Source: a bacterium (lineage in GTDB: Bacteria; Patescibacteriota; Patescibacteriia; UBA10025). From it: a stretch of 64,000 nucleotides of DNA. The notes under the pieces are model-generated. The model was not told the DNA's origin. It saw only the letters and a list, made by a program, of their open reading frames with translations, and did no database searches. The position numbers were made by a program, and so were the translations under genes. Shown here piece after piece: positions 1 to 64,000 of this stretch. Positions within the stretch are counted from its first letter, which is position 1; every line of letters starts with the position of its first letter. Location of the stretch: positions 723,710 to 787,709 of the forward strand of contig JAKAGM010000001.1 in assembly GCA_021815445.1 (NCBI GenBank). The letters run 5' to 3'.

Positions 1-2
1 TC

Positions 3-164
3 AATGAGGATATCAGAAAGATGATTATGCAGCGCGCCAACAGTGAGGAAATACGAAAAGTTGCCGTGGAACAGGGCATGACGACAATGTTCAACGACGG
101 AATTCAAAAAGCGTTGAAAGGGATGACTACAATTGAGGAAATTTTACGAGTGACGAGAGGATAA
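3..164 (+). CDS. C-terminal fragment of type IV pilus / T2SS assembly ATPase (PilB/GspE family); gene starts upstream of window
   Basis: Frame-3 translation ...EQGMTTMFNDGIQKALKGMTTIEEILRVTRG* resembles conserved C-terminus of GspE/PilB ATPases; TAA at 162-164; immediately followed by pilC. Confidence 0.7.
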   Translation, partial: NEDIRKMIMQRANSEEIRKVAVEQGMTTMFNDGIQKALKGMTTIEEILRVTRG

Positions 165-180
165 TGATGCCAGGACACGT

Positions 181-1395
181 ATGAAATTTCGTTATGTCGC
201 TTCCACTCCGGCCGGGCTGATAACCAGGGGCGTTATGGAGGCGCACGACAAAGATGATGTGGGCCGCCAGCTGACTGAGCAAGGGCTTTTGATCATGTCG
301 GCGCATGCCAATAGCGGCCCCCTGCGCGTTGGACACGCGTCACTCAGCCTCCAGCGCATCTCGACGCTTGATAAGGTCCTCTTGGCGCGCCATCTTTCAT
401 TAATGATAAAATCCGGGCTTCCCATCATTGAAAGCTTGCAAATTATTGTTGACCAATCATCGCACGCCGCTTTAAAAAAAATTGTCCTCGCTGTCATTGA
501 GAATGTTCGAAACGGCAACAGCCTCGCGGACAGTTTGGCGCGCCATCCTAAAGTGTTTGGCGGGCTTTTTATTAACATGGTCAAAATCGGCGAAGCATCC
601 GGCACGCTGGAGAAAAATCTTGAATACCTCGCCCAGCAGCTCGAAAAAGATTACGAGCTCAGGCAGAAAATCCGTTCGGCAATGCTGTACCCGCTCATTA
701 TCTTAATCGCGACGGTACTGCTCGGCAGCGGGCTGTCGGTATTCGTCCTCCCTAAGCTTGTTAAACTTTTTGAAGGGCTCCACATCGCCCTCCCCCTGAG
801 TACTAAAATTTTTCTTGCGGTAGCCGCGTTTCTTTCCCATTGGGGATTATTGATTTTCGGAGCTGTCGTAGTTTTTCTGATGCTTGTACCTGTCATCAGG
901 CGGATCCATGCGATAAAACTTTTCCTCAACCGCGCGGCATTGGCAATCCCCTTGATGAAAAATATCGTACTGCACATCATGATTACCAGATTCTGCCGCA
1001 CATTGAGCGTGTTGCTTGCGAGCGGGCTTCCCATCATTGAAGGACTCGCCATCACGAAAGATACGCTCGACAATCTGGTATATGAACGAGAAATCACTTA
1101 CGTTATCAGCCAGGTAGAAAAGGGCAAACCTCTGGGGGAGACACTGGCTGGGCGTGAAAAGTATTTCCCGAAGATAGTATCGCGGATGATGAGTGTCGGC
1201 GAAAAGACGGGTCGACTCGATGAAACACTGTCGTATCTTTCTACATTTTACGACTCTGAGGTCGATGCTGCGACGAAGAATCTTGCCACAGTTATTGAGC
1301 CGATCCTATTGGTCATTATCGGCCTCGTCGTAGGTGGATTAGGCATAGCTATTATTACGCCTATCTACCAGCTCTCTGGTTCGCTCGGACGTTAA
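181..1395 (+). CDS. pilC: type IV pilus assembly inner-membrane platform protein PilC/GspF (two T2SSF repeats)
   Basis: 404 aa; duplicated GLPIIESLQII / GLPIIEGLAI motifs, MVKIGEASGTLE and VGEKTGRLDETL signatures typical of T2SS F domain; 3 TM segments. Confidence 0.85.
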   Translation: MKFRYVASTPAGLITRGVMEAHDKDDVGRQLTEQGLLIMSAHANSGPLRVGHASLSLQRISTLDKVLLARHLSLMIKSGLPIIESLQIIVDQSSHAALKKIVLAVIENVRNGNSLADSLARHPKVFGGLFINMVKIGEASGTLEKNLEYLAQQLEKDYELRQKIRSAMLYPLIILIATVLLGSGLSVFVLPKLVKLFEGLHIALPLSTKIFLAVAAFLSHWGLLIFGAVVVFLMLVPVIRRIHAIKLFLNRAALAIPLMKNIVLHIMITRFCRTLSVLLASGLPIIEGLAITKDTLDNLVYEREITYVISQVEKGKPLGETLAGREKYFPKIVSRMMSVGEKTGRLDETLSYLSTFYDSEVDAATKNLATVIEPILLVIIGLVVGGLGIAIITPIYQLSGSLGR

Positions 1396-1401
1396 CGCCT
1401 A

Positions 1402-1857
1402 TTGAATACCCACATGCGTCATCACTCCGGATTTACCCTGTTCGAAACCCTGCTGGTCATCGCGCTGATAGGGCTTCTTGCGACGCTTGCTATCCCGTTC
1501 TACCAGTCGTTCCAGACACAAGCCCAGCTCGACAGTGCCATTGCGGAGCTTAAACAGGCGCTGAGGACGGCACAGCTTGAGACCATGCTCGGAAAGAGTA
1601 ATGTGCCCCACGGAGTGCATATTGACGCACAGCATTTCATCGCCTACCAAGGAACGTCATTCAGCCCGAGTGATCCAAACAACTTCTCGACAACGCTGGC
1701 GCCGTCACTCCACATTACGACAAGTTTCGGCGCTGATATTACTTTTTCCGGACGCCAGGGGACCCCGTCGCAAACCGGCACAATTTCCATTGCCTCATCA
1801 ACAATTTCTCACACACTCTCCATCAATGCGCTTGGCACCACTGGTCAGACAAATTAA
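1402..1857 (+). CDS. prepilin-type N-terminal cleavage/methylation domain pseudopilin (GspH/FimT-like)
   Basis: N-terminus MNTHMRHHSG|FTLFETLLVIALIGLLATLAI matches class III signal peptide (G-F-T-L-x-E); alternative start at ATG 1414. Confidence 0.7.
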   Translation: MNTHMRHHSGFTLFETLLVIALIGLLATLAIPFYQSFQTQAQLDSAIAELKQALRTAQLETMLGKSNVPHGVHIDAQHFIAYQGTSFSPSDPNNFSTTLAPSLHITTSFGADITFSGRQGTPSQTGTISIASSTISHTLSINALGTTGQTN

Positions 1858-3745
1858 AAAAAATAATTCCGGCCTTTCGCTCATTGAGCTCCTTGTAGCG
1901 ATGGCTGTCTTTGTTATCGCCGCCGCGAGCATTACATTCATCGTCATTGATGCGCTCCAGGCGACACGGCGCGGCGTGGAGGAAACAACCGCAGTATATC
2001 TCAACCAACAAGGGATCGAGGCGGCAAAGTCGATAAAAAACCGGGGGTGGAAATATCTTTCACTCGGTGCCCATGGCATTGTATCAACTTCAGGGTATTG
2101 GGATTTTTCCGGCAGTAACAATGTTATAGATAAATATACGCGTACAGTGACCGTCAGTCCGGTGCAAAGAAACGTGAGCGATGACATCGTGACTTCGGGA
2201 GGAATAGTGGACAAGGATACTAAAAAAGTTTCCGTCCAGACGGGCTGGCTTTTTTCACCTTTGCGCCCCGGAAATATCCTTTTTGAAACGTATATGACCA
2301 ACTGGCGGTCTCACCCGTGGACACAAACAACTCAAGGTGACTTTAACCTGGGTGTCAAAACAAACGTTGTATCGACGAGCGGTGGCGAAGTACAACTTGC
2401 CCTTGGCGCGGGAACTGACTATGGGAACAAGTTTGTGCTCGACAGCACATCGGCCATAGGCAGTATGAACACACAGCAGACGATGACCTCGCTCCGGTTT
2501 ACCGCCCAGCATTCAAAAACTGTTTCAGAGCTGCGCATCTACTTGCAGACAGAGAACGGCACGAGTCCTTCATACCGGTACGGCTTACAGGCAGATGCCG
2601 CCGGACTTCCGTCAGGCGCCTGGCTCGGCGCTACACAGCACGGCTATGGCGACTTCACCGCCACGACAACGGGCTGGCAGGTTATTACCCTGACAGAACC
2701 AGTGACCTTCACGTCAAATACGGTGTATCATCTCGTTATAAAATGGCAGTCGGGTACTACCCCCTCTTCAGGCCGGTATATAGCGCTGAGGAGATCATCA
2801 CCCCAGACGCAGTTCATTACCTTTGACAACACACCCGACCTGTCATCGAACACGCTCTTTTCGACCAACAGCGGCACAAGTTGGACGGTTCAAAACACTC
2901 AGCCAATCTACCTCCTCGGATTTTCAGACAGCACGTATGAAGGAAATCCGTGGATTTCAAAAGCGGACATCCGCATCAGCGGCACTAACTTCGTCGGAGA
3001 ATACTTTACACCATCCAGCAACCTTACTCTCGCGTCAATTAGTTTCTCTGTAAATAAAAGTGCTGCCGGAACCCCAGCAGCAGATCTCAGCGTGACACTT
3101 GCCACAGGGGCTGGAACTGTCCTGGCGACGGGAACGCTCGTTACCCGGGGAACGGTGACTACGACGTATGCAACGTATACGTATACTTTTCCTACCCCAC
3201 AGACAGTCACCGCAGGTACTGCATACCGTATATACTTGTCGTCGCCGGGAACGGGAAATCCATTCTATCGCGTGCGCCAACTGACAGCAACAAACAGCTC
3301 ACAGTACCTCCAGACCACCTTTAGCGGCACAAACGCCGTATACACATCAAGCGCCAACAGCGGAACAGCATGGACTCAGCTTTCGCCAAATGACATCGGA
3401 GGATTTGCTTTCGCCACACAGGGCGGTTTCCAGACCTCTGGCGACATCATCTCTCAAGCTTTTGATACCGGGTCGGCAGGTACCCTTTTGAATTATCTTG
3501 ATTGGACAGCGACAATGCCTACCGGCTCCCTCGAATTCCAGGTTCGCACAGCCGACACTCCTGCCCACCTTTCTGCGGCAACTTGGATTGGGCCTGACGG
3601 AACAAGCGCAACACGTTTCACTGCTGCGGGCCAGGATATTACACTCTCTCCCACGGGCAGCCGGTATGTCCAATGGCGCGCATACTTTACCGGAGACGGT
3701 TCCGGTACCCCGATACTCTCTGACGTAACGGTGAACTATGAATAA
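1826..3745 (+). CDS. large pilin-like protein (~639 aa): class III prepilin signal plus long Thr/Ser/Gly-rich C-terminal domain
   Basis: Only in-frame Met before motif KNNSG|LSLIELLVAMAVFVIAAASITF is ATG 1826 (ORF-track 1577 start rejected: overlaps previous gene and has no signal); C-terminal 500 aa rich in T/S/G, beta-rich adhesin-like composition. Confidence 0.6.
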   Translation: MRLAPLVRQIKKNNSGLSLIELLVAMAVFVIAAASITFIVIDALQATRRGVEETTAVYLNQQGIEAAKSIKNRGWKYLSLGAHGIVSTSGYWDFSGSNNVIDKYTRTVTVSPVQRNVSDDIVTSGGIVDKDTKKVSVQTGWLFSPLRPGNILFETYMTNWRSHPWTQTTQGDFNLGVKTNVVSTSGGEVQLALGAGTDYGNKFVLDSTSAIGSMNTQQTMTSLRFTAQHSKTVSELRIYLQTENGTSPSYRYGLQADAAGLPSGAWLGATQHGYGDFTATTTGWQVITLTEPVTFTSNTVYHLVIKWQSGTTPSSGRYIALRRSSPQTQFITFDNTPDLSSNTLFSTNSGTSWTVQNTQPIYLLGFSDSTYEGNPWISKADIRISGTNFVGEYFTPSSNLTLASISFSVNKSAAGTPAADLSVTLATGAGTVLATGTLVTRGTVTTTYATYTYTFPTPQTVTAGTAYRIYLSSPGTGNPFYRVRQLTATNSSQYLQTTFSGTNAVYTSSANSGTAWTQLSPNDIGGFAFATQGGFQTSGDIISQAFDTGSAGTLLNYLDWTATMPTGSLEFQVRTADTPAHLSAATWIGPDGTSATRFTAAGQDITLSPTGSRYVQWRAYFTGDGSGTPILSDVTVNYE

Positions 3746-4283
3746 ATATCATCAACCGGGTTTTACGTTGATAGAAATACTGATATACATCGCCCTGGTA
3801 TCCGGGATACTGATCGCGGCCTCTACTTTTGCGTGGAACATCATCGGCAGCAAAACAAAAACACAGACCATCCAGGAAGTACAGGGGAATGGTTACCTCG
3901 TTATGGAGCATGTGAATAACGTCATACGATCCGGCCGGGATATCAACGCAACTTCGTCTTTAAATATCAACCTTGCAGATAATGCCAACGCGGGAAAGTT
4001 TCTTTCGCTCTCCATGCGCAACGGCGCGGTGAATCCTACGATTATCGACGTGGTAAACGGCGTCGTGAGAATGCGGCAAGGGACGGGAAGCGCTGTTGCA
4101 CTGAGCTCAAACTTGGTACGAGTCACAAATCTGACGTTTACAGACCGCCGTGATCCGGCGGGGAAAACGAAAAATATCGAAATACTGCTGACAATTGAAA
4201 ATATTAATCCACAGAACACCAGTGAGCGCGCAGCGACACTGACCCTACAGAGCGCGGACGAGTTGCTGGACATTCCCCGATAA
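3738..4283 (+). CDS. prepilin-type pseudopilin / minor pilin
   Basis: MNKYHQPG|FTLIEILIYIALVSGILIAA class III signal; ATGA-type overlap with upstream gene. Confidence 0.7.
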   Translation: MNKYHQPGFTLIEILIYIALVSGILIAASTFAWNIIGSKTKTQTIQEVQGNGYLVMEHVNNVIRSGRDINATSSLNINLADNANAGKFLSLSMRNGAVNPTIIDVVNGVVRMRQGTGSAVALSSNLVRVTNLTFTDRRDPAGKTKNIEILLTIENINPQNTSERAATLTLQSADELLDIPR

Positions 4284-4290
4284 AAAAAGT

Positions 4291-4668
4291 ATGAAAATAA
4301 ACAACAAAGGATACATAGCCCTGACTGCAATCCTCATTATAGTCGCGGCAACGCTTGCGGTGGCTATCAGCGCAAATTTCCTGTCAATAGATTCCGGGAA
4401 AAACGGCTTGACGCTTGATAGAGGGGACGCGAGTTTCTCTCTCGGCAATGGATGCATCGAGGAGGCTATTATCCGCCTGCAGCGAAACGGAGCGTATACG
4501 GGCGGTAGTTTGAATACAACAGCGGAATCATGTACCATAACTGTGGCAGCACAAGGTGCTCAACGGACTATCACCGCGATAACAGTTGCCGACAGTATAA
4601 CAAGAACACTGACGGCTCATGTGACACTCACTCCGACATTTTCGTTCGACTGGTGGCAGGAAGAATAA
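4291..4668 (+). CDS. small pilus-associated protein with N-terminal hydrophobic segment (PilX-N-like minor pilin?)
   Basis: MKINNKG|YIALTAILIIVAATLAVAIS hydrophobic N-terminus without Glu5; embedded between pseudopilin and pilM. Confidence 0.4.
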   Translation: MKINNKGYIALTAILIIVAATLAVAISANFLSIDSGKNGLTLDRGDASFSLGNGCIEEAIIRLQRNGAYTGGSLNTTAESCTITVAAQGAQRTITAITVADSITRTLTAHVTLTPTFSFDWWQEE

Positions 4669-4684
4669 CTTTTTTTACTTTCAC

Positions 4685-5740
4685 ATGAAACTTTTTTCCC
4701 CGCATACATTGGGCATAGATATTTCAGACCGCTCCATCGAGGCTTTGGAGCTAAAAACTTCGGGCAAAGAGCTGACCCTCGTAGCAAGCAGCCGGCAAGA
4801 ACTGCCCGAGGGCATCGTGGAAGACGGTATAATTAATGATCAGAGCGGCCTCTCGAAATACCTTACCGCGATCATGGAACAAGCCCGGCCTAAGAGCTTT
4901 ACGTCGCGAACAGTGGCTTTTTCCCTGCCGGAATCGCGTACAATGCAGCACCTTTTTTTCTTTCCTCAAAAGTTCACTCCCAAACAAATTCGGGAAGCTC
5001 TTCCTTTTGAGGCTGAAAAGGTCATACCCTTTGAAACTGACAACTCTCCGTGGGACTTCCAGATCCTGGGAACCGAAGGAACTCGTGTAGCCGTTAATTA
5101 CGCCGTCGCGCCGCGAAAGCTTATCGACCAATATGTCGAGGTTTTTCAGAGCGTCCGGCTTAAGCCCGTGATATGCGAGCTTGAATCCCAAGCACTTGTG
5201 CGTTCACTGACCTACCAGTATACTGCAGGTAGCATATCCGCGCTTCTTGATATCGGCGCAAGGACAACGGATGTTATCATGAGGGATGAGTTCGGCGTCC
5301 GTTTCACGCTTTCAATACCTGTCGCGGGCAACCACTTTACGAAAGCAATAGCAGAGCATCTTAACATTTCATTGGGAGACGCGGAAAGTAAAAAGATAAA
5401 GAGTGGCTTCACCCTTAAGGAGATACGGACTGCGGTCGCGCCCCTGTGCAAATTGATCATTGACGGCGCTGACAAGGCCACAACGTTTATCGAACAAAAA
5501 ACGAAAAAAAAGATCCTTGAACTTGTTCTCTGCGGCGGCTCAGCGCTGCTCCCCGGGATTACGGAATATTTTCAGGAACGGATAGACTGTCCGGTCCGCA
5601 TCGGAGACCCATGGAAAGGCATCAGCGTGAAGAAACCGCCTGAACCGTCTCTGCTCTACTCTACGGTTATTGGGCTTGCAATGCGCGGGGCCCGTGAAGC
5701 AAAAACGCATTCAATAAACTTTCTTTCACCTTATATATAA
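4685..5740 (+). CDS. pilM: type IV pilus assembly protein PilM (actin-like ATPase fold)
   Basis: 351 aa; N-terminal LGIDISDRSIEALELK..., internal DIGARTTDV and CGGSALLPGI motifs typical of PilM/FtsA-like proteins. Confidence 0.8.
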   Translation: MKLFSPHTLGIDISDRSIEALELKTSGKELTLVASSRQELPEGIVEDGIINDQSGLSKYLTAIMEQARPKSFTSRTVAFSLPESRTMQHLFFFPQKFTPKQIREALPFEAEKVIPFETDNSPWDFQILGTEGTRVAVNYAVAPRKLIDQYVEVFQSVRLKPVICELESQALVRSLTYQYTAGSISALLDIGARTTDVIMRDEFGVRFTLSIPVAGNHFTKAIAEHLNISLGDAESKKIKSGFTLKEIRTAVAPLCKLIIDGADKATTFIEQKTKKKILELVLCGGSALLPGITEYFQERIDCPVRIGDPWKGISVKKPPEPSLLYSTVIGLAMRGAREAKTHSINFLSPYI

Positions 5741-5760
5741 TCATTGACCATCATTATATT

Positions 5761-6264
5761 ATGCGAAAAGGTTTTACCCTCATTGAGTTACTCGTCGTCA
5801 TCGGCATCATCGCGATTCTCGCTGGCATCGTCATTGTTGCCGTTAACCCGGGACGTCAGCTGGCTCAAGCCCGCGACGCACAGCGATGGAATGACGTCAA
5901 TGCGTTGTTGAACGCAATTCATCAATACTCAGTTGATAATTTAGGCAATATACCGTCTGCGATAGACACTGACTCGACAACAGTGCAGATCGTCGGGACA
6001 GATACGACAACAAATTGCACCTCGGCGACACCGGTGTGCGCGAATAACGGGACTCCGAAAACTGTGTATAGCGCGGCGGCGGCAGGTTGTTTTGCAAATC
6101 TCAGCACGACATTGATCTCAAATTATTTGAACGCCCTACCGACAGACCCTCAGGGAGGCACTGCAGCTGATACAAAATACTACGTAGATCTAAACTCGAC
6201 AACTGGCCGCCTTACCGTCGGCGCGTGCGGAGCTGAAAAGGCCACAATCTCGGTGACAAGATAA
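5761..6264 (+). CDS. type IV pilin (candidate major pilin)
   Basis: MRKG|FTLIELLVVIGIIAILAGIVIVAV canonical prepilin leader and Glu5; 167 aa with C-terminal Cys pair (CTSATPVC...GAC); last gene of cluster, followed by terminator. Confidence 0.75.
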   Translation: MRKGFTLIELLVVIGIIAILAGIVIVAVNPGRQLAQARDAQRWNDVNALLNAIHQYSVDNLGNIPSAIDTDSTTVQIVGTDTTTNCTSATPVCANNGTPKTVYSAAAAGCFANLSTTLISNYLNALPTDPQGGTAADTKYYVDLNSTTGRLTVGACGAEKATISVTR

Positions 6265-6281
6265 CCCTGCAATAACAACAA

Positions 6282-6309
6282 AGATCCCCATAAAATATGG
6301 GGGTCTTTT
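6282..6309. terminator. rho-independent terminator hairpin between convergent pilin gene and metE
   Basis: CCCCATA-aaa-TATGGGG stem followed by TCTTTTT on + strand and A-run on the other side; likely bidirectional. Confidence 0.6.
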
Positions 6310-6323
6310 TGAATATACTCTTC

Positions 6324-7475
6324 TTATGCCAACCGGGCTTCCGCAAGCCGCGTACCGATGACTGTGCGTTCAAGCTTTTCAAATGCAACGGGAATTGAGC
6401 GCGTCCGTAAACCGCAGTCAGGGGTCGGAAAAATCAGTCTGTGATCGCCCATTACCTTCGTGGCGTACAGTATCCTATCGCGAACAAGTTCGGGAGACTC
6501 AAGGAAATCGGTATGGATATCCGTCACCCCGAGCCCGATGCCGCCGGGAATGTGATACTTTTTGAATAATTTCAGCACTTCATAGCCCGGCCTGTCGCCC
6601 TCTTTTATCCCCGGTTTCCTGCTGTCACGATTGGCAAATTCCAGCGCGTACTGGCTGCAGTTGCGCAGTTGAGTAATATGGGGAAAGAGTTTTGAATAGT
6701 CGCTGAAACATATGTGGACGCTGAACATGCATCGAATTCCTTCAGTGGAAGCATTAAATGATTCGACAAAGAGAGGTACTTCTTCGGGATGTGACGTGAC
6801 TGCGGGCTCGTCAATCTGAATCCAGGTGGCGCCCGCAGCAACAAGCGCTTGGATATTGGGCCGAACGACCTGGGTGGCAATATCATGGATGAACCGCTTC
6901 CGCGCCTTTTGACGCGCAACCCGGCCGGCAGAAGTTCCGATAGCGAATGATCGCTTGGTATAATGCTCGTCGTATGACCAGTCTGCGATGGTATAAGCGC
7001 CCGTAATAGGAACTTTGAGTGGCCGATGGGTCATGACTGAAATTTGTTGAAATTCCTTGAGGTGATACGGCGTGAGAAAGCGGGGACGGACTTTGCATGC
7101 CGCCTTCTTGTAGTATTTGTTATCGAATGATCTCACGTGGCCGTAAAAATTGAAACCACCCGCTCCGCTCACCGCCTGGTGGTACATCTCCGTGCGCTGC
7201 TGCTCGCCGTCATAGACGATATCAATGCCGGCTTTTTCAATAAGCCGCAACCCGTACAAGGAGGATATCCTGTAAATCTCGTGAAGGTCTGCGGGGGTTC
7301 TTTTCTTTTTGGTCAAGAGCTCGATGAGATGTTCGGTATCTATACCGAGACGCTTGCCCCACTGTTTCGCGTCTTCAATATCTTTTTTAGGTATGGGCAA
7401 CCCTCTCCCCGCTTTTACGCGCCATTCAGGTTTCGCAAGACTGCCTATTTCGTGAGTAAGAAATGTTCGTATCAT
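6324..7475 (-). CDS. metE: cobalamin-independent methionine synthase, catalytic (C-terminal-type) domain protein
   Basis: 383 aa; WIQIDEPA, HICFSDY (cf. HTHMCY), GVTDIHTD, TPDCGLRTR motifs match MetE C-terminal Zn/homocysteine-binding barrel. Confidence 0.8.
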   Translation of the reverse strand: MIRTFLTHEIGSLAKPEWRVKAGRGLPIPKKDIEDAKQWGKRLGIDTEHLIELLTKKKRTPADLHEIYRISSLYGLRLIEKAGIDIVYDGEQQRTEMYHQAVSGAGGFNFYGHVRSFDNKYYKKAACKVRPRFLTPYHLKEFQQISVMTHRPLKVPITGAYTIADWSYDEHYTKRSFAIGTSAGRVARQKARKRFIHDIATQVVRPNIQALVAAGATWIQIDEPAVTSHPEEVPLFVESFNASTEGIRCMFSVHICFSDYSKLFPHITQLRNCSQYALEFANRDSRKPGIKEGDRPGYEVLKLFKKYHIPGGIGLGVTDIHTDFLESPELVRDRILYATKVMGDHRLIFPTPDCGLRTRSIPVAFEKLERTVIGTRLAEARLA

Positions 7476-7482
7476 ATGAGGG

Positions 7483-8436
7483 TTATGAGGTTAGAGATTG
7501 AATCGCCCTACGCAGATGGAGAAGTTTTTGTTCGGCAATCTTTACCGGTACAAATTGCAGATCGACTGTTGAGGTAGCTCTCACTTCTCGCGGAGCAAGT
7601 GTCGTATTAACGTCCCGTAAAAATTTTGCAAGAGTTTTCGCGTCCTCTACCAGAGACGTACGGCTATCAAGGCACCCTGCAATAAGAGCTAGTTTTCCTT
7701 TGAATGACGGCAGTGCATGCATGTCAGTGTTGAAGAAATCTACGCCCACCGCATCGAGAGGAAGCTTAAGCAAGGTTGCAGCAACGGTCTTTGAGCATGT
7801 AAATGCCACATAGTAACCCAGAGCAGCGTGAGTAGCTTCTATCAAATGATTCGTAGTGTCTGTAACCAGCCGAAGCTCTCCTGGAGTCGCGCCGAGATAT
7901 CCGAGATACGGATCATACAGCTGGAATGAACTGTATCCCGCTTTCTTGAGGTGTATAATGAGATGCGCCAGTGAATCAGCGAACGAGAAAGCAAGTTTGC
8001 GAACTGAGGAATAGTGCCTGTCATCAGCGACCCGCGCAAAGAAAAACGGTGAAGGAAGTGTTGCTTTCCACTCACCCTTCTTATGCATGCCGAGGAAATA
8101 CTCCGATACGTGTTTGCCTGCATAGCGGACTGCGCCGGTAATCTTTGGCTGGCGGAAAAAAGTGTTGGTATCTGCAAAACGAGTTAATGTAACGGGCTGG
8201 ATGCCCGAACAGATTTCAGCAAAAGGCCTGAAGATATCCTGCCAGTTGAGCATGCCATCGGAGAGTGGCGTGATGCCGAGCTTCTTTTGCAACGAGAGGA
8301 CCTCGTCCTGCTGCGCATGGCGTATTTGAACGAGCCGGCTCGCAGTAATTCTTTTTCTGTCGAAATCCCGTGTAGCAGCGACGAGCGCTTCTGAGCGAGG
8401 AAAAGTTCCCGTAAGTTCAATAGAATAGTGTTGCAT
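7483..8436 (-). CDS. MetE N-terminal-domain-like (UROD/MetE barrel) protein; likely partner of split methionine synthase
   Basis: 317 aa; ELTGTFPRSE N-terminus resembles MetE N-domain T(L/I)G(F/S)FP motif; directly upstream of and co-directional with metE catalytic gene. Confidence 0.5.
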   Translation of the reverse strand: MQHYSIELTGTFPRSEALVAATRDFDRKRITASRLVQIRHAQQDEVLSLQKKLGITPLSDGMLNWQDIFRPFAEICSGIQPVTLTRFADTNTFFRQPKITGAVRYAGKHVSEYFLGMHKKGEWKATLPSPFFFARVADDRHYSSVRKLAFSFADSLAHLIIHLKKAGYSSFQLYDPYLGYLGATPGELRLVTDTTNHLIEATHAALGYYVAFTCSKTVAATLLKLPLDAVGVDFFNTDMHALPSFKGKLALIAGCLDSRTSLVEDAKTLAKFLRDVNTTLAPREVRATSTVDLQFVPVKIAEQKLLHLRRAIQSLTS

Positions 8437-8458
8437 AGTGCCTAGTTACTAAATAAGA

Positions 8459-9430
8459 TTAAAGGAGTTCGGAGAGCTTCATAAGAAGCTCTTTTGAAAG
8501 TTCAAAATTATATTTCATGACATGTTCGACATTGAGCCCAAGCGGGACCCGCAAGCTGTTGGTTCTGCAATATGAAAGTATATCAGATAAAATACCAATG
8601 CAAATATCCAACGATCGCCAGCCCATGCCGATCCATCCTTCGACCAGCCTGGCCTCCACGTCGGGAGGAATAGATACCCCAAGCCAGCGAAGAAATTGTA
8701 TGTCTTTCACCGTCGAAGCCGGGGCGAAACTTATAAAGATTCTTTTTGGCTCCACATTACTCTTAATACAAAGAGCGTCATAGTCTGTGAGAAGTTTTTT
8801 CATCGCCTCAGCTTCGTAGATGATTTGGCTGGTAAAAAAACTCGTTCCCGACCTGCCTTTGTTAATGAGCCGCAACGGTTCATCGGCTTCAGGATTCTGG
8901 TGCCGCCGGGTCGCAATGGTTATTCCCCCGACAAGCATCTGCTCTTCTGCCTGTTTTCCCTCATTAAAATGATCGCGAACCCATTCGGTCGCCTGACGGA
9001 CTGTCGGCCCCGGATAATGAATTGTATTCGACTCTCCACCGACAAAAACTACATTTGAGACGTTATATGTTTGATGGGTTTCCTCCATCCATGCGGAGAG
9101 CTGTTCGACGGGGTCATGTACGACGACGTGATTGATGATGACAGGCACATCTGGCCTGTGTCTCAGCAGGACCTGTCCGAATTCACGCGGGTCGCCTTTA
9201 GGCACCGTCCGTGCGCCTTTCTCTTTCGTCTGGCCCATTTCTCCGTGAATCTCGGGAATATTGAAGGCATCAATGTGAACATTCTCAAGGAGCTTATCAA
9301 TGGCGTGTAAAAACGGGCTGAGAGCTTTGTCGATTTCACTCCGGGGAGGCGGGAGAAGTTCATAGAGAACCGGTATACGGGCAGACCCTGCCGATGACGG
9401 ACTGAATTTCTTATGAAGATTTTTCATCAC
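8459..9430 (-). CDS. metF: methylenetetrahydrofolate reductase-like protein (MetF family)
   Basis: 323 aa; IPVLYELLPPP (cf. SFEFFPP), TSQIIYEAEAMKKLL (cf. ITQFFFDVESYLRF); GTG/ATG start at 9430/9427; first gene downstream of S-box leader. Confidence 0.55.
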   Translation of the reverse strand: MMKNLHKKFSPSSAGSARIPVLYELLPPPRSEIDKALSPFLHAIDKLLENVHIDAFNIPEIHGEMGQTKEKGARTVPKGDPREFGQVLLRHRPDVPVIINHVVVHDPVEQLSAWMEETHQTYNVSNVVFVGGESNTIHYPGPTVRQATEWVRDHFNEGKQAEEQMLVGGITIATRRHQNPEADEPLRLINKGRSGTSFFTSQIIYEAEAMKKLLTDYDALCIKSNVEPKRIFISFAPASTVKDIQFLRWLGVSIPPDVEARLVEGWIGMGWRSLDICIGILSDILSYCRTNSLRVPLGLNVEHVMKYNFELSKELLMKLSELL

Positions 9431-9436
9431 GATACT

Positions 9437-9640
9437 AAAAATTCTTATCTGTATGGAGATAAGAAGCGTTTATCGCGCTTTCTGCCGGGAACCGGCAGAC
9501 ATATCTTCCCCATACGACCTGCTATGGGCGAGAAGCACCCGTGCGTGAGTGGGTTGCTGGATGGGTATTGGCGGGCTCGATCCCGCCTCCAAAAAAATAT
9601 CTTTGGAGTTCCCATCACTCTTGATAATCAGGTATATAAA
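9437..9640 (-). promoter_or_regulatory. SAM-I (S-box) riboswitch candidate with intrinsic terminator, 5' leader of metF-metE operon
   Basis: Minus-strand RNA contains UUAUCAAGAG, P2 GAUGGG...CCCAUC, P3 GGCGGG-aucgag-CCCGCC, AGCAACC, GGGUGC, P4 CCCAUA..UAUGGG, GGAAGAUAUG, then terminator UUCUUAUC-uccauaca-GAUAAGAA-UUUUU (9466-9437) ending 6 nt before metF start. Confidence 0.5.
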
Positions 9641-9726
9641 CTATACAGATATAAAAGACGTCGGTCAAGACTTATGCCGACGCATGGCCCACGTTCTATG
9701 CCGAATAGACGTTCTGATGTTTTCCG

Positions 9727-10386
9727 TTACCCCTCCCATTCGCCTTGCGCCGGCGGATTTCCCTGTGCGGACTCTTCGCCCCGTTCGTTGACCGTTCTCT
9801 CCCCGATCCACTTGTTATCTTCACCAAAATATTTTGTTGTCCGAGAAATTGAACCTTCGGGAGACTTTTGGGAGTTACTTCCCTGAGCGGTGATTGTGGT
9901 TGTTACGGTCTCAATGTATCCTTTTCCGGGTACTTCTTTCCTATCTGTTTCCTGGCGCCATGCATGCCCTGTTTCAAGTATCTTTCCTTCAACGACCGAG
10001 GGCTCCGTGGACTCGGGTGTCGCGTAAGATCTTTTTTCTGTCCACGTACTCGGGCCTTTGAGATGCCCTGGGAGCATTTGACCCTCAACTCCGACTATGC
10101 GACCGCCTTTACCCGGCTTATCATATGTGAAAAACTGATGCCTATCACTCACCAGGCTTCGTTCCTGAGATCCTGCGCTTGCTGCCAAATGAGACTCGCG
10201 AAGATAAATAACCTGACCGTTTGCATCTATAATCCCCTGCTGCTCTGTTTGACGGAGTTCATCGGCGGATACTTTTCCTTCGTGGAATGCTTTTCCGCCT
10301 TCGGGAACTTCGGGCTTATCTCGGATAACAAATGGTTTTGTTTCAACGCTTTCTGGATTGAAACCGAGCGTGTCTGGACTAGGCAT
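9727..10386 (-). CDS. hypothetical protein, low-complexity/likely disordered (G,E,K,T-rich)
   Basis: 219-aa ORF with no recognisable motif; co-directional with and 20 nt downstream of 530-aa membrane protein gene. Confidence 0.4.
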   Translation of the reverse strand: MPSPDTLGFNPESVETKPFVIRDKPEVPEGGKAFHEGKVSADELRQTEQQGIIDANGQVIYLRESHLAASAGSQERSLVSDRHQFFTYDKPGKGGRIVGVEGQMLPGHLKGPSTWTEKRSYATPESTEPSVVEGKILETGHAWRQETDRKEVPGKGYIETVTTTITAQGSNSQKSPEGSISRTTKYFGEDNKWIGERTVNERGEESAQGNPPAQGEWEG

Positions 10387-10405
10387 AGTACCTTAAATTA
10401 TATAA

Positions 10406-11998
10406 TTAGTAGATCTCTTCTTTCTTTTCCTTTTGAAAAGATACCCAATCCTCCACCACTTCAATAAAAATCTTGAATGGCGCCTCGATAATAAAATCCA
10501 GAACGAAGAGAAAAAGATTGACCTTCGGTGTTTTATTTGAAACCCACTGTCCGACACGGAGGATAGGTATTGAGAAAAAATCAAGAATGATGGTCATCAG
10601 ATTGTCCTTTTCATCTACAATGACCAGCTCTTTGATCTCATATCTCAGCTTAACGCCGAAGAAACTGATGATAGTGAAGAAGAACAGAAACAGCGCCGCG
10701 CTGACGACATTGAATTTCAGCAAGATAAGGAATGAAATGATAAGGCCGAATGAAATGATAAAAGCCACGGCGAAAAACGAATTGAAAAGATACTCCGCGA
10801 ATTTGCTCCGTTTGAATACTTTGCGCTTTTTATACAGGAAACCCGCATAAGGTTCCTGGGAAACTATCTTTTTGAGAAACTCGACAATTTTATCAGTATT
10901 CTTCTTTGACGGAATGCGAATCGAAACTGCTATCACGAACATGAGGAACGGGTGGAACAGCGTGTTGATGAGCAGCGGCGTAAAATGCGTTGTGTGAATA
11001 ATATACCTGTCGTACGGATACTCGATAATGAGGGCGAGCATCATCTTGGTGATAAAGACGTAGATGATTGTCCTGATAAAACTGCGGCGTAATTTTGTAT
11101 GGGCTTTTTTATACCGGGATGCACAGGCTGCGCGCACGCGGTCTTCGAATTCCTGCGGATTGCTCGTGAGCTCCGGGAACCGGTGGGGATTTTCTTCAAC
11201 GATATCCCTCAATATAATGAAAAGGATGGAGAATCTTTTCATGAATCTCTGGAGACGGTCGCCGTACGGATGGAGAATATGGCTGTCGACTTGCTTTTTG
11301 AGGTAAACCAGGTCCTTTTTTACGCGCTCGACGGCTTCAGGCGAGTTCTCAAGCCAACCCGGAACGAAAAAATTAAAAAGATGGTAGCGGAGAATGCTGA
11401 CGTCCGACTTGATCAGCACGCGATGGATAGCGATATACACCTGCAGATCCCGCTCTTCGGGATCGGAAATATGTTCAGCCAGGTCTACGTCCTGCCTGAT
11501 GACTGAGTACATGCACTCTACGAGTGCATCTTCCTGAATCGGCGCGACAAGATGGTGCTCAACCTCGGACGAGAGCAATGAAAGGATCCAATTGCTCATC
11601 TGCCGGCGTTCTTTCGTCAGGCGATTCGGCGCCACGGCATCGAGGAGCACAATATATTTATCGAGAATAAGATCGACTTCTCCGATTACCCGTTCCGGGA
11701 TTGCATTATTCGGAAGATAACGGGCCCTGATCAGTTCGGTCAAAAGCAAACGTCCGAGATTCTCGCGTTTCTCCTCTGTATACAGGCGGCGCTTGATCAT
11801 GCGCTCTATGGCATTTTTGCGCAGAAGATGCTCGTCTTTGTAATCTATCGCATTGCGAATTTTTTCATATATAAACGCAACACGGCTAATGGTTACATGA
11901 ACCTTTATTTTAGGCTCGTCTTTGCCGTAGAGATCCTGCGGACGCTTCGTGTCGTACGCTGCAAGCAGCTTTTTAATGGGTTGTGTGAGCGTATTCAT
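10406..11998 (-). CDS. hypothetical membrane protein: ~290-aa N-terminal soluble domain plus 4-6 C-terminal TM helices
   Basis: 530-aa ORF; C-terminal half strongly hydrophobic (FAVAFIISFGLIISFLILL..., FLFFFTIISFFGV...); no family recognised by eye. Confidence 0.5.
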   Translation of the reverse strand: MNTLTQPIKKLLAAYDTKRPQDLYGKDEPKIKVHVTISRVAFIYEKIRNAIDYKDEHLLRKNAIERMIKRRLYTEEKRENLGRLLLTELIRARYLPNNAIPERVIGEVDLILDKYIVLLDAVAPNRLTKERRQMSNWILSLLSSEVEHHLVAPIQEDALVECMYSVIRQDVDLAEHISDPEERDLQVYIAIHRVLIKSDVSILRYHLFNFFVPGWLENSPEAVERVKKDLVYLKKQVDSHILHPYGDRLQRFMKRFSILFIILRDIVEENPHRFPELTSNPQEFEDRVRAACASRYKKAHTKLRRSFIRTIIYVFITKMMLALIIEYPYDRYIIHTTHFTPLLINTLFHPFLMFVIAVSIRIPSKKNTDKIVEFLKKIVSQEPYAGFLYKKRKVFKRSKFAEYLFNSFFAVAFIISFGLIISFLILLKFNVVSAALFLFFFTIISFFGVKLRYEIKELVIVDEKDNLMTIILDFFSIPILRVGQWVSNKTPKVNLFLFVLDFIIEAPFKIFIEVVEDWVSFQKEKKEEIY

Positions 11999-12022
11999 AA
12001 TGTAACCACGCAGTCTAGCACA

Positions 12023-12793
12023 CTATTTCGTAGAGCGCAAGGCCCTGCTTTTCCTGAGAATGTTGTGCAGAGACTTCGTTCCCTCGACTATTCGGGGGCC
12101 CGGCCTGTTCAGGAGACTGTCGTGAACGGTATGAACCCTCTTTTGTCGGACAGCCCGTAGATGCTTCCATCCGGGCCGCTTGGCGATATCGCTAACGCGG
12201 TTCTGTTTCCCGGCCCCGTGCCAGTGGATAATGATAACATCAGGATCGGCGCGCTCAAGTTCTGAGAGTAGAACCTCTCGACCCTGTTCTCCCGGATGCA
12301 TAAGGATAGCTTCCCCGCCGGCTATGCTGACAAGCTGAGGAAGCCACAGTCCGGCCGCAGTGGGCGGATATCCCCATTCTTCCGTATAGACCCGCAGCCG
12401 CTTATTGCCGTGGGGCGTTCGTTTGCCGATGAGAAATAATTTCTTTTCCATGGCGGCGGCTAACTTCTCTGCCTCACGTTTCTTGCCGCAGAGTCGCCCG
12501 ATAGCGCGGATGCTCGAGAGGATATCCCCTAATGTGCGGGGTTCGAAGTGCACAATCTCTCCCGGCCCTTCGTATCCTACGAGATACGGGGGGAAAGCAT
12601 GCGCGGAAAGGATAAGATCAGGCTTAAGAAGGCGGAGTGCGTCGACCTGATGAGTGTTCCAATTCCCGACACGCCGTTTGAATTTTGCCTCGCGAGGATA
12701 GTCGCACGAGTGGGTAATCCCGACGAGGCGGTTCCCGAGCCCGAGGGCATAGAGAATCTCAGTATGGGCTGGTGAAAGTGAAACGATGCGCAT
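12023..12793 (-). CDS. ABC-type periplasmic/solute-binding protein (BtuF/FhuD-like, PF01497-type)
   Basis: Start moved to MRIVSLSPAHTEILYALGLGNRLVGITHSCDYP (cluster-A SBP signature); the 95-aa N-terminal extension in the ORF track (to 13078) overlaps the upstream gene in another frame and is rejected. Confidence 0.6.
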   Translation of the reverse strand: MRIVSLSPAHTEILYALGLGNRLVGITHSCDYPREAKFKRRVGNWNTHQVDALRLLKPDLILSAHAFPPYLVGYEGPGEIVHFEPRTLGDILSSIRAIGRLCGKKREAEKLAAAMEKKLFLIGKRTPHGNKRLRVYTEEWGYPPTAAGLWLPQLVSIAGGEAILMHPGEQGREVLLSELERADPDVIIIHWHGAGKQNRVSDIAKRPGWKHLRAVRQKRVHTVHDSLLNRPGPRIVEGTKSLHNILRKSRALRSTK

Positions 12794-12794
12794 A

Positions 12795-13403
12795 TTATGC
12801 ACTGTTTTTCCATTTAATCGAGCAGCCCATGCTTGGTTTCTGGTGAATGTCAGGGATCTTCCCCGCAATGAGAGCGTCAAGTGCGCGTTCAAGATCGGAT
12901 GAGGCAGTATTCTTTGAAGAGAGCGCTTTGCCAAAGATAACATTTGCGGCGAGCGCGGTGAGACCGGGCCTGTCATCATCAATTTGGCCGTGATATGCCA
13001 GTGCGCGCGCGTGATCATAGACAAAAATGTCGGGCGTGCACACGGCGCCATACGCTCGCGCGATCTCTTGCTGCTCATCGCGCAGATACGGAAATGGATA
13101 GGAGTATTTTTCTTCTTTCATATGTTCGATCGCATCCTCGGCGTACTGTGCGCTATCGTTCGGATTGATCGCGACGAATTGGACCGACTGATGCCGGTAC
13201 TTTTCCCACACGACATGGAGCTTCGGCTTTGCCGCTTGGGCATACGGACAGTGGTTGCAGGTGAAAATAATAACCAGGACTTTTGAGGCAGTAAAGTCCG
13301 AAAGCGTATATTGCTTGCCGTCGCTGGATGGGAGGGAAAAATCTTTCGCCGGAGTCCCGAGCTGAGCTTGTTGTGATTTCATTAACGTCATAATGCGGTG
13401 CAA
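12795..13403 (-). CDS. thioredoxin-fold thiol-disulfide oxidoreductase / peroxiredoxin-like (redoxin family)
   Basis: 202 aa; FTCNHCPY CxxC motif in thioredoxin-like context (VLVIIFTCNHCPYAQAAKP). Confidence 0.65.
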   Translation of the reverse strand: MHRIMTLMKSQQAQLGTPAKDFSLPSSDGKQYTLSDFTASKVLVIIFTCNHCPYAQAAKPKLHVVWEKYRHQSVQFVAINPNDSAQYAEDAIEHMKEEKYSYPFPYLRDEQQEIARAYGAVCTPDIFVYDHARALAYHGQIDDDRPGLTALAANVIFGKALSSKNTASSDLERALDALIAGKIPDIHQKPSMGCSIKWKNSA

Positions 13404-13408
13404 AAAAA

Positions 13409-13888
13409 CTACACGAGCATAGAAAGATTGACTAATGCATCATCAAACATTTTTTCAGTATTTTTTTTAAGATACATCTTGCTCAAGAATTTTCCCGCGA
13501 TTCCCACCGGTTCCCAATGGCAGACAATTTCGACCATGGTGCCCAAGGCATGCGGTGAGAGCGTGATGATGGTCTGGACGTTAGTCATCTGCGTCATCGC
13601 ATGGTGATCGATGAAACTTCTTTGGTCGTGCCATGCTATCTGCTTATTTTCCTGCCACGTCGTGCATTCCTGGTCGAGCTCCTGATATCCGATATCGGTC
13701 TCTTTGGTAATATGCCACGTTGATCCGAGCCCTTCGCGCGCGCCGTCGAGAAATTGTACATTGGTAACGCGCGGCAGCCAGTGAGTGAAATATTGCGGAT
13801 GCGACAAAAGCTTCCAAATCTTCTGCGGATCGCCGACAATGATTTTTCTTACACGGATACTTTCCATAGTGCAATGATGCCCCTTCAT
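13409..13888 (-). CDS. SRPBCC (Bet v1/polyketide cyclase-like) superfamily protein
   Basis: 159 aa, size and W/Y-rich alternating pattern typical of START/SRPBCC ligand-binding fold; start may be internal Met (MESIRVR, 13867). Confidence 0.4.
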   Translation of the reverse strand: MKGHHCTMESIRVRKIIVGDPQKIWKLLSHPQYFTHWLPRVTNVQFLDGAREGLGSTWHITKETDIGYQELDQECTTWQENKQIAWHDQRSFIDHHAMTQMTNVQTIITLSPHALGTMVEIVCHWEPVGIAGKFLSKMYLKKNTEKMFDDALVNLSMLV

Positions 13889-13915
13889 CCATGGATCCGG
13901 CAGGGCAAAAAAGCT

Positions 13916-14143
13916 CTACCACCACCCTGAGACCGGCTTTTTGCGCAAGACTGCCGTACCGTCTTTATCCACGACGAACTCGCACGTCCTGCCCTTAATC
14001 TTGAATATTGCCTTTTGCGGCGTGTGGGTCTCTCTCGCCTTCTTCATCAGCGGGTAGAATTTCTCCATCCGCTCGCCATTGCTGAAATACTGCATTAAAT
14101 CATCTTCGTCCACGATGTCGTCTTTGAAATCAATATCGCTCAT
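13916..14143 (-). CDS. small acidic hypothetical protein (75 aa)
   Basis: ORF with DEDD-rich N-terminus; no motif. Confidence 0.3.
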   Translation of the reverse strand: MSDIDFKDDIVDEDDLMQYFSNGERMEKFYPLMKKARETHTPQKAIFKIKGRTCEFVVDKDGTAVLRKKPVSGWW

Positions 14144-14496
14144 AATTTTTTAAATAAAGTGTTAAAAGAATACAGTAAAAAGTATACCATTTTGAAGCAA
14201 AAAAAGACAGCCATGACGGTATGTTTTGCGCGGCTTGACAATCTTTACTAATAGGCGTACACCGTCTATAGAACCCGAAGCGCATCGTCCTCCGGAGATC
14301 GCGCCAAGGGTAGGAATCCACAATGTCAGTTGGAGGGAATCGTGGATCACGATACATGGGGACTGTAAATCCCCCGGCAAGAAAGCACCTTCGAATCGTT
14401 TTGAGTGAACACAAAACTTCATATCGCGCCATCAACGGGCGACAATCAGCCCACACCCATGGACCACAATGGTCCAAGACCCACATGTGCCTTTTT

Positions 14497-14529
14497 GGCG
14501 AACCGCTTTCCCCGGGTTCGCCTTTTTTT
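14497..14529 (+). terminator. strong rho-independent terminator on + strand inside ORF-free region
   Basis: GGCGAACC-gctttccccg-GGTTCGCC followed by TTTTTTTAT; no + strand CDS upstream within several kb. Confidence 0.6.
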
Positions 14530-14662
14530 ATAATGATTTACTTTAGCCCTCATCGATAGTTTCTTTCTTGCTGTCTTCGAAACAGAATATTTACAACAAA
14601 CAATTAAAGCTCCTTTTTGCGCGGCGCATGTTTGAACCCCACACCATCAGATGGTGTGGGGT

Positions 14663-14841
14663 GAGTTTGCCCGCCTGCCGAAGCTTCACTACGCGAAACG
14701 CTTCGTGTAGCATAGCCATGCGGCGGGCAGGCGCCGCGACGTCCTTTTCCGCCAGAGGCGGATCCGTCCTTTGGCGGACTTTTCTCTCCACTTTTCTTTG
14801 GACGAGCAAAGAAAAGTGGAGCCCGCCCGGAGGGCATCTCC
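14663..14841. repeat. copy A of ~180-nt structured intergenic element (conserved 5' GAGTTTGCCCGCCT, internal hairpins, 3' palindrome CTCCACTTTTCTTTG-n6-CAAAGAAAAGTGGAG, GCCCGCC, GGAGGGCATCTCC)
   Basis: Aligns end-to-end with 22493-22675; overlapping ORF-track ORFs differ in frame between copies, so conservation is at nucleotide/structure level. Confidence 0.75.
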
Positions 14842-14926
14842 TACATAAAATTGTTTTTTCGTTAATCAAGCGACAGAGATCTCCACCAGCTGACACTCGA
14901 GACATCAACTGGACGAAGTTGAAAAG

Positions 14927-16777
14927 TTATTTTGTATTTATGGCTGGCGTCCTGCCACCGCGGAAATCATATATATAGATTGACCCGCCGATTCGGGCGT
15001 CGGGCGTATAATCCTTGAGCCACCAATATACCTGGTCTTGCGAGAGGAGACTTGTAACACTAATAGCGACGACACAGTTGACATCACCCGGGGTATGAGG
15101 ATCTTTAGATGTCGGAAGATAACGGTAATCGATGCCGTAGTAAGGCAAATCAGCCTGACCGAAGTAACTCATGCAGACATGCGGGATGTTATTCTGTAGA
15201 AGATATGTTTTAAGCCGTTTCACATCTTGGCCCCAGTCGATGTTTGAATCGACAAGATACTTCGGCCCGTTGTTAGAGCCCCCTATTGCTTCAGAAAAGT
15301 ACGCGGTATACGCGGGGTACGCAGCGAGGCTTGTCGCCATGTATCCGGCAACGAGAATGACAAGCACGGCACGAAAAGTTTTTGACGATTTTTCCCAGAG
15401 ACCGGCGGCAAAACAGCCGATGAGGACAAAGAGCGCCGGATATACGGGAAAAATATGTCTGACACCGAGATTTATTTTGCTCGTCAGGCTCCAGAGGAAA
15501 TAGAGCAGTGCGCTGATGAGCAGTACCCATAATCCAGGAGTTCTCGTTATAAAAAATTCTTTTCGTTGCCGAGACATTGTCACAAAGAGTGCTGCGAGGA
15601 GGAACACTATAGTCACGAGCGGAGTTTTGACGAGAAATGCTACAGGAAAATACCACCACCATCCTACGTATGAATATCTCCCAAGGAGATACGCCAGATG
15701 CCCCCCTATGTCATGGGAAATGAGCTTGGAGAGCCCTTTAAAATAGGACCATGCGGGAACCGGGGTATCGAAAACAATACGGTTGATAAATCTGCCCGTC
15801 GCCGTCTGCGGATCGGTGAGATGAATGACTTTTTGGACTTCAGGACGCTGCTGGTCCAAGGTGCCGTCTGACACAATGATACTGCGCTGAACCATGAGCT
15901 GCTGGAGGCGAATATCGTCGCGCCCGTATGCGACTTGGCCTCCGTAGATAATGAACGTAACGACGATAAACCCCGCAAGCGCTGAGGCAAAAATCGTCAA
16001 TACTCTTTTGATAATCTTTTTCAGCGTTTGTCCCTCTATCGGATAGATGAAATACCAGAGTATGGGGATGACAATAATGAGAATCCACAAGAACACTGCG
16101 GAAAACTTTGTCATTTGCGCCAAAGCAAAGGTAATGCCAAAGGCGACGATGCGTTTCCACGTCCATTTCTCAAGAAGCCTGACCAGGACATAGAGTGCGA
16201 CAGCGTACCCTAACGCGACACCGACGTCTGTCGTCACATAGCGCCCGTGCGCGAGAAAATTGGGATCGAACGCATACCAGCCCGCGGCGAGGAGCCCTAC
16301 GAGGTCGCCGCCTATCCGCCTGCCCCAGAGGTAGATCATACAAGCAAGCGCAAGGCTGACGAGAACCATGGGAATGCGCGCCGCGAAGAGAATGCGGTCG
16401 GCATTGTTGCCGCTGAGATAAAGGAAGTCATGGGCGAAAGCCCACTCGTTTCCTTCGCGCCACGCCGGGGTATCGAACAAGATATGCGGATGGACTAATA
16501 ACACTGAAAGCCCGGCGAGATCCTTGATAAGCGGAGGGTGCTCTTCATTCATCCTGAAATCCCATTTCAGAAGGTAACTCACCCCCGCAGTAAGGTGGAC
16601 GCCTTCGTCGATTGTCTGCGTTTCTCCCCTCATCGACATTATCTCAAGCGTCCCCATAAGCAGGAGGATGCACATAAGTATACTTATGCGGACTTTCTTT
16701 GAAATGACAAAAGGGGCGGTACTGCGCGGTGCCGCTTGTTGAATCGGAGAATATACGTCCGTGTGAGATGGGTCCAT
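14927..16777 (-). CDS. GT-C family glycosyltransferase (PMT/ArnT-like, family 39/83-type) integral membrane protein
   Basis: Multi-TM protein with DEGVH loop motif after TM1 and long C-terminal periplasmic domain; start set to ATG 16777 (18 nt after upstream gene stop); 115-aa Cys/His-rich N-terminal extension in ORF track rejected. Confidence 0.6.
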   Translation of the reverse strand: MDPSHTDVYSPIQQAAPRSTAPFVISKKVRISILMCILLLMGTLEIMSMRGETQTIDEGVHLTAGVSYLLKWDFRMNEEHPPLIKDLAGLSVLLVHPHILFDTPAWREGNEWAFAHDFLYLSGNNADRILFAARIPMVLVSLALACMIYLWGRRIGGDLVGLLAAGWYAFDPNFLAHGRYVTTDVGVALGYAVALYVLVRLLEKWTWKRIVAFGITFALAQMTKFSAVFLWILIIVIPILWYFIYPIEGQTLKKIIKRVLTIFASALAGFIVVTFIIYGGQVAYGRDDIRLQQLMVQRSIIVSDGTLDQQRPEVQKVIHLTDPQTATGRFINRIVFDTPVPAWSYFKGLSKLISHDIGGHLAYLLGRYSYVGWWWYFPVAFLVKTPLVTIVFLLAALFVTMSRQRKEFFITRTPGLWVLLISALLYFLWSLTSKINLGVRHIFPVYPALFVLIGCFAAGLWEKSSKTFRAVLVILVAGYMATSLAAYPAYTAYFSEAIGGSNNGPKYLVDSNIDWGQDVKRLKTYLLQNNIPHVCMSYFGQADLPYYGIDYRYLPTSKDPHTPGDVNCVVAISVTSLLSQDQVYWWLKDYTPDARIGGSIYIYDFRGGRTPAINTK

Positions 16778-16794
16778 ATGTTTGTAATGGCCGG

Positions 16795-17688
16795 CTACCG
16801 CGTGCTTACCACCGCGAGGACTATGGCAGCCACAAGCGCGAGTGCGCCCCCTATCACTTGGTGGCGCGCTAATCGTTCTTTGTTGATGAAGATTCCAAGC
16901 ATCGCCGCAAGCACCACATAGCTTTCCGTGATAGCTATAGTGATAGCAATGGGCAAAAAGAGCGCCGCAGCCGCATAAGCAATCCATGCGCTCGTGTCGA
17001 GTGCGCTTGCGCCAAGTATCAGCTTCCAACGGCGCATTCCCCACTGGAAAAGTGCAGAACTTTGGCCGCGATAGGTCAGCCATAACAGTACCACGAATGC
17101 AATGACAAGGTGAGTGAACCAAATAGTTATCAGCGGATTCGTAGCCCGGCTTGAGAGGCCTATAAAAACATTATATAGCGACATGACGACAGCACCCATC
17201 GCAGCGTATAGTACGCCGCGCTCAATAATTCCGCGCTTTCCCCAGGGCCACCACCAACGGGGGGCTACCACCCGGATCATGGTAAGCAAAATACCCATAA
17301 AAACAATGAGCATCAGCAGTATCTGGGATGTTGTTACTTTCTCTCGTATGAATACTATGCTGATGAGCGCAGTCACGACCAGTTCGGAACTCATCACGGG
17401 CTCTATGACGGCCAGCTTGCCCCGTTTAAATGATTCGAAATTAAGCACGGCGCTTATAAAACCGACTAGGATCGCAAATCCCAGGAGTTCCAGCGCATGA
17501 TAGTCAGAAAAAAGATACGGGATATCCTTCCAGACAAAAGGGAGGAGCACAATACCGCCGAACGCGCTGACATAAAAAAGCGTATCAAGAGAGCCGATTC
17601 TGCGTATAGTCCGTTGCAAAGCAAAATCTCCAAATCCCCAACTGAGAAATGCTATGCCTGCGGCGATGATACCAAGGAGTGCTGACAT
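16795..17688 (-). CDS. EamA/DMT-family transporter (10-TM)
   Basis: 297 aa, two EamA-like repeats (LSWGFGDFALQ..., hydrophobic throughout). Confidence 0.7.
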   Translation of the reverse strand: MSALLGIIAAGIAFLSWGFGDFALQRTIRRIGSLDTLFYVSAFGGIVLLPFVWKDIPYLFSDYHALELLGFAILVGFISAVLNFESFKRGKLAVIEPVMSSELVVTALISIVFIREKVTTSQILLMLIVFMGILLTMIRVVAPRWWWPWGKRGIIERGVLYAAMGAVVMSLYNVFIGLSSRATNPLITIWFTHLVIAFVVLLWLTYRGQSSALFQWGMRRWKLILGASALDTSAWIAYAAAALFLPIAITIAITESYVVLAAMLGIFINKERLARHQVIGGALALVAAIVLAVVSTR

Positions 17689-17775
17689 CGTTTTTTATTC
17701 GGTCAGTGTTCAAAAAGACTACTACTCACTATACAAGGGAGAAAGAGTTACGACAACAGGCGAATGTGTAAATAA

Positions 17776-18789
17776 TTAGGCCTTCGTCAGCGTCACCAGG
17801 ATCGTCGTGCCCTTGCCGGGGGTGCTATGCGCCTCAATACTGCCGTGGTGCCTGTCCACAATCTGCTTGGCTATGGAGAGTCCGAGGCCGTAGCCGTCTG
17901 TTTTTTCTTTGGACCTGGACGCATCCGCACGGTAGAACCTGTCAAAAATATGCGGGAGTTCCGACGCTTTGATCCCGATCCCCTGATCCTTGACGCTGAG
18001 AATCATATGTCCGCTTGTCTCCCTGGTTTCCACGATGACAATACTTTTCTTCGGGCTGTATTTAATCGCATTATCAATCAGGATGCCAAGAAGGTCGACG
18101 AGGCTCTGATGGTCGCCTAAAACATTCCCCGAGGCAAGCCCGGACTTTATCGTGATTTGTCTTTGACGGGCGAGCACTTCGTTTTGCTTGACGGTATCGG
18201 CTATGACAGACTTGAGATCAACTTTTTGCATCGGTAAAGACTGCTCCTGCTCCTCATATTGAGCTAGGCGCAAAAGGCCTTTAGAGAGATGCTCAAGGCG
18301 CTGTACCTCCTCGAGCGTACTTCGCATGATTCGGTGCGACTCTTCGTGATTCGGCTGTCCGCCCCGCAATGCAACCTCAATCTCAGTTCGAATTGCCGTC
18401 AGCGGCGTACGTAATTCATGGGAGGCGTCCGCGGTAAACCGTCTTTGCGCATCTAAATTGTCTTCGATGGGTTGGAGTGTGCGGCGGGCGAGTACATAGC
18501 TTGCGCTTCCGCCGATGACAAAAACTGCCGCATTGACCAGAAGTAGCGTCGCTAACACTCGGTCATGTATTTCCTGAATCTGGGCTTCGAGGAGTTCATT
18601 CTCAATAGTTATAAACGGTGAGGGCGGAGGGAAACGTTGTTCACGAAAAAGTTCGGCCTGTCGTCGAAGTCCGGCACCAATTTGATTCGTCGTAAGGTTA
18701 TAGAGAGCGAAACTGAAGGATAGGCTGATACACATGATAATCAGGAGGTACCAGCCGGTCATTTTAACCGTGGGAGTATTAAGCTTCAT
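17776..18789 (-). CDS. sensor histidine kinase (2 TM, HisKA + HATPase_c)
   Basis: H-box FTADASHELRTPLTAIRTEIE; N, G1 (DQGIGI), G2 (GLGLSIAKQIV) boxes. Confidence 0.85.
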   Translation of the reverse strand: MKLNTPTVKMTGWYLLIIMCISLSFSFALYNLTTNQIGAGLRRQAELFREQRFPPPSPFITIENELLEAQIQEIHDRVLATLLLVNAAVFVIGGSASYVLARRTLQPIEDNLDAQRRFTADASHELRTPLTAIRTEIEVALRGGQPNHEESHRIMRSTLEEVQRLEHLSKGLLRLAQYEEQEQSLPMQKVDLKSVIADTVKQNEVLARQRQITIKSGLASGNVLGDHQSLVDLLGILIDNAIKYSPKKSIVIVETRETSGHMILSVKDQGIGIKASELPHIFDRFYRADASRSKEKTDGYGLGLSIAKQIVDRHHGSIEAHSTPGKGTTILVTLTKA

Positions 18790-19466
18790 GCGGGCGATTT
18801 AAGCTGGTAGCCGAAACCGCGGACGGTGTTGATCATCGGCTTGCCTTTGAACGGCCGGTCAACTTTTTTCCTCAGCGATGCGATAAATGCCTCAACGGTA
18901 TTCGGTAAAATATCCGCGTCAAAATCCCAGACGTGCTGGATAATCTGGTCCTTCGACAGGATGCGGTTTGCGTTTCGAATGAGAAATTCCAAAAGAGCAA
19001 ACTCTTTATGTGACAGGGCAATCATCTGTCCGTCCCGCTTGACTTCGAATTTCTCCGGATACAGTTCGAGATCGCCGGCCTTTAACACGGTTCCTATGTT
19101 GTGGTTCGGACGGCGGAGAAGTGCGCGTATGCGGGCCAAAAGTTCCTCAAACGAAAAAGGTTTAACGAGATAATCGTCAGCGCCGCTTTCGAGGCCTTCC
19201 ACGCGATCACTGGTTCTGTCCCGAGCTGTCAGGATGAGGATGGGCTGGTGGATGCCCGCTTTTCGGACTTCCCTGCAAATATCAAGTCCGTCACGTATAT
19301 CAGGCAACATCCGATCAAGGATGAGCAGGTCGAAACGGCCGCGAAGCGCGCGGGCCATTCCCTGCCTGCCGTTATAGAGCACGTCCACAGCAAATGATTC
19401 CTGTTCTAATCCCCGCTTTAACGCCTGGGCAATCTTATGTTCGTCTTCGATAAGAAGAATTCTCAT
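18786..19466 (-). CDS. OmpR-family response regulator (receiver + winged-helix)
   Basis: MRILLIEDE..., DLLILDRMLPD, KP...LTARD receiver motifs; C-terminal trans_reg_C (LSHKEFALLEFL...GFGYQL); 4-nt overlap with kinase gene. Confidence 0.9.
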   Translation of the reverse strand: MRILLIEDEHKIAQALKRGLEQESFAVDVLYNGRQGMARALRGRFDLLILDRMLPDIRDGLDICREVRKAGIHQPILILTARDRTSDRVEGLESGADDYLVKPFSFEELLARIRALLRRPNHNIGTVLKAGDLELYPEKFEVKRDGQMIALSHKEFALLEFLIRNANRILSKDQIIQHVWDFDADILPNTVEAFIASLRKKVDRPFKGKPMINTVRGFGYQLKSPA

Positions 19467-19650
19467 ATAGTGGATTGTATGTATGTTAGCTGAAAAAGAG
19501 CTGAAACAATTCTCATTCTACCCCTATAAGCCGTAAATGTAGAGGAAATGTCGAAAATCAGCGGAAATTCAGGGATAAGCCTTACATTTAATCTTCACAC
19601 TACTACTACAGGAAAAAAGAAATCTATGTTCCACCAATCAATAAAAATCT

Positions 19651-20673
19651 ATGCGCCGTTATAAGGCACTCGTAACAGAAATAAAGAATCTTACTCCCTC
19701 GATTGTTGAGATTACCATGGTAAGGCGCGACGGGGCCGACTTTCCGGATTTTCTGCCCGGTCAATATGCAACGTTGAGTTTCCCAAATTATGAGAGGTTA
19801 AAGGGTGAACGATCATTCTCTATAGCGAGCGCCCCGACCGACAGGTCAAGGCTTCGTTTCGGCATCCGCATCGGCGGCCGTTACACGTCAGCCCTCCGCC
19901 GCATTCGCATGCGGGAGCCCGTGATTGTCGCCGGGCCTTTTGGAAAATTCACTTTCGATCCTGACCGTGACAGGTCTGCGGTTTTTATCGCGGGTGGAAT
20001 CGGCATCACGCCGTTTCTCAGTATGATCCGGGCAGCTACTGATCTTGAATTAAAGAACGAGCTTACGCTCATCTACAGTGTCCGATCAATGAATGACGCA
20101 GCATACATGCAGGAGCTTAATGAACTGGAACGCATAAACCCGCATTTGCGTGTTACGTATGCGATATCAGATGAAAAAGTCCCCGGTTTATCCGAAAGAC
20201 TGGTGCCCGGACGCATCAATCCCGAATTAATAGATAAAATGCTTCCCGGGAACATGTGGGGATATTCTTTCTTTTTGTGCGGACCCCCGCCATTCATGGA
20301 CGCGATGACTGCGGCGCTGCGCACAATGGGGCTTCCTGCGTCAGCGGTCATGACCGAGCGGTTTGGCATCGGTTCGTCAGATTTTATCGAACGCGGTACG
20401 CCCATCCCGAAGCTTATTTTTGCCGGCTGGGGCGTAGCAGCGATGATCGTTTTAGGAATCATCGTGAAAGTAGAACAGACGAAACGTGCAAATGCCATTG
20501 CCGCGAACCCGACACCAATCACCAATGTAACCCCTGATACGACTTTACAAAACACGGGTTCGCAGGTACAACTGGCTCCTGCAAACCCTACATACACGTA
20601 CACCCCCCAGCAAACGCAGCCTCAACCGACGTATAGGTCAAACTACATCCGACCGCGGACAACGATGTCTTAA
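19651..20673 (+). CDS. FAD/NAD(P)-binding oxidoreductase, ferredoxin-NADP reductase / flavin reductase (Fre)-like, with C-terminal TM anchor and Pro/Thr/Gln-rich tail
   Basis: RxFSIASAP flavin-binding motif, GGIGITPFLSMI NAD(P)-binding motif; C-terminal hydrophobic stretch AGWGVAAMIVLGIIV then low-complexity tail. Confidence 0.7.
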   Translation: MRRYKALVTEIKNLTPSIVEITMVRRDGADFPDFLPGQYATLSFPNYERLKGERSFSIASAPTDRSRLRFGIRIGGRYTSALRRIRMREPVIVAGPFGKFTFDPDRDRSAVFIAGGIGITPFLSMIRAATDLELKNELTLIYSVRSMNDAAYMQELNELERINPHLRVTYAISDEKVPGLSERLVPGRINPELIDKMLPGNMWGYSFFLCGPPPFMDAMTAALRTMGLPASAVMTERFGIGSSDFIERGTPIPKLIFAGWGVAAMIVLGIIVKVEQTKRANAIAANPTPITNVTPDTTLQNTGSQVQLAPANPTYTYTPQQTQPQPTYRSNYIRPRTTMS

Positions 20674-20688
20674 GCAGAACGCCAACCC

Positions 20689-21627
20689 ATGACGATAACG
20701 GAATCTTTCGGAGCAATGAATACGGCGGTGAGCGGCGGGTTTCGCACGGACCGCATGACAGGCAAGAAACTTTTTCAGGAAGTGAGGCGCCGCGTTGAAG
20801 ACTTTGAAGCTCGTTTCAGCCGCTTCAAGGCTGATTCTGAGCTGTCGAAATTGAACAAACGAGCCGGCGCCCCGACAGCGGTGAGCGATGAAATGTTTGA
20901 CCTCCTTACTGACGCGCAAGCAATCTGGAAAATTACAGACGGTCTCATCGATCCTACGATAGGCCAGGCGGTTATAGCCGCGGGATACGATGCTTCTTTC
21001 GAATTACTTCCCCTTGCGGACGGGGGTTTTGAACGCCAAAAAAATGAGTTTCCGCGAGCAACGTTCCAAGATGTGTATATAGATACGAAAAGAAGAGCAG
21101 TGACGCTCCCCATCGGTGTCACTCTTGACTTCGGCGGCCTCGGCAAAGGGTACCTGCTCGACAAACTCGCTCCTGTCATCGATACGGCAACGTCTGATTA
21201 CTGGCTTTCGTTCGGCGGGGATCTGCTCGTCTCAGGCACTGATGACGGAGGCAGGCCATGGCACATAGGGATCCAGGATCCCCGGGTTTTGGAAAAAGAT
21301 ATTATGCAACTCCGCCCGCCAAAAGGGAGGTGGGGCATAGCCACTTCCGGAATTATGAAGCGGAGAGGTGTCCGCCGAGGGACACCATGGCATCATCTCA
21401 TTGACCCGCGTACAGGACAGCCGGCAGTCACCGATGTCATTGAGAGCACCGTACTTGCCCATACAGCGCTCGAGGCGGATGCCATGGCAAAAGCTGTCCT
21501 GCTTCGTGGTTCGATAGAAGGAATTACATGGGCAGAAAGTCTGCATACTATAGAGGCGCTTGTTATTTCCGCTGATAACCGCGTACTGACAACAGAGAAG
21601 ATGAAGCGCTACATTAAAAACAGATGA
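20689..21627 (+). CDS. apbE: FAD:protein FMN transferase (ApbE family)
   Basis: 312 aa; DFGGLGKGYLLD (cf. DLGGIAKGYAVD) and ApbE-like C-terminal region. Confidence 0.8.
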   Translation: MTITESFGAMNTAVSGGFRTDRMTGKKLFQEVRRRVEDFEARFSRFKADSELSKLNKRAGAPTAVSDEMFDLLTDAQAIWKITDGLIDPTIGQAVIAAGYDASFELLPLADGGFERQKNEFPRATFQDVYIDTKRRAVTLPIGVTLDFGGLGKGYLLDKLAPVIDTATSDYWLSFGGDLLVSGTDDGGRPWHIGIQDPRVLEKDIMQLRPPKGRWGIATSGIMKRRGVRRGTPWHHLIDPRTGQPAVTDVIESTVLAHTALEADAMAKAVLLRGSIEGITWAESLHTIEALVISADNRVLTTEKMKRYIKNR

Positions 21628-22436
21628 ACAAACGATTTTTGATTATACCCGCACTGTTGGTTCTGCTGCCCTTGGGAGCTCGAGCAGTAACGACGGTCGA
21701 CCAGGTAAACACAAAACACGCAGTCCTCGCCCAGGAGTTTGAGGGCGGAGAATCAGAGGGAGACGGTGAACAGCAATATGTCCCGACGCCTTTGATACAG
21801 AAGGATAACAGTCTCCCCACGCAGGCTGCGCCCCCGGTGACAAATCCAACGAATACTCAACCTCAAGTTCAGGCTCCAGCCACGCCATTTTCGACCGCAT
21901 TCCCCTGGGCGTGGGTGGTAACGCGCACTGCAGGGATAACTTCGTACATCCTGCTAGCTTTGCAGACAGTGACCGGGATTGCGCTCTCGACGGGCCTGCT
22001 TTTCCGTATGTTTTCCCCGGCAACATCATGGTCAATCCATCGGGCAATCGGATCGGCTATGCTGGTGTCGGTGCTGCTCCATGTCGGCTCGATGCTTTTT
22101 GACCACTTCATCGGACTGAAACTTGTTGATATTCTGGTGCCCTTTGCTTCGTTCTATAGGCCGACGCTTGTAGCACTCGGCATCTTCGGGTTTTATAGTC
22201 TTTTGCTCGTCCTTGGCACATCACTCTACTCCATGACCAACCATCCACGATTTTGGCGCGTCCTGCACTATCTTGGTTTCCCCATGTTTGTCTCAATTTT
22301 TCTGCATGCAATCCTGATCGGTACTGATCGCCACCAGCCGCTCATGGTATTCATGTACTGGTCATCCGCATTATTGGTCGCGGTTTTTGTCACTTACCGG
22401 CTCGTGTGGAAATACCGACAACCAACTGACTTATAG
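21624..22436 (+). CDS. ferric-reductase-like transmembrane heme-b domain protein (MsrQ/YedZ/NOX TM-domain family) with signal peptide and extracellular PT-rich N-terminal region
   Basis: His pairs spaced 13-14 residues in two TM helices (HRAIGSAMLVSVLLH; HYLGFPMFVSIFLH) characteristic of bis-heme ferric reductase domain; overlaps apbE stop by 4 nt. Confidence 0.6.
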   Translation: MNKRFLIIPALLVLLPLGARAVTTVDQVNTKHAVLAQEFEGGESEGDGEQQYVPTPLIQKDNSLPTQAAPPVTNPTNTQPQVQAPATPFSTAFPWAWVVTRTAGITSYILLALQTVTGIALSTGLLFRMFSPATSWSIHRAIGSAMLVSVLLHVGSMLFDHFIGLKLVDILVPFASFYRPTLVALGIFGFYSLLLVLGTSLYSMTNHPRFWRVLHYLGFPMFVSIFLHAILIGTDRHQPLMVFMYWSSALLVAVFVTYRLVWKYRQPTDL

Positions 22437-22492
22437 CTATTTCCCATTCGCGCGGCGCACTTTCTGAGAAGGAGTATTTATACCAAACGGCC

Positions 22493-22675
22493 GAGTTTGC
22501 CCGCCTAGACTCGACGTCTAGTCGAGGCTGGCTTCGCGAGAGCGAAGCGGGTCCTTTTCCCGCCACATTTATCACAAACAATGAGGCGGGATCCCGCCTA
22601 TGCGGCAGTGACTTGCCTCTCCACTGTTCTTTGAACAAGCAAAGAAAAGTGGAGCCCGCCATGGAGGGCATCTCC
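22493..22675. repeat. copy B of ~180-nt structured intergenic element (same conserved ends as 14663-14841, different internal hairpins)
   Basis: Shares GAGTTTGCCCGCCT 5' end, TCCTTTTCC(C)GCCA core and 60-nt 3' palindromic module with copy A; internal stems CTCGAC..GTCGAG and GCTTCGC-gaga-GCGAAGC replace those of copy A. Confidence 0.75.
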
Positions 22676-22751
22676 TTAAAAGGAGAGGGCGAGATAAATC
22701 GGCTTAAAGAAGTGCCCAAGCTATTCTGATTTGTTCAACTGACTCAACTCC

Positions 22752-23564
22752 CTACTTAAAAAACAACAGTCCTAACAATACAATCCCGGCAATCGCAAAC
22801 CGGTAATAGGCGAACACATTGAGACTGTGGTTGGCCAGATAGCGGAGTAAAAACTTAATGACAGCGTATCCGACGATTGCCGCCGTAAGAATACCCACAA
22901 TCATCGCCCCGCGTTCATCCGTGCCGACTCCCTGATGGCTGACATCGAGGAGCTTTTTTGCCGCAGCGCCGGCGACGACAGGGATAGAGAGCAGGAAAGT
23001 GAACCGGGCTGCCTGTTCGCGCTTCAGGCCGGCGAACATGCCCGCGACAATCGTGATACCGGAGCGGGAAACACCGGGCACCAGCGCCAACACCTGGGCA
23101 AAGCCGATGCCGAGTGCCGTTTTCCATCCCATGTCACCCATGGTTTTTACCTTAGCACTGACACGCTCGACGATAAGGAATACGAATCCGAAAATTACGA
23201 ACGTGACGACCACAATCCATGGCGAACGGAGTGATTCGAAGAAGCTGTCAAAGAGCCCGCCGAAAATTGCCGCCGGTATTGCCGCGATAAGTATCAACCA
23301 CGGCAATCGCTGTTCCAGTGTGCGTTCCTTAGCGCGGAACGAGGCAAAAAAGTTTTTGAATAACCGGCCGACATCCATCCAAAAATACACGACAAGCGCG
23401 AGGAGCGTCCCCACATGCAACGCCACATCGAATATCAACGCATGACCAGGATCATAGTTGAGGAAATAATGGGCCAAAAGCAAATGTCCTGAGCTCGATA
23501 TTGGCAGGAATTCTGCCAGCCCCTGGATAGTCCCAAGAATCATGGCGTCAAAGAAATGTGGCAT
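22752..23564 (-). CDS. uppP: undecaprenyl-diphosphate phosphatase
   Basis: 270 aa; EFLPISSSGHL and PGVSRSG signature motifs of UppP/BacA. Confidence 0.9.
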   Translation of the reverse strand: MPHFFDAMILGTIQGLAEFLPISSSGHLLLAHYFLNYDPGHALIFDVALHVGTLLALVVYFWMDVGRLFKNFFASFRAKERTLEQRLPWLILIAAIPAAIFGGLFDSFFESLRSPWIVVVTFVIFGFVFLIVERVSAKVKTMGDMGWKTALGIGFAQVLALVPGVSRSGITIVAGMFAGLKREQAARFTFLLSIPVVAGAAAKKLLDVSHQGVGTDERGAMIVGILTAAIVGYAVIKFLLRYLANHSLNVFAYYRFAIAGIVLLGLLFFK

Positions 23565-23647
23565 TGAAATATGGTGGATTATTGATAAGCGAACTTAGTT
23601 AAGCAAAGAAAAGCTGAAGATTCCCTGAGTGAAGCATATTCTCTGGT

Positions 23648-24403
23648 TCATACCTCTACTACAACCACAAGGGGGAGATGGTCAGACACATCCACCTCGG
23701 GACAATACCGTTCGACAACCCGGACATCCTTGCTTACAAACGCCATATCAGAGACCACGCTGGCTAATGTGGGATTGTCCTTGCGCTTCATATTAAAAGA
23801 TGAGGGTAACTCGCCGTCAAAGACGTTTACAAGATGCTTTTCTATTTGCCCTATAGCGCGCGTATCGGGATCCATGTTAAAATCGCCGACAAGAATTGTC
23901 CGCGGCTTACCCTTAACCTGCGACGCTATCGTTTTGCACATGGCGATACGCCTGGGTGTGTCGTCCCCGTTACGTCCCCAAATGCCGTGCGTATTATACA
24001 TATGGATATCGTGTTCGCCTGCCCGCATACAGACATGCTGGAGATTTCGGGGGACATGATCATAATTGTCAGCCGGCATCTCGTAGTGAGAGTCAAATGG
24101 TACGTCGTAAAACTTCGTATCAGTCGAGATAATCGGAAATTTTGAAAAGACGGCATTCCCCTGGTTAATATTGCCTTCAGGCATCACCTGGGTAAATGCA
24201 GGAGTATACGACGAATGTTCAAAATTGAGTTTTTGTTTCAGGATAGAGAAACACCTGAGTCTCACTTCAAGTTTATTGCTTTTCCCGTCGTACACTTCCT
24301 GGAGAGCGAGTATGTCGGGATTTTCTTGGCGTATAAAATCCACAACGGCATCAAAAAGCATGCCACCGAGCCATATGTTTAAGGTGATAATCTTACACCG
24401 CAT
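23648..24403 (-). CDS. endonuclease/exonuclease/phosphatase (EEP) family protein
   Basis: ITLNIWLGG...ENPDILALQEV N-terminus, GDFN, SDHLPL C-terminal motifs of EEP fold. Confidence 0.75.
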   Translation of the reverse strand: MRCKIITLNIWLGGMLFDAVVDFIRQENPDILALQEVYDGKSNKLEVRLRCFSILKQKLNFEHSSYTPAFTQVMPEGNINQGNAVFSKFPIISTDTKFYDVPFDSHYEMPADNYDHVPRNLQHVCMRAGEHDIHMYNTHGIWGRNGDDTPRRIAMCKTIASQVKGKPRTILVGDFNMDPDTRAIGQIEKHLVNVFDGELPSSFNMKRKDNPTLASVVSDMAFVSKDVRVVERYCPEVDVSDHLPLVVVVEV

Positions 24404-24589
24404 TATAAGTGTCTTGATTGTTGATCATGAGTTTTTGTTATACCAAAAATTTTATTGGGATCGTGGTTTTAGACTCTATTGTATTCTACACTCTCAGTAA
24501 TAATTCCACCATACGTAACGATGACAACGTTTATAGTAGATGAGAGTGTTCTTTAACACGACCTTCGGTTCAAGGGTGATATGGAGCAT

Positions 24590-25516
24590 TCACTCCCTTT
24601 TAAATTTTTTCCAACGCCGCAGTTCCTCAACAGCGATTTTGGCTAATTCGGGCGTAGCGGCAGTAATAATAAGCCGTTGGCTGTCCTGGGCAAATTCAAG
24701 ATATTCTTTTAATCCAATTTCCTCGCCCTCTTCATCCACGATAGCTCCGCCGGCTTCACGGATGAGACCATAGGCCGCTGCAATTTCCAGGTTTCCCTTT
24801 CGGCTGCACTCAAGGGCCAGATCAGCGATGCCTGTAGCCACGTCAACATATCGTGACTCAGAGGCAAACTGTTTTATCTGGGGCAAATAGCCGAATACCG
24901 GGAGATAAATATCCCGGTTAAAGGGAAAATAATCATCGATACCTATTTTAGTTTTTGTGTGTAACTGTTTTGAACCGGTACTATGTGTTGAAGTTTCTGA
25001 ATTTTGGCGCCGAATATATGCCCCCTTGCCGCGAATGCCGAAAACGATTCGTTGCAGAGCATGCTCGGCGACACCGCTGAAGATATACTCTTGGTATTTC
25101 GGGTTAATATTTGAAAAAATACCCAGCATGGTCCCGTATCGTCCATGGCCTCGCTCTTTTCTATACGTTTTGGTTCCATCAAGTCCGTCGAGGACAGCTA
25201 ATAATTCAGGCCGGGCTGAGACGTCGGTTTGACCGTACTCCTCAGAAATAATTCGAAAAGGAAGCCCGGATTTTCGTAGGGTCTCGATGATTATCTGTTC
25301 GCACTCCACGTCAATTCGTAAAGATGTTTGGCCGAATTTATTTTTTTTCACGACCTCAGCGCCGGACTCGCCCAGCCGTTCGTGAAGACTACTGGCTGCC
25401 AGAAGCGAATCCATGGCAATGTGAGCTATGCTCGACTGCTGGATACCGGCTATTGGCATCGCATAGTGACGCATATTGGTTAAATTATACCTTAATTTTC
25501 TGTTCACTAAAAACAC
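24590..25516 (-). CDS. inositol monophosphatase / FBPase-family (FIG) phosphatase
   Basis: VLDGLDGTKTY metal-binding motif (cf. DPLDGT); possible later start (MRHYAMPIAG). Confidence 0.55.
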   Translation of the reverse strand: MFLVNRKLRYNLTNMRHYAMPIAGIQQSSIAHIAMDSLLAASSLHERLGESGAEVVKKNKFGQTSLRIDVECEQIIIETLRKSGLPFRIISEEYGQTDVSARPELLAVLDGLDGTKTYRKERGHGRYGTMLGIFSNINPKYQEYIFSGVAEHALQRIVFGIRGKGAYIRRQNSETSTHSTGSKQLHTKTKIGIDDYFPFNRDIYLPVFGYLPQIKQFASESRYVDVATGIADLALECSRKGNLEIAAAYGLIREAGGAIVDEEGEEIGLKEYLEFAQDSQRLIITAATPELAKIAVEELRRWKKFKRE

Positions 25517-25583
25517 TGCCCAAAAGAGGTACGGTTAAATGGGATGATCACAGGGTATTGAAGTCCACTTCAAAACCAGGTTT

Positions 25584-26891
25584 TTATTCTTCCCTCAGCG
25601 CCTGAATAGGATCCAGTTTTTGCGCTTTGCGGGCGGGGAAAACGCCGGCGATAAAGCTGAGGAGGCCTAAGCCGGCGGCGACTATCAATACGTTCGGCAG
25701 AGAAATCAGGATAGCGTGGCTGCCGAATCCGATATCAATCAGCTTTTGCCTGAAGGTAGTATTGACGAATATCTCTACAGCAAAAGCGAGGATGATGCCG
25801 ATCGAGGCGCCGAGAAGTCCGATGAGGATCGCTTCCACCGAGAAAAGATTCCGGATTTTACTATTAGGCATGCCTAATGCTTTGAGTAGGCCGATCTCTT
25901 TCGTGCGCTCGAACACCGACATCAACTGTGTATTGATGATGCCGAAGGCCGCGGCAAGCAACGCGATGCCCGAGAAGCCGGCTAATGCATACGTTACCGA
26001 GTTTAAAACTGTCTTGATACGGCTGATAATGTCGCTTAAACTGCTGACGCTATAATTCTTATTCAAGGCGGTGATAGCGTCGCGCACTGAGGATTCGTCG
26101 TTTGGGGATTGCAAAAGCACAGTGGTATAGGCGTATTGGTTGAAATCGCGCGTGCCGTTGAATTGCGTGTCATAGATTTTTGCCGCGGCATCGATGCTTA
26201 TCGTAATCAGTCCCGCCGTGGCTGGTTGATCTCCTCTGAAGCCAGTCGGTTTTTTAAGAACACCGGCAATTGTAAATTTCTGTTCAACACTTTTTGCCTT
26301 GGCGTCTAAATAACCGACAATAACAGTCTTGCCAACCAAATCGCTTGCCGGGACACCGAGGGTATCAGTGTAGCTTTGTGAGAGAACAATCTCCGTGGCC
26401 GACCAGTTTGATGGATACGTTCCGGCAAGCATATTTTTTGACTGGTCACTGTAGGATTGGACGTCGATATTGTCAACGACGTACTTTTTTGCATTCCCTT
26501 CCAGCTGAAGATACTTTGCTGAAATATTGTAGTTGGGCCAGACTCGCTGTACGCCGGAAATTTTCGCGAAAGCGTCGACCTGCTCTTTGGTGAGAAGCTG
26601 GATTGTCGCGCCCTCACCTCTGATTTGCGTCGATGTGACTGCGGTCGCTTTCGGATTGTACTCGGCAACGCCCGTCTGAGCTTTGTTTTCGGCAGCCAGG
26701 GTGACGGTGAGTTCATTGTTCGTTGCAAGTGAGAGCTGGCTATTAACGCTGGACTTCAAAGCGTTGCTCAAACCCAGTGTCAAAACCAACGTGAAAGCGC
26801 CGATAGAAAGCGCCAGGACGGTCAGCACGGTTCTGGATTTATTGCGGCGCAAATTGCGCATTCCCCTTCTCACTAAATCCCTCGTTCTCAT
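25584..26891 (-). CDS. ABC transporter permease, FtsX/MacB-like (N-terminal TM, large periplasmic domain, 3 C-terminal TM)
   Basis: 435 aa; RNLRRNKSRTVLTVLALSIG start and C-terminal FtsX-type helices ending ARKAQKLDPIQALREE. Confidence 0.8.
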   Translation of the reverse strand: MRTRDLVRRGMRNLRRNKSRTVLTVLALSIGAFTLVLTLGLSNALKSSVNSQLSLATNNELTVTLAAENKAQTGVAEYNPKATAVTSTQIRGEGATIQLLTKEQVDAFAKISGVQRVWPNYNISAKYLQLEGNAKKYVVDNIDVQSYSDQSKNMLAGTYPSNWSATEIVLSQSYTDTLGVPASDLVGKTVIVGYLDAKAKSVEQKFTIAGVLKKPTGFRGDQPATAGLITISIDAAAKIYDTQFNGTRDFNQYAYTTVLLQSPNDESSVRDAITALNKNYSVSSLSDIISRIKTVLNSVTYALAGFSGIALLAAAFGIINTQLMSVFERTKEIGLLKALGMPNSKIRNLFSVEAILIGLLGASIGIILAFAVEIFVNTTFRQKLIDIGFGSHAILISLPNVLIVAAGLGLLSFIAGVFPARKAQKLDPIQALREE

Positions 26892-27589
26892 ATAGTTAGC
26901 TCCTTTCCTTCGTGCGAGATGATCTGCCCATCTTTGAGAACGATTTTATTCGCGAACCTTCTCGCCAAGTCCTCATTATGAGTGACGACAACCAGCGTAG
27001 TGCCTAATTCTTTATTGAGTTTAAAAAGAAGCGCTTCCACTTTTTCGCTTGTCTTGGAATCCAGATTGCCCGTCGGCTCGTCGGCGAATAAAATTTCCGG
27101 CTGGCCGATAATAGCCCGCGCTAGGCAGACCCGCTGTTTTTCGCCGCCGGAAAGGTGTCGAGTCAAGTTATCGGCTTTATCTTTAATCTCCAGGCGCTCC
27201 AAGGCAGCGTACGCTTTCTGTTTGCGGTCGCCCACCCCGCGGATTTCAAGAGGCACCATGACATTTTCCAACACAGTCTCTTCATTCTGCAAATAAAAAT
27301 CCTGGAAAACAAAGCCCACCATCTGGTTTCTATAGACGTCAATCTCTTTCTGTTTGCGCGACCACAGATCCTTGCCGTTGATACTGACTGAGCCGGATGT
27401 GGGCCGATCCAAACCGGCGAGCGCGTGCATCAGCGTTGATTTGCCCGAACCTGATTTGCCCAAAATAGCCAGGTTGGCGCCCTTTGTCAATTCAAAAGAG
27501 ACTTCATGTAACGCTTGAAATGAAGCCGCGTCTTCGCCGTATACCTTGCTGATGTTATCAACTTTAATCATGTGGACATATGATATCAC
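26888..27589 (-). CDS. ABC transporter ATP-binding protein (MacB/LolD-like)
   Basis: Walker A GKSGSGKST, signature LSGGEKQRV, Walker B ILFADEPTGNLD; overlaps permease gene by 4 nt. Confidence 0.9.
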   Translation of the reverse strand: MISYVHMIKVDNISKVYGEDAASFQALHEVSFELTKGANLAILGKSGSGKSTLMHALAGLDRPTSGSVSINGKDLWSRKQKEIDVYRNQMVGFVFQDFYLQNEETVLENVMVPLEIRGVGDRKQKAYAALERLEIKDKADNLTRHLSGGEKQRVCLARAIIGQPEILFADEPTGNLDSKTSEKVEALLFKLNKELGTTLVVVTHNEDLARRFANKIVLKDGQIISHEGKELTI

Positions 27590-27702
27590 ACTTTTTGAAA
27601 GTAAGGAGCATTCATAGTCTCATGTATTCATGAATTTTTGCTGAACTTTGTGTGTAATAAAAAAAGCTCCCGAGATGGGTCCTTATGGATGTGTCAGCAA
27701 AA

Positions 27703-28149
27703 TTACCGCCGTTCCAGCTTGCGAGCTATCTCGAGCAACTGTTCATTTTGATTCTCCAGGTGCATGAGAATAGCCTCAATCTCCCGCTCAGCTTTGATAT
27801 TCACCTCATAGTCTGACTCCGCACGGAGCTCGGCATGACGGCTTTGGAGATTCTGGCCTATCATGAGGAGCGGCATCAGGAAAATCTGTATCATGTTCGA
27901 AATAAACAGCCAGAAGACAAAGGCCGGGAACGGATCGAATCGCGAGCCCTTCGGCCCGAAGGTATTCCAGGCCAGCCATAGGAGCGTCCACGCAAAAATG
28001 ATGAGAAAAAATCCCATCGTGCCGACATGGCTTGTAATCCAAAGCGCCAGCCGTTCGAGCCGGGATAAGCTTTTTTTATGCTGTTCATTGACGCGGACGG
28101 GCTGCTGAAAACTTTTGAGATCGGCGAGTTTTGGCGGAGTGTGAGCCAT
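27703..28149 (-). CDS. small 2-TM membrane protein with C-terminal coiled coil (DUF1003-like, low confidence)
   Basis: 148 aa; two hydrophobic helices then charged helical tail. Confidence 0.4.
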   Translation of the reverse strand: MAHTPPKLADLKSFQQPVRVNEQHKKSLSRLERLALWITSHVGTMGFFLIIFAWTLLWLAWNTFGPKGSRFDPFPAFVFWLFISNMIQIFLMPLLMIGQNLQSRHAELRAESDYEVNIKAEREIEAILMHLENQNEQLLEIARKLERR

Positions 28150-28271
28150 AAAGTAAATATACTAGAAATTTTTCTCTTGTGCCCTTGCCGCCCCGCACTC
28201 ATTGGCACACTTCCCGCCCCTAAACATTTTTATCAGTGCGGATGCCGCAAGAACGCCCACCCATTATTCAA

Positions 28272-28595
28272 TCAATCACCGATAAATAAACTATGAAGGA
28301 GTACAAAAAGAATAGTGGCTATACCCGTGAAGATGGATAAATAAACCAGAAATGAGTGTTCTTTGTTTTTTCTGATCGCAAGTATCCCGGTAACAAAAGC
28401 GACCATTTCAATGAGAAAAGCAATTGGCACAGTTATATCCCACCAGCGATTGTCGAAAGAAAGTTTTTTAAACGCCAAAACAAGCGCTAAAGATGCGGCA
28501 ATGATAATAAGGAAAAGAACATTCAGTCCGGCTGACCACTGGCCCAATCTTGGCTTTGGTTTTTCCTGCGATTGACTGGGTATTTCTTTTTCCAT
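28272..28595 (-). CDS. small membrane protein, hypothetical
   Basis: 107 aa, three hydrophobic segments. Confidence 0.35.
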   Translation of the reverse strand: MEKEIPSQSQEKPKPRLGQWSAGLNVLFLIIIAASLALVLAFKKLSFDNRWWDITVPIAFLIEMVAFVTGILAIRKNKEHSFLVYLSIFTGIATILFVLLHSLFIGD

Positions 28596-28754
28596 ACCTT
28601 TCTCATCGGTTAATAGTTAAATTATACCAGGTAACTATAGCATAAAATTAAAAAAACCTCCCTTAATGCATAGGCAAAAGAACGTCTTCTGCTGAAGTTT
28701 TCCTTTAAATGCTGCGCCTGTTCGACTCATCTTATGAAATGGGTAGAAGAATGG

Positions 28755-29387
28755 TTATTTGCCAAAAATCACTTCTTCTAATTCCTGAGTTGTGTCGACA
28801 AGATAATCCGGATGCAGGGACCTCAGCTTTTCTTTTGGCATATACCCCCAGGTAACCGCGCAGGTTTTACATCCGACTTTTTTTCCAACTTCAACTTCAT
28901 GCGTTGAGTCGCCTACAAACAACACATCATCTGGTTTGAATTGAAGGTCCCGTATCATTTTTCGGACGGTCTCGTCTTTATGGTACACATCCCAGAGTAT
29001 GTCCTTGAAAAAATGTCTTACTTGGAACCTGTCGGCCTCTTGGAGAAGCGTCTTCTGAATATCCCCGCTGATCACGGCCATGCGGACATCCCTTTGGTAG
29101 AGGTCGGCAAGGAGTTCTTTCATTCCGTTGAAGATCGGCGGCGTATCACATCGCTGGATTGCTTTAGCATATGCCTGCTTTTGATTTTCGTGTGAAAGAT
29201 CGGGAAGAAATTTGTTGTAAAAAGCCATATAGGGCTGGCGGAATTCCTCGCGCGCTCGTTTCTTCGAAATTATTGGCGCGCCATACTGTTTGAATATAGC
29301 CATCGCGCAGGTATACCAATTATCAAAAGTGTCCGAAATAACTCCGGACCAATCAAAAATTATCAGTTTGAATTTGGCAGTAGTCAT
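28755..29387 (-). CDS. HAD-family hydrolase (phosphatase, subfamily IA-like)
   Basis: FDWSGV DxD motif I near N-terminus, VGDS motif IV. Confidence 0.7.
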   Translation of the reverse strand: MTTAKFKLIIFDWSGVISDTFDNWYTCAMAIFKQYGAPIISKKRAREEFRQPYMAFYNKFLPDLSHENQKQAYAKAIQRCDTPPIFNGMKELLADLYQRDVRMAVISGDIQKTLLQEADRFQVRHFFKDILWDVYHKDETVRKMIRDLQFKPDDVLFVGDSTHEVEVGKKVGCKTCAVTWGYMPKEKLRSLHPDYLVDTTQELEEVIFGK

Positions 29388-29507
29388 TTGAGTAGTATAG
29401 CATGCGCCCAGAGATTATTTGAAATAGCAAAGACTAAAGAATGCTAGGCTAGCCGTTCGAGGCCCGATGGAAAGGAGTCCCCGCCAGCCCGCATCGCGGA
29501 GCGAGGC

Positions 29508-29540
29508 CGGGGAGGCGGGTCCGCCTCTTTCTCTTTTTTT
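29508..29540 (+). terminator. terminator-like hairpin plus T-run on + strand with no upstream + strand gene
   Basis: GAGGCGG-gtc-CGCCTC followed by TTTCTCTTTTTTT. Confidence 0.4.
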
Positions 29541-29622
29541 ATGGCGGAGAACCCTCGCCACCCCGCTGCGTTGCACTTCGCGGGGCAGGTCGGTGCCGCT
29601 AAATACAAAAAAGGTGCAGAGG

Positions 29623-29695
29623 GGTGGCTAGAGGGAGTCGAACCCTCGTCATCGGTGCCACAGACCGATGCACTAACCACTGTGCTATAGCCACC
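29623..29695 (-). tRNA. tRNA-His (anticodon GTG) with encoded G-1
   Basis: Cloverleaf: acceptor GTGGCTA/TAGCCAC, D-arm GCAC-AGTGGTTA-GTGC, anticodon arm TCGGT-CTGTGGC-ACCGA, T-arm GAGGG-TTCGACT-CCCTC, discriminator C paired to G-1; no encoded CCA; acceptor helix extends 3 further bp into flanks. Confidence 0.85.
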
Positions 29696-29750
29696 CCTCT
29701 GCACCCTATTCCAATGGTTTATGGGTGGCATGAACGTATTGGTTTTTATA

Positions 29751-29836
29751 GGCTGGCAGGCGAACCGGTAACCACTGCCTGCCCCGTACTTGACGAGCGT
29801 CAGCGAGTCGTAGTACGGGGTGCTATAGCCGCCATG
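29751..29836 (-). pseudogene. tRNA-like fragment: copy of 5' part of tRNA-His (GCGGCTATAGCAC ... AGTGGTTA) interrupted by a 43-nt hairpin; not a foldable tRNA
   Basis: 13-mer GGCTATAGCAC + AGTGGTTA shared with tRNA-His 55 nt downstream; no matching 3' acceptor strand or T-arm. Confidence 0.3.
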
Positions 29837-29846
29837 TCAGATGAGT

Positions 29847-30539
29847 CTACAGTATTTTCTGGAGAACAATCAAGGTGATGCCGCCCAACATAGCTATCAG
29901 CCCCGCGAGCGTAAAAAGCGCGGCCTTTCTCCCCACTTCCTGTTCCATCATTTCCTCTGGTTTTGAGGAAATGTACAGCGGCCTGCGTCCCCGCATCATA
30001 TACAATTTATCTTCGCTTGAAAAGACTGAGCCGAATACATACACAGGCGAACCTATGGGAAAAGCGCGCTCGCGGACTCTCGCCTTGTGGCCAGTGATAA
30101 GATTTGTGAGATTCCGAAATTCCGGGCGCGGGAATACTTCCCCCGGCTCGAGAGTATGCTCGAATACTTGGGGAGCTTCTATAGCTGCCTCGGCGGGCGT
30201 GACAGCAACTGTGCCGGTACCGTCATAGATGCGGAAACGTTTCTTAGAATTTTCACGCCAGACACGGTGCCATGACTGCCCTTGGCGTCCCGATACATAT
30301 TCATAACGCTCTATTTCATATCCATACCACGCACAGGGGACTTTGCTGAACGGGGCGACTAACGGGGGTTCCAACTGTGCTGTGCCGGAAATCTCGGCAA
30401 TGATACCCGGTCGCAGCTCGCTAATCTGCATACGGTCGATAGTCCGCATGTCCGAGTGAACGCCGCGGTGCTTGTTAGCGACAAGCAACAGCGCGATGCC
30501 GACGCAGATGAATACAATACCAATGGGAATCATACGCAA
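29847..30539 (-). CDS. hypothetical membrane protein with N- and C-terminal TM helices flanking a ~170-aa domain
   Basis: 230-aa ORF; MRMIPIGIVFICVGIALLLV N-TM and AALFTLAGLIAMLGGITLIVL C-TM. Confidence 0.45.
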   Translation of the reverse strand: MRMIPIGIVFICVGIALLLVANKHRGVHSDMRTIDRMQISELRPGIIAEISGTAQLEPPLVAPFSKVPCAWYGYEIERYEYVSGRQGQSWHRVWRENSKKRFRIYDGTGTVAVTPAEAAIEAPQVFEHTLEPGEVFPRPEFRNLTNLITGHKARVRERAFPIGSPVYVFGSVFSSEDKLYMMRGRRPLYISSKPEEMMEQEVGRKAALFTLAGLIAMLGGITLIVLQKIL

Positions 30540-30542
30540 CTT

Positions 30543-30866
30543 CTAATTTAACGGAAATGTGGTTATCAACTGTTGGCAGTAATCGTAATCTTTGAAGTTT
30601 CCCTGCGGCTGAGCCACAAGAGCTTTGCATCGCGAGAGTTCATCGACGACCTGTTGGTGAAGGTTGAGGACTTTTTTTGCATCCTGGTTCTCCCGGTACA
30701 TCAACCGTATCCATACGAATCCGCCGGTAACAATGCCGATAGCAACAAGAATGACTGCAAGCCATAATTTGACTTTCGAGGTTTTGTGGCGAACCTGCGG
30801 CGGTATCTGGGGTGTGTCCATATAGTTGTATAACTGTATTATCGGCTTAAGTGGATAAATACTCAA
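30543..30866 (-). CDS. small single-TM hypothetical protein
   Basis: 107-aa ORF with one hydrophobic helix (LWLAVILVAIGIVTGGFVWI). Confidence 0.4.
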   Translation of the reverse strand: MSIYPLKPIIQLYNYMDTPQIPPQVRHKTSKVKLWLAVILVAIGIVTGGFVWIRLMYRENQDAKKVLNLHQQVVDELSRCKALVAQPQGNFKDYDYCQQLITTFPLN

Positions 30867-30885
30867 CCCTGCCTGCCATAGCCCA

Positions 30886-30957
30886 TGCCCTCGAGAGGAA
30901 TTGAACCTCTATGACCAGCTTAGAAGGCTGGTGCTCTATCCGTTGAGCTACGAGGGC
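30886..30957 (-). tRNA. tRNA-Arg (anticodon TCT)
   Basis: GCCCTCG-TA-GCTC-AACGGATA-GAGC-A-CCAGC-CTTCTAA-GCTGG-TCATA-GAGG-TTCAATT-CCTC-T-CGAGGGC-A cloverleaf; no encoded CCA. Confidence 0.85.
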
Positions 30958-31047
30958 ACAGGACATGGCGAGAAGAGTGCGCGAGAGAGAAATGTTTTAA
31001 AAAAATATCTTGATGAGTATAGCTGGTTGTCGTGCCAGCGTCAACAG

Positions 31048-32007
31048 TCAATCTCTCTTTCTGCGGCGAGCATGAAATGCTTTGTACACGTCGCGCAACT
31101 GCTGGTTGGTAATGTGGGTATAAATCTGCGTCGTGGTTATCGATGAGTGACCGAGCATTGACTGGACGGAGCGGATATCAGCTCCATTGATAAGCAAATC
31201 AGTCGCGTAGCTGTGCCGCAGGGTATGGGGAGTCACTTTTTTTGTGATGCCGGCTATCTTGGCATACCGCTCCACTATTCTCTGTACAGAACGCGGAGTA
31301 AGACCTTCATGATGGTTTTTCTCATCGCGGACGCTGATCTCGTGCGCCTTTGACGCCGCCCGGTCATGCCGCAAGAATAGTGATTCGGCATCATCCCGGC
31401 GCGATTCTAGATATTTTTTGATCCAGTGCTTGGCTTGGTTGGAGATAAATACCACTCTGAGTTTGCCGCCTTTGCCGCGGACGGTGAATTCGTCTTTGGC
31501 TAAGTTAATAGAACCCCGCTTGAGCGCGGCGAGCTCTGACACGCGCAGGCCGGATGAGAAGAGTAACTCAACGATGGCTTTGTCGCGCTGACGGATAATC
31601 TCAACTTCCTTCGTTGCCAGCGGCGCCTCGAGAAATCTTTCCAAATCATCCCCTTCGAGAAACGATACCTGTCGCTCGGGAATCTTTGCAAGCTCTATTT
31701 TTTCCGGCGCAAGCGCCGGTACGTCGTGCCGCGCAAGATATTTCAAGAACGAGCGCAGAGCGATGAGATGGTAATTTTGCGTCGTGCGCTTCAGAGACTC
31801 CTGATTTGGGTTACGCAGACGGTTGAGATACAGACGGTACTGGCGGACTTTTTCCATTGTGATATCCCCGGGATCCTTGAGGTTGCCCCATGCGAGGAAT
31901 CTCGCCAGGTAAAAATGATAGTTGCGCACGGTCAAAGGTGAAGTATTTTTCTCTACTTCAAGGTATTCGAGAAAATCGGTGACAAGTTTTTCGAGTTTTG
32001 AAGGCAT
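31048..32007 (-). CDS. tyrosine site-specific recombinase, XerC/XerD-like
   Basis: N-terminal core-binding FLEYLEVEKNTSPLTVRNY; catalytic R (GLRVSELAAL), HTLRHSYATDLL, GHSSITTTQIYTH; start set at MPSKLEK (32007), the 31-aa upstream extension rejected. Confidence 0.8.
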   Translation of the reverse strand: MPSKLEKLVTDFLEYLEVEKNTSPLTVRNYHFYLARFLAWGNLKDPGDITMEKVRQYRLYLNRLRNPNQESLKRTTQNYHLIALRSFLKYLARHDVPALAPEKIELAKIPERQVSFLEGDDLERFLEAPLATKEVEIIRQRDKAIVELLFSSGLRVSELAALKRGSINLAKDEFTVRGKGGKLRVVFISNQAKHWIKKYLESRRDDAESLFLRHDRAASKAHEISVRDEKNHHEGLTPRSVQRIVERYAKIAGITKKVTPHTLRHSYATDLLINGADIRSVQSMLGHSSITTTQIYTHITNQQLRDVYKAFHARRRKRD

Positions 32008-32252
32008 AACGGTAGGCTGAACACTCGAGTAAGGACAGCTTACATTATACGACACATGGGAGTTAGGTGCAAAGAAAAGCCGCACTATCAATACATGCAT
32101 AGTGCGGTGTCGAGACAGCCAAGCGAGGAGAGGTTCTTGTTCTGCCCTTGTCTGCAGTTGCAGAGAGGTGCAATTACCCTTCTAGGACGCTGGTGAGCGT
32201 CAACCTTTGCTTGGCCTGGATCAATTCGACCATCGCGAAGAGAAGACAGGAG

Positions 32253-32654
32253 TTAGTTTGCGAGCTCGGTCTTCACGACATCGAGAAGGAGTCTTCGGGC
32301 AAATGCGATCGTCCTCTCGAAGTCAATGCCGGTGGCCTTTGCGAGGTTACCGACGCGCCTCCTTATTGAGCTCGACTCGATGGTGAGCCTCATCGTTGTC
32401 AGACGATACTTGATCCACGCTACGCAAATTGCGTATTGGCGCGGCGTGAGAAGATCGGTATTCCCCCGAAGTAGCCGATTGGCAAGCGCGAAAAGCTCCT
32501 CATAGGAGACGAGTCCGGATGGCAAAGACCCGATATACCCCTGGTCATTGGCGGCAAGACGCCTTAATTCGACACTGTTTGGCTCAATCTTCGCTTTCTC
32601 CAGCGCGTACACAATAACTCGCGCCGCGATTAGACCATCTGACTCACTTTTCAT
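32253..32654 (-). CDS. hypothetical small protein (134 aa), possible HTH
   Basis: Start set at ATG 32654, preceded 8 nt upstream by a perfect AGGAGG SD (rare in this window); ORF-track extension to 32909 rejected. Confidence 0.45.
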   Translation of the reverse strand: MKSESDGLIAARVIVYALEKAKIEPNSVELRRLAANDQGYIGSLPSGLVSYEELFALANRLLRGNTDLLTPRQYAICVAWIKYRLTTMRLTIESSSIRRRVGNLAKATGIDFERTIAFARRLLLDVVKTELAN

Positions 32655-32994
32655 CTTGGACCTCCTGAGTGAAAAGAACGGTTGCCACGACACCCTCGTG
32701 GCCAAGGAAAAAAAAGTACTTGAACTGGCGAGCTCATTTAGCGCTTTTTTCAAAATAATGTCAAATAGGATATACCGACGTTTCCTGTTGACAAAGGTCG
32801 GTTTTTCTTTTACTAACACATGGAGACGGGTTATTGCTGTCACCACCGTCACTGGCGAGTGACGAGGTTGACAAACAAATGAATACACGCTATGCTCCAG
32901 CTTACTCAATCTACGACTTTCTGGGCTGAATACATAAGAGGACTGGTCCCCTCCAGCTCGGATGGCCGCTTATCAACTAACCACATATTAGACC

Positions 32995-33351
32995 ATGTTA
33001 ACAAAACAGCAGAAAGACCGGATCATAAAGAAATATAAGGTCCACGAAAAAGACACGGGGTCGCCTGAGGTGCAAATTGCGATCCTGACGGAAGAAGTCA
33101 AACAGCTGACGGATCATCTCAAAACCCATAAGAAAGATTTTTCCTCTAGGCGGGGCCTCCTGCGCAAGGTAGGTTTGCGGCGCCGGCTTTTTAGGTATTT
33201 GCAGAAGGAAAATCAAAAAAGCGCCGAGGAGCTCGCGAAGAAACTGAAAGTGAAGCTCGCGCCAGCCGTCCCACAATCCGAGCTCGGGCCTTCAATGATC
33301 GGCCTTCCTGAGGAAGGGCCGGAAAAACCAGAAGAACTTAAGGAAGAATGA
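32995..33351 (+). CDS. rpsO: 30S ribosomal protein S15 with C-terminal charged extension
   Basis: [46 protein letters not shown] matches S15 core. Confidence 0.9.
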
Positions 33352-33908
33352 AACTCGTCGAACAACGCGTCGGTGTCTTCGTCGATGTACAGAATATGTA
33401 CTACTCGGCAAAGAATTTGTATGGTTCAAAAGTGAACTTTGCGAATATCTTGAAAAAGGCGGTGTCAGGGCGCAAGCTGATCCGCGCTCTGGCGTACGTT
33501 ATCCGCGCGAACAACCCCGAAGAACAGAAATTCTTTGAAGCGCTCTCGATGCAGGGCTTCGAGGTAAGGATGAAGGACCTGCAGATTTTCGCCTCAGGCC
33601 TGCGAAAAGGCGACTGGGACGTCGGGATAGCTATGGATACCATTCGCCTCTCGGACAAGCTTGATGTGATCGTCCTCGTTTCGGGAGACGGAGATTACGC
33701 GCCCTTGATAGAGTACTTGAGAAACCACGGACACTACATCGAGGTCATTGCGTTTGGCGAATCATCGTCGCACAAAATCATAGAAGAAGCCGACGAGTTC
33801 ATGGACTTAAGCAAAGAAAAATCAAAATACCTTCTCGGCGCGCCCAGAAACGTGATCTACCCGCGAAAAGAAATACGAAAATCAAACACAGCACGTCCGA
33901 CTACTTAA
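33348..33908 (+). CDS. NYN-domain (LabA/limkain-b1-like) putative ribonuclease
   Basis: [15 protein letters not shown]...[27 protein letters not shown] matches PF01936 acidic motifs; start overlaps rpsO stop (ATGA). Confidence 0.8.
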
Positions 33909-34012
33909 CTTATTAATTTCTCATCGGCAGACAGCCTGAGCTCACTCTATAACCGTGCGCAAAGCAGTGAGGTCAGAAGCCTGCCGATTACGAGAATACA
34001 AGGAGACATCAT

Positions 34013-36256
34013 ATGGACCGAAAAAGGTTCGAAGCGGAAATCGGCGGTAAAAAACTTATTATTGAAACCGGACGCTTTGCCCAGCAGGCGGACGGCGCAT
34101 GCACCGTGCAATACGGCGATACGGTCGTTTTGGCAACGGCAGTCATGAGCAAAAAGGTGCGGGAAGGCATCGAATACTTTCCCCTGCTCGTCGACTTTGA
34201 GGAACGGCTCTACGCCGCAGGAAAAATAAAGGGTTCGCGTTTTATCAAGCGCGAAGGGCGTCCGTCAGACGAAGCCATCCTCACTTCACGGCTCGTCGAT
34301 AGGACAATCCGCCCGCTTTTTGACGACAGGTCAAGGCGCGACGTGCAGGTGGTGCTCACCGTGCTTTCCGTAGACCAGGAAAATGATTCCGACATCCCCT
34401 CACTCATCGCCGCATCGACTGCGCTTATGATTTCAGAAATCCCGTGGGCGGGACCCGTCGCGGGCGTTCGCGTCGGACAAATTAATGGAGAATGGGTATT
34501 GAACCCGACGTATGAGGCGCGCGAAAAAAGCGTCCTCGACCTCGTCGTGTGCGGTACCAAAGAAAATATCATCATGATAGAAGCGGGCGGCTCCCAGGTG
34601 GCAGAAGATACAATAATCGAGGCTATCCAGTTTGGCCAGAAGCATCTGATGAAAATTTACCCGCTCATAGAAGAGGTTCGTGCCGCTGTCGGCAAGGAAA
34701 AAGAAGTTATTGCGCTGGCTGAACCCGTTTCTGATGCCGTACGCGCAAAAGTAGAAACGTTTTGTTCTCCAAAAATTGACTCACTCCTCGCCCAGGCTGT
34801 CGGCAAAAAAGAGCATCACGAGACAATCGCCGCGCTGCGTCTCGAGCTTGATGAGGTTCTCAGAGCGGACAATGACGTGTCAAAAGACGACCGGGCTCAC
34901 GGACTTGATCTGCTCGACAGTATTTATGAGCAGCGGGCACGTGCGCTTGTTCTGGAAAAAGGAATCAGGGTTGACGGCAGGAAACTCGATGAATTACGCA
35001 CAATTACCTGCGATGCCGGTATCCTTCCCCGCACGCACGGATCAGGCCTATTTCAACGTGGTGAAACGCAAATTCTCTCGGTCGCAACGCTTGGCTCCCC
35101 CGGCGACGAGCAATTGCTCGATACGATGGAGCTCTCGGGCAAGAAACGGTATATGCATCACTACAATTTCCCCGGATTTTCGACCGGTGAGGTGGCGCCG
35201 CTCCGAGGCGCGGGCAGGCGCGAGATCGGCCACGGAGCTTTGGCAGAAAAAGCCCTCGTGCCGGTTTTGCCTGAAAAAGAGCAGTTCCCTTATACAATTC
35301 GCGTGGTTTCTGAAGCGCTCTCTTCAAACGGCTCCACGTCCCAGGGATCTATCTGCGGATCAAGCTTGGCGTTGATGGATGCCGGCGTGCCCATTAAGAC
35401 GCCAGTCGCGGGTATTTCCATCGGGCTCATTACAGACGAAAAGAATCCCTCGAAGTACAAAATACTCACCGATATCCAGGGAGTCGAGGACCATAACGGA
35501 GATATGGATTTCAAAATTGCCGGGACCCGGACAGGCATTACGGCGATCCAGATGGATACCAAACTTCACGGCATACCCTTTGCCGTCGTTCCAGAAGCAT
35601 TCGCTGCAGGAAAAACGGCAAGGATGAAAATTCTCGATACTATGGAGACTGCATTGCCCGCTCCCCGCGCAGAACTTTCTCCGTATGCACCGCGCATCAG
35701 TTCGCTGAAGGTTGATCCGGAAAAGATCCGCACAGTCATCGGGAAGGGCGGCGAAACGATCAACAAGATTATTGACGAGTGCGGCGGCGCCGACGTGATT
35801 AAGATAGACATAGAGGATGACGGACTCATTATGATTACCTCGCATAAATCCGACATGGCGGACAAGGCGAAGAAGTGGATCGAGGATCTGACGAAAGAAA
35901 TTAAAGTCGGCGAAATCTATGAAGGACCCGTGACGCAGATTATCAAGGACAGGATGAACGGCGACGAGATCGGTGCTATAGTGGAAATTCTTCCGGGACA
36001 TGAAGGCATGGTCCACATCTCCGAATTCTCAAACGAGAGGATCGCCAGGGTCACAGACGTCGTCCAAGTGGGCCAGACATTGAAAGTAAAAGTCATGGAT
36101 GTAGATGTGGAACGCAACCGCATCGCATTGTCGGTCAAAGCGCTGACCGAGCCGGAAGGCCCGTCATCGCGCTCCAGCAGGCCGATGCGTGAACGGCCTC
36201 GCTTTCCGCGATCTGGCGGTTTCTCCGGCAGACCAATTCCACGGCGGAGATTTTAA
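34013..36256 (+). CDS. pnp: polynucleotide phosphorylase (PNPase)
   Basis: 747 aa; two RNase PH domains, KH (IRTVIGKGGETINKI) and S1 (VGEIYEGPVTQI...) domains, Arg/Ser-rich tail. Confidence 0.9.
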   Translation: MDRKRFEAEIGGKKLIIETGRFAQQADGACTVQYGDTVVLATAVMSKKVREGIEYFPLLVDFEERLYAAGKIKGSRFIKREGRPSDEAILTSRLVDRTIRPLFDDRSRRDVQVVLTVLSVDQENDSDIPSLIAASTALMISEIPWAGPVAGVRVGQINGEWVLNPTYEAREKSVLDLVVCGTKENIIMIEAGGSQVAEDTIIEAIQFGQKHLMKIYPLIEEVRAAVGKEKEVIALAEPVSDAVRAKVETFCSPKIDSLLAQAVGKKEHHETIAALRLELDEVLRADNDVSKDDRAHGLDLLDSIYEQRARALVLEKGIRVDGRKLDELRTITCDAGILPRTHGSGLFQRGETQILSVATLGSPGDEQLLDTMELSGKKRYMHHYNFPGFSTGEVAPLRGAGRREIGHGALAEKALVPVLPEKEQFPYTIRVVSEALSSNGSTSQGSICGSSLALMDAGVPIKTPVAGISIGLITDEKNPSKYKILTDIQGVEDHNGDMDFKIAGTRTGITAIQMDTKLHGIPFAVVPEAFAAGKTARMKILDTMETALPAPRAELSPYAPRISSLKVDPEKIRTVIGKGGETINKIIDECGGADVIKIDIEDDGLIMITSHKSDMADKAKKWIEDLTKEIKVGEIYEGPVTQIIKDRMNGDEIGAIVEILPGHEGMVHISEFSNERIARVTDVVQVGQTLKVKVMDVDVERNRIALSVKALTEPEGPSSRSSRPMRERPRFPRSGGFSGRPIPRRRF

Positions 36257-36285
36257 GAACGACAACCCATAACAACCAATGCAGT

Positions 36286-36341
36286 GGCGGGATCTCTCTT
36301 CGAGCCTGAGTCTCAGAGCCGAAGGCCTGATCCCGCCTTTT
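36286..36341 (+). terminator. long GC-rich hairpin terminator after pnp (member of repeated hairpin family)
   Basis: GGCGGGATC-[tCTTCGAGCCTGAG-tct-CAGAGCCGAAGg]-GATCCCGCC followed by TTTTCGG. Confidence 0.6.
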
Positions 36342-36398
36342 CGGTGATCCATGCCATGATGTAATGACTATTACCGATGCCTCTGATATACTCCCACT

Positions 36399-36959
36399 AT
36401 GATTATCAGCCTCAGCGGAAAACCAGGTTCGGGAAAAAGCACCGTCGCGGAGAAACTTTCCGCGGCGCTCGGGTATGACCGGATCTACATCGGGGCGATG
36501 AGGCGGGAGATGGCGAAGAAAAGAGGGATGACGCTTGCGGAATTTAATGCCTGGAGCGAACATCATGAGGAGGGCGACAAGGAATTTGATGCCTATATAG
36601 AAAAAATCGGCAAAGAACGGGACAATTTCGTCATCGAAGGCCGGACGGCATTCCATTTTATCCCGCACTCGATCAAGGTCTTTCTCGAGGTGGACCTCCC
36701 GACAGCGGCAAAGCGAATTTATCATGACGCGCGCATCCATGAGCGCAATGAAGCGCACCGGCTTTCCTCAGTAGAAGACGTTCAGAGGTCTCTCACCGAG
36801 CGGATAAACTCCGACAGATTGCGGTACGAGAAATATTACCATCTGGATACCTACGATCACGGGCACTATGACCTTGTCGTGGACACATCCGGCAAAACTA
36901 TTGACCAGGTATACGGTATTATCATGAATTTCTTGAAAAACAAGGGTACAATTGCTTGA
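36399..36959 (+). CDS. cmk: cytidylate kinase-like P-loop NMP kinase (archaeal-type CMP kinase)
   Basis: MIISLSGKPGSGKST P-loop at N-terminus, 186 aa, LID-less short form. Confidence 0.7.
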   Translation: MIISLSGKPGSGKSTVAEKLSAALGYDRIYIGAMRREMAKKRGMTLAEFNAWSEHHEEGDKEFDAYIEKIGKERDNFVIEGRTAFHFIPHSIKVFLEVDLPTAAKRIYHDARIHERNEAHRLSSVEDVQRSLTERINSDRLRYEKYYHLDTYDHGHYDLVVDTSGKTIDQVYGIIMNFLKNKGTIA

Positions 36960-36984
36960 CACCGCGTAAATTCTGTGCTATACT
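36956..36984 (+). promoter_or_regulatory. near-consensus sigma70-type promoter TTGACA-N17-TGcTATACT
   Basis: TTGACA 36956-36961, 17-nt spacer, extended -10 TGCTATACT 36976-36984; the 12-mer TGTGCTATACTG recurs at 38043 directly upstream of the 38066 gene. Confidence 0.55.
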
Positions 36985-36990
36985 GCTCCT

Positions 36991-37420
36991 GTCAGGATAG
37001 ATACAAACAATAAAGTAGAGAAAGATCTTTCAAAAAACCAAGAAAAATACATTTTTGACAGGTCTTTCTCTACTGCTGAATACGTCGTGCTCACCGGCTG
37101 AAAAATAAAATAAAATAAAAAGGTTTATCCTTCATAGTTCCTATGAGAGATGTAACCGCGAGGTGGTAGAGAAGAGAACTCATCGAGAGTGAGCTGAAGA
37201 TGAGAAAAAAGGCTTTTCGACTTTGAGTATTGCTAGCTGCCAGTACGTCACCCGGTGATGAGGGAGTGACAGGACACAGGGTGAGGTATTGGCGGCTAGT
37301 GATCGCGTCAAAAAGCTTGAAGGCCCTCGCGCCTTTTAATAACTATGTTTTGAGGCGAACTTGGGCCTTTTAAATTTGGAAAAATTTCTTGCTTCCGCGA
37401 CAATGGGGCAAAGGGGTATA
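36991..37420 (+). ncRNA. candidate non-coding transcript (~430 nt, no ORF on + strand) downstream of consensus promoter; identity unknown
   Basis: No + strand ORF in six-frame track; contains 12-bp stem AGTAGAGAAAGA...TCTTTCTCTACT (37013-37088) and further hairpins; could instead be a long 5' UTR of rnhB. Confidence 0.2.
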
Positions 37421-37428
37421 CTGTACCC

Positions 37429-38034
37429 ATGAAGAAACCGAACTCGAAAGAAGAACGCCTCTTTAAAAAACTTGGATTCAAATATATAGCAGGCGCCGAC
37501 GAAGTAGGGCGCGGCGCGTGGGCGGGGCCGCTTGTCGCGGCGGCGGTCATCCTGCCCGAGAACCATAGGATCAGGGGAATCAACGATTCCAAGAAACTCT
37601 CCCAAACAACGCGAGAGATCCTTTTTGATATCATCATCGACCGGGCTGTCGCGTGGTCGACAGTGATTATTCCCAATACTGACATAGACCGTCTCGGTAT
37701 CGGCGTCGTAAATAAACAAGCTCTCGCTGCGGCTATAACCAAGCTTTCTCCCAAGCCGCACGTCGCGCTCATTGACGCCATGAAAATCGACACCACACTT
37801 CCCTGCAAGAGCATTGTCAGAGGAGACGAAAAGGTTGAGATCATCGCCGCCGCATCAATCGTAGCAAAAGTCACGCGTGATCGGCTTATGTCAGATTATC
37901 ATCGGACATTTCCCCAGTACGGATTCCGAAATCACAAAGGATATGGAACTGCCGCCCACAGGAAAAAAATAATCCTCCACGGACTGACACCGCTGCATAG
38001 GCGTTCTTTCAGTCCGATGAAATACATGGCTTAA
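37429..38034 (+). CDS. rnhB: ribonuclease HII
   Basis: IAGADEVGRGAWAGPLVAAAVIL...DSKKLS catalytic motifs. Confidence 0.85.
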   Translation: MKKPNSKEERLFKKLGFKYIAGADEVGRGAWAGPLVAAAVILPENHRIRGINDSKKLSQTTREILFDIIIDRAVAWSTVIIPNTDIDRLGIGVVNKQALAAAITKLSPKPHVALIDAMKIDTTLPCKSIVRGDEKVEIIAAASIVAKVTRDRLMSDYHRTFPQYGFRNHKGYGTAAHRKKIILHGLTPLHRRSFSPMKYMA

Positions 38035-38065
38035 TGCACCGTTTGTGCTATACTGGTAACTGGCT

Positions 38066-38626
38066 ATGACAAAAATACCATCGGGAAATTCTTTCCTGAA
38101 TCCGCAACGCATCCTGCATGATCTCGGGCTCAAGCCCGGAGACAAAGTTGCCGACCTCGGATGCGGCGGTGCGGCGTATTTTGTATTGCAGGCGGCGAAG
38201 ATTGTCGGCAACAGGGGCGTCGTATACGGCGTCGATGTGCTCAAGAGCGCGCTGTCCGGGCTCAAGAGCCGCCTCGCCCTTCACGGAATTACCAACGTCG
38301 TGCCCGTGTGGTCGAATGTGGAAGTCTACAAAGGAGCGAAACGGATCAAGGATAACTCGCTCGACTACTCGATGATTATTAATACGCTGTTCCAATCGAA
38401 GGACAAACCGGCCATGCTTCGCGAAGCAATCCGTATCACTGCCCATGGCGGCAGGCTGGTGATCATAGATTGGAAAACAGGTGGACTTACCTTCGGTCCG
38501 AATGTAAATCAGCTCGTCTCGCCCCAGGGAGTTCAGAACATTGTAGTAGGGCAACATCATCTCACGCTCCAGAGAGTATTCGAGCCCGGCCCGTACCATT
38601 TCGGACTGGTCTTTGTAAAGGAATAA
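38066..38626 (+). CDS. class I SAM-dependent methyltransferase
   Basis: VADLGCGGAAY motif I (GxGxG), 186 aa; extended -10 only ~12 nt upstream (near-leaderless). Confidence 0.7.
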   Translation: MTKIPSGNSFLNPQRILHDLGLKPGDKVADLGCGGAAYFVLQAAKIVGNRGVVYGVDVLKSALSGLKSRLALHGITNVVPVWSNVEVYKGAKRIKDNSLDYSMIINTLFQSKDKPAMLREAIRITAHGGRLVIIDWKTGGLTFGPNVNQLVSPQGVQNIVVGQHHLTLQRVFEPGPYHFGLVFVKE

Positions 38627-38668
38627 CAGCGGCGGTCTCAGGAGCACAAGCAATCTTTTTTTCTCATT

Positions 38669-39022
38669 ATGCCTTCTCCCCGACAACGAAGCGGAGATGC
38701 CGGCGAGCGAATAGCGCGCCGCTTTTTGGAAAAAAAAGGATACTCAATAGTTGATGAACATGTAAGGACGCGCAATGGGGAGATAGACCTCATCGCTCTC
38801 GACGGCAATGAGCTTGTGTTTATCGAGGTAAAAATGAGGACAAACGGGGTTTTTGGGTCAGCCGAAGACGCTATCACGGACCAAAAGCTCGCCCGATTAC
38901 AACAGGCCATTGATGCCTACCTTCTCCTGTATCCGGAAAGCCAGCCGTATCGGCTTGATTGTATATGCATTATTATCGAAAATCACACTCCGCGCATCAG
39001 GCACTACGAATCATGTGGATAG
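38669..39022 (+). CDS. YraN/UPF0102 family endonuclease
   Basis: GDAGERIARRFLEKKGYSIVDEHVRTRNGEIDLIALDGNELVFIEVK matches UPF0102; classic rnhB-yraN neighbourhood. Confidence 0.8.
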   Translation: MPSPRQRSGDAGERIARRFLEKKGYSIVDEHVRTRNGEIDLIALDGNELVFIEVKMRTNGVFGSAEDAITDQKLARLQQAIDAYLLLYPESQPYRLDCICIIIENHTPRIRHYESCG

Positions 39023-39119
39023 GCGCCCTTGCGCTTTTTACCGGTATCCCCTATACTCGCACCATAAGACTAGTTATTGAAGACTAGTCTTTTTTATTTG
39101 AAACATTCACACCATACCT

Positions 39120-40541
39120 ATGCCACAATCCCCAATACTGCAGGCAATGAAGCAGATTGCCGAGGAAAAAAACATCTCAATGCAAGCCGTTATCGAAACT
39201 ATCGAAGCGGCGCTAGCCGTCGCGTACAGAAAGGACTTCGGCGAAAAGAATCAGAATGTGAAGGTCGAGTTTAACGCCGAGACTGCTCACGCGCGGGTCT
39301 TTGACGTCAAGACTGTTGTAGAAGATGAAAAGGTGAAGAAATACGAGGAGATGATGGCTGAAAGGGAAAAACGGCGGTTGGAAGAACTGGAGCAGGGCGC
39401 GACAGAAAAGAAAAAAGACGAAACACCGGTTGAAGACCACACGGCCGTCCAGGATGAAGAGGAAAAAGAGGACAGATTTGATCCGAAAAAAGAGATCGGC
39501 ATCACCGAAGCGCAAAAAACGCACAAGAAGAGCGCAATCGGCGACATTATAAAAACTGAACTCTTTCCCCCGGCGGCGTATGGACGTATGGCGGCACAGA
39601 CTGCGAAACAGGTTATCATCCAGCGTTTGCGCGAAGCAGAGCGGGAAACCATATATAACGAATTTAAAGATAAGGAAGGCCAGCTTATCAACGGCACAGT
39701 ACAGCGGCTGGAAGGAAAGATGGCGCTGATAGATCTTGGCCGGACGACTGCCCTTCTGCCGCCATCCGAACAGGTTATGCAGGAGCGGTACCGCCCCAGC
39801 CAGCGATTGAAGCTGTATGTGGTCGCGGTTAATACCACGCCCAAGGGACCTGAGATAGTTGTCTCGAGGTCGCATCCCGACTTGGTGAAACGTCTCTTTA
39901 CTATGGAAGTCCCCGAAATAAATAACGGTTCGGTGGAGATTAAAGCCATTGCCCGTGAAGCAGGGTCCAGGTCAAAAGTTGCCGTCATCGCGCACCAGGC
40001 GAATATTGATCCTGTCGGGTCGTGCGTCGGCCAGCGTGGCAGCCGCGTGCAGACAATTATTTCCGAGCTTGGCGGGGAAAAAATAGATATCATCGAATGG
40101 TCCGACGATCCGGAGATTTTCATCGCCAATGCCCTCTCGCCGGCGAAAGTATTGAGCGTCAAAACCAATACCGAGGACAAAACAGCTCTTGCTGAAGTGA
40201 AAGAAGACCAGCTTTCGCTTGCAATCGGCAAAGCCGGGCAAAACGTCAGGCTCTCCGCGAAACTTTCCGGATGGAAAATAGACATCGTCGGTGAAGGAGG
40301 AGTGAAGCCCGATAAAGAACGGAAAAAAGAACAGGCGGCGGAAACTCCTGAAATTCAGCAACCGGCGACAGAGGCAGGTGAGCAACCTGTTCAGGAACCG
40401 GAACAGCCCGCAGCAGCGAATGAAGAGATCATTTCTCCTGCACCTCAGGAACCTGAAGCGCCAAAAAAAGAAACTCCGGTAGTTCCGCCTGCGGAATCGG
40501 CGACAGATGCTGAGTCAAAAGACGATTCAACAATAAAATAA
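39120..40541 (+). CDS. nusA: transcription termination/antitermination factor NusA with acidic insertion and C-terminal Pro/Glu/Ala-rich tail
   Basis: N-terminal NusA_N ([23 protein letters not shown]), S1 ([16 protein letters not shown]), KH1/KH2 ([19 protein letters not shown]; [21 protein letters not shown]). Confidence 0.8.
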
Positions 40542-40561
40542 TAACTACTAACGATCCATCT

Positions 40562-42556
40562 ATGCGACTTCCTCTCGTTATAGCTCTCTCAAGCGGCGTT
40601 GCCGCCCTACTTTTTGCCGTATTTCTCATCCGATGGGTGCTGAGCAGGCCCCGGGGAGACAGTGTCATGCAATCAATCGCGTCCGCTATCCAAGAGGGCG
40701 CCAACGCATATCTGAACAGACAGTATAGGACCATTGCCGGCATTGCCGTTGTTATCTTCATCGTGCTGTGGTTTTGGCTTGGCATTATCACTGCACTCGG
40801 ATTTGTCATCGGCGCCGGGTTGTCTGCCCTTGCCGGCTACATAGGCATGAACGTATCCGTACGGGCCAATGTTCGGACTGCTGAAGCGGCAAAAGACGGT
40901 CTCGCCGCGGCATTTACTCTCGCCACTCGGGGCGGAGCCGTAACCGGCCTTTTCGTGGTCGGACTCGGGCTGATTGGCGTTGCCGGTTTTTACGCGATAT
41001 TCCAGAACATCTCCGCGTTGATCGGGCTCGGATTCGGCGCAAGCTTGATTTCTATTTTCGCCAGGCTCGGCGGAGGCATCTATACCAAAGCGGCTGATGT
41101 CGGCGCCGATCTGGTGGGAAAGCTGGAAGCGGGCATCCCGGAAGACGACCCGAGAAATGCAGGAGTCATCGCGGATAATGTTGGCGATAACGTCGGCGAT
41201 TGTGCGGGCATGGCCGCGGACCTTTTTGAAACATATGCAGTCACCGCAATTGCGGCCATGATTCTCGGCTCACTCCTTTTTCACGGGTCAAAGGATGTCA
41301 TTATGTACCCCCTCCTGCTCGGGGCAATTTCCATAGCCGCTTCAATCATCAGCATCTTCTTTATCCGCCTCGGAAAAAATAAGAACATCATGGGCGCGCT
41401 CTATAAAGGGCTTATTGCTTCCGGAGTGCTCGCGGCAATCGGCTTCTGGCCGGCCACTCAGTGGCTTATGGCGTCGAACGGCCAATACACGGTATCGAAC
41501 CTGTATTTCTCCGCGCTTATCGGACTCGCGGTTACCGCGTGCATCGTTGTTATCACTGAGTACTACACATCAGCGAAATATAAACCGGTGCGAAGCATAG
41601 CGGAGAGTTCGGTGACGGGGCACGGAACGAATATTATTAGCGGGATCGCGGTCGGGATGAAATCCACCGCGCTGCCGGTTATCGCAATCGTTGCAGGCAT
41701 CTGGGGCGCATATTCGCTCGCACATTTGTACGGAATTGCAATTGCTGTCACCAGCATGCTCTCGCTTGCCGGAATCATCGTGACTATCGATGCGTATGGT
41801 CCCATTACCGACAATGCAGGCGGGATCGCCGAGATGGCCAAGCTTCCGGAGGATGTAAGGAATGTCACCGATCCGCTTGACGCCGTCGGCAATACGACAA
41901 AAGCGGTTACAAAAGGATACGCGATAGGATCAGCCGGACTTGCCGCCGTAGTACTCTTCGCATCATACACGCAGGAACTTGCGAACAGGGGTAAGGATCT
42001 GCTTTTTTCTCTCTCAGACCCCCATGTGCTTATCGGGCTTTTTATCGGCGGCCTCCTCCCTTATTACTTCGGCGCACAGGCGATGCAGGCGGTCGGTAAA
42101 GTTGCCCAAAAAGTTGTCCAAGAAGTCAGACGGCAATTTGCCGAGATCAAAGGCATTATGCAGGGCACGGAGAAGCCGGACTACGCCCGCGCCGTCGATA
42201 TCGTGACCAAGGGCGCAATCCGCGAAATGGTAATCCCAGCATTAATCCCCGTAGTCGTGCCGATAGCCGTCGGGTTGCTCTTGGGCCCGGTAGCTCTCGG
42301 GGGATTGCTCGTGGGCAGTATTATTACCGGTATTTTCGTCGCGATTTCAATGACCTCCGGCGGAGGCGCATGGGATAATGCGAAGAAATATATCGAGCAG
42401 GGCAATTTCGGGGGCAAGGGTTCGCCCGCCCATCAGGCCGCAATAACAGGCGACACCGTCGGCGATCCTTATAAGGACACTGCCGGACCCGCGATGAACC
42501 CAATGATTAAAGTCCTGAATATCGTCGCTCTCCTTATCGTCGGGCTTTTACACTAA
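40562..42556 (+). CDS. hppA: membrane-bound H+/Na+-translocating pyrophosphatase
   Basis: 664 aa, ~16 TM; [50 protein letters not shown] signatures. Confidence 0.9.
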
Positions 42557-42564
42557 AAAAGCGT

Positions 42565-43194
42565 ATGTCAAAGTTCCTCGACAAAGTACTGGTGCCGTGG
42601 ACGGCCAGCCGTGTAGAACGGGTCGAGGGAAATGAATATCTTCCCCGCGTGGGACCTGCGCTCATTGTACCCAACCACATCAGCTACTTTGACCCGATCA
42701 TTCTCTACGGGTACCTGGCGAAGCTTACCGGGCGCAAGACGCACTTTTTATCGCTGACTGCGTACTGGAAGTTTCCGGGTGCGAATACTATTGCACGGTG
42801 GATACAACCGGCCTTCCTTGACAAGAGGAGGCCCGCGGCGGCTCTCGATATCATGAAAAGGTTCTTGGAGCGCGGAGAAATGTGCGCAATTTACCCCGAA
42901 GGGTCGCGAAATCCCGGACCGGAGCTTCTCAAGGGCAAGACCGGCGCTGCACGGCTGGCGCTCTGGACCCACGTTCCCGTAATACCGGCAGGCATCATCG
43001 GTCCCGCCACGCGCAGCGCAACAGTCGCATGGAAAAAATTTCTGCTCAATGAGAAGTTCCGTATTCGCTTCGGTAAGCCGTTGGATTTCAGCCCCTACCA
43101 CAACCAGCCGATAACGAAAGACCTGCTGTACAGCGCGACCCGAGTGATTATGAAGGCCGTCGGATCGCTCTGCGAAAAATCATACCTTTTCTAA
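42565..43194 (+). CDS. lysophospholipid (1-acyl-sn-glycerol-3-phosphate) acyltransferase, PlsC family
   Basis: NHISYFD (HX4D) and IYPEGSRN motifs. Confidence 0.75.
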   Translation: MSKFLDKVLVPWTASRVERVEGNEYLPRVGPALIVPNHISYFDPIILYGYLAKLTGRKTHFLSLTAYWKFPGANTIARWIQPAFLDKRRPAAALDIMKRFLERGEMCAIYPEGSRNPGPELLKGKTGAARLALWTHVPVIPAGIIGPATRSATVAWKKFLLNEKFRIRFGKPLDFSPYHNQPITKDLLYSATRVIMKAVGSLCEKSYLF

Positions 43195-43201
43195 AACGCC
43201 A

Positions 43202-43831
43202 ATGGCATATCCGTTTGCCCGCAATCTCTTCGTTCCCGTACTCCAATTTTTCATTCGGTCGGCGAAGGGTGTAGAGAACGTCCCGGAACACGGACCCTGC
43301 ATACTTGCATGCAAGCACACGGGCCCTCTCGACGGCGTCTTTATGGCCGCGGTTATCGTGCCGAAGATAAAACAGAAGATTCACTTCATCACCAATCCGG
43401 CGCGGTGCGGGTGGCTTTGGGAAAAAATTGTCGTCCAGCGCTGGGCCGGGGCGATTCCGTATAATAAAAAGGATCCTGCGCGCTGTTTGGATCTGGCCCA
43501 GGACTACCTGCGAAAAGGCAAGTTTGTGGGCATCTTCCCGGGCGGCCTGCTTCAAAATCCCGAGGCAACGCAGCGGCGGGGCAAAACCGGAGTTGCACGC
43601 CTGGCATTATGGACACGCGCGCCGGTACTGCCCATTGGACTGCATAATTTCAAAGTGCTCAAACGGGGCAAGATGATTATTACTCACCTCAGAAACCCCC
43701 ACAATATGCGCATCACGATAGGCAAGCCTATGACATTCTCCGACGCATATAACAAACCTATCACCTATGGCCTTCTTCGGGAGATAACGGCGCGCATCGT
43801 AGATCGGATCGAGCAGCTGAGTGCAATGTAA
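43202..43831 (+). CDS. PlsC-family acyltransferase paralog 2
   Basis: CKHTGPLDG (HX4D variant), IFPGG; paralogous to next gene (~45% identity by eye). Confidence 0.6.
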   Translation: MAYPFARNLFVPVLQFFIRSAKGVENVPEHGPCILACKHTGPLDGVFMAAVIVPKIKQKIHFITNPARCGWLWEKIVVQRWAGAIPYNKKDPARCLDLAQDYLRKGKFVGIFPGGLLQNPEATQRRGKTGVARLALWTRAPVLPIGLHNFKVLKRGKMIITHLRNPHNMRITIGKPMTFSDAYNKPITYGLLREITARIVDRIEQLSAM

Positions 43832-43857
43832 ATAACTCATACGAAACCCAGCGGATA

Positions 43858-44493
43858 ATGCATAATGTTTACCCTATCTCACGGCATACACTCCTACGGT
43901 TCCTCAATCTCTTTGTGAAAAAAATTGAAGGCATTGAACACATTCCAAAAAACGGTCCCTACATCATCGCATGCAAGCACACGGCTCCTCTCGACGGTGA
44001 GATTATCGGAGCGGCAATTGTTCCAAAAATTAACAGGAAAATCCATTTTATTACCAATGTTGCAAAACTGGGCCCATTATGGGAAAAAATGATCGCAGAA
44101 CGATGGGCGGGATGTATTACATTCGACCGCGAACAGAGAGGCCGTTGCCTTGAAGTAGCTGCCGAGCATCTGCGGCAGGGGAAAGTTGTGGGGATTTTTC
44201 CAAGCGGTCTTCTCGAAGAGCAGCAGGCCCTAAACGACTACAGCGGCAAAACAGGGGTAGCGCGCCTCGCATTATGGTCCCGGGCGCCGGTCATCCCCAT
44301 AGGAATACGCAATTTCCATTACCTGAGCCTCAGGACAATGATTTGGAAACATCTCACGCACCCTCATACGATGGTAATCAGGATTGGCAAACCGATGACA
44401 TTCCCGGATGCATACAGCAAAGAAACTACCTACCCGCTCCTGCGCGACATGACAAAGAGTATCATGAGCACCCTCGACGCTCTAAGCAACTAA
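43858..44493 (+). CDS. PlsC-family acyltransferase paralog 3
   Basis: CKHTAPLDG, IFPSG; same architecture as 43202-43831. Confidence 0.6.
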   Translation: MHNVYPISRHTLLRFLNLFVKKIEGIEHIPKNGPYIIACKHTAPLDGEIIGAAIVPKINRKIHFITNVAKLGPLWEKMIAERWAGCITFDREQRGRCLEVAAEHLRQGKVVGIFPSGLLEEQQALNDYSGKTGVARLALWSRAPVIPIGIRNFHYLSLRTMIWKHLTHPHTMVIRIGKPMTFPDAYSKETTYPLLRDMTKSIMSTLDALSN

Positions 44494-44513
44494 CCGCTAT
44501 AATCAAACAACAT

Positions 44514-45965
44514 ATGGAATGGCATGAACTTTCTCACGCGACACAGGAGGAGCAGCGTGAAATCCAAAACCAAAAACTTCGCCATCTGATGCGGCATGAG
44601 ATTATGTTTTCCCCGTATTACCGCACATTGTTTGCGAAGCACGAAATCGATCCGCGGAGCATCAGAACTACTGACGATTTGGTCAAACTTCCGTTTACGT
44701 CAAAAGGGGACCTCGCTCCGACAGAGAGCGATCCCGCCAAGCCCCGACAGTTCATCCTCCAGCCCGATGAGCACCTGATCAAAAAGTATTCTTCATTCCC
44801 AAGATTGCTTAAAATACTCGGCATGAAGATAAGCGGCACGGATCCCAAGCCCATGCTTGAGTGGGAATATAAACCTATCCACATGCATTTCACGACGGGG
44901 CGTACTGCTTTCCCGACGCCTTTCACGTACTCGGCACGGGATCTCGAAACATTAAAAGAAAGCGGGAAACGAATGCTTGACGTTATTGCGGTTCCAAACT
45001 CGATCGTCGCTATCAACGCATTTCCGTACGCCCCTCATCTCGCCTTTTGGCTGTCTTTTTTCGCGTTAACCGCGGTGGGGATGACCTCGATGCAGACCGG
45101 CGGAGGCAAGATTACCGGAACCCAAAAAATACTTGACTCGCTCGAGAGGATGAAAGGCGGATTGCTCATGGGCATTCCGGGGTACATCTACCATCTCCTC
45201 CGCACAGCCAGGGAGCAAAAGCGCAACCTGGAAAATATCCAATATGTCGTCTTTGGCGGAGAGCGGGCAAGCCCAGGCCTGCGTGAAAAAGTAAAAGCAA
45301 TGCTCCGAGAAATGGGGGCAAAAGATCCGAAGATATTCGTGACCTATGCGTTTACTGAAGGGAAAACCGCGTGGATCCAGTGCCATGAGACCGAGGGATA
45401 CCATCTCTACTCGGACCTCGAATATTTCGAAGTCATTGATAAAGAGGGAAAACGGGTTCCCGAGGGCCAACCTGGCGAGCTCGTCTATACAGCGCTCGAC
45501 TGGCACGGATCGGTAGTACTTCGGTATAGAACGGGCGACATGGTCCAAGGGATTGAATACGGACAGTGCCCGTCATGCGGAAAGACGACACCTCGTATTC
45601 TCCCAGACATTCAGCGGACATCTGAAATTAAAGAGTTTCACCTCACCAAGATAAAGGGCGAGCTTATTAACTTGAACCAATTCTTCCCCATGCTCTCAGG
45701 GATGCCCAATATCGAGGAGTGGCAGTTGGAGATGAAAAAGCACAATGATGATCCTCATGGTCTGGACGAGCTTATTCTTTACGTCTGCCCAAAAAAAGGA
45801 TACGATTTTGCGGCTGTCAAACAGGAAGTGACGCGAAAAATCCACAATGATATTATGGTGACCGTCAACGTGGTTGAGAAGCCGCTGAGCGAACTTCTCG
45901 CCCGCCTCGGCATGGAAACTGAACTTAAAGAGAAACGCATAATCGATAATCGACCGAAAAATTAA
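44514..45965 (+). CDS. adenylate-forming enzyme, phenylacetate-CoA ligase (PaaK)/coenzyme F390 synthetase-like
   Basis: Start set at MEWHELS (ATG 44514, right after upstream stop); LPFTSKGDL motif typical of PaaK family; ORF-track N-terminal 80 aa (overlapping previous gene) rejected. Confidence 0.55.
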   Translation: MEWHELSHATQEEQREIQNQKLRHLMRHEIMFSPYYRTLFAKHEIDPRSIRTTDDLVKLPFTSKGDLAPTESDPAKPRQFILQPDEHLIKKYSSFPRLLKILGMKISGTDPKPMLEWEYKPIHMHFTTGRTAFPTPFTYSARDLETLKESGKRMLDVIAVPNSIVAINAFPYAPHLAFWLSFFALTAVGMTSMQTGGGKITGTQKILDSLERMKGGLLMGIPGYIYHLLRTAREQKRNLENIQYVVFGGERASPGLREKVKAMLREMGAKDPKIFVTYAFTEGKTAWIQCHETEGYHLYSDLEYFEVIDKEGKRVPEGQPGELVYTALDWHGSVVLRYRTGDMVQGIEYGQCPSCGKTTPRILPDIQRTSEIKEFHLTKIKGELINLNQFFPMLSGMPNIEEWQLEMKKHNDDPHGLDELILYVCPKKGYDFAAVKQEVTRKIHNDIMVTVNVVEKPLSELLARLGMETELKEKRIIDNRPKN

Positions 45966-45966
45966 C

Positions 45967-47253
45967 ATGAATATCCAGCAAAAAAAACTGCCCAAAAGCC
46001 AGATGGAGCTCACCATTGAACTCTCCCATGATCGGCTCCAGAAATACCTTAGCCGTGCCGCTGAGGACATTTCACGTGAGCTGAATATTCCAGGATTTCG
46101 CCCCGGCAAGGCCCCGTATGAGCTTGTCGAAAAGCGGGTCGGAGCCCAGCGCATCCTCCAGCATGCGGCGGAATATGCGGTCCAGGATTCGTATCCGGAA
46201 GCCATCATGCAGCTAAAACTCATCACTATAGGCAGTCCAAAGATTGAGCTCCGGAAGCTTGCACCGGGCAATCCGCTCGTCTACTCCGCTACAGTCGCCC
46301 TCCTTCCCGAGATAACACTCGGCGATTATACGAAGTTTAAGGAAAAAAAGAAAACCGTCGCGATCGAGCCGAAAGAAGTAGACGAGACTATTTCGAACAT
46401 CCGACGCATGTATGGCAAGGAAAAACGCGTCAACCGCCGTGCAAGAAAAGGAGATAAAGTGGAAATTGATCTCGCGATATTCAGGGATAAAGTGCCTATA
46501 GACGGGGGGGAAACCAAAAACCACCCCGTAGTGATTGGCGAAAGTAAGTTCATCCCGGGTTTTGAGGAAAAACTGATCGAGATGGGGGAAAATGAAAAAA
46601 AACAGTTCGCGTTGACGTTCCCAGGAAACTATCATAATAAAAATCTCGCAGATAAAGAAGCGACGTTTCACGTGACGGTCAAAGGGGTATATGAGATTGA
46701 GCTGTCCCCGCTCGACGACGCTTTTGCCAAAACCGTGGCGAACCTCGAAAAGATGGAAGACCTCCGCAAGCGCATCGAGGATAACATCCGTACGGAAAAA
46801 ACTGAGCGTGAGCAGCAGCGCTTCGAGCTGGCCCTGCTCGATGAAGTCATCGGCAGATCCAAATTCGGCGACATCCCCGATATGCTGATGCAAAACGAGC
46901 TCGATCGGATGATCCATGAGCTCAAAAGCGATATCGAGCACCGTGGGATGAAATTCGAGGACTACCTCCAGAGCCTGAAAAAAACCGAGGAGGCGGTGCG
47001 GCAGGGACTCGTGGAATCGGCGGAACGGAGAATCAGGGGCGCACTGGTCATTCGTGAGATTACCCTGCGCGAAAAAATCACCGTCTCCGCGCAGGAAATT
47101 GCCGATGAGCTCAAGCGGGAAAAAATGCTCCATGCAGGACATGACCATGACATGTCGACACTGGAGTCGGACGGGTATAAAGATTATCTTCGCACGACGC
47201 TGACGAACAAAAAAGTACTCAGGAAACTTGAAGAGTTCGCACTTACAAAGTAA
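45967..47253 (+). CDS. tig: trigger factor
   Basis: 428 aa; N-terminal ribosome-binding GFRPGKAP motif, PPIase-like middle, C-terminal helical arm. Confidence 0.85.
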   Translation: MNIQQKKLPKSQMELTIELSHDRLQKYLSRAAEDISRELNIPGFRPGKAPYELVEKRVGAQRILQHAAEYAVQDSYPEAIMQLKLITIGSPKIELRKLAPGNPLVYSATVALLPEITLGDYTKFKEKKKTVAIEPKEVDETISNIRRMYGKEKRVNRRARKGDKVEIDLAIFRDKVPIDGGETKNHPVVIGESKFIPGFEEKLIEMGENEKKQFALTFPGNYHNKNLADKEATFHVTVKGVYEIELSPLDDAFAKTVANLEKMEDLRKRIEDNIRTEKTEREQQRFELALLDEVIGRSKFGDIPDMLMQNELDRMIHELKSDIEHRGMKFEDYLQSLKKTEEAVRQGLVESAERRIRGALVIREITLREKITVSAQEIADELKREKMLHAGHDHDMSTLESDGYKDYLRTTLTNKKVLRKLEEFALTK

Positions 47254-47268
47254 GCTATCGAAAAAAAT

Positions 47269-48099
47269 ATGTTGTTCGGCATGCATGTTTCCATAGCCGG
47301 ATCCATAGCGAATGCGCCAACAAACGCACATGAAGCGAAGTGTGAGTGCTTTCAGATGTTTTCCCGATCCCCCCAGGGAGGTCCGGCGCCCAAGCTGACC
47401 AAGGAGCTTGTGGCACAGTTCAAAGCGAACATGAAAATGTGCGGATTACATGATGCGGCAATTCACACGCCGTATTATATTAACCTCGCGTCAACAAACG
47501 ACAGGATTAGGTTGAACTCGGTACGAATTATTCGTGAGGAGTTGGAGCGTGCGAGCATACTCGGTGTCCAATACGTCATGACGCACTTAGGATCGGCAAA
47601 GGAGCAGGATGAAAAGGAAGCGTTGCAAGCTGTCGCTGACGGTTTGGACAAAATACTCAAAGGATACGCTGGATCAGCGATGCTTCTACTCGAGAACTCC
47701 GCAGGGGCGGGAAAAGTGATAGGAGACATATTCGAGGATCTCTCATTCCTTCTCAAGAAGCTTCCGAAACGCACCGGGATCTGTTTTGATACCTGCCACG
47801 CTTTTGCGTCTGGGTACGATCTTCGAACAGCGGGAGCTGTAGAGAAAACACTGAAACAGTTTGATGATACGGTTGGTATTGAGCGGTTGAAGCTAATACA
47901 TGTGAACGACTCCAAAGGCGAGGTGGGAGACCATAAAGACCGTCATGAACATATTGGCGAAGGAAAAATCGGCATTGAAGGGTTCCGGGCACTCATTGAC
48001 CATCCTAAGCTTGCACGAGTGAATATGCTGCTTGAAACTCCCCATGATGGAAAAGAAGCCGACGATATTGGTATCCTCAAAAAACTTCGTGACAAATAG
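47269..48099 (+). CDS. nfo: deoxyribonuclease IV (endonuclease IV, AP endonuclease family 2)
   Basis: HTPYYINLAS, FDTCHAFASGYDLRT, HVNDSK...DRHEHIGEGKIG motifs. Confidence 0.85.
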   Translation: MLFGMHVSIAGSIANAPTNAHEAKCECFQMFSRSPQGGPAPKLTKELVAQFKANMKMCGLHDAAIHTPYYINLASTNDRIRLNSVRIIREELERASILGVQYVMTHLGSAKEQDEKEALQAVADGLDKILKGYAGSAMLLLENSAGAGKVIGDIFEDLSFLLKKLPKRTGICFDTCHAFASGYDLRTAGAVEKTLKQFDDTVGIERLKLIHVNDSKGEVGDHKDRHEHIGEGKIGIEGFRALIDHPKLARVNMLLETPHDGKEADDIGILKKLRDK

Positions 48100-48730
48100 C
48101 AAGCTTAAAAAACGTCTGCAACGTTGCACAGGCATTGCCCTGATTACTGTGCTTATTTTGGCTTTTGCTATTGCCCTCACTCCTCTGAATGACCTCCTGA
48201 CCTTGCCGCTAACGCACGTAGAACAGCCGATAAAGGCCGACATCATTATAGTCTTGGGTAGCGGCTTAAGGCGCGACGGCACTGTAGGTAAAAACGGCCA
48301 AGAGCGCGTGCTTGAGGGGATTCTTTTGGACCAGCAAGGATTCGCACCGACAATCATCATGAGCGGCGGGCCAGTAAAACACACGGAATGGTATGAAAGC
48401 GACCAGATGGCCGCATATGCTCTCGCACACACGACTATTCCTCTGAACGTTGTTGAGGAGAGAAGGTCAACGAGCACTGAGGAGAACGCCCTGTTTTCCC
48501 ACGCGCTCATGGAGCAGAACGGCTGGAACACCGCTCTCCTCGTCACCTCATCCTTTCATACGAAACGCGCCTGCGCCGTATTCCGAAAGCAGGATATCCA
48601 GATTACCTGCGTCGCTGCCGACAAAAAGCTCGTCCCCCGCATCTCCCCAATTGACCGCTTCGACCAGTTCAAAGGCATTATCCGCGAATACGGCGCGATA
48701 GTATTTTACAAAATGAAGGGGTATATATGA
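48032..48730 (+). CDS. DUF218/YdcF (ElyC/SanA-like) family protein with N-terminal TM
   Basis: IIVLGSGL...GG...STSTEENALFS motif set; start uncertain (48032/48044 ATG overlap nfo by >50 nt; in-frame GTG at 48086 possible). Confidence 0.6.
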   Translation: MKLPMMEKKPTILVSSKNFVTNSKLKKRLQRCTGIALITVLILAFAIALTPLNDLLTLPLTHVEQPIKADIIIVLGSGLRRDGTVGKNGQERVLEGILLDQQGFAPTIIMSGGPVKHTEWYESDQMAAYALAHTTIPLNVVEERRSTSTEENALFSHALMEQNGWNTALLVTSSFHTKRACAVFRKQDIQITCVAADKKLVPRISPIDRFDQFKGIIREYGAIVFYKMKGYI

Positions 48731-48734
48731 CAGG

Positions 48735-48756
48735 GCGCACCTTTTCTTAGGTGCGC
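48735..48756. repeat. palindromic hairpin GCGCACCT-tttctt-AGGTGCGC (copy 1)
   Basis: Near-identical copy at 49769-49790 and a 5'-half-only copy at 50624-50637. Confidence 0.6.
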
Positions 48757-48811
48757 GACGTTGTTCAATGTCGTGCTCTCTATGTATTCAGTAACACTTT
48801 GACACTTCACA

Positions 48812-49639
48812 ATGCCTAAACGCGCACTAGTTGTCGGGCTGGGCGGGCTGTACGGCGCTTACGATGCAGGCGTTCTATCGGAATTGGGCCGCCATCTGCC
48901 GAGAAACTATTTTGATGCGGTATATGCATGTTCAGCGGGCGTGTTTGCCGCGACTTTTTTCGTTGCCGGCCAACCGGAAACGATAGAAAATACCTGGCGT
49001 AATTTAGTTTGCGGCCGGCAATTGGTGAATTATTTGAATCCACTGCGAGGTCGGGATATTTTGGATATACAATATTTAACTGAGATTTTCCAGGACCAAC
49101 GGTCGCGGCTGGACACTGAGCGGGCCTTTCATTCGCCAACAAAAATTACCTACGTGCTCACCGATGCGCGTAACGGACGGGCTGTTTACCGCCAACCATC
49201 CACTGACAATTGGTCGGAGCTGATGCGCGCAACGGCCGCATATCCTATTGTCACCAAGCCGGTGGAGATTGACGGCATAGTGTATCGCGACGGGGGTCTG
49301 GCAGACCCATTGCCGGTGCAAAAGGCTTTGACTGACGGGTATAAAGAAATAGTTGCCGTAGTGAACAAAGAGCGGGGCGCCCATGTCAGACGCGGCCATT
49401 TTTTCACCGAACTGTGGCGCTTTTTCCTGCCAAAGCCGATTAGGGAATCGTTGAAAAGCTACCGGGTACGGACAAAAGAAATAGAAGGACTGCTTCAATC
49501 CGAGCTGCGGATTCCAATTATCAGGCCGGCCAAACGTTTACCGTCGCGCCACATCCTTGATACAAACAAAAAAAGGTTGAATTTGGCCATTGATGCCGGC
49601 ATCAGTGATGCCAAAGAATTCATCGCAAATTTAAAGTGA
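48812..49639 (+). CDS. patatin-like phospholipase
   Basis: GLGGLYGAYDAGV oxyanion region, ACSAGV nucleophile elbow (GxSxG-like), DGG Asp motif (YRDGGLADP). Confidence 0.75.
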   Translation: MPKRALVVGLGGLYGAYDAGVLSELGRHLPRNYFDAVYACSAGVFAATFFVAGQPETIENTWRNLVCGRQLVNYLNPLRGRDILDIQYLTEIFQDQRSRLDTERAFHSPTKITYVLTDARNGRAVYRQPSTDNWSELMRATAAYPIVTKPVEIDGIVYRDGGLADPLPVQKALTDGYKEIVAVVNKERGAHVRRGHFFTELWRFFLPKPIRESLKSYRVRTKEIEGLLQSELRIPIIRPAKRLPSRHILDTNKKRLNLAIDAGISDAKEFIANLK

Positions 49640-49768
49640 AAATACTCTGTAAAATTATGGGGTATAATAACTCGTAGCGCAGGCGTCCCTGCTCGCCTCG
49701 CCCGCCTGGCCTCGGCGAGGCTGGCTGAGCTCCGGCGAAGCGGGCCTGCGCGACATTCAATATACCGA

Positions 49769-49790
49769 GCGCACCTTTTCCAAGGTGCGC
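49769..49790. repeat. palindromic hairpin GCGCACCT-tttcca-AGGTGCGC (copy 2)
   Basis: Same 8-bp stem as 48735-48756 with different loop. Confidence 0.6.
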
Positions 49791-49886
49791 GATGATTGCT
49801 TCATTGGACATTTGTGTTGACAACCCAACCTTCCCCAGAGTAAGGTGTATTCTTGATCTTTTCACTCGCAACCAAGAGAGGAATTC

Positions 49887-50579
49887 ATGCCCGAGAAACC
49901 GGAATTAGTATCGCTTGGTGACGTTTGGCCGAGGATGGGATTCTCCCAGCTGCCTGGGCCGCTGCTTGATGTTCTCAAAACCTTCCTTCGCAGATGCGGA
50001 CCTGATCATGATCCGCCGGGGCAGAAACCCGACGCGCAAAGTCTCTACTTCGATCAGGTTGATCGCTGGAACCGTGTCTTTGTCCCTGCGGTCACCGAAG
50101 ATGTGGCAAAAAGGATTCTCGCTAAGACGCCCGTCGTACCCGCATACCACAGATGTTCGATCGCTGGAATCAGCTTTAAGTTGGGAACCAACCAGCACGT
50201 CACCGTCGCCCCCACTGATATCATATGGCGATGGCCGTATTACCAGTTTGCCTATACAGTGGTGTGGGCGTTGATGTTCCATGAGCCCAATACCGTGCTC
50301 GCTCAACCGAGATACCTGTTTTCACAGCTCCTGCAGGTATGGGAGCGTATCTACGGCAACGTCCAGGAGCTCGATGACCAAGGTGAGAGAAAGCAACATG
50401 TCCAATGGCTCGCCCTCGCGGTTCTCGAACGGATGTGCGGCATTAAGCATGACATCCAGCAGGGAGCTCCGCATTACCTCACGAACATCAAGAATAGAAG
50501 TTGGGAGCGAGTAAAGCTCTTTCAGTTCGCCGTGGATTACCTCCTCGAGCGTAGCTGCGCACTCCTCCTGACTAAATAA
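49887..50579 (+). CDS. hypothetical protein (230 aa) in locally GC-rich (~57%) segment
   Basis: Long ORF with no recognisable motif; followed by terminator CAGCCC-n10-GGGCTG-TTTT (50589-50617). Confidence 0.4.
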   Translation: MPEKPELVSLGDVWPRMGFSQLPGPLLDVLKTFLRRCGPDHDPPGQKPDAQSLYFDQVDRWNRVFVPAVTEDVAKRILAKTPVVPAYHRCSIAGISFKLGTNQHVTVAPTDIIWRWPYYQFAYTVVWALMFHEPNTVLAQPRYLFSQLLQVWERIYGNVQELDDQGERKQHVQWLALAVLERMCGIKHDIQQGAPHYLTNIKNRSWERVKLFQFAVDYLLERSCALLLTK

Positions 50580-50688
50580 GTCGGTTTCCAGCCCGGAATC
50601 ACCTGGGCTGTTTTCTTATCCTAAGCGCACCTTCTTCCTTCGGGAAACCTCCCTTCGGGCCCGGGCCTCAGGGCCGAGGGCAGGACCG

Positions 50689-50717
50689 TTGGCTAAGGTG
50701 TGTGTTACTGGTATAGT
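50689..50717 (+). promoter_or_regulatory. promoter TTGGCT-N17-TGgTATAGT placing the TSS at the ATG of the next gene (leaderless)
   Basis: -35 50689-50694, extended -10 50709-50717; ATG 50724 lies 7 nt after the -10. Confidence 0.5.
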
Positions 50718-50723
50718 ATACGC

Positions 50724-51308
50724 ATGACATTAGCGGCAAACTTTGTCCTGCTCCCTCCGCCCGAGATATGGGAGAGCGCGACTCTACTCAATGAACAAAT
50801 TAATGAGGGGACACAAAAACCCGAGATAATTTTTAACGCTACTCACTTTCCCCATATCACTCTCGTACAAGCGTACATAGATACTCACGACCTCGAGACT
50901 ATCACGGAGAAAATGGAAAAGTTGGCCGGAGAGTCAGCCGCACTGGAACTCACCGCCTCAAAAATCACCAAAGACGAGTTGGGATTCGCCTCGTTGAACA
51001 TCGAGCTTACTGATCCGCTTTCTGATCTACATGGTAAAGTTTTGGAACTTCTGCAAGACAGCTTTAGGCCGTACAATAATGAAGGATTCTTCCTGGACTC
51101 CGGTGAAACCGTCCCAAAAGTAAACTATGAGTACACAGAGAAATTTCATGAGCTTGAGACGTATGTACCTCATATTACCCTCGGGAAACTTCATGAAAAA
51201 ATACCCGAGTGGGCGCCGAAAAAATTCACCGCTGCAACGTTAGCGTTTTGCCAGCTTGGTAACTGGGGTACGTGCAGGAAAATTCTAAAAGCTTGGCAAT
51301 TATCGTAA
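50724..51308 (+). CDS. 2H phosphoesterase superfamily protein (LigT / 2'-5' RNA ligase-like)
   Basis: Two H-x-T-x motifs (HFPHITLVQ and YVPHITLGK); start set at MTLAANF (50724) consistent with promoter; 50700 start rejected. Confidence 0.65.
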   Translation: MTLAANFVLLPPPEIWESATLLNEQINEGTQKPEIIFNATHFPHITLVQAYIDTHDLETITEKMEKLAGESAALELTASKITKDELGFASLNIELTDPLSDLHGKVLELLQDSFRPYNNEGFFLDSGETVPKVNYEYTEKFHELETYVPHITLGKLHEKIPEWAPKKFTAATLAFCQLGNWGTCRKILKAWQLS

Positions 51309-51349
51309 GTTCTTTCACCGGTTTTTTAAAACACTTACTATTTAAAACT

Positions 51350-51862
51350 ATGACCATCGGCATCATTTCCGACACCCACGACCACCTTGAGAACATAGAA
51401 AAAGTGCTCTCATGGTTCAAAGAACATAATATAGACACCATCCTGCATTGCGGCGACGTGTGCGCACCTTCAGTGTTGATAAAAGGGCTTGTCGAAAACT
51501 TTACAGGTACGATTCATCACGTTTTTGGTAATGTAGATGGTGATAGATTCCTTATGCTTAAACTGCTAGAAGAAAGTGGACGAAAAAATGTCTTTCTCCA
51601 TGGTGAGTTCGCAGATTTCGAAATTGGAAAAATAAAAGTCGCCATGACTCATTATCCACAAATAGCAGAAAACCTCGCCAAATCAAAAAAATACGATTTG
51701 GTTTGTTATGGACATAATCATAAGCAGGCTTTACAGAGCATAGGGAACACAACTTTAGTAAATCCTGGATCGCTTGGCGGACTTTTCGCTCCTGCGACTT
51801 TTGCGACCTACGACACGGCTGCAGAGAAGGTATCACTGTATCGGGTAAAAGATATCTCATGA
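51350..51862 (+). CDS. metallophosphoesterase, YfcE/MJ0936-like
   Basis: MTIGIISDTHDHL...LHCGDV...GHNH motifs; start at ATG 51350 (ORF-track 51272 start rejected). Confidence 0.75.
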   Translation: MTIGIISDTHDHLENIEKVLSWFKEHNIDTILHCGDVCAPSVLIKGLVENFTGTIHHVFGNVDGDRFLMLKLLEESGRKNVFLHGEFADFEIGKIKVAMTHYPQIAENLAKSKKYDLVCYGHNHKQALQSIGNTTLVNPGSLGGLFAPATFATYDTAAEKVSLYRVKDIS

Positions 51863-52629
51863 AAACAAAGGGCATAGCAATCCGAGCTGCAAAAAAAGCA
51901 GGAGCGTATCTGGCCCGCGAGTTTCATACGCTCCACCACCGTGATATCCGACTTAAGGGCACGCACGACATCGTGACGCGTGCCGACATCCACGCTAACC
52001 GGATCATCATCGGAGAGCTGAAGAAACATTTTCCGAACGATGATTTTCTGAGCGAAGAGACCGGTCTCGAGGACAATCCTGAGACGTACCGGTGGATTAT
52101 CGACCCGCTCGATGGTACGACGAATTATATGGTGGGCAACCCGCTCTTTTGCACATCACTGGCGCTTGTACACCAGCGGGAGATCGTGCTGGCCGTTATG
52201 TACGCTCCCATGCTCAAGGAATTATACATAGCTGAAAAAGGTAAAGGCGCGACGTTGAATGGAAAAAAGGTACGCGTCTCCCAGGAAGCCCGCCTGCGCC
52301 AGAGCATCATTACCGTCGGCTATTCGCATGACCATACTTCCCGGCAAAAGGCCCATCTGCGGGAGCATAGGCTCTGGGCGCACGTTTTAAACACGCGCCT
52401 TTTCGCGAGCAATTGCCTTGACCTTGCGTTCGTCGCTGCGGGCCGGGTCGAAGGGTGCTTCCTCGCCCCTCAGATCATGCCCTGGGACACCGCGGCAGGT
52501 GTCCTCTTAATCCGTGAGGCGGGCGGCAAGGTTACCGATGAAGACAATAAGCCGTGGAATATCCGGAGCAAAAGTTTGGTCGCAAGCAACGCGAAAATAC
52601 ACGGTAAACTTATCAAGATTGCCGAGTAA
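51859..52629 (+). CDS. inositol monophosphatase family protein (SuhB/CysQ-like)
   Basis: WIIDPLDGTTNY and WDTAAG motifs. Confidence 0.8.
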   Translation: MKTKGIAIRAAKKAGAYLAREFHTLHHRDIRLKGTHDIVTRADIHANRIIIGELKKHFPNDDFLSEETGLEDNPETYRWIIDPLDGTTNYMVGNPLFCTSLALVHQREIVLAVMYAPMLKELYIAEKGKGATLNGKKVRVSQEARLRQSIITVGYSHDHTSRQKAHLREHRLWAHVLNTRLFASNCLDLAFVAAGRVEGCFLAPQIMPWDTAAGVLLIREAGGKVTDEDNKPWNIRSKSLVASNAKIHGKLIKIAE

Positions 52630-53019
52630 ATGACTGAGCATACCACTATCACAGGTGAGGTCATCCGCGGGGACGGTATCGGCGGTAAGCTCGGCTATCC
52701 GACGGCCAATATCGATTGCGCGCCTCCGGCCCTTGAGGATGGCGTATATGCGGCATTCATTTGGCGCGGGACAACCCGCTACAACGGTATGATGATTCTC
52801 GGGGACCATTATCGTGATACACGCGCGCAAAAGAAGGTCGAGCTCTATCTCCTCGACTTTAGCGGCGATCTCTACGGCGAAAATTTGCGCGCGGAGATTG
52901 TTGAGATAATCCGCCCCTTCAAACAATTTACCGGTACAGACGCGCTCATTGCCCAGATAGAACGTGACTGCCGGCAGGCAAGAAATATTTTTAAGCAAAT
53001 AGACAATGCAAACGCTTGA
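52630..53019 (+). CDS. riboflavin kinase domain protein (flavokinase, RibF C-terminal-type)
   Basis: GKLGYPTANI flavokinase motif; 129 aa stand-alone. Confidence 0.7.
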   Translation: MTEHTTITGEVIRGDGIGGKLGYPTANIDCAPPALEDGVYAAFIWRGTTRYNGMMILGDHYRDTRAQKKVELYLLDFSGDLYGENLRAEIVEIIRPFKQFTGTDALIAQIERDCRQARNIFKQIDNANA

Positions 53020-53581
53020 TGAATTGGCCGAACATATTCGACGCTGCACATTGTGCCCGCTGCACAACGGCAGGACGCACGCGGTTCCCGGCGAGGGAAA
53101 TCCGAAAAGTGAGCTGATGTTCATCGGCGAGGGGCCGGGAAAGAAAGAAGATGAACTTGGCAGGCCGTTCGTCGGCGCTGCGGGGAAATTTCTCGAACAG
53201 CTCCTCGCGGCCATTAACCTCAAACGCGAGGATGTCTTTATCACCAACGTGGTCAAATGCAGGCCGCCGGAAAATCGCGACCCCGAGCCGCAGGAAGTGG
53301 AAACGTGCACTACCCACTATCTTTTTGCCCAAATAGACGCCATCAACCCCCGGCTGATTATTACGCTCGGCCGGCATTCCATGTACAGGTTTCTCCCCGA
53401 TACATTCAAAATATCCGAGGTACACGGCAAACCGTTTCGCCGGCACGGAAAAGTATATCTCCCCCTTTACCATCCTGCTGTGGCGCTCTATACAGGATCT
53501 ATGCGAAGCGTCCTGATCGCTGACATGAAGAAAATCCCCGCAATCCTAAAAAAAATTGACAGTCTGCCACAGGCTTCTTGA
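53006..53581 (+). CDS. uracil-DNA glycosylase, family 4
   Basis: CTLCPL Cys cluster, GEGPG motif A, HP...Y C-terminal motif B. Confidence 0.85.
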   Translation: MQTLDELAEHIRRCTLCPLHNGRTHAVPGEGNPKSELMFIGEGPGKKEDELGRPFVGAAGKFLEQLLAAINLKREDVFITNVVKCRPPENRDPEPQEVETCTTHYLFAQIDAINPRLIITLGRHSMYRFLPDTFKISEVHGKPFRRHGKVYLPLYHPAVALYTGSMRSVLIADMKKIPAILKKIDSLPQAS

Positions 53582-53628
53582 TACTCGCATTCATTTCTGT
53601 TATCCTCTGTAAACGCAACGTGTTCTAT

Positions 53629-53700
<72 letters not shown>

Positions 53701-53755
53701 TTGTTCAAACCCTATCCGCGTAGGCCGGATTCTGAATCCGGCGAACCCTGAATCA

Positions 53756-53805
53756 GCGGGATTCCCTTCGGGTCTGAGACCTCAGGGTCGAAGACCGAAT
53801 CCCGC
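53756..53805 (+). repeat. GC-rich hairpin GCGGGATTC-[cCTTCGGGTCTGAG-acc-TCAGGGTCGAAG]-GAATCCCGC, same family as the pnp terminator
   Basis: Same nested-stem architecture and inner CTTCGRGYCTGAG...CAGRGYCGAAG motif as 36286-36341; related inner motif at 50651-50684. Confidence 0.55.
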
Positions 53806-53818
53806 CTCATCAGCATAA

Positions 53819-54202
53819 ATGAAACGCATTTACTATCACAAACTCATCCGCGATAAAATCCCCGACCGGATACGGGCAGCCGGCGCTGATGCGAAATATC
53901 GTAGGATGGATCAAAGAGCGTTCATTCGAGAACTTGTTAGAAAAGTTGAGGAAGAAGCCAGCGGTATGCAACAGGCAAAAAATCGGAGTGAATTGATTGA
54001 TGAAATTGCCGACGTTGTCGACGTACTTGATGAAGTGAGACGGGTAAAAAAGATTTCTCAAAAGGAAATCGAGATTGCGCAAAAACGTAACTTTAAGCGG
54101 AAAGGCGGTTTCAGGAAAAAGCTTTTCCTAGTCTGGTCCTCTGACGATGGCTACAAAACGAACGAAAAGAGAAGGGATAGAAGAGGCAAGTTGAAAAGAT
54201 AA
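53819..54202 (+). CDS. MazG-like nucleotide pyrophosphohydrolase (all-alpha NTP-PPase)
   Basis: YHKLIRDKIPDRI...ELIDEIADVVDVLDEV pattern typical of small MazG/HisE-like proteins. Confidence 0.55.
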   Translation: MKRIYYHKLIRDKIPDRIRAAGADAKYRRMDQRAFIRELVRKVEEEASGMQQAKNRSELIDEIADVVDVLDEVRRVKKISQKEIEIAQKRNFKRKGGFRKKLFLVWSSDDGYKTNEKRRDRRGKLKR

Positions 54203-54273
54203 CGGGGCATGGCGCAGTTTCCGCCAGAGGCGGATCAGCCTCCGGCTGAGGCTAGCGCGTCCCGCACCATTTT

Positions 54274-54345
54274 CGGGGAGTAGCGCAGTGGTAGCGCACT
54301 CGCTTTGGGAGCGAGGGGTCGCAGGTTCAAATCCTGTCTCCCCGA
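54274..54345 (+). tRNA. tRNA-Pro (anticodon TGG) embedded in a 13-bp flanking inverted repeat
   Basis: CGGGGAG-TA-GCGC-AGTGGTA-GCGC-A-CTCGC-TTTGGGA-GCGAG-GGGTC-GCAGG-TTCAAAT-CCTGT-CTCCCCG-A; flanks CCCGCACCATTTT / AAAATGGTGCGGG extend the acceptor helix to ~20 bp. Confidence 0.85.
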
Positions 54346-54466
54346 AAATGGTGCGGGAAGGTCGCCGGTTCGAGTCCCCGCCTCGACTCGCCTAGCAAAC
54401 ACCCTTCTTGAACTAAAACCAGGTCTCGGCGAGGCGGGCGGCCATCCCGACAAATAAATTGAAGCT

Positions 54467-55342
54467 ATGGCAAAAACTCCCAGCAGACAAGAAATCACAA
54501 GTATAATTCCTTTTTATGCTGATCCGGAAATTTCAGTTAAGCAATTTGCCTCCTTATCGACCTCGGCCCTGCATACTATCGCTCATATTGGCCTGCATCA
54601 TCAGGTTGTTTTAGTGGATGACGGGCTGACTTTACGCGGTAACGTTGATATCGAACATGTCGTCACCACTTTAACTGTCAAATCACGCTTGGGCAAGGCA
54701 GGTGCGGTACGGCAAGGTTTAGCTTTGGCGCTGCGCCAGAACCCCAAAGCTCAGTTTTTCATTCAATCAGATTTTGATGGTGATCCAGATCCACGACAGG
54801 TGACCTCTATGATTAAACATATGATTAAAGCTGGCTTTAACGGCGATAAACCAGCGATGATTTTGGGTGAAAGAGATATGGCCATGGCTAAGGCAGGTCA
54901 TTTTTCAACGCACCGTCAGGCAATCTTTGAATTACAGAAAAAATTCTGTCAACTTCTAGATTATAAACAGATCGTTGATCCGACGACCGGGTTGCGAATT
55001 TATACGCGCGCTTTAGCCAAATTATTTGTAAAAATTGGCAAAAGCCAGGGCTTTGGCAGCGATGTAGAACAGATGATTATCGCCAGACTTGCCAACGCTT
55101 CTATTCTACCGTTCAAACTACGTCGAGCTCGTAAAAGACAAGATTACACCAAAATCATAAAATTTAAAGATTGCCAAGATGCCCTACTAATCCATAAAAA
55201 TAAATTACGTGCCGCCGGATATGGAAAAGTATTAAAATATTTCGGCAATTTAGATTTTTCCAAAGATATCGCCCCAATTACCGGGAGCTCAAAATTTACT
55301 TTAGATTCCAAAGCCCAGGCGTTGCGCGGCAACCCATGGTGA
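54467..55342 (+). CDS. family-2 glycosyltransferase-like protein (low confidence) in AT-rich segment
   Basis: VVLVDDG and SRLGKAGAVRQG (cf. GT2 DDGS / NxGKG motifs); local GC visibly lower than flanks. Confidence 0.45.
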   Translation: MAKTPSRQEITSIIPFYADPEISVKQFASLSTSALHTIAHIGLHHQVVLVDDGLTLRGNVDIEHVVTTLTVKSRLGKAGAVRQGLALALRQNPKAQFFIQSDFDGDPDPRQVTSMIKHMIKAGFNGDKPAMILGERDMAMAKAGHFSTHRQAIFELQKKFCQLLDYKQIVDPTTGLRIYTRALAKLFVKIGKSQGFGSDVEQMIIARLANASILPFKLRRARKRQDYTKIIKFKDCQDALLIHKNKLRAAGYGKVLKYFGNLDFSKDIAPITGSSKFTLDSKAQALRGNPW

Positions 55343-55490
55343 GCTTCCTAAATAAATTTCGAGGGCCACGCACCCCAAAATAATAATTAATATCATTATC
55401 AAAGACTGTACTTGCCCGGTAAGACCACCGGGTTGACTTTTTCATTTAAGGCGATATGGTACAGATATACATTAAATAACCAATACGTAT

Positions 55491-55730
55491 ATGACAAGCA
55501 ATCAGGAGGAATTTAAAATTTCAGGTGATGATCTCGTACGAAAGGTTAAGGAGATCATCAAGGAGGGAAACGCGAGAATGATCATAATTAAGAACGAGGA
55601 GGGTAAAGAAATAGTTCAATTTCCCGTGACCATCGGCGTAGTCGGCACGATCTTGGCGGCTCCCCTCGCAGCGCTCGGTGCCATAGCAGCCCTTGTCTCG
55701 AACTGCACGATTGTTGTCGTTAAAAGGTAA
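55491..55730 (+). CDS. DUF4342-like small protein
   Basis: 79 aa; LVRKVKEIIKEGNARMIIIKNEEGKEIVQFPVTIGVVG...PLAALGAIAAL pattern typical of DUF4342. Confidence 0.5.
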   Translation: MTSNQEEFKISGDDLVRKVKEIIKEGNARMIIIKNEEGKEIVQFPVTIGVVGTILAAPLAALGAIAALVSNCTIVVVKR

Positions 55731-55911
55731 CCTGCAGCATCGATAAGACAAGAAGCGCTGAATACAGGGTAAAGAGAGCTCTCGGTCGATTTTCTTCGCT
55801 CCAGTCATATAACCCGCATAACCGACGTTGCAGAAATGCTACGCGGTTTTCGTTTGTGTTTTTTTGCTAGACAAGAGATAATAAAAGCAACATAACACTA
55901 ACCATATCATT

Positions 55912-58293
55912 ATGCAAAACCAACCAACGCAGCCGCAACGCATGAGTGTCCGCAACCCGTTTGCGATTGCAATGCTTGTTATTGTAATTATTATTATTGC
56001 CGGCGTCGGCGTTTACTACTTTTTACCCCAGCTGACAAAAAAGAACAGTCAATCAACGCAGAATACGAACACTGCCGGGACAAATACTAATCAGGCATCC
56101 CAGCAAAACGTTGATTTCTCCGCACTCGTACAGCAAGCGCTGAAAGATATCGGCAAGCCGCCGGCGGCCTCAGCGTCAGCATTTGCCGCGTATACGCCTG
56201 TTCCAGTTAATATAACGCCAAAAGTCGCGGCATATACCGTCGCCGCAGATCTGAGCAATGTAACGAATAAAAGCGACTTTGTAAGTACAAACGCTGATAC
56301 CAATGTAGAGGCATTCAAAGGGTCGAAGGCAATGCAGGATCTGTTGGTAAAGAACGCATTTGTGGTAACACCGAACTTCCAAGCTGAATTTTATCCGCTC
56401 TATGAAAGCAACCGCTACGGGTACACGCCGAGTTTCGTGACCACCGATTCAATGCTGCATAACTACCATCTTTTTTTCGATTACCTCCTGAAAACAGTTG
56501 AGACAGACCATTTGAACGCCGACCTTACGACGCTGACAAACTCTATGCTGAGCGCCTCACAGGATCAATACACATCGCTCAAGGGCACAGCATGGGAAAA
56601 CGCGGCGAAGCGCAACGTAGGATTCTTTGCCGTCGCGACGAAACTTTTGGACTCCAAAGCGACAGTGCCGGCGCTGGTCAAGGACGAAGTCAACCAGGAA
56701 CTTGCCTACATTGACAAGCACGACGGCATTCACAACTCTCCTGTCATGAACATCGGGGAAGACACGAGCACTACCCTGCCCACGAACCAAGGCGACCTCT
56801 CTGTCGGAGCATTGCTCGAGGACTATTCCCAGTATGTGCCAAGAGGCCACTACGACAAGACCGACCTGCTTAAGGCGTACTTTAAGACGATGATGTGGTA
56901 TGGCCGGCTAACCTTTCGCCTCAAAAGCGACGACGAAGTGCGCTCGGCAATGCTCGTGACTGTCCTCCTGAACGATAAAGATAATCAAAAATCATGGGAA
57001 GCCATTTACGAACCGACGAACTTTTTCGTTGGAAAAAGCGACGACATCACCTACTACCAATTTAGGGACGTAATCAAAGACGTGTACGGGGTAAATGCGA
57101 CTGCAACAACGCTGACAAAAGACGCAAGCAAGTTCAGCTCATTTACCGCAAAGGCACAGGCGCTTGAACCTCCGCAAATTAATTCTATCCCCGTTTTTAA
57201 CCCGGCAATTCAGCCTGACAGGGAAAAGGAAATAAAAGGGTTTCGATTCATGGGACAGCGCTTCACTATAGACGCTTCCGTATTCCAGCGGCTCATCTGC
57301 CGTGAGGTAGGAAACAAGCACGGCACAATGGATTGCCCGACGGAGGACTCGCGGATGCTGCCGAAGGGGCTCGATATCACCGCGGCCATGGGCTCGAATG
57401 AAGCGGTAAAAATACTCACATCGGAAGGCGACATGGCATATAAAAATTACCCAGAAAACCTCGCCAAAATGCAGGCATATCTTTCTTCGCTTGGAACGAA
57501 CGTGTGGACCCAAAATATCTACTGGGGCTGGGTGTACTCGCTTAAACCCCTTACCGGGACGGTCGCAAACGGATATCCGAGTTTCATGACCAATGAGGCG
57601 TGGGCGCGCAAAGATTTGAACACCTACCTCGGGAGCTGGACCGAGCTTAAACATGACACTATCCTCTACGCGAAGCAGGTGTACGCCGAGCTTGGAGGCG
57701 GGCCGCCGGATGTAAAAGACGACCGTGGATACGTGGAGCCGCGCCCTGAAGTATTTGCCTCGCTTGCCGCGCTTTCAAAAATGACGCGCGAGGGGCTTGA
57801 ACTGCGCGGACTCGTCAGCGGGACAGTGGACGATGATCTGAAAAAGATGGAAGAGCTTGCGACGTCGTTAAAGACCATCAGCGAAAAGGAGCTGGCAAAT
57901 CAACAGCTGACCAATGATGAATACGACATTATCCGAACCTACGGCGGCCAGCTGGAACACTTCTGGCTCGACGTGAATAAGGAAGAAATGGCCGCCACGG
58001 GAGTAGATCAGCGCAATTATCTTGACCAGAATCCCGCGGCTCTCGTCGCCGACGTGGCGACGGATCCGAACGGGCAAGTGCTCGAGGAAGGGACGGGACA
58101 CATCGACGATATCTATGTCGTAGTGCCTGTTGACGGCAAACTGCGCATAGCAAAAGGGGGCGTATATTCATACTACGAATTCCCCCAACCGCTCGCTGAC
58201 CGGCTGACCGATGCAAAATGGCGCGAGATGGTAAACGATTATAACAATCCCCCTAAGCGTCCCGAGTGGACAAGTTCGTTTATCACCCAATAA
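55912..58293 (+). CDS. large N-terminally membrane-anchored extracytoplasmic protein, hypothetical (793 aa)
   Basis: Single N-terminal TM (FAIAMLVIVIIIIAGVGVYYFL) then Q/N/T-rich linker and large soluble domain; no motif recognised. Confidence 0.5.
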   Translation: MQNQPTQPQRMSVRNPFAIAMLVIVIIIIAGVGVYYFLPQLTKKNSQSTQNTNTAGTNTNQASQQNVDFSALVQQALKDIGKPPAASASAFAAYTPVPVNITPKVAAYTVAADLSNVTNKSDFVSTNADTNVEAFKGSKAMQDLLVKNAFVVTPNFQAEFYPLYESNRYGYTPSFVTTDSMLHNYHLFFDYLLKTVETDHLNADLTTLTNSMLSASQDQYTSLKGTAWENAAKRNVGFFAVATKLLDSKATVPALVKDEVNQELAYIDKHDGIHNSPVMNIGEDTSTTLPTNQGDLSVGALLEDYSQYVPRGHYDKTDLLKAYFKTMMWYGRLTFRLKSDDEVRSAMLVTVLLNDKDNQKSWEAIYEPTNFFVGKSDDITYYQFRDVIKDVYGVNATATTLTKDASKFSSFTAKAQALEPPQINSIPVFNPAIQPDREKEIKGFRFMGQRFTIDASVFQRLICREVGNKHGTMDCPTEDSRMLPKGLDITAAMGSNEAVKILTSEGDMAYKNYPENLAKMQAYLSSLGTNVWTQNIYWGWVYSLKPLTGTVANGYPSFMTNEAWARKDLNTYLGSWTELKHDTILYAKQVYAELGGGPPDVKDDRGYVEPRPEVFASLAALSKMTREGLELRGLVSGTVDDDLKKMEELATSLKTISEKELANQQLTNDEYDIIRTYGGQLEHFWLDVNKEEMAATGVDQRNYLDQNPAALVADVATDPNGQVLEEGTGHIDDIYVVVPVDGKLRIAKGGVYSYYEFPQPLADRLTDAKWREMVNDYNNPPKRPEWTSSFITQ

Positions 58294-58299
58294 GACAAG

Positions 58300-60045
58300 A
58301 TGCGCAATACGGCTCTTATTTTCGCAGCATGCTGCCTGAGTTTTGTTTTTGTGTTATTTACAACCGTCGCCTTTGTTCTGCCACTGAGAAGTACCCCGCC
58401 TCCCGTGAAAAACGTTGAGGCGCCACAAGCAAGCATACCCGCAGAATTTGAAAACTTCCGTGATGCCCGGAAGCTACTCCCCTCCTCCACAGAAGAGGTT
58501 TCATTGGTTGCCGCGGGAGACATAATGTTGTCGCGAGACGTCGCTGCTAAAATAAAAAAATATAACGACGTGAACTATCCATTCCTCAAAACGCGCGACT
58601 ACACCTCATCTGCGGATATTGCCTTTGCAAATCTTGAGACACCGATCACGCCCAGTAGGCCCATCGGGACAGGTGAACTGACATTCAGATCTGATCCGGG
58701 CGTTGAGAAGGGATTGAAAGATGCGGGGTTCTCGATTGTTTCTTTGGCAAATAACCACACGCTTAATTTCGGGACAAAGGGACTTCAGGACACTTTCTCG
58801 TATTTGGATAAAGTCGGGATAAAATACGTCGGAGCCGGGAATAATCTCGATGAAGCGCTTACGCCAAAGTATATAGAAATCAAGGGAATAACCTTCGGCT
58901 TTTTGGCGTTTAATGACACGGATACGGTACCGGATTCCTATGGAGCGATGGCGAACCGCGCAGGTACGGCGTTCATGGATATTGAGCGAATGAGAACGGC
59001 AGTGCAAAAGGCCGGTAATCAAGCCGATATTGTCATAGTTTCAATGCACGCGGGCAAGGAGTACACGGCTGTGCCAAATACCCGCCAAACTGAGTTCGCT
59101 CATGCGGCGATCGACGCCGGAGCCGACATGGTGATCGGCCACCACCCGCATGTCGTCCAGACTGTCGAAAAGTACCATGACAGGTACATTATCTACAGCC
59201 TCGGAAACTTTATCTTCGACCAGATGTGGTCCCATGAGACACGGGAAGGCATGACGCTCAAGGCGATGTTCACGAAAAATGGACTGCAGAGCATAACATT
59301 CTCACCTGTTGTGATTGACGACTATGTCCAGCCGCACACCGTCGAGGGCAGCCAAGCTGAAAGCATATTAACCAGGCTCGACATTCTCCTTACTGACTCG
59401 GCACGGGTTCAGTGGGATGCGGCTCAGCAAATATTTGTTTCGCGAAATGAACGCAACACAATTTTTGCCGAACCTGCTGTAACACTATCAAATACGACAC
59501 GGGAGATTGTTCAGGACGCGAATGGTGACGGAAAGAATGAAACTTACTCGTTGACCGACGGCAAACTCACCATAACGGAGGACGGGGCAACGCTTTGGCA
59601 ATCGGACCCCGCATGGTGGGTGGATGATTTTGCGCTTGCCGATGCGAACGGTGACGGAAAGACCGACATCACGATGTCAGTATGGAAGTCCGGCAACTTT
59701 GGCTCAGCACATCCTTTTTGGGACGCGTCAAATGACCAATCAGTAAAAAATCATTTCTTCGTATTCGGTTTCCATGGCGGCAAGGTCGTACCGATATGGC
59801 AATCATCAAACCTTGACGCGCCAAACTGCCGATATCTTTTTGGCGATGTTGACGGCGACGGGAAACAGGAGCTCGTGACAATCGAAGGCAAGTACAGTCC
59901 CGACCTGTCATGCACCGGAAAATACCTTGCGGTCTGGAAGTGGAACGACTGGGGATTCACGAACATATGGAGAAGCGGTGAAGCCGCATATCATTCTGTC
60001 GCGCTTGATACATTCTCCAACTCGGCTACAATAACCGCGCAATGA
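58300..60045 (+). CDS. CapA/PGA_cap-family metallophosphatase-like protein fused to C-terminal FG-GAP/VCBS-like repeats
   Basis: VAAGDIMLSRDV...FANLETPIT...SMHAGKEYT...GHHPHVVQ (CapA, PF09587-like) then DANGDGKNE / DANGDGKTD / DVDGDGKQE repeats. Confidence 0.7.
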   Translation: MRNTALIFAACCLSFVFVLFTTVAFVLPLRSTPPPVKNVEAPQASIPAEFENFRDARKLLPSSTEEVSLVAAGDIMLSRDVAAKIKKYNDVNYPFLKTRDYTSSADIAFANLETPITPSRPIGTGELTFRSDPGVEKGLKDAGFSIVSLANNHTLNFGTKGLQDTFSYLDKVGIKYVGAGNNLDEALTPKYIEIKGITFGFLAFNDTDTVPDSYGAMANRAGTAFMDIERMRTAVQKAGNQADIVIVSMHAGKEYTAVPNTRQTEFAHAAIDAGADMVIGHHPHVVQTVEKYHDRYIIYSLGNFIFDQMWSHETREGMTLKAMFTKNGLQSITFSPVVIDDYVQPHTVEGSQAESILTRLDILLTDSARVQWDAAQQIFVSRNERNTIFAEPAVTLSNTTREIVQDANGDGKNETYSLTDGKLTITEDGATLWQSDPAWWVDDFALADANGDGKTDITMSVWKSGNFGSAHPFWDASNDQSVKNHFFVFGFHGGKVVPIWQSSNLDAPNCRYLFGDVDGDGKQELVTIEGKYSPDLSCTGKYLAVWKWNDWGFTNIWRSGEAAYHSVALDTFSNSATITAQ

Positions 60046-60055
60046 GCATAGTCCT

Positions 60056-60574
60056 ATGACCAAGATTACCGCGGTACACGGCGATATTACAGAACAACGC
60101 GTCGATGCGATAGTCAATGCGGCAAATTCCTCGCTTCTCGGCGGAAGCGGGGTAGACGGCGCTATTCACAGAGCGGGCGGGCCCGGATTGCTGGAAGAAT
60201 GCAAAAAACTCGGAGGATGCAAGCCCGGTGATGCGAAAATAACCGCAGGATATCTTCTGCCCGCGTCGTATGTCATCCATACCGTAGGCCCTGTCTACGG
60301 CAGTGAAGGGGGGCGTGAGGCGGATGTTTTAGCCAGCTGCTACAGGCAGAGTTTGCTTGTGGGGAAAAAGTTCAGGATAAAAACAATAGCATTCCCGGCC
60401 ATCTCAACTGGTACATACGGCTATCCCATGGACGAGGCGGCGGATGTGGCCATACGGACTGTATTGAAATTTATCTCCGAGGATCCGTGGTATGCGGAAA
60501 TCAGATTCGTGCTTTTCTCAAAAAACGCGTACCAGCTCTACCTTGCACTTCTTGCATCGAAATATGCTATGTAA
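60056..60574 (+). CDS. macro-domain protein (O-acetyl-ADP-ribose deacetylase / YmdB-like)
   Basis: GDITEQRVDAIVNAANSSLLGGSGVDGAIHRAGG and FPAISTGTYGYP macro-domain motifs. Confidence 0.8.
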   Translation: MTKITAVHGDITEQRVDAIVNAANSSLLGGSGVDGAIHRAGGPGLLEECKKLGGCKPGDAKITAGYLLPASYVIHTVGPVYGSEGGREADVLASCYRQSLLVGKKFRIKTIAFPAISTGTYGYPMDEAADVAIRTVLKFISEDPWYAEIRFVLFSKNAYQLYLALLASKYAM

Positions 60575-60818
60575 AAGGAAAACGGCCTGATGGGACATTC
60601 AAGTGAATATAATCCGAACGCACTTTTGTTTCTTTGCAATATAACAGTATACTACCTTGAAACCATTTCACAGGAAAGCATAACCTTAAGTATAAGTAAA
60701 AAAAGAGGAAGCATATTCTGAAATGCTGCCTCTAATGGTTCGAGAAGGAACCAATACTCGGGGTTCAAGAGTTCTGAATACACTGCCAAAGGGTGCTCAA
60801 GTTGAAAAAGCAAAGTTC

Positions 60819-61364
60819 TTAGTGAAACTTTCCACTTTTAGCCAACACATCGGCTACAAAATCAAGGAGTTGGCCGTAATTGTCAAAAAGTCTTGCGGCC
60901 AGGGCATCCGGAGTGTCGTCTAACTTTCCGAACTCTTTCTCCAGGTAGCTCAGAATTGCAGTGAGATCATGAATACCCAGACCGAAATCACCTAGTGAGC
61001 TTGTTTCTGAGATTGTATTCTTGTCCCGGGCGGCGAGATAATTCTCAGCGCCACGCCGCAATGTCGTCCGTAACTCATCGGCCATCGGGTTGGCGCGGCA
61101 GCGTGAGCATTCGCACCAGCTCCATTGAGCGTGCCAGATGACCTCATACCCGATCTCATCATTCAGCCACAGCTGGGCCAAAGTTTTCCATAAGCTGGTG
61201 GTAATTCGCGAACCCAGGGCATCGGCTCTGGCTTGCTTCGTTTCCTTCAAACGCCGCATCAGCTGCATAAAGGCAACTTTTTCATGACGCCTGTCGATCC
61301 TTTCTTGGTGCGTCCCACGATGTTCATCTTCCCGAAGATGGTCATTATCGCCCGATCGGTGCAT
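60819..61364 (-). CDS. hypothetical protein (181 aa), His/Arg/Glu-rich N-terminus
   Basis: Long ORF in GC-rich segment; no motif; true start may be internal. Confidence 0.3.
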   Translation of the reverse strand: MHRSGDNDHLREDEHRGTHQERIDRRHEKVAFMQLMRRLKETKQARADALGSRITTSLWKTLAQLWLNDEIGYEVIWHAQWSWCECSRCRANPMADELRTTLRRGAENYLAARDKNTISETSSLGDFGLGIHDLTAILSYLEKEFGKLDDTPDALAARLFDNYGQLLDFVADVLAKSGKFH

Positions 61365-61943
61365 CGTAACCCCCTTGCACTGGCTAGTTAAAGAGCATCA
61401 GTCAAAATTAGACATTGGTATAGCTTATAAGATATGTAACTTTAATGCAAGGATAAAAATTATTGTCCCTAGAATTTCAATCAAGAAACAAAAAAGACGG
61501 CCGGGCGGGCTCATCATGACTTAACTGGAAATACACCCTGGTGATGAACCTGATAGGACATATGCAGAGCCCTCACCCCGCTGCTGTCCCGGTTTCGCTC
61601 GGCCGCGCGACATGAGTAAAAGATTACGCGTGTCCCCGCTGAAATACATCCACCCGGGGCTTGCCTCCTTTGTTGGGTTGATTATCGTCCCGGGAAGACC
61701 AAATCTTTTCTCAGCCGCAGATGTTCCTCAAACGTGCAAACCTGCGGTAAGTGTACTTCCGTAAAGTTTTCCCTGTCAATAATCGTTGACTGCCATTAAT
61801 AGTGCATGCAACATTCGTCCGACGCTGATAAATACACCCTAGAAAACTCCGTATTGACAAATTTCTGGCCTCGTATCTCTGACGGTGGTAAGCTTGGAAG
61901 TGCTGTGAAAACGTGATGTTGCGAAATAATAAGGAGGTCAATC

Positions 61944-62147
61944 GTGCTGAGTCAGGAAAGTGCAAAATCGGACATTGGGCAGGGATCACAGTCCCAAACG
62001 CCTCAGGGGGGTTCCTCGACGGAGCCAAAGTGCGACCTTTGCAGCGGCACCGGCTGCGACGCAATAACCTCACATGGCGGTTTCTGCCCGGCCTGTGGAG
62101 CGGGAAGAACTCCATTACAGCTTCCTGCTCCGATCGCGTCCCCCTAG
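61944..62147 (+). CDS. small Cys-rich zinc-ribbon-like protein (67 aa)
   Basis: CDLCSGTGC...CPACG two CxxC pairs; GTG start preceded by perfect AAGGAGG SD at 61931-61937. Confidence 0.45.
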   Translation: MLSQESAKSDIGQGSQSQTPQGGSSTEPKCDLCSGTGCDAITSHGGFCPACGAGRTPLQLPAPIASP

Positions 62148-62212
62148 TCGGCGGACGCTTTTTTCATCTTCCAGCATTGTGCTTTGCCTAGCTGGAGCGT
62201 AAAATAGTATGC

Positions 62213-62452
62213 ATGGACACGACACAACAGGCAGTCCACGAATATCTCCAAGACCGCAAACGGCGAGGCATCAGCCGACAGACAGTCATGTCGGAGCTTA
62301 TCGCGAACGGGTGGCGCCAGGAAGATGCGGAACGCGCTTTAGCCGATTTGTACGCAAAGTCTGCGTCACTCCGCACAGCGCTATTGATTGCCGGCGGCAT
62401 CGTTATACTCCTCGCCGAAGCTGCGCTCATTTGGTTTATTTTAAAAAAATAG
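62213..62452 (+). CDS. small protein with C-terminal TM anchor (79 aa), hypothetical
   Basis: Helical N-terminal domain then LLIAGGIVILLAEAALIWFIL TM. Confidence 0.4.
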   Translation: MDTTQQAVHEYLQDRKRRGISRQTVMSELIANGWRQEDAERALADLYAKSASLRTALLIAGGIVILLAEAALIWFILKK

Positions 62453-62522
62453 TTTGGGCGGAGAAAATCACCGCATGAGGAACATTCAATCCCTTTTTCA
62501 CCAGCATACGTAAACTCATACC

Positions 62523-62981
62523 ATGAGCCTCCGCCAAGCCAACATCTTTACCAAGCGGTTTGAGAAACTCCAGCGTTGGGAGCAGGGCAACTGGATGATG
62601 TTGAATTTTGTTTTTGCCCTCGTCGCGTTTTTCTCAAAAATCCAGCACCAACCGGCCATGCTTTGGCTCCTGGCAGTTTTGGTGCTTTTTCTGGGTCCGA
62701 GGATGCACAAAGAATTTCAAAAAAAACAACGGATCACGCTTGAGAGTAATATAGTGAATCTCCCCGCTGATTGGGATAAACATCTGTCCATTTTTACGCG
62801 GCTCGCGGGATGGAATTTTTTTATCGTCCTTGGCTTCGGCCTTACGTATCTCCTGCCCCAACTCTATGCGTATGTGTCCATCGGCCTCCTCTATCTCGTG
62901 TCATGGATCCTGCAATGGAAGACAATCCAAAAGCGCCGAGAGGTCAGGACCTACTTATCACAATTTAAACCGTTAACCTAA
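62523..62981 (+). CDS. hypothetical 4-TM membrane protein
   Basis: 152-aa ORF with four hydrophobic segments. Confidence 0.45.
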   Translation: MSLRQANIFTKRFEKLQRWEQGNWMMLNFVFALVAFFSKIQHQPAMLWLLAVLVLFLGPRMHKEFQKKQRITLESNIVNLPADWDKHLSIFTRLAGWNFFIVLGFGLTYLLPQLYAYVSIGLLYLVSWILQWKTIQKRREVRTYLSQFKPLT

Positions 62982-62985
62982 TACT

Positions 62986-63759
62986 ATGCCCCAAGAAGAG
63001 CAACACGAATCCCATAATCAACCTTCTAATCTTGAGATTTTACGCCCGTCACAAGCAGGGCCGGCAATCGAAAAACCCACGCGCAAACACCATGGATTCA
63101 GGAATTTCCTGATCGTCATTCTTATTATTCTTTTAGCAGTCGTTATAGGAGTCGGCACAAGCGGTCTCTATACCGTCCCTGTAGTTTCCTCGGTATTGGG
63201 CGCTGATAAGCCCAAGGACCTTGGAATCAAAGCGAGTCAGGCTGCGCTGACAAGCCTCGAGCAAAAAATACCCGTCAAAGTGCAGGGTGGCCCAAACGGC
63301 TTTTGCCTCGGGTGCAACGAAACGTACACGGGACAGATCCACGTTGATACGCAGAGAACGTCTGAGGAAATCACTTCATTCCTCCAGCTCTTCCCCAGGG
63401 GGAATAATGCGATCCTCAAGGATACGCAAGTAAGATTCATAGAAGGCGGGATGGAAATTTCCTCGAAGCTGGATAAGCCGATCCATGCGCCTGTCTACGT
63501 TAAAGTGCTCGTCGCCCGTGCGTCAAATAGGAGTGTGACATTGAGTATTGTTAACGCAAAGATCGGCTTTGTGTCAGTACCGGAAAAATACACCAAACTG
63601 GCCCAAGACGCCATCCAGAAAATTGTTAACGACCGCCTCGCCGTAATCAATGGGTATTCAATTGAGAAGCTCGAATATCATGACGGATATTCATACTTCA
63701 AGGGCACGTATCCTGCCACGGTTGCCCCGGCCCCGGGGAAATGGTTAAACGCACTCTAA
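62986..63759 (+). CDS. hypothetical membrane-anchored extracytoplasmic protein
   Basis: 257-aa ORF; N-terminal TM FLIVILIILLAVVIGVGTSGLY, Cys pair (CLGC). Confidence 0.45.
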   Translation: MPQEEQHESHNQPSNLEILRPSQAGPAIEKPTRKHHGFRNFLIVILIILLAVVIGVGTSGLYTVPVVSSVLGADKPKDLGIKASQAALTSLEQKIPVKVQGGPNGFCLGCNETYTGQIHVDTQRTSEEITSFLQLFPRGNNAILKDTQVRFIEGGMEISSKLDKPIHAPVYVKVLVARASNRSVTLSIVNAKIGFVSVPEKYTKLAQDAIQKIVNDRLAVINGYSIEKLEYHDGYSYFKGTYPATVAPAPGKWLNAL

Positions 63760-64000
63760 CCGACAAGAATCTCGTGAACAACGAGCAATTTGAACATTAT
63801 ATCTCTGAAGCAATCTTGGCGCTCCCGGAGCGCCTGCGAAAAAGAATCGAGAATGTGGCGTTTGTCGTCGAGGATGACGAGCGACCGTCGAAAAACAACG
63901 AGCGTCTGATCAAATCGCAAGGCGTCCTGCTTGGATTGTACCAGGGCGTCCCGCTCACAAGACGGAGTCAGGGATATAGTTTGGTGCTTCCTGACAAAAT
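63741..64000 (+). CDS. zincin-like metallopeptidase family protein (DUF1025-like), 3' end beyond window
   Basis: MVKRTLTDKNLVNNEQFEHYISEAILALPERLRKRIENVAFVVEDDERPS...LLGLYQGVPLTRRSQGY matches characteristic VVVED...LLGLYxGxPLT pattern; starts 19 nt before upstream stop. Confidence 0.5.
   Translation, partial: MVKRTLTDKNLVNNEQFEHYISEAILALPERLRKRIENVAFVVEDDERPSKNNERLIKSQGVLLGLYQGVPLTRRSQGYSLVLPDK

Follow-up and report, generated by a model that had tools for sequence, protein, structure and literature searches.

The leader at 9633-9431 on the minus strand of the window, by which the whole stretch of 64,000 nucleotides analysed here is meant, is very probably an OFF riboswitch that responds to SAM and belongs to the SAM-I/SAM-IV clan; it would control an operon for an MTHFR-like protein and a split MetE by transcription termination. 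The aptamer keeps the four-way junction of SAM-I, all of its ligand-contact nucleotides, and the pseudoknot in which J3/4 is complementary to the P2b loop. Its periphery has been rebuilt: the K-turn has given way to a G-free junction, the pseudoknot PK-1 is rewritten, J3/4 is cut, and a P5-like hairpin is added. The predicted function is an ordinary one, namely SAM feedback control of methionine synthesis. A previous sequence-only reading of this DNA had proposed a SAM-clan riboswitch leader with a terminator in front of a methionine operon, and the gene context, the core nucleotides, and the helices agree with this proposal. Its assignment to SAM-I (RF00162) as such was not upheld, since the element scores below the threshold and has no K-turn; it is an unusual relative outside the standard models. 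The assignment to the clan is itself weighed down by the facts that no Rfam family reaches its gathering score, that P1 has 4 pairs, that the K-turn is missing, and that the subtype comprises two sequences.

The Methionine Operon and the Leaders of Its Orthologues

The leader is the intergenic stretch on the minus strand between a 219-aa ORF, which ends at 9727, and a 323-aa ORF, which starts at 9430 or 9427. It is preceded by a promoter, the position of which suggests a transcription start near 9633, and it is followed by three genes.

9640-9668, minus strand: sigma-70-type promoter, TTGACC-17 nt-TATAGT (10/12 matches)
8459-9430, minus strand: divergent MTHFR-like protein, the first gene under the predicted control (322 aa from AUG 9427, 323 aa from GUG 9430)
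7483-8436, minus strand: MetE N-terminal-domain-like protein, 317 aa (PF08267, E = 1.2e-8)
6324-7475, minus strand: MetE catalytic-domain protein, 383 aa (PF01717, E = 2.1e-26)

The public gene call starts the MTHFR-like gene at AUG 9427. A MetF/split-metE operon had been expected here, and the context of an MTHFR-like protein, MetE-N, and MetE-C agrees with it, but the label 'MetF' corresponds to a match of the first ORF to PF02219 that lies below the cut-off (E = 1.5e-3, 18.3 bits versus 24), so that the likeness to MTHFR is weak. The ORF belongs to a well-populated family, for which the JGI annotation is 5,10-methylenetetrahydrofolate reductase, and among solved structures, its sole relative is 3ijd, an uncharacterized protein (E = 1e-18). 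As a single query against the genome contig collection, the MTHFR-like protein retrieved no relatives. Relatives of the 219-aa upstream neighbour, sought as a path to sister genomes, were not found either, which makes this protein an orphan.

The closest homologs of the first gene share 54-58% protein identity with it, and all of their contigs carry the same three-gene operon. The leaders of these operons, and that of a more distant homolog, were identified as follows.

L002 / L003 ('Patescibacteria group bacterium' MAG): SAM-I, 51.6 bits (gathering score 44.4)
L008: SAM-I, 50.6 bits (gathering score 44.4)
L005: SAM-I, 50.5 bits (gathering score 44.4)
L006: SAM-I, 38.0 bits (gathering score 44.4)
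L004: SAM-I as the best clan model, 23.3 bits (gathering score 44.4)
L009 (46% homolog): SAM-II/SAM_alpha, 58.5 bits (gathering score 36)

SAM-I leaders are thus present in five related contigs, with three distinct ones above the cut-off, and the sixth is a SAM-II leader. The occurrence of SAM-I or SAM-II before orthologous operons implies that the operon is a recurrent target of SAM riboswitches, with the window at the low end of a graded series. The host of the window is probably a Patescibacteria/CPR bacterium, on the basis of an 881-kb contig and of the nearest named ortholog, which lies in the 'Patescibacteria group bacterium' MAG. The earlier remark that SAM riboswitches are seldom reported in CPR-like bacteria is fair with regard to the literature, but canonical SAM-I is common before this operon in the relatives. 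In the library searched, 5-6 papers mention both Patescibacteria/CPR and riboswitches; one of them does so solely for synthetic riboswitches as genetic tools, and judged by titles and abstracts, the others do not deal with natural riboswitches.

The nearest relative of the window is L004, with which it has the upstream synteny in common and orthologous proteins that are 57% identical. At the aligned promoter position, L004 carries TTGACT-17-TATACT. When the L004 leader was used as an nhmmer query, a single match was obtained in the 64 kb, at 9631-9437 on the minus strand (E = 1.4e-13). This match spans the aptamer and the expression platform, and it does not extend into the intergenic DNA on either side. 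A profile built from the sequences of the four canonical leaders alone gave no match in the window; the link to canonical SAM-I therefore consists of structure, pocket, and synteny, and not of primary sequence.

A second assembly of the organism of the window (L001) is identical over 2967 nt and offers no strain variation. In the P0002 contig (L027), which is short and carries the one remaining close homolog, no aptamer was found in the ~118 nt upstream of the called gene start. In the distant homologs L028-L033, the gene lies behind other methionine genes, and the leaders are out of reach.

Aptamer Architecture and Ligand Pocket

For the leader of 216 nt, the MFE had a z-score of -4.58, and 0 of 200 shuffles folded as well. 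The MFE fold contains the P2 three-way junction, P3, P4, a strong extra hairpin at 9499-9481, and the terminator hairpin with its U5 run (9465-9437). The elements of the aptamer and of the segment 3' of it are given here in the order of transcription.

9623-9626, minus strand: P1 5' strand UAUC, 4 bp, the next position being a U.U mismatch (hand-parsed structural alignment)
9619-9622, minus strand: J1/2 AAGA, which includes the SAM-pocket nucleotides G11 and A12 (same sequence as in T. tengcongensis SAM-I)
9611-9618, minus strand: P2a 5' strand G(U)GAUGGG, pairing with CCCAUCC at 9559-9565 (100% paired, 3 pairs changed on both sides)
9587-9608, minus strand: extra A/U-rich hairpin CUCCAAA-GAUAUUUU-UUUGGAG in the 5' junction of P2 (MFE fold; ~20-nt indel relative to L004)
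9571-9586, minus strand: P2b hairpin GCGGG-AUCGAG-CCCGC, with the loop bases CGAG (9576-9579) as the PK-1 5' strand (structural alignment and pair counts)
9566-9570, minus strand: P2 3' junction CAAUA, at the position of the K-turn strand (no G)
9559-9565, minus strand: P2a 3' strand CCCAUCC (structural alignment and pair counts)
9534-9558, minus strand: P3 AGCA-A-CCC / GGG-UGCU with loop ACUCACGCAC, holding pocket positions C44-C47 and U57-C59 (structural alignment and pair counts)
9529-9533, minus strand: J3/4 UCUCG, shortened to 5 nt, with CUCG (9529-9532) as the PK-1 3' strand directly 5' of P4
9509-9528, minus strand: P4 hairpin CCCAUA-GCAGGUCG-UAUGGG (-8.1 kcal/mol; 100% paired, 5 pairs changed on both sides)
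9502-9508, minus strand: J4/1 GAA and P1 3' strand GAUA, with A87 (structural alignment and pocket comparison)
9481-9499, minus strand: P5-like hairpin UCUGCCGG-UUC-CCGGCAGA, 8 bp, 2 nt after P1 (-13.9 kcal/mol; 2 double-sided changes relative to L004)
9474-9478, minus strand: tail GCGCG after an AA linker, the candidate PK-2 3' strand

All of the S-box motifs listed in the sequence-only reading are present on the minus strand (9627-9437), beginning with UUAUCAAGAG at 9627-9618, the aptamer start, and need only small corrections. The P2 helix GAUGGG (9616-9611) / CCCAUC (9565-9560) exists as described, but encloses two hairpins (9608-9587 and 9586-9571) and not one. The hairpin GGCGGG-AUCGAG-CCCGCC, which had been named P3, is the distal part of P2 (P2b); the real P3 is AGCAACCC / GGGUGCU, with the strands AGCAACC(C) at 9558-9551 and GGGUGC(U) at 9540-9534. 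The P4 hairpin was correctly placed, but its loop has 8 nt instead of 7. In GAAGAUAUG, which had been taken for the P1 3' strand, GAUA (9505-9502) pairs with UAUC (9626-9623), but the rest is unpaired with the 5' strand. Since GAUA is the only part of 'GGAAGAUAUG' to pair with the 5' strand UAUC, P1 consists of four Watson-Crick pairs.

The extra P2 hairpin of 22 nt occurs in the window only and turns the P2 bend into a three-way junction. The idea of a dispersed repeat or a mobile insertion was rejected for this hairpin, because its sequence is unique in the 64 kb.

For the pair counts, seven aptamers were parsed by hand: those of the window, L004, L006, L002, L005, and L008, and the crystallised T. 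tengcongensis SAM-I, the sequence of which was taken from PMC5393176. The alignment pieces were checked to be contiguous in the real sequences, and the resulting hand alignment (A4) was padded with N. Three MAFFT alignments (A1-A3), in which P3, J3/4, and P4 were out of register, were left out of the pair counts and replaced by A4. With P1-P4, PK-1, P5, and PK-2 included, 94.6% of the cells in A4 pair, versus 33-48% when the partners are slid by 1-3 columns, the paired percentage being inflated because A4 was fitted to the structure by hand and unpaired positions were trimmed from the helix ends. More trust can be placed in the double-sided changes than in the paired fraction; 17 pairs are changed on both sides, versus 0-4 in the slid controls. 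None of 500 shuffles reached any of the observed measures. Each of the helices P1-P4 has 88-100% of its cells paired, and P2a, P3, and P4 show compensatory changes. PK-1 is formed on paper by CGAG (9579-9576) and CUCG (9532-9529), a complementarity that occupies the canonical positions on both strands; it is 92.9% paired, and two of its four pairs are changed on both sides relative to CUGG:CCAG (U-A to G-C and G-C to A-U).

In SAM-I, 13 nucleotides lie within 5 A of SAM, at positions 6-8, 11-12, 44-47, 57-59, and 87 (PMC6890682). At all 13, the window and L004 have the nucleotide of T. tengcongensis SAM-I (AUC GA CAAC UGC A). Peripheral remodelling accompanies changes of specificity in some other riboswitch classes, and the remodelled periphery of the window might accordingly be read as a SAM-clan fold with a changed ligand, for example, SAH or another adenosyl or methionine derivative. 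This is very improbable in view of the pocket identity at 13 of 13 positions, the regulated genes, which make methionine and represent the classic SAM-repressed regulon, and the orthologous operons, which use canonical SAM-I or SAM-II.

Relation to the SAM-I, SAM-IV, and SAM-I/IV Families

At the gathering thresholds of Rfam, four tRNAs were the only hits in the whole 64 kb, and no SAM family was reported. With permissive filters, SAM-IV (RF00634) was the best clan model, at 26.2 bits versus a gathering score of 38 (E = 0.013, 9470-9626, minus strand), so that the clan is still recognised at a level below the threshold. SAM-I (RF00162) gave 16.9 bits versus a gathering score of 44.4, with E = 0.16 in a search confined to the 135 nt of the aptamer (9498-9632). 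The expectation that RF00162 would exceed its gathering threshold was thus disappointed. In the RF00162 alignment, the core strings UAUCAAGAG, CAGCAACC, GGUGC, and GAAGAUA are aligned, but a 49-nt insertion is penalized where the model expects the K-turn and P2b. SAM-I/IV (RF01725) was absent at the gathering threshold and scores at most 26.2 bits, being hidden by clan competition.

The low scores could be taken as a sign that an ordinary intergenic region resembles S-box motifs by chance: the leader is below both Rfam gathering scores, and the E value for SAM-I is 0.16 even in the 135-nt search. The orthologous SAM leaders, the L004 match, the pair counts, and the pocket identity speak against such a coincidence, and for practical purposes it is refuted by the orthologous leaders. 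A sub-threshold score together with motifs explained by chance had been named in advance as the outcome that would count against a riboswitch; the score is indeed below the threshold, but chance does not account for the motifs. Similarly, the consensus K-turn and pseudoknot positions had been expected to align. The pseudoknot does so at its canonical positions, but the K-turn does not, there being no G in the P2 junction.

In the published description of the clan, SAM-I is characterized by a K-turn, its defining element, together with PK-1 and P4 (PMC6890682). In SAM-IV, a bend of four nucleotides that is not a K-turn separates P2a from P2b, PK-1 comes directly after P3, P4 is lacking, and the P5 hairpin is followed by a PK-2 strand pairing with the P3 loop beside the P3 3' strand, whereas SAM-I/IV has an unsplit P2 without PK-1, in addition to P4 and PK-2 (PMC6890682).

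With SAM-I, the window shares the four-way junction of P1-P4, J1/2 AAGAG, J4/1-P1 GAAGAUA, the P3 strands GCAACC / GGUGC with a bulged A, all 13 pocket nucleotides, and PK-1, with its strands at the 3' end of the P2b loop and directly upstream of P4. The terminator/antiterminator platform, in which the 5' arm of the terminator copies the P1 5' strand, and the methionine-biosynthesis regulon are likewise those of SAM-I. The main difference is the absence of the K-turn. The canonical K-turn strand reads GAUGA, GAUGAC, or AACGAC in the relatives, whereas at this junction the window has AA / CAAUA and L004 has GAAUC / UCACCA. Without a G on the P2 3' junction strand of the window and L004, tandem G.A pairs, and hence a K-turn, cannot form; a reading of the P2 three-way junction as a K-turn or 'k-junction' was rejected on the same ground. 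In SAM-I, the K-turn helps PK-1 to form. The window further differs from SAM-I in its longer P2a (7 bp) and P2b (5 bp), the extra hairpin in the P2 junction, PK-1 with CGAG:CUCG instead of CUGG:CCAG, J3/4 of 5 nt instead of 8, P1 of just 4 bp, and the hairpin added after P1.

The likenesses to SAM-IV (RF00634; cryo-EM, PMC6890682) are the non-K-turn bend between P2a and P2b, the near-direct passage from P3 to PK-1, the 4-bp P1, and the P5 hairpin 2 nt after P1, which is aligned to the P5 of the model. It is because of these that the SAM-IV model outscores SAM-I for the window. In addition, the tail AAGCGCG resembles the consensus CAAGcGcgg and may pair with the P3 loop as PK-2. In contrast to SAM-IV, which by definition lacks it, the window has P4 in the junction, and this P4 is homologous to that of the canonical relatives; the use of a transcription terminator platform is a second difference. 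With SAM-I/IV (RF01725; structure 4L81, sequence PMC5393176), the window has in common P4 in the junction, the missing K-turn, and a hairpin and tail 3' of P1, of which the tail may pair with the P3 loop. Here, the differences are the split P2 and the complementarity of the P2b loop and J3/4, which shows compensatory changes.

Filing as SAM-IV was therefore rejected because P4 is present, and filing as SAM-I/IV because P2 is split and PK-1 is present. Since each of SAM-I, SAM-IV, and SAM-I/IV fails in at least one defining feature, the element is filed in the clan and in none of the three families.

Members of this K-turn-less subtype are known from two leaders only, those of the window and L004. 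In L004, P1 has 5 bp, and a P5-like hairpin with a sequence different from that of the window lies 1 nt after P1; P5 and the tail are present in both K-turn-less leaders and absent from the four canonical relatives. A search for the DNA pattern GCAACC..GGTGCNTCTCG..GAAGATA of the subtype in the metagenome and genome contig collections gave 17 matches with no real member among them. These were judged to be chance matches, consisting of coding-like or repeated sequence without a 5' half of the UUAUCAAGAG type. A second pattern gave 0 matches in the viral contig collection.

Expression Platform and a Possible Second Pseudoknot

Downstream of the aptamer, an intrinsic terminator and two strands of a predicted antiterminator were assigned.

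9437-9465, minus strand: intrinsic terminator UUCUUAUCU-CCAUAC-AGAUAAGAA (9465-9442), then U5 (9441-9437); -8.2 kcal/mol
9507-9514, minus strand: antiterminator 5' strand UAUGGGGA, made up of the P4 3' arm and the start of J4/1 (pairs with 9452-9459 in the nascent-transcript MFE)
9452-9459, minus strand: antiterminator 3' strand UCUCCAUA, made up of the end of the terminator 5' arm and the loop (predicted folds)

The terminator had been recognized from the sequence, including the near-identity of its 5' arm to the P1 5' strand, and the predicted hairpin, the U5 run, and the copied UUAUC agree with this. The same terminator arms occur in L004. The U-run ends 6 nt before GUG 9430, as had been stated, and 9 nt before the publicly called AUG 9427. 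A scan requiring at least 3 G-C pairs missed the terminator, the stem of which has 2, with a short U5 run.

The prediction of alternative terminator and antiterminator folds had been suggested as a check, and the nascent-transcript MFE contains the antiterminator for both the window and L004. In a transcript ending before the 3' arm of the terminator, the MFE fold exchanges P4 for a helix between UAUGGGGA and UCUCCAUA that encloses P5, and the equivalent antiterminator of L004 is longer (UAUGGG..AGAUAAG : CUUAUCU.ACCCGUA). In comparison to shuffles, the antiterminator duplex of the window (-10.7 kcal/mol) was matched by 285 of 2000 and is no better than chance; for L004, the number was 20 of 2000. 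In a simple calculation, the ON model came to -53.3 kcal/mol and the OFF model to -64.1 kcal/mol, a difference of 11 kcal/mol in favour of OFF. A helix CGCGAUA:UAUCGUG occluding the GUG start appeared in one fold, was absent with more 3' context, and is not relied on.

The most likely mechanism, as modelled from these folds, is that SAM binding favours the terminator. Bound SAM would lock P1, P4, and PK-1 and keep UAUGGGGA inside P4 and J4/1. With this strand withheld, the terminator at 9465-9437 would form, and transcription would stop 6 nt before GUG 9430 (OFF). At low SAM, UAUGGGGA would pair with UCUCCAUA, the antiterminator would enclose P5, and the polymerase would read through (ON).

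The weak antiterminator of the window, the sub-threshold scores, the lost K-turn, the short P1, and the 22-nt insertion in P2 would also fit a decaying SAM-I relic, which no longer senses SAM and acts as a constitutive leaky terminator or a structured 5' UTR. Such decay appears improbable, since every ligand-contact base is kept in two lineages with orthologs that are 57% identical, since compensatory substitutions are found in P2a, P3, P5, and PK-1, and since the leader aligns with L004 while the neighbouring intergenic DNA does not. Such a contrast between leader and flanks marks purifying selection on the fold.

For the SAM riboswitch favoured here, it is a tentative suggestion that a second pseudoknot is formed as in SAM-IV and SAM-I/IV, in that the tail GCGCG (9478-9474) pairs with the end of the P3 loop, CGCAC (9545-9541). 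In that case, P4, PK-1, P5, and PK-2 would occur together in an element that has no K-turn, and PK-2 would compensate for the loss of the latter. The topology fits the SAM-IV description, with a strand that abuts the P3 3' strand and a tail that follows P5 (PMC6890682). The SAM-IV model, which beats SAM-I for the window (26.2 versus 16.9 bits), aligns both P5 and the tail, but the best clan model for L004 is SAM-I. P5 and the tail are confined to the two K-turn-less leaders; they also lie inside the predicted antiterminator and may belong to the expression platform only. In L004, CGUGU:ACACG gives 5 of 5 Watson-Crick pairs, a value reached by ~5% of loop shuffles. In the window, 4 of 5 pairs form at the homologous columns, with two pairs changed on both sides (U-A to C-G), but the A.C mismatch leaves a longest contiguous run of 3 bp, which was matched by 8884 of 20000 shuffles. 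Of these two double-sided changes, the one at tail position 3 (G/A) fits a small local hairpin equally well, namely GCG-AUAAA-CGC in the window, where 9474-9476 would be the 5' arm (hairpin 9466-9476), and ACGA..UCGU in L004. A fixed-position 'joint chance' of 2/200000 for PK-2 was disregarded as a probability, given the homology of the two leaders and a choice of positions made with the data already known. Any two of P4, PK-1, and PK-2 are already found together in a solved structure, and the number of sequences with the candidate PK-2 is two.

On these grounds, it is conceivable, though rather doubtful, that the window and L004 represent a fourth architecture of the SAM-I/SAM-IV clan, with a P4-containing four-way junction, PK-1, a non-K-turn bend, P5, and PK-2, derived from the canonical K-turn SAM-I that is kept by the sister lineages. 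If true, this architecture would be a natural intermediate showing the way from SAM-I to SAM-IV-type scaffolds, in which a second pseudoknot, joined in the window by a three-way junction, would have taken over the function of the K-turn. Should PK-2 exist, the element would link SAM-I with SAM-IV and provide a test of whether PK-2 can substitute for a K-turn.

The curated Rfam SAM models miss this element, which makes it a concrete false negative, and surveys at gathering thresholds will undercount riboswitch regulation in small-genome bacteria, here probably Patescibacteria/CPR. The orthologous leaders form a graded series from K-turn SAM-I (~51 bits) over a weaker form (38) to the K-turn-less ones, in which the pseudoknot is rewritten (23 and 17), with one replacement by SAM-II, and this series is a rare natural record of the remodelling of a riboswitch scaffold around a fixed ligand pocket.

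Surroundings of the leader

Two genes are located upstream of the riboswitch leader in the window, and the leader is followed by the MTHFR-like first gene of the operon.

10406-11998, minus strand: 530-aa gene
9727-10386, minus strand: 219-aa gene
8459-9430, minus strand: MTHFR-like first gene

For neither the 219-aa nor the 530-aa gene was a family identified in Pfam or NCBIfam, and a word-seeded search of 5.8 billion clustered proteins returned the 219-aa protein only as a match to itself. In L004, the nearest relative with the orthologous operon, a 224-aa gene occupies the syntenic position of the 219-aa gene. No recognisable Shine-Dalgarno sequence was identified in the segment that separates the terminator U-run from the GUG/AUG start of the first gene (9425-9441, minus strand; UUUUUAGUAUCGUGAUG), and L004 is likewise without an obvious one. 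In one predicted fold, a helix between CGCGAUA (9477-9471) and UAUCGUG (9434-9428) would cover the GUG; this helix is not robust to sequence context.

Aptamer periphery in related operons

Large peripheral insertions are present in the canonical SAM-I aptamers of four relatives with the orthologous operon.

L002, 2742-2936: SAM-I aptamer
L008, 774-954: SAM-I aptamer
L005, 1264-1445: SAM-I aptamer
L006, 1294-1411: SAM-I aptamer

The insertion is located in P3 in L008 and L002 (56-83 nt), and the long P4 arm of L005 (CCCACACCAAUGC...GCAUUGGUGUGGG) occurs in L006 as well. An A.C mismatch as the second P3 pair is common to L002, L005 and L008 (CGACAACC).

The scan with the riboswitch subtype DNA pattern also matched five soil-metagenome contigs, which are chance catches of the pattern.

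L010, 6987-7058: pattern match
L011, 489-566: pattern match
L012, 1982-2054: pattern match
L016, 3087-3159: pattern match
L018, 317-394: pattern match

About 150 nt of sequence (…GGUGCCUCUCGCCAAAUUCGCUGG…GGAAGAUAUCUAACAUCAGGUCCAGUCGAAUUGUCUUGA…) are conserved among these five contigs and probably represent a conserved gene or a repeated element with no relation to riboswitches.

The MTHFR-like family and its methionine synthase partners

In the window, methionine synthase is split between two ORFs (6324-8436, minus strand), one for an N-domain-like protein (317 aa) and the other for a catalytic protein (383 aa). In NCBIfam, both matched best to the stand-alone "methionine synthase" equivalogs of about 340 residues, PRK04326 and PRK01207, with the full-length MetE model of about 750 aa, TIGR01371, ranking behind them. 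In the more distant relatives L028 and L029, a fused MetE lies beside the MTHFR-like gene, and MetE-type genes adjoin this gene in all loci examined.

The first gene is a member of an MTHFR-like family (homologs P0002-P0120) that is widespread, with named members from Legionella, Levybacteria, Gammaproteobacteria, Planctomycetota and Patescibacteria. Most members have no Pfam assignment, and a few have precomputed PF02219 matches. The sole structurally solved relative is 3ijd, an "uncharacterized protein" (E = 1e-18). This protein is reported to have been crystallized with 5-methyl-tetrahydrofolate.

In the contig L009, a SAM-II/SAM_alpha riboswitch (1368-1443, plus strand; RF00521, 58.5 bits) precedes an MTHFR-like ortholog with 46% identity to the first gene of the window. 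Here, SAM-II/SAM_alpha stands in place of a SAM-I-type leader; the riboswitch class has been swapped before the same gene. The control by either SAM-I or SAM-II argues that the MTHFR-like family provides methionine synthesis with its methyl group.

Follow-up and report, generated by a model that had tools for sequence, protein, structure and literature searches.

The BOX elements of Streptococcus pneumoniae are modular boxA-boxB(n)-boxC repeats present in more than 100 copies, and the element described here resembles them in being a dispersed, intergenic, non-coding repeat of similar size (roughly 100-300 nt), with conserved terminal modules, internal hairpin modules that vary in number or type, a very stable predicted RNA/DNA secondary structure, no transposase of its own and possible co-transcription with neighbouring genes. 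It differs in phylum, with no sequence similarity seen or expected, in the number of copies (at least four full copies in about 12% of the genome) and in that the copies found all lie in one orientation. The ERIC (IRU) and BIME/REP repeats of Enterobacteria are likewise imperfect palindromic intergenic repeats, which form size variants via internal indels at fixed points (a parallel to the extra 61-nt hairpin in copy A and to the two lengths of M5 described below) and lie in transcribed spacers after genes, where roles in mRNA 3'-end stability or termination have been proposed. However, ERIC consists of one long, imperfect palindrome, and REPs are palindromes of 20-40 nt with a GTAG or CGTC tag that are mobilised by RAYTs, whereas the present element combines two domains and several hairpins, has long-range stems (P0 and P3) that are not palindromic, and shows no REP doublet structure. 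With MITEs such as Correia/NEMIS of Neisseria, RUP and bcr1 of the Bacillus cereus group, it shares short, non-coding, multi-copy, intergenic sequence with a long foldable structure, lineage restriction and highly similar copies, but not the terminal inverted repeats and abutting fixed-length target-site duplications that define them.

Within the window, the 64,000-nt stretch of DNA analysed here, a first-pass annotation had described two look-alike segments (14663-14841 and 22493-22675) as a repeated, non-coding, strongly hairpin-forming element outside known classes. Both segments are present and their shared sequence is far above chance: GAGTTTGCCCGCCT occurs at 14663 and 22493, followed in both by GTCCTTTTCC, and the two 3' modules (~60 nt) show 90-92% identity; one 21-mer of this module has exactly two occurrences in the window, where 100 shuffles predict 0. 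The same annotation had proposed looking for further copies, and two, C and D, were found (nhmmer E-values 3.6e-29 and 2.7e-31). A covariance model run over 230 kb returned exactly four copies. The family comprises at least four full, hairpin-rich copies of about 183-230 nt in intergenic spacers, together with a partial relative and a solo hairpin.

14614-14838, + strand: copy A, full element of ~225 nt (covariance model R1, 122 bits, E = 1.8e-35)
22447-22672, + strand: copy B, full length with a rearranged 5' domain (nhmmer and covariance-model matches, fold, alignment)
Same contig, 3 kb before the window, + strand: copy C, full (nhmmer and covariance model)
Same contig, 49 kb after the window, + strand: copy D, full (nhmmer and covariance model)
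49674-49754, + strand: partial relative of the copy B 5' domain, with the blocks CG.AGCGCA, GCCCGCCT, CGAGGCTGGCT and GCGAAGCGGG in the same order
54218-54236, + strand: solo hairpin TTTCCGCCAGAGGCGGATC, identical to M5 of copy A, 37 nt upstream of tRNA-Pro

These pieces span about 104-123 kb of one 877-kb contig, and an extrapolation from ~12% of the genome gives ~1 copy per 26 kb genome-wide. Pairwise identity among the full copies is 85-93%, reaching 93% across 177 nt for C and D, though these are separated by 116 kb. The flanks are unrelated from copy to copy, which speaks against a local duplication that includes flanking genes. A short-read contig from a different sample breaks off within copy B; assemblies typically end at repeats. 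The partial relative retains a closing stem (GCGCAGGC/GCCTGCGC) without the 3' domain and, in the spacer that separates two + strand genes, directly follows a TATAAT box. The 19-nt piece TTTCCGCCAGAGGCGGATC does recur near tRNA-Pro as first reported, at 54218-54236 instead of 54224-54242.

Because copies C and D were found, the true 5' start of the element could be recognised. Homology begins ~45 nt upstream of the earlier-noted start at 14663/22493, with (T)GCGCGGCGCA at 14618 in copy A and 22448 in copy B. The 5' domain consists of a stem, P0, around a hairpin, M1, and an unpaired GAGUUUGC. In copy A its parts are as follows.

14620-14628, + strand: 5' strand of P0, CGCGGCGCA (minimum-free-energy fold)
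14637-14661, + strand: hairpin M1, CCCCACACCATCAGATGGTGTGGGG, identical in copy C
14663-14670, + strand: GAGTTTGC, predicted unpaired, invariant in 4/4 copies (the '5' end' of the earlier description)
14671-14731, + strand: nested 61-nt hairpin specific to copy A (alignments and fold)

Across the family the 5' motif CGCGGYGYA of P0 pairs with URCRCCGCG; in copy A, CGCGGCGC within 14620-14628 pairs with GCGCCGCG at 14731-14738. P0 is 100% paired in A, C and D, with one double change from C-G to U-A and one U.G, and M1 of copy D carries an A to G change that yields a G.U pair. The 61-nt hairpin, placed between GAGTTTGC and the P0 3' strand, is an addition to the two-domain architecture of copy A and is missing from C and D. 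Copy B has other sequence in place of M1 and a degenerate P0 3' strand (GCGAAGCG), as well as a GNRA-type loop and two hairpins of its own.

22510-22526 and 22531-22548, + strand: two hairpins specific to copy B (fold, alignment)

In the 3' domain a second stem, P3 (GUCYUUU with GGAGGRS across the family), closes three hairpins, M5, M6 and M7. Since P3 is rich in G.U pairs, it forms on the + strand only.

14741-14747, + strand: copy A, P3 5' strand GTCCTTT, pairing with GGAGGGC at 14829-14835
14749-14778, + strand: copy A, M5 (CCGCC-AGA-GGCGG, short form) and M6 (TCCGTC-CTTT-GGCGGA) (fold)
14786-14821, + strand: copy A, M7, perfect palindrome of 15 bp (loop GACGAG) with the same sequence in A, C and D
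14854-14859, + strand: copy A, T6 run 18 nt beyond P3 (sequence)
22551-22669, + strand: copy B 3' domain (P3, 22551-22557 with 22663-22669; M5, 22559-22590; M6, 22594-22605; M7, 22619-22654)

Three of the seven P3 pairs of copy A are U.G, and a comparison of C, D and A shows three constant U.G pairs. M5 is short in A and long in B, C and D. M6 of copy A, followed by CTTTTCTC, was called as a + strand terminator-like site. The 15-bp palindrome of the first description, M7, is the best conserved part of the element, with one uncompensated T to G change in copy B. Beyond P3, at a distance of 18-24 nt, copies A, C and D carry a T6 run that the scan did not score as a terminator. TTTTTTCGTTA at this position in copy A is common to copy D, and the repeat probably ends in this region, judging from sequence. 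Copy B has no T run 3' of the element. An end-to-end closing stem (GAG..CUC with UGCCC..GGGCA) gives way to P0 and P3, as both its partners are missing in C and D.

Against the repeat reading favoured below, a functional structured RNA would equally be expected to show the single compensatory change of P0, an unpaired GAGUUUGC that never varies, the GNRA-type loop of copy B and the multi-stem junction.

The folds are strong. Compared with shuffled sequences, the + strand folds of the two segments first noted gave z = -6.9 (A) and -5.6 (B), while the full copy A folds at -124.9 kcal/mol (z = -8.7). Both strands fold well, the palindromes being perfect; the + strand fold is the more stable one in A, C and D. 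The first-pass annotation had weighed a structured ncRNA family against a MITE/REP-like hairpin element, which proved the right pair of options. Under the former, the copies would be genes of a trans-acting structured RNA of ~185-230 nt, read from the + strand and ending near the T6 run, with either a non-canonical promoter of their own or processing out of an upstream transcript. The RNA would bind a protein or a target through its two-domain fold together with unpaired GAGUUUGC or the CU-rich linkers. We consider this family of RNA genes unlikely. It draws on the strand-asymmetric fold with its architecture conserved in A, C and D, on the invariant GAGUUUGC, the T6 run behind three copies, a GUUUG that could pair with the CAAAC found in the M5 loop in copies B, C and D (a possible tertiary contact), and the absence of shared coding potential, as indels are not multiples of three. 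Comparing the stems of C, D and A also shows four one-sided changes, each of which keeps the pair on the + strand only, as G.U or U-A. However, the one double change in P0 is the only compensatory change over four copies, and covariation was indistinguishable from the shuffled control (the observed value was reached by 243/500 shuffles). Loops are as conserved as stems at 85-93% identity, which resembles recent copying and not purifying selection on structure. The 'compensatory-variable interior' of the first description is a matter of whole hairpins gained, lost or replaced (the 61-nt hairpin of A, M5 length with its loop lost in A, M1 and P0 lost in B), and this modularity extends to the 49.7-kb locus, which retains only a B-like 5' domain, and the 54.2-kb locus, with a single hairpin.

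Promoters and database searches bear on the same question. A promoter scan identified no sigma-70-like site upstream of the element in any of the four copies, and the upstream flanks share no homology beyond ~10 pyrimidine-rich bases; canonical promoters are detectable elsewhere in the genome, for example TTGACA-17-TATGAT ~100 nt past copy C. Multi-copy sRNA families (Qrr, LhrC, csRNAs) also present several highly similar, structured, non-coding intergenic copies per genome, but these have conserved promoters, canonical terminators and lengths of 60-120 nt, as against no shared promoter and 185-230 nt here. No Rfam family matched the element, in line with the first-pass view, and a search of ~103 kb belonging to seven relatives (UppP 68-80% identical) returned no homologs. 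GTDB species genomes and JGI metagenomes were each scanned for a single exact 3'-module pattern (one a 20-mer, the other 22 bases interrupted by a short gap of variable length), with chance matches only, and viral contigs, phages and plasmids gave no match. In one protein search of 1.84 billion cluster representatives and one of a 5.8 billion-sequence collection, the only other spurious ORF recovered belonged to the same genome. These searches speak for restriction to one lineage. The promoter and covariation results and the lack of an Rfam match or of homologs in relatives suggest that the element is probably not a trans-acting RNA.

How the copies spread was considered from their ends. No terminal inverted repeats, no target duplications adjoining the ends and no transposase or recombinase near the copies were found. 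Direct repeats flank B (9 nt) and C (10 nt) but neither A nor D; the probability that two copies in four would show such repeats by chance is ~0.003. Their distance from the core varies, the intervening sequence is non-homologous, and they fit no standard insertion model. Mobilisation in the form of single-stranded DNA, by a Y1 (HUH) transposase whose gene lies elsewhere in the genome, as for IS200/IS605-type PATEs or RAYT/REPIN-like elements, would account for the missing inverted repeats and duplications, for perfect hairpins close to both ends (M1, M7), and for the same orientation of 6/6 pieces over 123 kb on one replichore. PATEs and REPINs share these traits, but the ends of IS200/IS605 are similar imperfect palindromes, whereas the left and right hairpins here are unrelated in sequence. 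Moreover, the flanks are merely pyrimidine-rich, with no fixed 4-5-nt target before the left end and no conserved target oligonucleotide, the genes in the 104 kb examined include no Y1 transposase, and GC skew is flat across the window, giving no replication direction. We regard this origin as quite improbable. We give still less credence to a site acting at the DNA level, in which M7 and other inverted repeats bind a dimeric protein (as operator, recombination or nucleoid-organising site) and the rest is passenger. While M7 is the best conserved part, and perfect palindromes let both strands fold well, such a site leaves unexplained 185 nt of conserved non-palindromic sequence, the one-strand-only G.U pairs in the long-range P0/P3 complementarity and the uniform orientation; nor is any regulator gene consistently adjacent.

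Gene context has a consistent polarity. All copies lie in sense orientation in a spacer downstream of a + strand transcription unit: a + strand gene or tRNA precedes B, C, D and the 49.7-kb and 54.2-kb pieces, and copy A is preceded by a + strand unit ending in a strong terminator at 14500-14530. This is the opposite of the placement first stressed, downstream of a minus-strand gene. The neighbours include a PMT_2 glycosyltransferase, UppP, ferric reductase, DUF3048, a histidine kinase and hypotheticals; copy C lies between the DUF3048 and histidine kinase genes and copy D between two hypothetical genes, which makes the proposed undecaprenyl-phosphate link a coincidence. A cis-regulatory leader or riboswitch for a neighbouring gene, that link included, is scarcely credible: it could appeal to the co-oriented genes downstream of C and D and to an alternative pairing of the P3 3' strand with sequence before the T run (D, A), but the neighbours are functionally unrelated, no + strand gene follows A or B, the ones after C and D have their own promoters beyond the element, and Rfam gave no match. 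The gene contexts of the four copies largely refute it.

The copies behave like an ordinary mosaic intergenic repeat, not a gene-linked regulator. We favour, at about an even chance, a lineage-specific, non-coding, dispersed mosaic intergenic repeat of the BOX/ERIC/BIME kind in the genome of a tiny, uncultured, Kerfeldbacteria-like member of the Patescibacteria (CPR), co-transcribed after + strand units. The element would have multiplied recently inside this lineage. Being read through from the upstream unit, each copy would yield a + strand RNA with two folded domains, in which P0 would enclose M1 and the G.U-rich P3 would close M5, M6 and M7. Terminator-like sites of hairpin plus T-tract lie on the + strand of the element in 4/4 copies, and the polarity of these motifs suggests that its most likely role is that of a 3'-end block, with the folded RNA and its U-tracts serving as an auxiliary terminator or an exonuclease barrier.

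Two intergenic segments of the window, described in the first-pass annotation as copies of one structured element, both lie where they had been placed, and share the blocks GAGTTTGCCCGCCT and GTCCTTTTCC together with a 3' module of about 60 nt (90-92% identity). The window contains exactly two occurrences of a 21-mer from this module, 100 dinucleotide-preserving shuffles none, and on the + strand the two segments have folding z-scores of -6.9 and -5.6 relative to shuffled sequences. As had also been noted, the copies have no common reading frame. The observation is genuine and bigger than first noted, and its boundaries, fold and gene association all need revising. Homology reaches about 45 nt further upstream than the 5' end originally assigned, and two more full copies with unrelated flanks (copies C and D) were detected beyond the window. 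Copy C, in locus L009, was found on adding 10 kb to each side. Copy D was found through a 109-aa spurious ORF overlapping copy B, for which a profile-free search of 1.84 billion representatives gave one meaningful match, P0124; the N-terminus of this protein is the antisense translation of another copy of the element, and its locus, L013, yielded copy D. A 19-nt piece reported near tRNA-Pro does exist, at coordinates six bases away from those first assigned (54218-54236). Contig positions for copy D follow the numbering of ena:ERZ27237554:k141_1660939 (877 kb), where the window spans 723,651-787,650.

Full copies and partial pieces of the element, with their surroundings
14614-14838, + strand: copy A; minus-strand genes around it, with a + strand promoter-like site and a strong intrinsic terminator (14500-14530) 85 nt upstream; downstream, the end of the minus-strand PMT_2 gene
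22447-22672, + strand: copy B; begins 11 nt past the stop of a + strand ferric-reductase gene; downstream, the convergent uppP gene
L009 6830-7017, + strand: copy C, 3 kb upstream of the window; after a + strand DUF3048 gene and a terminator-like hairpin, before a near-consensus histidine-kinase promoter (TTGACA-17-TATGAT)
L013 10013-10198, minus strand of the reversed locus (contig 836,742-836,927, + strand): copy D, 49 kb past the window; after an evident uncalled + strand ORF, before a promoter-like site (9/12 consensus positions) and the next + strand gene
49674-49754, + strand: diverged 5' domain resembling that of copy B, with four blocks in B's order and its own closing stem; in a spacer between + strand genes
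54218-54236, + strand: solo hairpin identical in sequence to hairpin M5 of copy A; flanked by + strand tRNAs

The four full copies are 85-93% identical and every one is intergenic; C and D, which are 116 kb apart, share 93% identity across 177 nt. Chance similarity, local duplication and coding sequence can all be excluded as explanations: the flanks are unrelated and the copies lie 8-116 kb apart, ruling out a local segmental duplication, while indels between copies disrupt any reading frame and so rule out coding sequence. When 230 kb of sequence was scanned with a covariance model of the four copies, it recovered these four and no others. Self-comparison of the examined part of the host genome (~104 kb, ~12% of the 877-kb contig) identified the element, 185-230 nt in size, as the main dispersed repeat, at a density of about one per 26 kb. 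The host has a GC content of 50%, and since every relative of the UppP encoded in the window lies at 80% identity or less, and the named ones come from 'Candidatus Kerfeldbacteria' and 'Patescibacteria group' MAGs, it is taken to be a small-genome CPR bacterium without a close sequenced relative.

P0121 (77 aa) is the antisense of copy A and nothing else, and used as a protein query it matched only itself. P0124 (306 aa, L013 10001-10921, + strand) is a spurious ORF lying antisense both to copy D and to a real ORF of about 220 aa that had escaped calling on the minus strand of L013 (ATG near 10947, TAA near 10287). Since both proteins arise antisense to copies, the repeat seeds false gene calls in public protein sets. 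Short-read assemblies typically break at repeats; a contig from another sample (L002, logan:SRR13299515) ends at 11063, within copy B near GAGTTTGCCCGCC. In practical terms, the element interrupts short-read assemblies and produces spurious ORFs such as P0121 and P0124, the latter hiding a real gene.

Homology between copies starts at (T)GCGCGGCGCA, and the predicted fold has two domains. In the 5' domain of A, C and D, the long-range stem P0 (9 bp) is predicted to pair the 5' motif with URCRCCGCG immediately 5' of GTCCTTTT, enclosing hairpin M1 (10-12 bp, CCCCACACCATCAGATGGTGTGGGG) and an invariant, predicted-unpaired GAGTTTGC. Copy A carries an additional 61-nt hairpin exactly between GAGTTTGC and the 3' strand of P0; copy B has the first bases of this insert and different hairpins, has lost M1 and has a degenerate P0 partner. 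The 3' domain is closed by a second long-range stem, P3 (7 bp, GUCYUUU with GGAGGRS, including three constant U.G pairs), and contains three hairpins: M5, which is short in A and long in the other three copies, M6, and the 15-bp perfect palindrome M7. A T6 run lies 18-24 nt past P3 in A, C and D, with no adjacent GC-rich stem called; copy B has no T run after the element, and a tail, TTTTTTCGTTA, is common to A and D. All four copies have terminator-like hairpin-plus-T-tract sites within the element, always on the + strand; in these, GACTTTTCT comes after M6, and GTCCTTTT after P0 or a hairpin. The end-to-end closing stem proposed in the first-pass annotation (GAG/CUC plus UGCCC/GGGCA) can form in A and B alone and is absent from C and D, so it does not characterise the family.

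Folding z-scores span -4.1 to -8.7, and 96% of cells in the core alignment are paired, as compared to ~50% in slid controls. The interior had been thought to vary by compensatory change; the differences prove instead to be gains and losses of whole hairpins, and the only double change among the four copies is in P0, where copy C has U-A in place of C-G. All four single-sided stem changes retain the + strand pair as G.U or U-A, and three changes are disruptive. With four sequences, covariation could not be told apart from a shuffled control, 243 of 500 shuffles reaching the observed value. On the minus strand the element's G.U pairs would become A.C mismatches, and the minimum free energy is better on the + strand in A, C and D (-93.4 versus -83.0 kcal/mol for D), not in B. 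Thus, if structure matters, the G.U pairs and free energies point to the + strand as the folding strand.

All six pieces lie on the + strand, in sense orientation directly after a + strand unit. Their neighbouring genes have no feature in common, so that the association with undecaprenyl-phosphate genes suggested earlier is coincidental; the reading as a riboswitch or leader, which has little support, is rejected on account of the gene contexts. An interpretation of the element as a DNA-binding site has little support as well. The upstream flanks are non-homologous, with only ~10 pyrimidine-rich bases in common, and a scan for canonical sites found no sigma-70-like promoter upstream of A, B, C or D, and hence no promoter of this type at a conserved distance, as would mark an independent ncRNA gene. 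The main rival to a repeat, a trans-acting structured RNA family, would make sense of the pairing on one strand; we consider it unlikely. Together, the consistent sense orientation and the + strand-specific pairing suggest that the element may be transcribed by read-through and that its orientation may be under selection. In its simplest role, we infer, its structure would block the 3' ends of transcripts, either as an auxiliary terminator or as a barrier to exonucleases.

Copy A lies in a non-coding gap of ~780 nt (14144-14926), unusually long for a compact genome. This gap contains a + strand promoter-like TTGACA (14235-14240), which follows TTTTGCGCGGC, the 11-mer that opens copy A, and the strong + strand intrinsic terminator GAACCGCTTTCCCCGGGTTCGCCTTTTTTT at 14500-14530. 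The stretch between the two had no Rfam match and no relative among the loci examined; it might represent a small RNA, or else a gene that is either tiny or decayed. As a related sRNA, 14225-14530 was rejected: it has TTTTGCGCGGC, yet it is not markedly structured (z = -1.6) and is without relatives, and homology is not established. Near the solo hairpin, tRNA-Pro (54273-54346) is flanked (54261-54357) by a 13-nt inverted repeat, CCCGCACCATTTT / AAAATGGTGCGGG, which would lengthen the acceptor stem in the precursor, and is followed directly at 54360-54392 by a GGTTCGAGTCC-containing segment resembling a tRNA T-arm fragment, where ARAGORN calls no gene. A second small hairpin repeat, GCGCACC-TTTTC..A-GGTGCGC, occurs at 48735-48758 and 49769-49792 (86% identity), just 3' of -10-like boxes in the leaders of adjacent + strand genes (starts 48812 and 49887). 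Elsewhere in the window, tandem diverged paralogous segments lie at 43287-43756 and 43949-44421 (64% identity over ~480 nt), and a minus-strand gene for a phage-type tyrosine integrase (31048-32100) adjoins tRNA-Arg (30885-30958), with tRNA-His 1.2 kb off, at what may be the edge of an integrated element. In L016, the uppP locus of a relative, an integrase gene lies 3 kb from uppP. Within L009, a 64-nt direct repeat (2048-2111 and 2451-2514, 95% identity), one copy of which overlaps a tRNA gene (2014-2085), may be an attachment-site duplication from an integrated element.

Multiple similar, non-coding, intergenic copies are what is expected of a classical MITE. The DDE-type ends are missing, however: the 5' end, where TGCGCGGCG follows Y-rich sequence, is not the reverse complement of the 3' end, whether this is taken as GGAGGGCATC or as the T6 run, the pairing of GAGTTTGCCC with GGGCATCTC proposed earlier is found in A and B only, and there is no fixed-length target-site duplication abutting the element. 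Flanking direct repeats of at least 6 nt are absent at A, D has only a 6-mer, and B and C have repeats of 9 and 10 nt, respectively, which lie 9-63 nt away from the core at variable distance, with non-homologous filler between. The probability of direct repeats at two of four copies by chance is ~0.003. We also noted a CCGAC(A/C)(A/C) motif 36-61 nt upstream of the B, C and D cores (window 22412-22420; L009 6771-6780 and 7027-7036; L013 ~10236-10228, minus strand), which at copy C forms part of the flanking 10-nt direct repeat and which may reflect a target preference or chance. No transposase was found in the examined ~104 kb. REP/REPIN sequences are 20-40-nt palindromes with a GTAG or CGTC head, arranged as inverted doublets in genomes that carry a RAYT gene; the element, by contrast, has hairpins that are unlike each other and are not arranged as inverted doublets of a single REP. 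Mobilisation of a non-autonomous element by the IS200/IS605-type (PATE) single-strand-DNA route would account for the missing terminal inverted repeats and target duplications, and for the orientation bias of the six pieces. Since its end hairpins M1 and M7 are unrelated perfect palindromes rather than similar imperfect ones, and no conserved 4-5-nt target lies 5' of the left end, where the flanks are merely pyrimidine-rich, this route seems very doubtful.

A check against Rfam covariance models, as proposed in the first-pass annotation, matched none of the four copies to any family. At the gathering threshold, Rfam 15 returned only tRNAs for the window, L009, L013 and a further locus, L012, and permissive scans of the four copies gave inconsistent sub-threshold matches, the best being ylbH (22.9 bits, below its threshold of 50), which appeared in copy C alone and on the minus strand. 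With ARAGORN and the Rfam tRNA and tmRNA models, the window yielded its four ordinary tRNAs and nothing else. The exact 20-mer AAAGAAAAGTGGAGCCCGCC has a single match among GTDB species genomes, in a Spirochaete coding region, and the pattern GAGCCCGCCN{1,3}GGAGGGCATCTCC a single match among JGI metagenomes, in a high-GC ORF; both are attributed to chance. No copy was found in viral contigs, phages or plasmids, and the literature on structured RNAs or repeats in Patescibacteria and Kerfeldbacteria yielded nothing relevant. Seven relatives' loci obtained via UppP homologues (~103 kb), in which synteny is not conserved, contain no copy detectable by nhmmer or the covariance model, against ~4 expected at the host's density. 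Thus, as far as tested, the family is confined to this lineage.

Dispersal, conserved and optional modules, high predicted structure and the absence of coding capacity together characterise mosaic intergenic repeats, which constitute a functional class and not a homology family; the presence or absence of modules varies among A, B, C, D and the two partial pieces. The element is most likely a non-coding mosaic repeat of the BOX/ERIC/BIME kind that has multiplied recently. This reading follows from loops that are as conserved as stems and the high identity between copies, from differences by gain or loss of whole hairpins and the existence of partial and solo-module derivatives, and from the lack of a common promoter, the absence from relatives and the position of the element in the 'safe' spacer that separates a terminator from the promoter that follows. 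The same properties are at odds with an ncRNA gene family that is old and under selection. A further possibility, which we judge to be quite improbable, is that the element is an undescribed structured RNA, specific to this Patescibacteria lineage and itself active. It might be a detached guide or scaffold RNA partnering an unlinked protein, in the manner of bridge and omega RNAs, which serve their recombinases or nucleases. Alternatively, it might be an intermediate, either RNA or single-stranded, in a new mode of copying, one that would leave the distant direct repeats of B and C but no terminal inverted repeats and no target duplications next to the element. On this view, function would demand the conserved two-domain fold, the G.U stems formed on the + strand only, the invariant unpaired GAGUUUGC and the uniform orientation, none of which would be a by-product.

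Patescibacteria (CPR) genomes are about 1 Mb in size, tightly packed and regarded as repeat-poor, and to our knowledge almost nothing is known of their non-coding RNAs and mobile DNA. The element is of moderate interest, chiefly for its host group and for a copying mechanism without classical marks. If mobile, it would depend on an activity able to move it without classical footprints; if an RNA, it would be among the first lineage-specific structured RNAs described for Patescibacteria. As a structured, orientation-biased repeat, it offers a handle on how reduced genomes tolerate or use repeats and on how their transcripts end.

Follow-up and report, generated by a model that had tools for sequence, protein, structure and literature searches.

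A candidate split NOX/FRE-type transmembrane reductase encoded with a leaderless ApbE in CPR bacteria

Introduction

The closest described systems to the locus analysed here are the 'MsrQ-like' flavinylation gene clusters, which are predicted and uncharacterised (Meheust et al. 2021, eLife, PMC8238504). They combine apbE with a PF01794 bis-haem membrane protein and a PF00175 NAD-binding module, and electrons are proposed to run from NAD(P)H through the haems to a flavin outside the cytosol. These clusters are mostly actinobacterial, with the NAD-binding domain usually fused to the C terminus of the haem protein, and usually include an FMN-bind (PF04205) gene; only clusters in which either ApbE or the substrate has a signal peptide were selected, and the same survey reports a striking under-representation of CPR bacteria (PMC8238504).

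SpNOX and the NOX/FRE 'long-form' ferric-reductase-domain (FRD) proteins (PDB 8qt6, 8qq1; Zhang et al. 2013, PMC3591440) have four haem-ligating His residues, in two pairs whose members are separated by 13 and 12 residues. This four-His FRD signature is described in PMC3591440, in which an Arg substituting for the first haem His is the defining feature of YedZ/MsrQ. In Escherichia coli, MsrQ (YedZ), a haem-b membrane protein of the FRD superfamily serving the molybdoenzyme MsrP, is fed by Fre, a separate, soluble FNR-family flavin reductase, and no ApbE is involved. A further route, the Listeria-type flavin-based extracellular electron transfer system (FmnB/ApbE, PplA, Ndh2, EetAB), enables a fermentative monoderm to shed NADH electrons to the outside via an ApbE-flavinylated surface tether, using a quinone pool and EetA/B. 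FmnB is extracytosolic, and the FMN-bind domains of PplA are folded and bear canonical flavinylation sites (see PMC9973259).

Cytoplasmic ApbEs also exist (PMC12052999), e.g. the partner of Klebsiella pneumoniae fumarate reductase and the trypanosomatid ApbE-fumarate reductase fusions, which are leaderless, encoded beside their target, and have substrates that remain in the cytoplasm. Flavinylation can also take place on short, unstructured peptides at the end of a protein: seven residues added as a terminal tag suffice for ApbE (PMC12052999), and C-terminal-extension sites are known in FMN_red proteins (PMC11334425); these substrates all have the canonical D-x-x-[S/T]-G-A-[S/T] motif.

Results

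Within the window, i.e. the whole stretch of 64,000 nucleotides analysed, three co-directional open reading frames were confirmed at 19651-22436 on the + strand.

19651..20673, + strand: gene A, FNR-type FAD/NAD(P)H dehydrogenase subunit, 340 residues (Pfam, AlphaFold2, Foldseek)
20689..21627, + strand: gene B, ApbE-family FAD:protein FMN transferase without a signal peptide, 312 residues (Pfam, structure matches)
21624..22436, + strand: gene C, signal peptide, linker and four-His FRD (bis-haem b) membrane subunit, 270 residues (Pfam, AlphaFold2, Foldseek)

The original prediction had described the three genes as co-directional and overlapping; the first part holds, and the second holds for B and C, which overlap by 4 nt (ATGA), but not for A and B, between which lie a TAA and 15 nt. 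Its three domain assignments are upheld by Pfam matches of A to NAD_binding_1 (3.4e-16), FAD_binding_6 (1.7e-05) and NAD_binding_6 (4.5e-06), each above the gathering score, of B to ApbE (1.4e-54) and of C to Ferric_reduct (2.6e-07; 31.2 bits, cut-off 28). An FMN-bind domain, which it had also proposed as a search target, was found neither in the window nor in 34 loci compared. The three genes are conserved together in every locus whose flanks are long enough, and the order A-B-C is retained, with unrelated flanks, in 16 distinct loci from Kerfeldbacteria-, Falkowbacteria- and Saccharibacteria-like CPR bacteria.

The reductase assignment for A, including the RxFSIASAP and GGIGITPF motifs (at R54-S-F-S57-I-A-S60-A-P and G115-G-I-G-I-T-P-F) and a C-terminal membrane anchor, agrees with motif, Pfam, hydropathy and AlphaFold2 evidence. 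The AlphaFold2 model has a mean pLDDT of 88.4, mostly >90 for the core (residues 1-240), and its Foldseek matches are a flavohaemoglobin FAD/NAD module and the SpNOX dehydrogenase domain (E about 1e-18); with the latter the FNR module aligns with a TM-score of 0.88 (normalised to target) and an rmsd of 2.2 Å.

20362..20364, + strand: F238 of the invariant E236-R-F238, at the end of the FNR module (conservation in 105 homologues)
20404..20475, + strand: TM helix of A, residues 252-275, N-in/C-out (hydropathy; AlphaFold2 helix)
20476..20652, + strand: hypervariable Pro/Thr/Gln/Asn-rich tail of A, residues 276-334, predicted to lie outside the membrane (entropy, length, pLDDT)
20653..20670, + strand: C-terminal motif P335-R-T337-T-M-S340-COOH of A, candidate non-canonical ApbE (FMN attachment) site (homologue conservation)

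E236 and F238 do not vary across the 105 homologues; F238 probably supplies the aromatic ring stacked on the flavin, and we take it to be equivalent to F397 of SpNOX. The hydrophobic helix, assigned to residues 252-275 by hydropathy, is modelled by AlphaFold2 as a single helix of residues 251-285, and is proposed to stand in for TM1 of the six-helix FRD fold. The tail beyond it varies in length among homologues, has column entropies of 2.3-3.2 bits, and at residues 291-309 has pLDDT values <50.

The very end of the tail is conserved in a lineage-dependent manner: 45 of the 120 closest A homologues end in P-R-T-x-x-S, the P, T and S columns having zero entropy, and another 63 have a Cys-loop, C-x-[TS]-[TSN]-x-[ST]-G-x(1-3)-C, in this place, the ending being P-R-T-x-[VML]-S-COOH in proteins of the window type and the Cys-loop in Saccharibacteria. 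Similar endings occur on separate small TM-anchored proteins encoded beside ApbE ('...TTKVS' and '...ATKVS' in loci L033 and L034), and one encoded beside ApbE-FRD ends in '...PRITTAS' (L027). Dehydrogenase and FRD modules are also found naturally fused, in single-chain FRD-FAD-NAD proteins (P0282, P0296, P0319) and, in reverse order, as FAD-NAD-TM-FRD (P0404). In P0404 the first FRD core helix begins about 12 residues past the A-type TM helix, and this arrangement fixes the N-in/C-out topology of the A helix. This tail-less fusion has no ApbE within 5 kb, and P0282 has an ApbE and two small unannotated open reading frames directly upstream; the association of ApbE with the tail comes from few loci, with one case (n = 1) of a tail-less fusion lacking ApbE. 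In agreement with the inspection by eye in the original prediction, a motif scan gave no canonical [ST]GA[ST] site in any window open reading frame of at least 150 residues, and no D-x-x-[ST]-G-A-[ST] site was found within about 5 kb in the 34 loci. The tail-end motif does not match the canonical one, only the [ST]-x-x-[ST] spacing being common to both, and the tails are Ser/Thr-rich.

Solved ApbE structures match B at 1e-28 to 1e-17, and its S220, R225, H236 and D264 align with S257, R262, H273 and D301 of FmnB. An in-frame TAA 15 nt upstream of B makes an N-terminal extension impossible, and an export signal is absent both in B and in all of roughly 130 relatives examined. An ApbE of the extracytosolic type was therefore rejected, and the expectation that the ApbE neighbourhood marks an extracytosolic flavinylated system is not borne out in this respect.

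21490..21492, + strand: K268 of ApbE, four residues past the catalytic Asp (comparison with solved ApbEs)

At this Asp+4 position solved ApbEs have Thr (TM1553 'ADALST', FmnB 'GDGLST'), which we take to be a Mg2+ ligand in the Treponema pallidum Ftp structure, as against Lys in B ('EADAMAK') and in at least 85 of its 120 closest homologues; Saccharibacteria ApbEs keep a Ser. The leaderless ApbE in every locus examined and the Lys-for-Thr exchange after the catalytic Asp in most of the closest relatives are, with the tail-end motif of A, points newly noticed here.

In line with the original prediction, gene C encodes a signal-like N-terminal helix, a Pro/Thr-rich linker and a probable bis-haem domain with two His pairs, the last of these indicated by the Ferric_reduct match and four invariant His residues.

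21624..21686, + strand: predicted signal peptide of C or, if uncleaved, its first TM helix, residues 1-21 (A-R-A↓V; read from the sequence)
21687..21905, + strand: extracellular linker of C, residues 22-94, acidic, then Pro/Thr/Gln-rich (variable in alignment; low pLDDT)
22038..22082, + strand: H139 and H153, on one helix with 13 residues between (match His101/His115 of NOX2)
22266..22307, + strand: H215 and H228, on one helix with 12 residues between (match His209/His222 of NOX2)
22320..22328, + strand: outer-loop G233-T234-D235, directly after the outer haem ligand H228 (conservation)

The N terminus (MNKR, a hydrophobic stretch and A-R-A↓V) follows a pattern common to C homologues, in which MK-x-R and a hydrophobic segment precede a small-x-small site. 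The linker has AlphaFold2 pLDDT values of 45-65, and its position is occupied in relatives by TSP3-type Ca-binding repeats. The TM core (residues 95-264) is modelled with block-mean pLDDT values of mostly 84-96, and its best Foldseek matches, at weak E-values (0.13-1.4), are the haem-containing transmembrane reductases STEAP1, Dcytb/cytochrome b561, SpNOX, STEAP2 and NOX5. The four His residues, 14 and 13 positions apart within the pairs, are invariant in 28 homologues, as are G233 and D235 (T234 is at least 90% conserved); the G233-T234-D235 segment is possibly a haem-propionate contact or, less likely, a flavin site. With all four His kept at NOX2 spacing, C was rejected as an MsrQ-type haem protein. 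Of the proposed 'split NOX/MsrQ-like' conduit, the NOX part thus stands, given the fusions and the SpNOX dehydrogenase match, and the MsrQ part falls; the fusions in both orders argue that A and C are the two halves of a NOX/FRE-type conduit leading from NAD(P)H to the outside.

A histidine kinase/response regulator (HK/RR) pair is transcribed divergently, 184 bp from A.

19467..19650, strand not assigned: divergent intergenic region between the response-regulator gene and A, 184 bp (presumed promoter region)

This region has only weak sigma-70-like matches and a direct repeat, two copies of AGCTGAAA with 11-bp spacing, at 19488-19506. Control of the module by the pair, as had been suggested, is not favoured: the pair is not co-conserved with A-B-C, weak response-regulator homologues lying 2.5-3 kb away in only two lineages and being absent elsewhere.

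Discussion

The explanation that we prefer, with a confidence of about 0.55, is that A, B and C are a single operon, in which a NOX/FRE-type NAD(P)H-dependent transmembrane reductase, split in two, is encoded along with a flavin transferase of its own. We infer a route in which NAD(P)H would be oxidised by A on its cytoplasmic FNR module, carrying FAD; A would dock to C via its C-terminal TM helix, probably supplying the counterpart of TM1 of the FRD fold, and electrons would pass through C from an inner haem b (H139/H215) via an outer haem b (H153/H228) to the outer face. The co-encoded ApbE, with its Ser/His/Asp/Arg catalytic set, would most likely place FMN on the P-R-T-x-[VML]-S-COOH end, and this flavin, leashed on the flexible extracellular tail, could take electrons from the outer haem and pass them to external acceptors, e.g. 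Fe(III), O2, quinones, humics or a host surface. A cytoplasmic ApbE would need to reach the tail end before the latter is translocated, post-translationally, across the membrane. We know of no precedent for export of a pre-flavinylated peptide, and this, together with the mismatch between a leaderless ApbE and a tail predicted to lie outside, counts against tail flavinylation. The conserved tail end as the ApbE target is thus, taken on its own, a tentative assignment from sequence comparison, to which we give somewhat less than even odds.

An unlikely alternative is that A and C are NOX-like as proposed and that ApbE modifies a cytoplasmic site, in the flavin pocket of A or a cytoplasmic loop of C, the tail end serving otherwise, e.g. 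by binding to the outer face of C or to a component of the wall or of a host. This would accord with the lack of a leader on ApbE in all relatives and with the fact that a target Thr near the FMN phosphate can turn non-covalent flavoproteins covalent; T79 of A (in G-R-Y-T) presumably occupies the flavin-phosphate position, judging from FNR structures. Cytoplasmic ApbEs acting on cytoplasmic flavoenzymes are, moreover, known (PMC12052999). However, the conserved Ser/Thr residues in the cytoplasmic part of A (S57, S60, T79, T120, S124) are canonical FNR-superfamily residues of non-covalent enzymes, none in an ApbE-like context, and the juxtamembrane S242 and T250 are not conserved in L018, L022 and the Saccharibacteria loci. 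Nor does a cytoplasmic site explain the small tail protein beside ApbE, or why the tail-less P0404 lacks ApbE.

It is quite improbable that B is instead a FAD pyrophosphatase, an Ftp-like flavin-handling protein or an assembly factor loading A in a flavin-auxotrophic cell. Some ApbE/Ftp proteins, e.g. T. pallidum Ftp, do have FAD pyrophosphatase activity, and both the Lys in place of the Asp+4 Thr in most of the clade and the lack of a canonical substrate motif in the window frames and the 34 loci fit such a role. By contrast, the FmnB-type Ser, general-base His, Asp and Arg set is intact and invariant and Saccharibacteria retain a Ser at Asp+4; the conserved tail motif and the tail-less fusion without ApbE would also go unexplained. 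We see a similarly slim chance that B is a general flavinylation gene merely parked by the NOX-like pair, and that its true substrate, of the conventional FMN-bind or NqrC/RnfG-like kind, has its gene elsewhere in the genome. The 64 kb inspected are part of an approximately 881-kb genome, and NQR/RNF-like flavinylated systems are reported in some CPR genomes (PMC8238504), but in 16 lineages whose flanks are otherwise unrelated ApbE always adjoins the reductase genes or lies between them, in many cases with its stop or start codon overlapping that of a neighbour, no locus has a canonical site within about 5 kb, and a cytoplasmic ApbE is at odds with FMN-bind substrates, which are extracytosolic. 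An MsrQ/Fre-type system, with the haem protein serving an extracytoplasmic MsrP-like repair enzyme under the adjacent two-component system, is very improbable: one homologue bears the JGI label methionine sulfoxide reductase haem-binding subunit, Fre is the known donor to E. coli MsrQ (as cited in PMC8238504) and the HK/RR pair is close by, yet the defining His-to-Arg substitution is absent, no neighbourhood lists a molybdoenzyme gene and the pair is not co-conserved.

Compared with the described systems, the split reductase favoured here is proposed to be a variant of the predicted 'MsrQ-like' flavinylation systems, sharing their domain set and proposed path. It differs from them in its separate TM-anchored dehydrogenase, its leaderless ApbE and its lack of an FMN-bind gene or canonical motif, a tethered C-terminal mini-motif being the sole candidate substrate. 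The haem-ligand spacing, the dehydrogenase fold and the single-chain fusions among close relatives link it to SpNOX and NOX/FRE proteins; by contrast with these, it is divided between two polypeptides (in the order dehydrogenase, ApbE, FRD), its dehydrogenase has its own TM helix and a long extracellular tail, its FRD has a long insert after the first helix and it has a dedicated ApbE. The separate FNR-family reductase feeding a haem-b membrane protein recalls Fre and MsrQ, except that A is membrane-anchored, C has four His residues and there is no MsrP. As in Listeria, electrons would leave via a flavinylated surface tether, through a bis-haem FRD rather than quinones and EetA/B. B resembles the cytoplasmic ApbEs, and the A tail resembles the terminal-tag substrates, except that the candidate site, P-R-T-x-[VML]-S-COOH or the Cys-loop, is non-canonical and on a tail predicted to be extracellular.

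CPR bacteria are usually unable to synthesise either haem or flavins and would therefore need to scavenge these cofactors, which counts against the preferred explanation. If it is correct, a fermentative CPR cell could re-oxidise NAD(P)H by this route, which would be an outward path for NAD(P)H electrons in bacteria thought to lack respiratory chains.

Organization of the module

The original prediction described three overlapping, co-directional genes; three plus-strand ORFs are indeed present, but only the second and third overlap (4 nt, ATGA).

Genes of the module and flanking genes (window positions)
19651-20673, plus strand: FNR-TM, FNR-type FAD/NAD(P)H reductase with a C-terminal TM helix and a Pro/Thr/Gln-rich tail, 340-aa ORF
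20671-20688, plus strand: FNR-TM/ApbE spacer, TAA plus five codons (AERQP), resembling a split fusion
20689-21627, plus strand: ApbE flavin transferase, 312-aa ORF
21624-22436, plus strand: FRD, signal peptide, linker and ferric-reductase-domain membrane protein, 270-aa ORF
Upstream flank, opposite strand: OmpR-type response regulator (18786-19466), histidine kinase, EamA transporter, PMT_2 glycosyltransferase
Downstream flank, convergent: UppP/BacA, EEP-family hydrolase, inositol-monophosphatase-like protein, MacB/FtsX ABC pair

Pfam matches above the curated cut-offs bear out the domain assignments of all three proteins, the families matched by FNR-TM being FAD_binding_6, NAD_binding_1 and the NOX-type NAD_binding_6. 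With NCBIfam, matches were sub-threshold only for FNR-TM (flavohaemoprotein, BenC and NqrF reductase modules) and for the ApbE protein (similarity to E. coli ApbE), and there was no match for FRD.

The FNR-TM gene stops at TAA, and the ApbE start lies 15 nt downstream in the same frame. Read-through or fusion of the two was considered and rejected: TAA is a strong stop, in locus L004 the two are in different frames with a 1-nt overlap, and the gaps vary elsewhere. Given these other frames and gaps in relatives, the common frame in the window is probably a coincidence.

Several features of the intergenic regions are recorded here in their own right. The divergent region (19467-19650) contains, beside the response-regulator gene start, a perfect direct repeat (19488-19506; two copies of AGCTGAAA, 11-bp spacing), which has the geometry expected of a candidate OmpR-family binding site, as well as a second repeat, ATAAGCC(G/T)TA(A/C)AT(G/T)TA, at 19526 and 19575; short two-copy repeats such as these often arise by chance. 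A 12-codon upstream ORF (MFHQSIKIYAPL, 19626-19664), which starts inside the repeated AAATCTATG and overlaps the FNR-TM start codon in another frame, is probably fortuitous. At 315 nt, the convergent spacer between the FRD gene and uppP (22437-22751) is longer than usual. It is also highly structured, with a minimum free energy of -115 kcal/mol (z = -3.78 relative to 100 shuffled sequences), and contains several GC-rich hairpins as well as sites resembling terminators on both strands. An Rfam search of this spacer returned no family at the gathering threshold or at E <= 1, and it could be a terminator pair, an unknown small RNA, or both.

Distribution and co-conservation

The nearest relatives of the three proteins, at 45-60 % identity, are from organisms named Patescibacteria or Candidatus Kerfeldbacteria, and metagenomes of groundwater, sediment and soil are the source of most homologues. 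Searches returned 764 FNR-TM homologues (E <= 1e-20) and 747 ApbE homologues (E <= 1e-25), while an FRD profile built from 28 homologues matched 1264 cluster representatives at E <= 1e-30, and 4213 at E <= 1e-10, among 1.84 billion. Among GTDB species representatives, the close-family pattern occurs in six loci only.

The order FNR-TM, ApbE, FRD is present in every locus with enough flank, with differing neighbour genes, and in 16 distinct loci with the window included; the contig-edge loci L019, L024 and L027 retain at least ApbE-FRD. Since this order is held across loci, the three genes are co-conserved in relatives.

Homologous loci with the FNR-TM, ApbE, FRD order
L001, L002, L004, L007, L008, L010, L011, L013: eight further lineages, Kerfeldbacteria-like
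L018: 31-37 % identity, one extra secreted acidic protein
L022, L036: soil-type loci
L030-L032: Saccharibacteria loci, with a fourth gene (TM-anchored Big_14-like Ig domain)
L033, L034: Falkowbacteria-like loci

The suggestion that the adjacent two-component system might control the module finds no such backing, because that system is not co-conserved across the loci: a response regulator is near the module only in L007 and L010, at 30-32 % identity and 2.5-3 kb away, and no response regulator homologue was found in the remaining loci.

The fourth gene of the Saccharibacteria-type and soil-type modules, which is absent from the window module, encodes a conserved TM-anchored Big_14-like Ig domain with two Cys residues; in L022 and L036 an Ig-like domain also lies inside the FNR tail itself.

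Positions of the fourth gene
L030: 7806-8426
L031: 7854-8678
L032: 7748-8392
L022: 6656-7126
L036: 4788-5270

On a 496-kb Patescibacteria contig, L023, all that was found of the module is a 76-aa ORF (6087-6317) corresponding to the C-terminal third of FRD at 57 % identity; a UppP homologue (10613-11428) lies 4 kb from this ORF. The module may have decayed here, with its neighbourhood still syntenic.

The reductase and the predicted haem membrane protein

The predicted ferric-reductase TM domain of FRD was recovered by Pfam Ferric_reduct (PF01794) at 31.2 bits, a small margin over the gathering score of 28 (E 2.6e-07; profile positions 1-119 of 121). FRD has two His pairs, H139/H153 (13 residues between) and H215/H228 (12 between), on two helices, all four residues being invariant in 28 homologues. 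The haem ligands of NOX2 are numbered H101/H115 and H209/H222 (PMC3591440) and, by our arithmetic from these residue numbers, have the same spacing. Zhang et al. defined the YedZ/MsrQ and STEAP groups by substitution of the first haem His by Arg, and observed that a few four-His short forms cluster with the NOX/FRE long forms (PMC3591440). The YedZ/MsrQ Arg substitution was not found in FRD, where H139 is present and invariant, nor was the MsrP/YedY Pfam family found among the called genes of any neighbourhood or of the window flanks. With four invariant His residues at NOX2 spacing, and applying the criteria of Zhang et al., FRD is, judged by sequence, of the NOX/FRE type and not of the MsrQ type. 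Thus, of the split NOX/MsrQ-like conduit first envisaged, the NOX-like halves stand, both in the His spacing and in the natural fusions described below, but the MsrQ-like part does not.

An AF2 model of FRD has a well-predicted helical core (pLDDT mostly 84-96) of five helices and, in addition, an N-terminal signal-like helix. Its best PDB matches by Foldseek, i.e. STEAP1, Dcytb/cytochrome b561, SpNOX, STEAP2 and NOX5, are all haem-containing transmembrane reductases, with weak scores (TM-scores only 0.2-0.44; E 0.13-1.4). The FNR-TM model (mean pLDDT 88.4, core mostly > 90) superposes on flavohaemoglobin, NqrF and the SpNOX dehydrogenase domain, the last of these (8qq1) with a target-normalised TM-score of 0.88, an rmsd of 2.2 A and E 2.5e-18. 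The two-domain architecture of the FNR superfamily is apparent in its motifs, in the Pfam matches and in Foldseek matches to many FNR-family structures (E ~1e-18); its motifs R-x-[YF]-S, G-x-x-[ST], G-G-x-G-x-x-P and C-G-P, which read R54-S-F-S57, G76-R-Y-T79, G115-G-I-G-I-T-P121 and C210-G-P here, show conservation across 105 sequences.

Natural fusions of FNR-TM- and FRD-type proteins imply a direct functional link between the two. In three of these (P0282, P0296 and P0319) the order is signal peptide, TSP3 linker, FRD, FAD_binding_6 and NAD_binding_1; in the fourth, P0404, it is FAD_binding_6, NAD_binding_1, a TM helix, a short loop and the FRD core. The helix of P0404 that corresponds to that of FNR-TM runs N-in/C-out and occupies the place of the N-terminal signal-like helix of FRD, so that in the split system the FNR-TM helix may, by analogy, complete a six-helix bundle.

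The extracellular linkers preceding the FRD core differ among relatives. Those of L018 (5917-6795), L019 (1175-1999), P0282, P0296 and P0319 carry TSP3-type Ca-binding D-x-D-x-D-G repeats, at a place where the window FRD has an acidic stretch only (EFEGGESEGDGEQQ).

An electron path is supported by homology with NOX, in which electrons would pass from NAD(P)H to FAD in FNR-TM, then to the inner haem (H139/H215) of FRD and, via the outer haem (H153/H228), to the outside. Plausible acceptors are Fe(III), humic substances or quinones, trace O2, or a host surface; no consistent acceptor clue was found in the gene neighbourhoods.

A leaderless ApbE

The ApbE protein matches Pfam ApbE (PF02424) at 185.9 bits (E 1.4e-54), as well as 13 solved ApbE sequences. 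Its residues S220, R225, H236 and D264 align with S257, R262, H273 and D301 of FmnB and are invariant in 4 homologues; for FmnB and Vc_ApbE, roles have been described for a general-base His, a triad Ser and Asp, and an Arg (PMC12052999). The solved ApbEs have Thr four residues after the catalytic Asp ('ADALST', 'GDGLST'), where the window protein has K268 ('EADAMAK', codon 21490-21492), as do at least 85 of the 120 closest homologues (P0153-P0272), giving AD-x-x-A-K in this clade of short ApbEs as opposed to AD-x-L-S-T; the Saccharibacteria ApbEs keep Ser. This Thr we take to be a Mg2+ ligand in T. pallidum Ftp, and its replacement by Lys may alter metal dependence or substrate recognition. 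That the protein has an Ftp-like flavin-handling role, rather than acting as a transferase, appears improbable: Lys in place of the Thr would speak for it, but the four residues shared with FmnB are retained.

The presence of an ApbE had been taken to mark an extracytosolic system, a view that is not upheld for this protein and the relatives examined, which have no leader. An N-terminal extension of the window ORF is impossible, as an in-frame TAA lies 15 nt upstream, and no convincing signal peptide or lipobox was found in the relatives examined. Most of the 120 closest homologues are of 290-320 aa. Only two have an N-terminal stretch above the hydrophobicity threshold, one being an N-terminally truncated fragment and the other having the stretch within the conserved ApbE core, and neither resembles an export signal. 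Cytoplasmic ApbEs are known, including the partner of Klebsiella fumarate reductase and trypanosomatid fusions (PMC12052999), so a leaderless ApbE is not in itself new; a signal peptide or lipoprotein anchor is usual for the family without being required.

A candidate ApbE substrate

As first noted by eye, there is no canonical flavinylation site: a scan for [ST]GA[ST] found none in any window ORF of at least 150 aa. Similarly, D..[ST]GA[ST] was not found in ORFs of at least 100 aa in 34 loci, Pfam detected no FMN_bind, DUF2271 or DUF3570 domain in the module, and the accessory small proteins and extensions contain no FMN_bind, the only domain found there being the Big_14-like Ig domain of the Saccharibacteria-type fourth gene.

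Various candidates were set aside. The sole regular-expression match, D-A-C-S-A-S-T in a 141-aa stop-to-stop ORF (6608-7030, minus strand), was judged to be due to chance. The S-G-V-T of the Saccharibacteria tail is not a near-canonical S-G-A-T, the residue after Val being variable (T/K/Q/R/V/S). The conserved cytoplasmic Ser and Thr residues of FNR-TM either form part of motifs general to FNR proteins or lack conservation among the distant members. The homologue P0101, considered as a motif-less control, is uninformative as its gene runs to the contig end, and the odd C terminus of P0102 is a frameshift, with the tail continuing in another frame with an Ig-like domain. Behind P0102 in L036 (2400-3040), the other frame of the frameshifted FNR-TM gene has a Gly/Ser/Thr-rich stretch with T-G-A-T followed by the Ig-like domain; this is the only [ST]GA[ST]-like string in any tail, lies in a frame outside the regular-expression scan and is probably a product of low complexity.

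The extreme C terminus of the FNR-TM tail is, by contrast with its linker, a family-specific feature. The Pro/Thr/Gln linker is hypervariable (2.3-3.2 bits per column), while 45 of the 120 closest homologues end in P-R-T-x-x-S-COOH, with zero entropy at P, T and S (P335-R-T337-T-M-S340 in the window). Another 63 have the Saccharibacteria-type Cys-loop ending C-x-[TS]-[TSN]-x-[ST]-G-x(1-3)-C-x, and the L022 tail ends in C-V-S-T-A-S-K-S-C. The common core of the endings is [ST]-x-x-S, which has the spacing, and only the spacing, in common with canonical [S/T]-G-A-[S/T].

From its occurrence in other sequences, the tail motif is portable. Both L033 and L034 have, between the FNR and ApbE genes, an additional small gene whose product has a signal-anchor followed by a Pro/Thr/Ala linker and terminates in '...TTKVS' or '...ATKVS'. 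Likewise, '...PPPRITTAS' is the ending of a small protein, TM-anchored, that follows ApbE-FRD in the distant L027. When the T-x-x-S ending sits on such a separate protein, an Asp run, which might bind a metal or a partner protein, ends another protein of the locus.

Asp-run endings
L033, 3194-4582: FNR tail, '...REDDDD'
L034, 3027-4547: FNR tail, '...HDDDDDD'
L027, 705-1712: FRD extension, '...GEGEDDD'

No ApbE gene lies within 5 kb of P0404, a single-chain fusion that lacks the tail. The FRD-dehydrogenase fusion P0282 has an ApbE gene immediately upstream, preceded by two unannotated ORFs of ~130 aa. For ApbE a tag of seven residues suffices, and is most effective when placed at a protein terminus (PMC12052999), and FMN_red proteins are flavinylated on unstructured C-terminal extensions (PMC11334425). 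Given the conserved ending, its portability, the P0404 and P0282 contexts, these precedents and the lack of a canonical site, we favour the tail end of FNR-TM as a candidate ApbE substrate, with a probability of roughly 0.4. The last residue of the canonical site receives FMN (PMC12052999) and, by analogy of position, S340 would be the acceptor, with T337 as an alternative.

The proposal has to contend with topology. The tail should lie outside the membrane, as is suggested by the TM topology of P0404, the two Cys residues of the Saccharibacteria motif, which suggest a disulfide, and the N-in signal anchors of the small proteins; this conflicts with a cytoplasmic ApbE. Once the ribosome has released a tail-anchored protein, however, its C terminus must at first be in the cytoplasm, so it could be flavinylated there and then translocated, which would spare a reduced genome FAD export. 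Such modification before translocation is speculative, and we know of no precedent for it. The same conflict would be avoided were the ApbE target cytoplasmic and the tail end to have a different role; we regard this as unlikely, although it agrees with the leaderless ApbE, as it does not account for the small tail proteins beside ApbE or for the lack of an ApbE near P0404. That the substrate is encoded elsewhere in the genome accords poorly with the constant place of the ApbE gene beside the reductase genes and with a cytoplasmic ApbE, and we give it little credence.

Discussion

Of the systems described so far, the nearest is the 'MsrQ-like' cluster associated with flavinylation of Meheust et al. 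(2021), defined by a PF01794 gene within five genes of ApbE, FMN-bind, DUF3570 or DUF2271; at least one target gene had to have a signal peptide or lipidation site, and an FMN-bind gene is usual (PMC8238504). These clusters, subsequently modelled by Huang et al. 2024 (PMC11334425), are predicted, uncharacterised and mostly actinobacterial, with CPR strikingly under-represented, and their NAD-binding domain is usually fused to the haem protein (PMC8238504). The window module resembles them in that its PF01794 gene adjoins, with a 4-nt overlap, an ApbE gene. It differs in that its ApbE is leaderless, with no FMN-bind, DUF2271 or DUF3570 gene in the module; its reductase is a separate TM-anchored subunit; most close ApbE relatives have Lys for Thr after the catalytic Asp; it has a C-terminal mini-motif on a tether; and it is broadly spread in CPR. 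As a signal peptide on ApbE or its substrate was required, the earlier survey would have missed modules of this type. A literature search found no paper on ApbE together with Saccharibacteria or Patescibacteria.

Tentatively, and with more doubt than confidence in the whole, it may be proposed that in CPR a six-residue C-terminal peptide or small disulfide loop, at the end of a long and flexible extracellular tether anchored in the membrane, is an unrecognised class of ApbE substrate, that a Lys-type cytoplasmic ApbE clade dedicated to it flavinylates it before translocation and that, with the split NOX-type conduit, it would form a minimal 'flavin-on-a-leash' outlet for electrons to the outside, a respiratory-like NAD(P)H sink. 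Were the tail end an ApbE target, ApbE would have a broader range of substrates, and broader rules for recognising them, than is known at present, a matter of relevance to flavin-tag technology; an exported segment would for the first time be seen to be flavinylated in the cytoplasm, and there would be a testable handle on CPR energy metabolism.

The CPR, or Patescibacteria, account for a large part of the diversity of bacteria and, to our knowledge, are generally described as lacking electron-transport chains and considered purely fermentative. The compact module is widespread in CPR and could take electrons from NAD(P)H to the other side of the membrane; if it does so, they would have a direct way to balance redox, to reduce iron, or to engage in redox exchange with a host. 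The module yields a concrete and easily testable hypothesis on both CPR redox physiology and ApbE substrate recognition.
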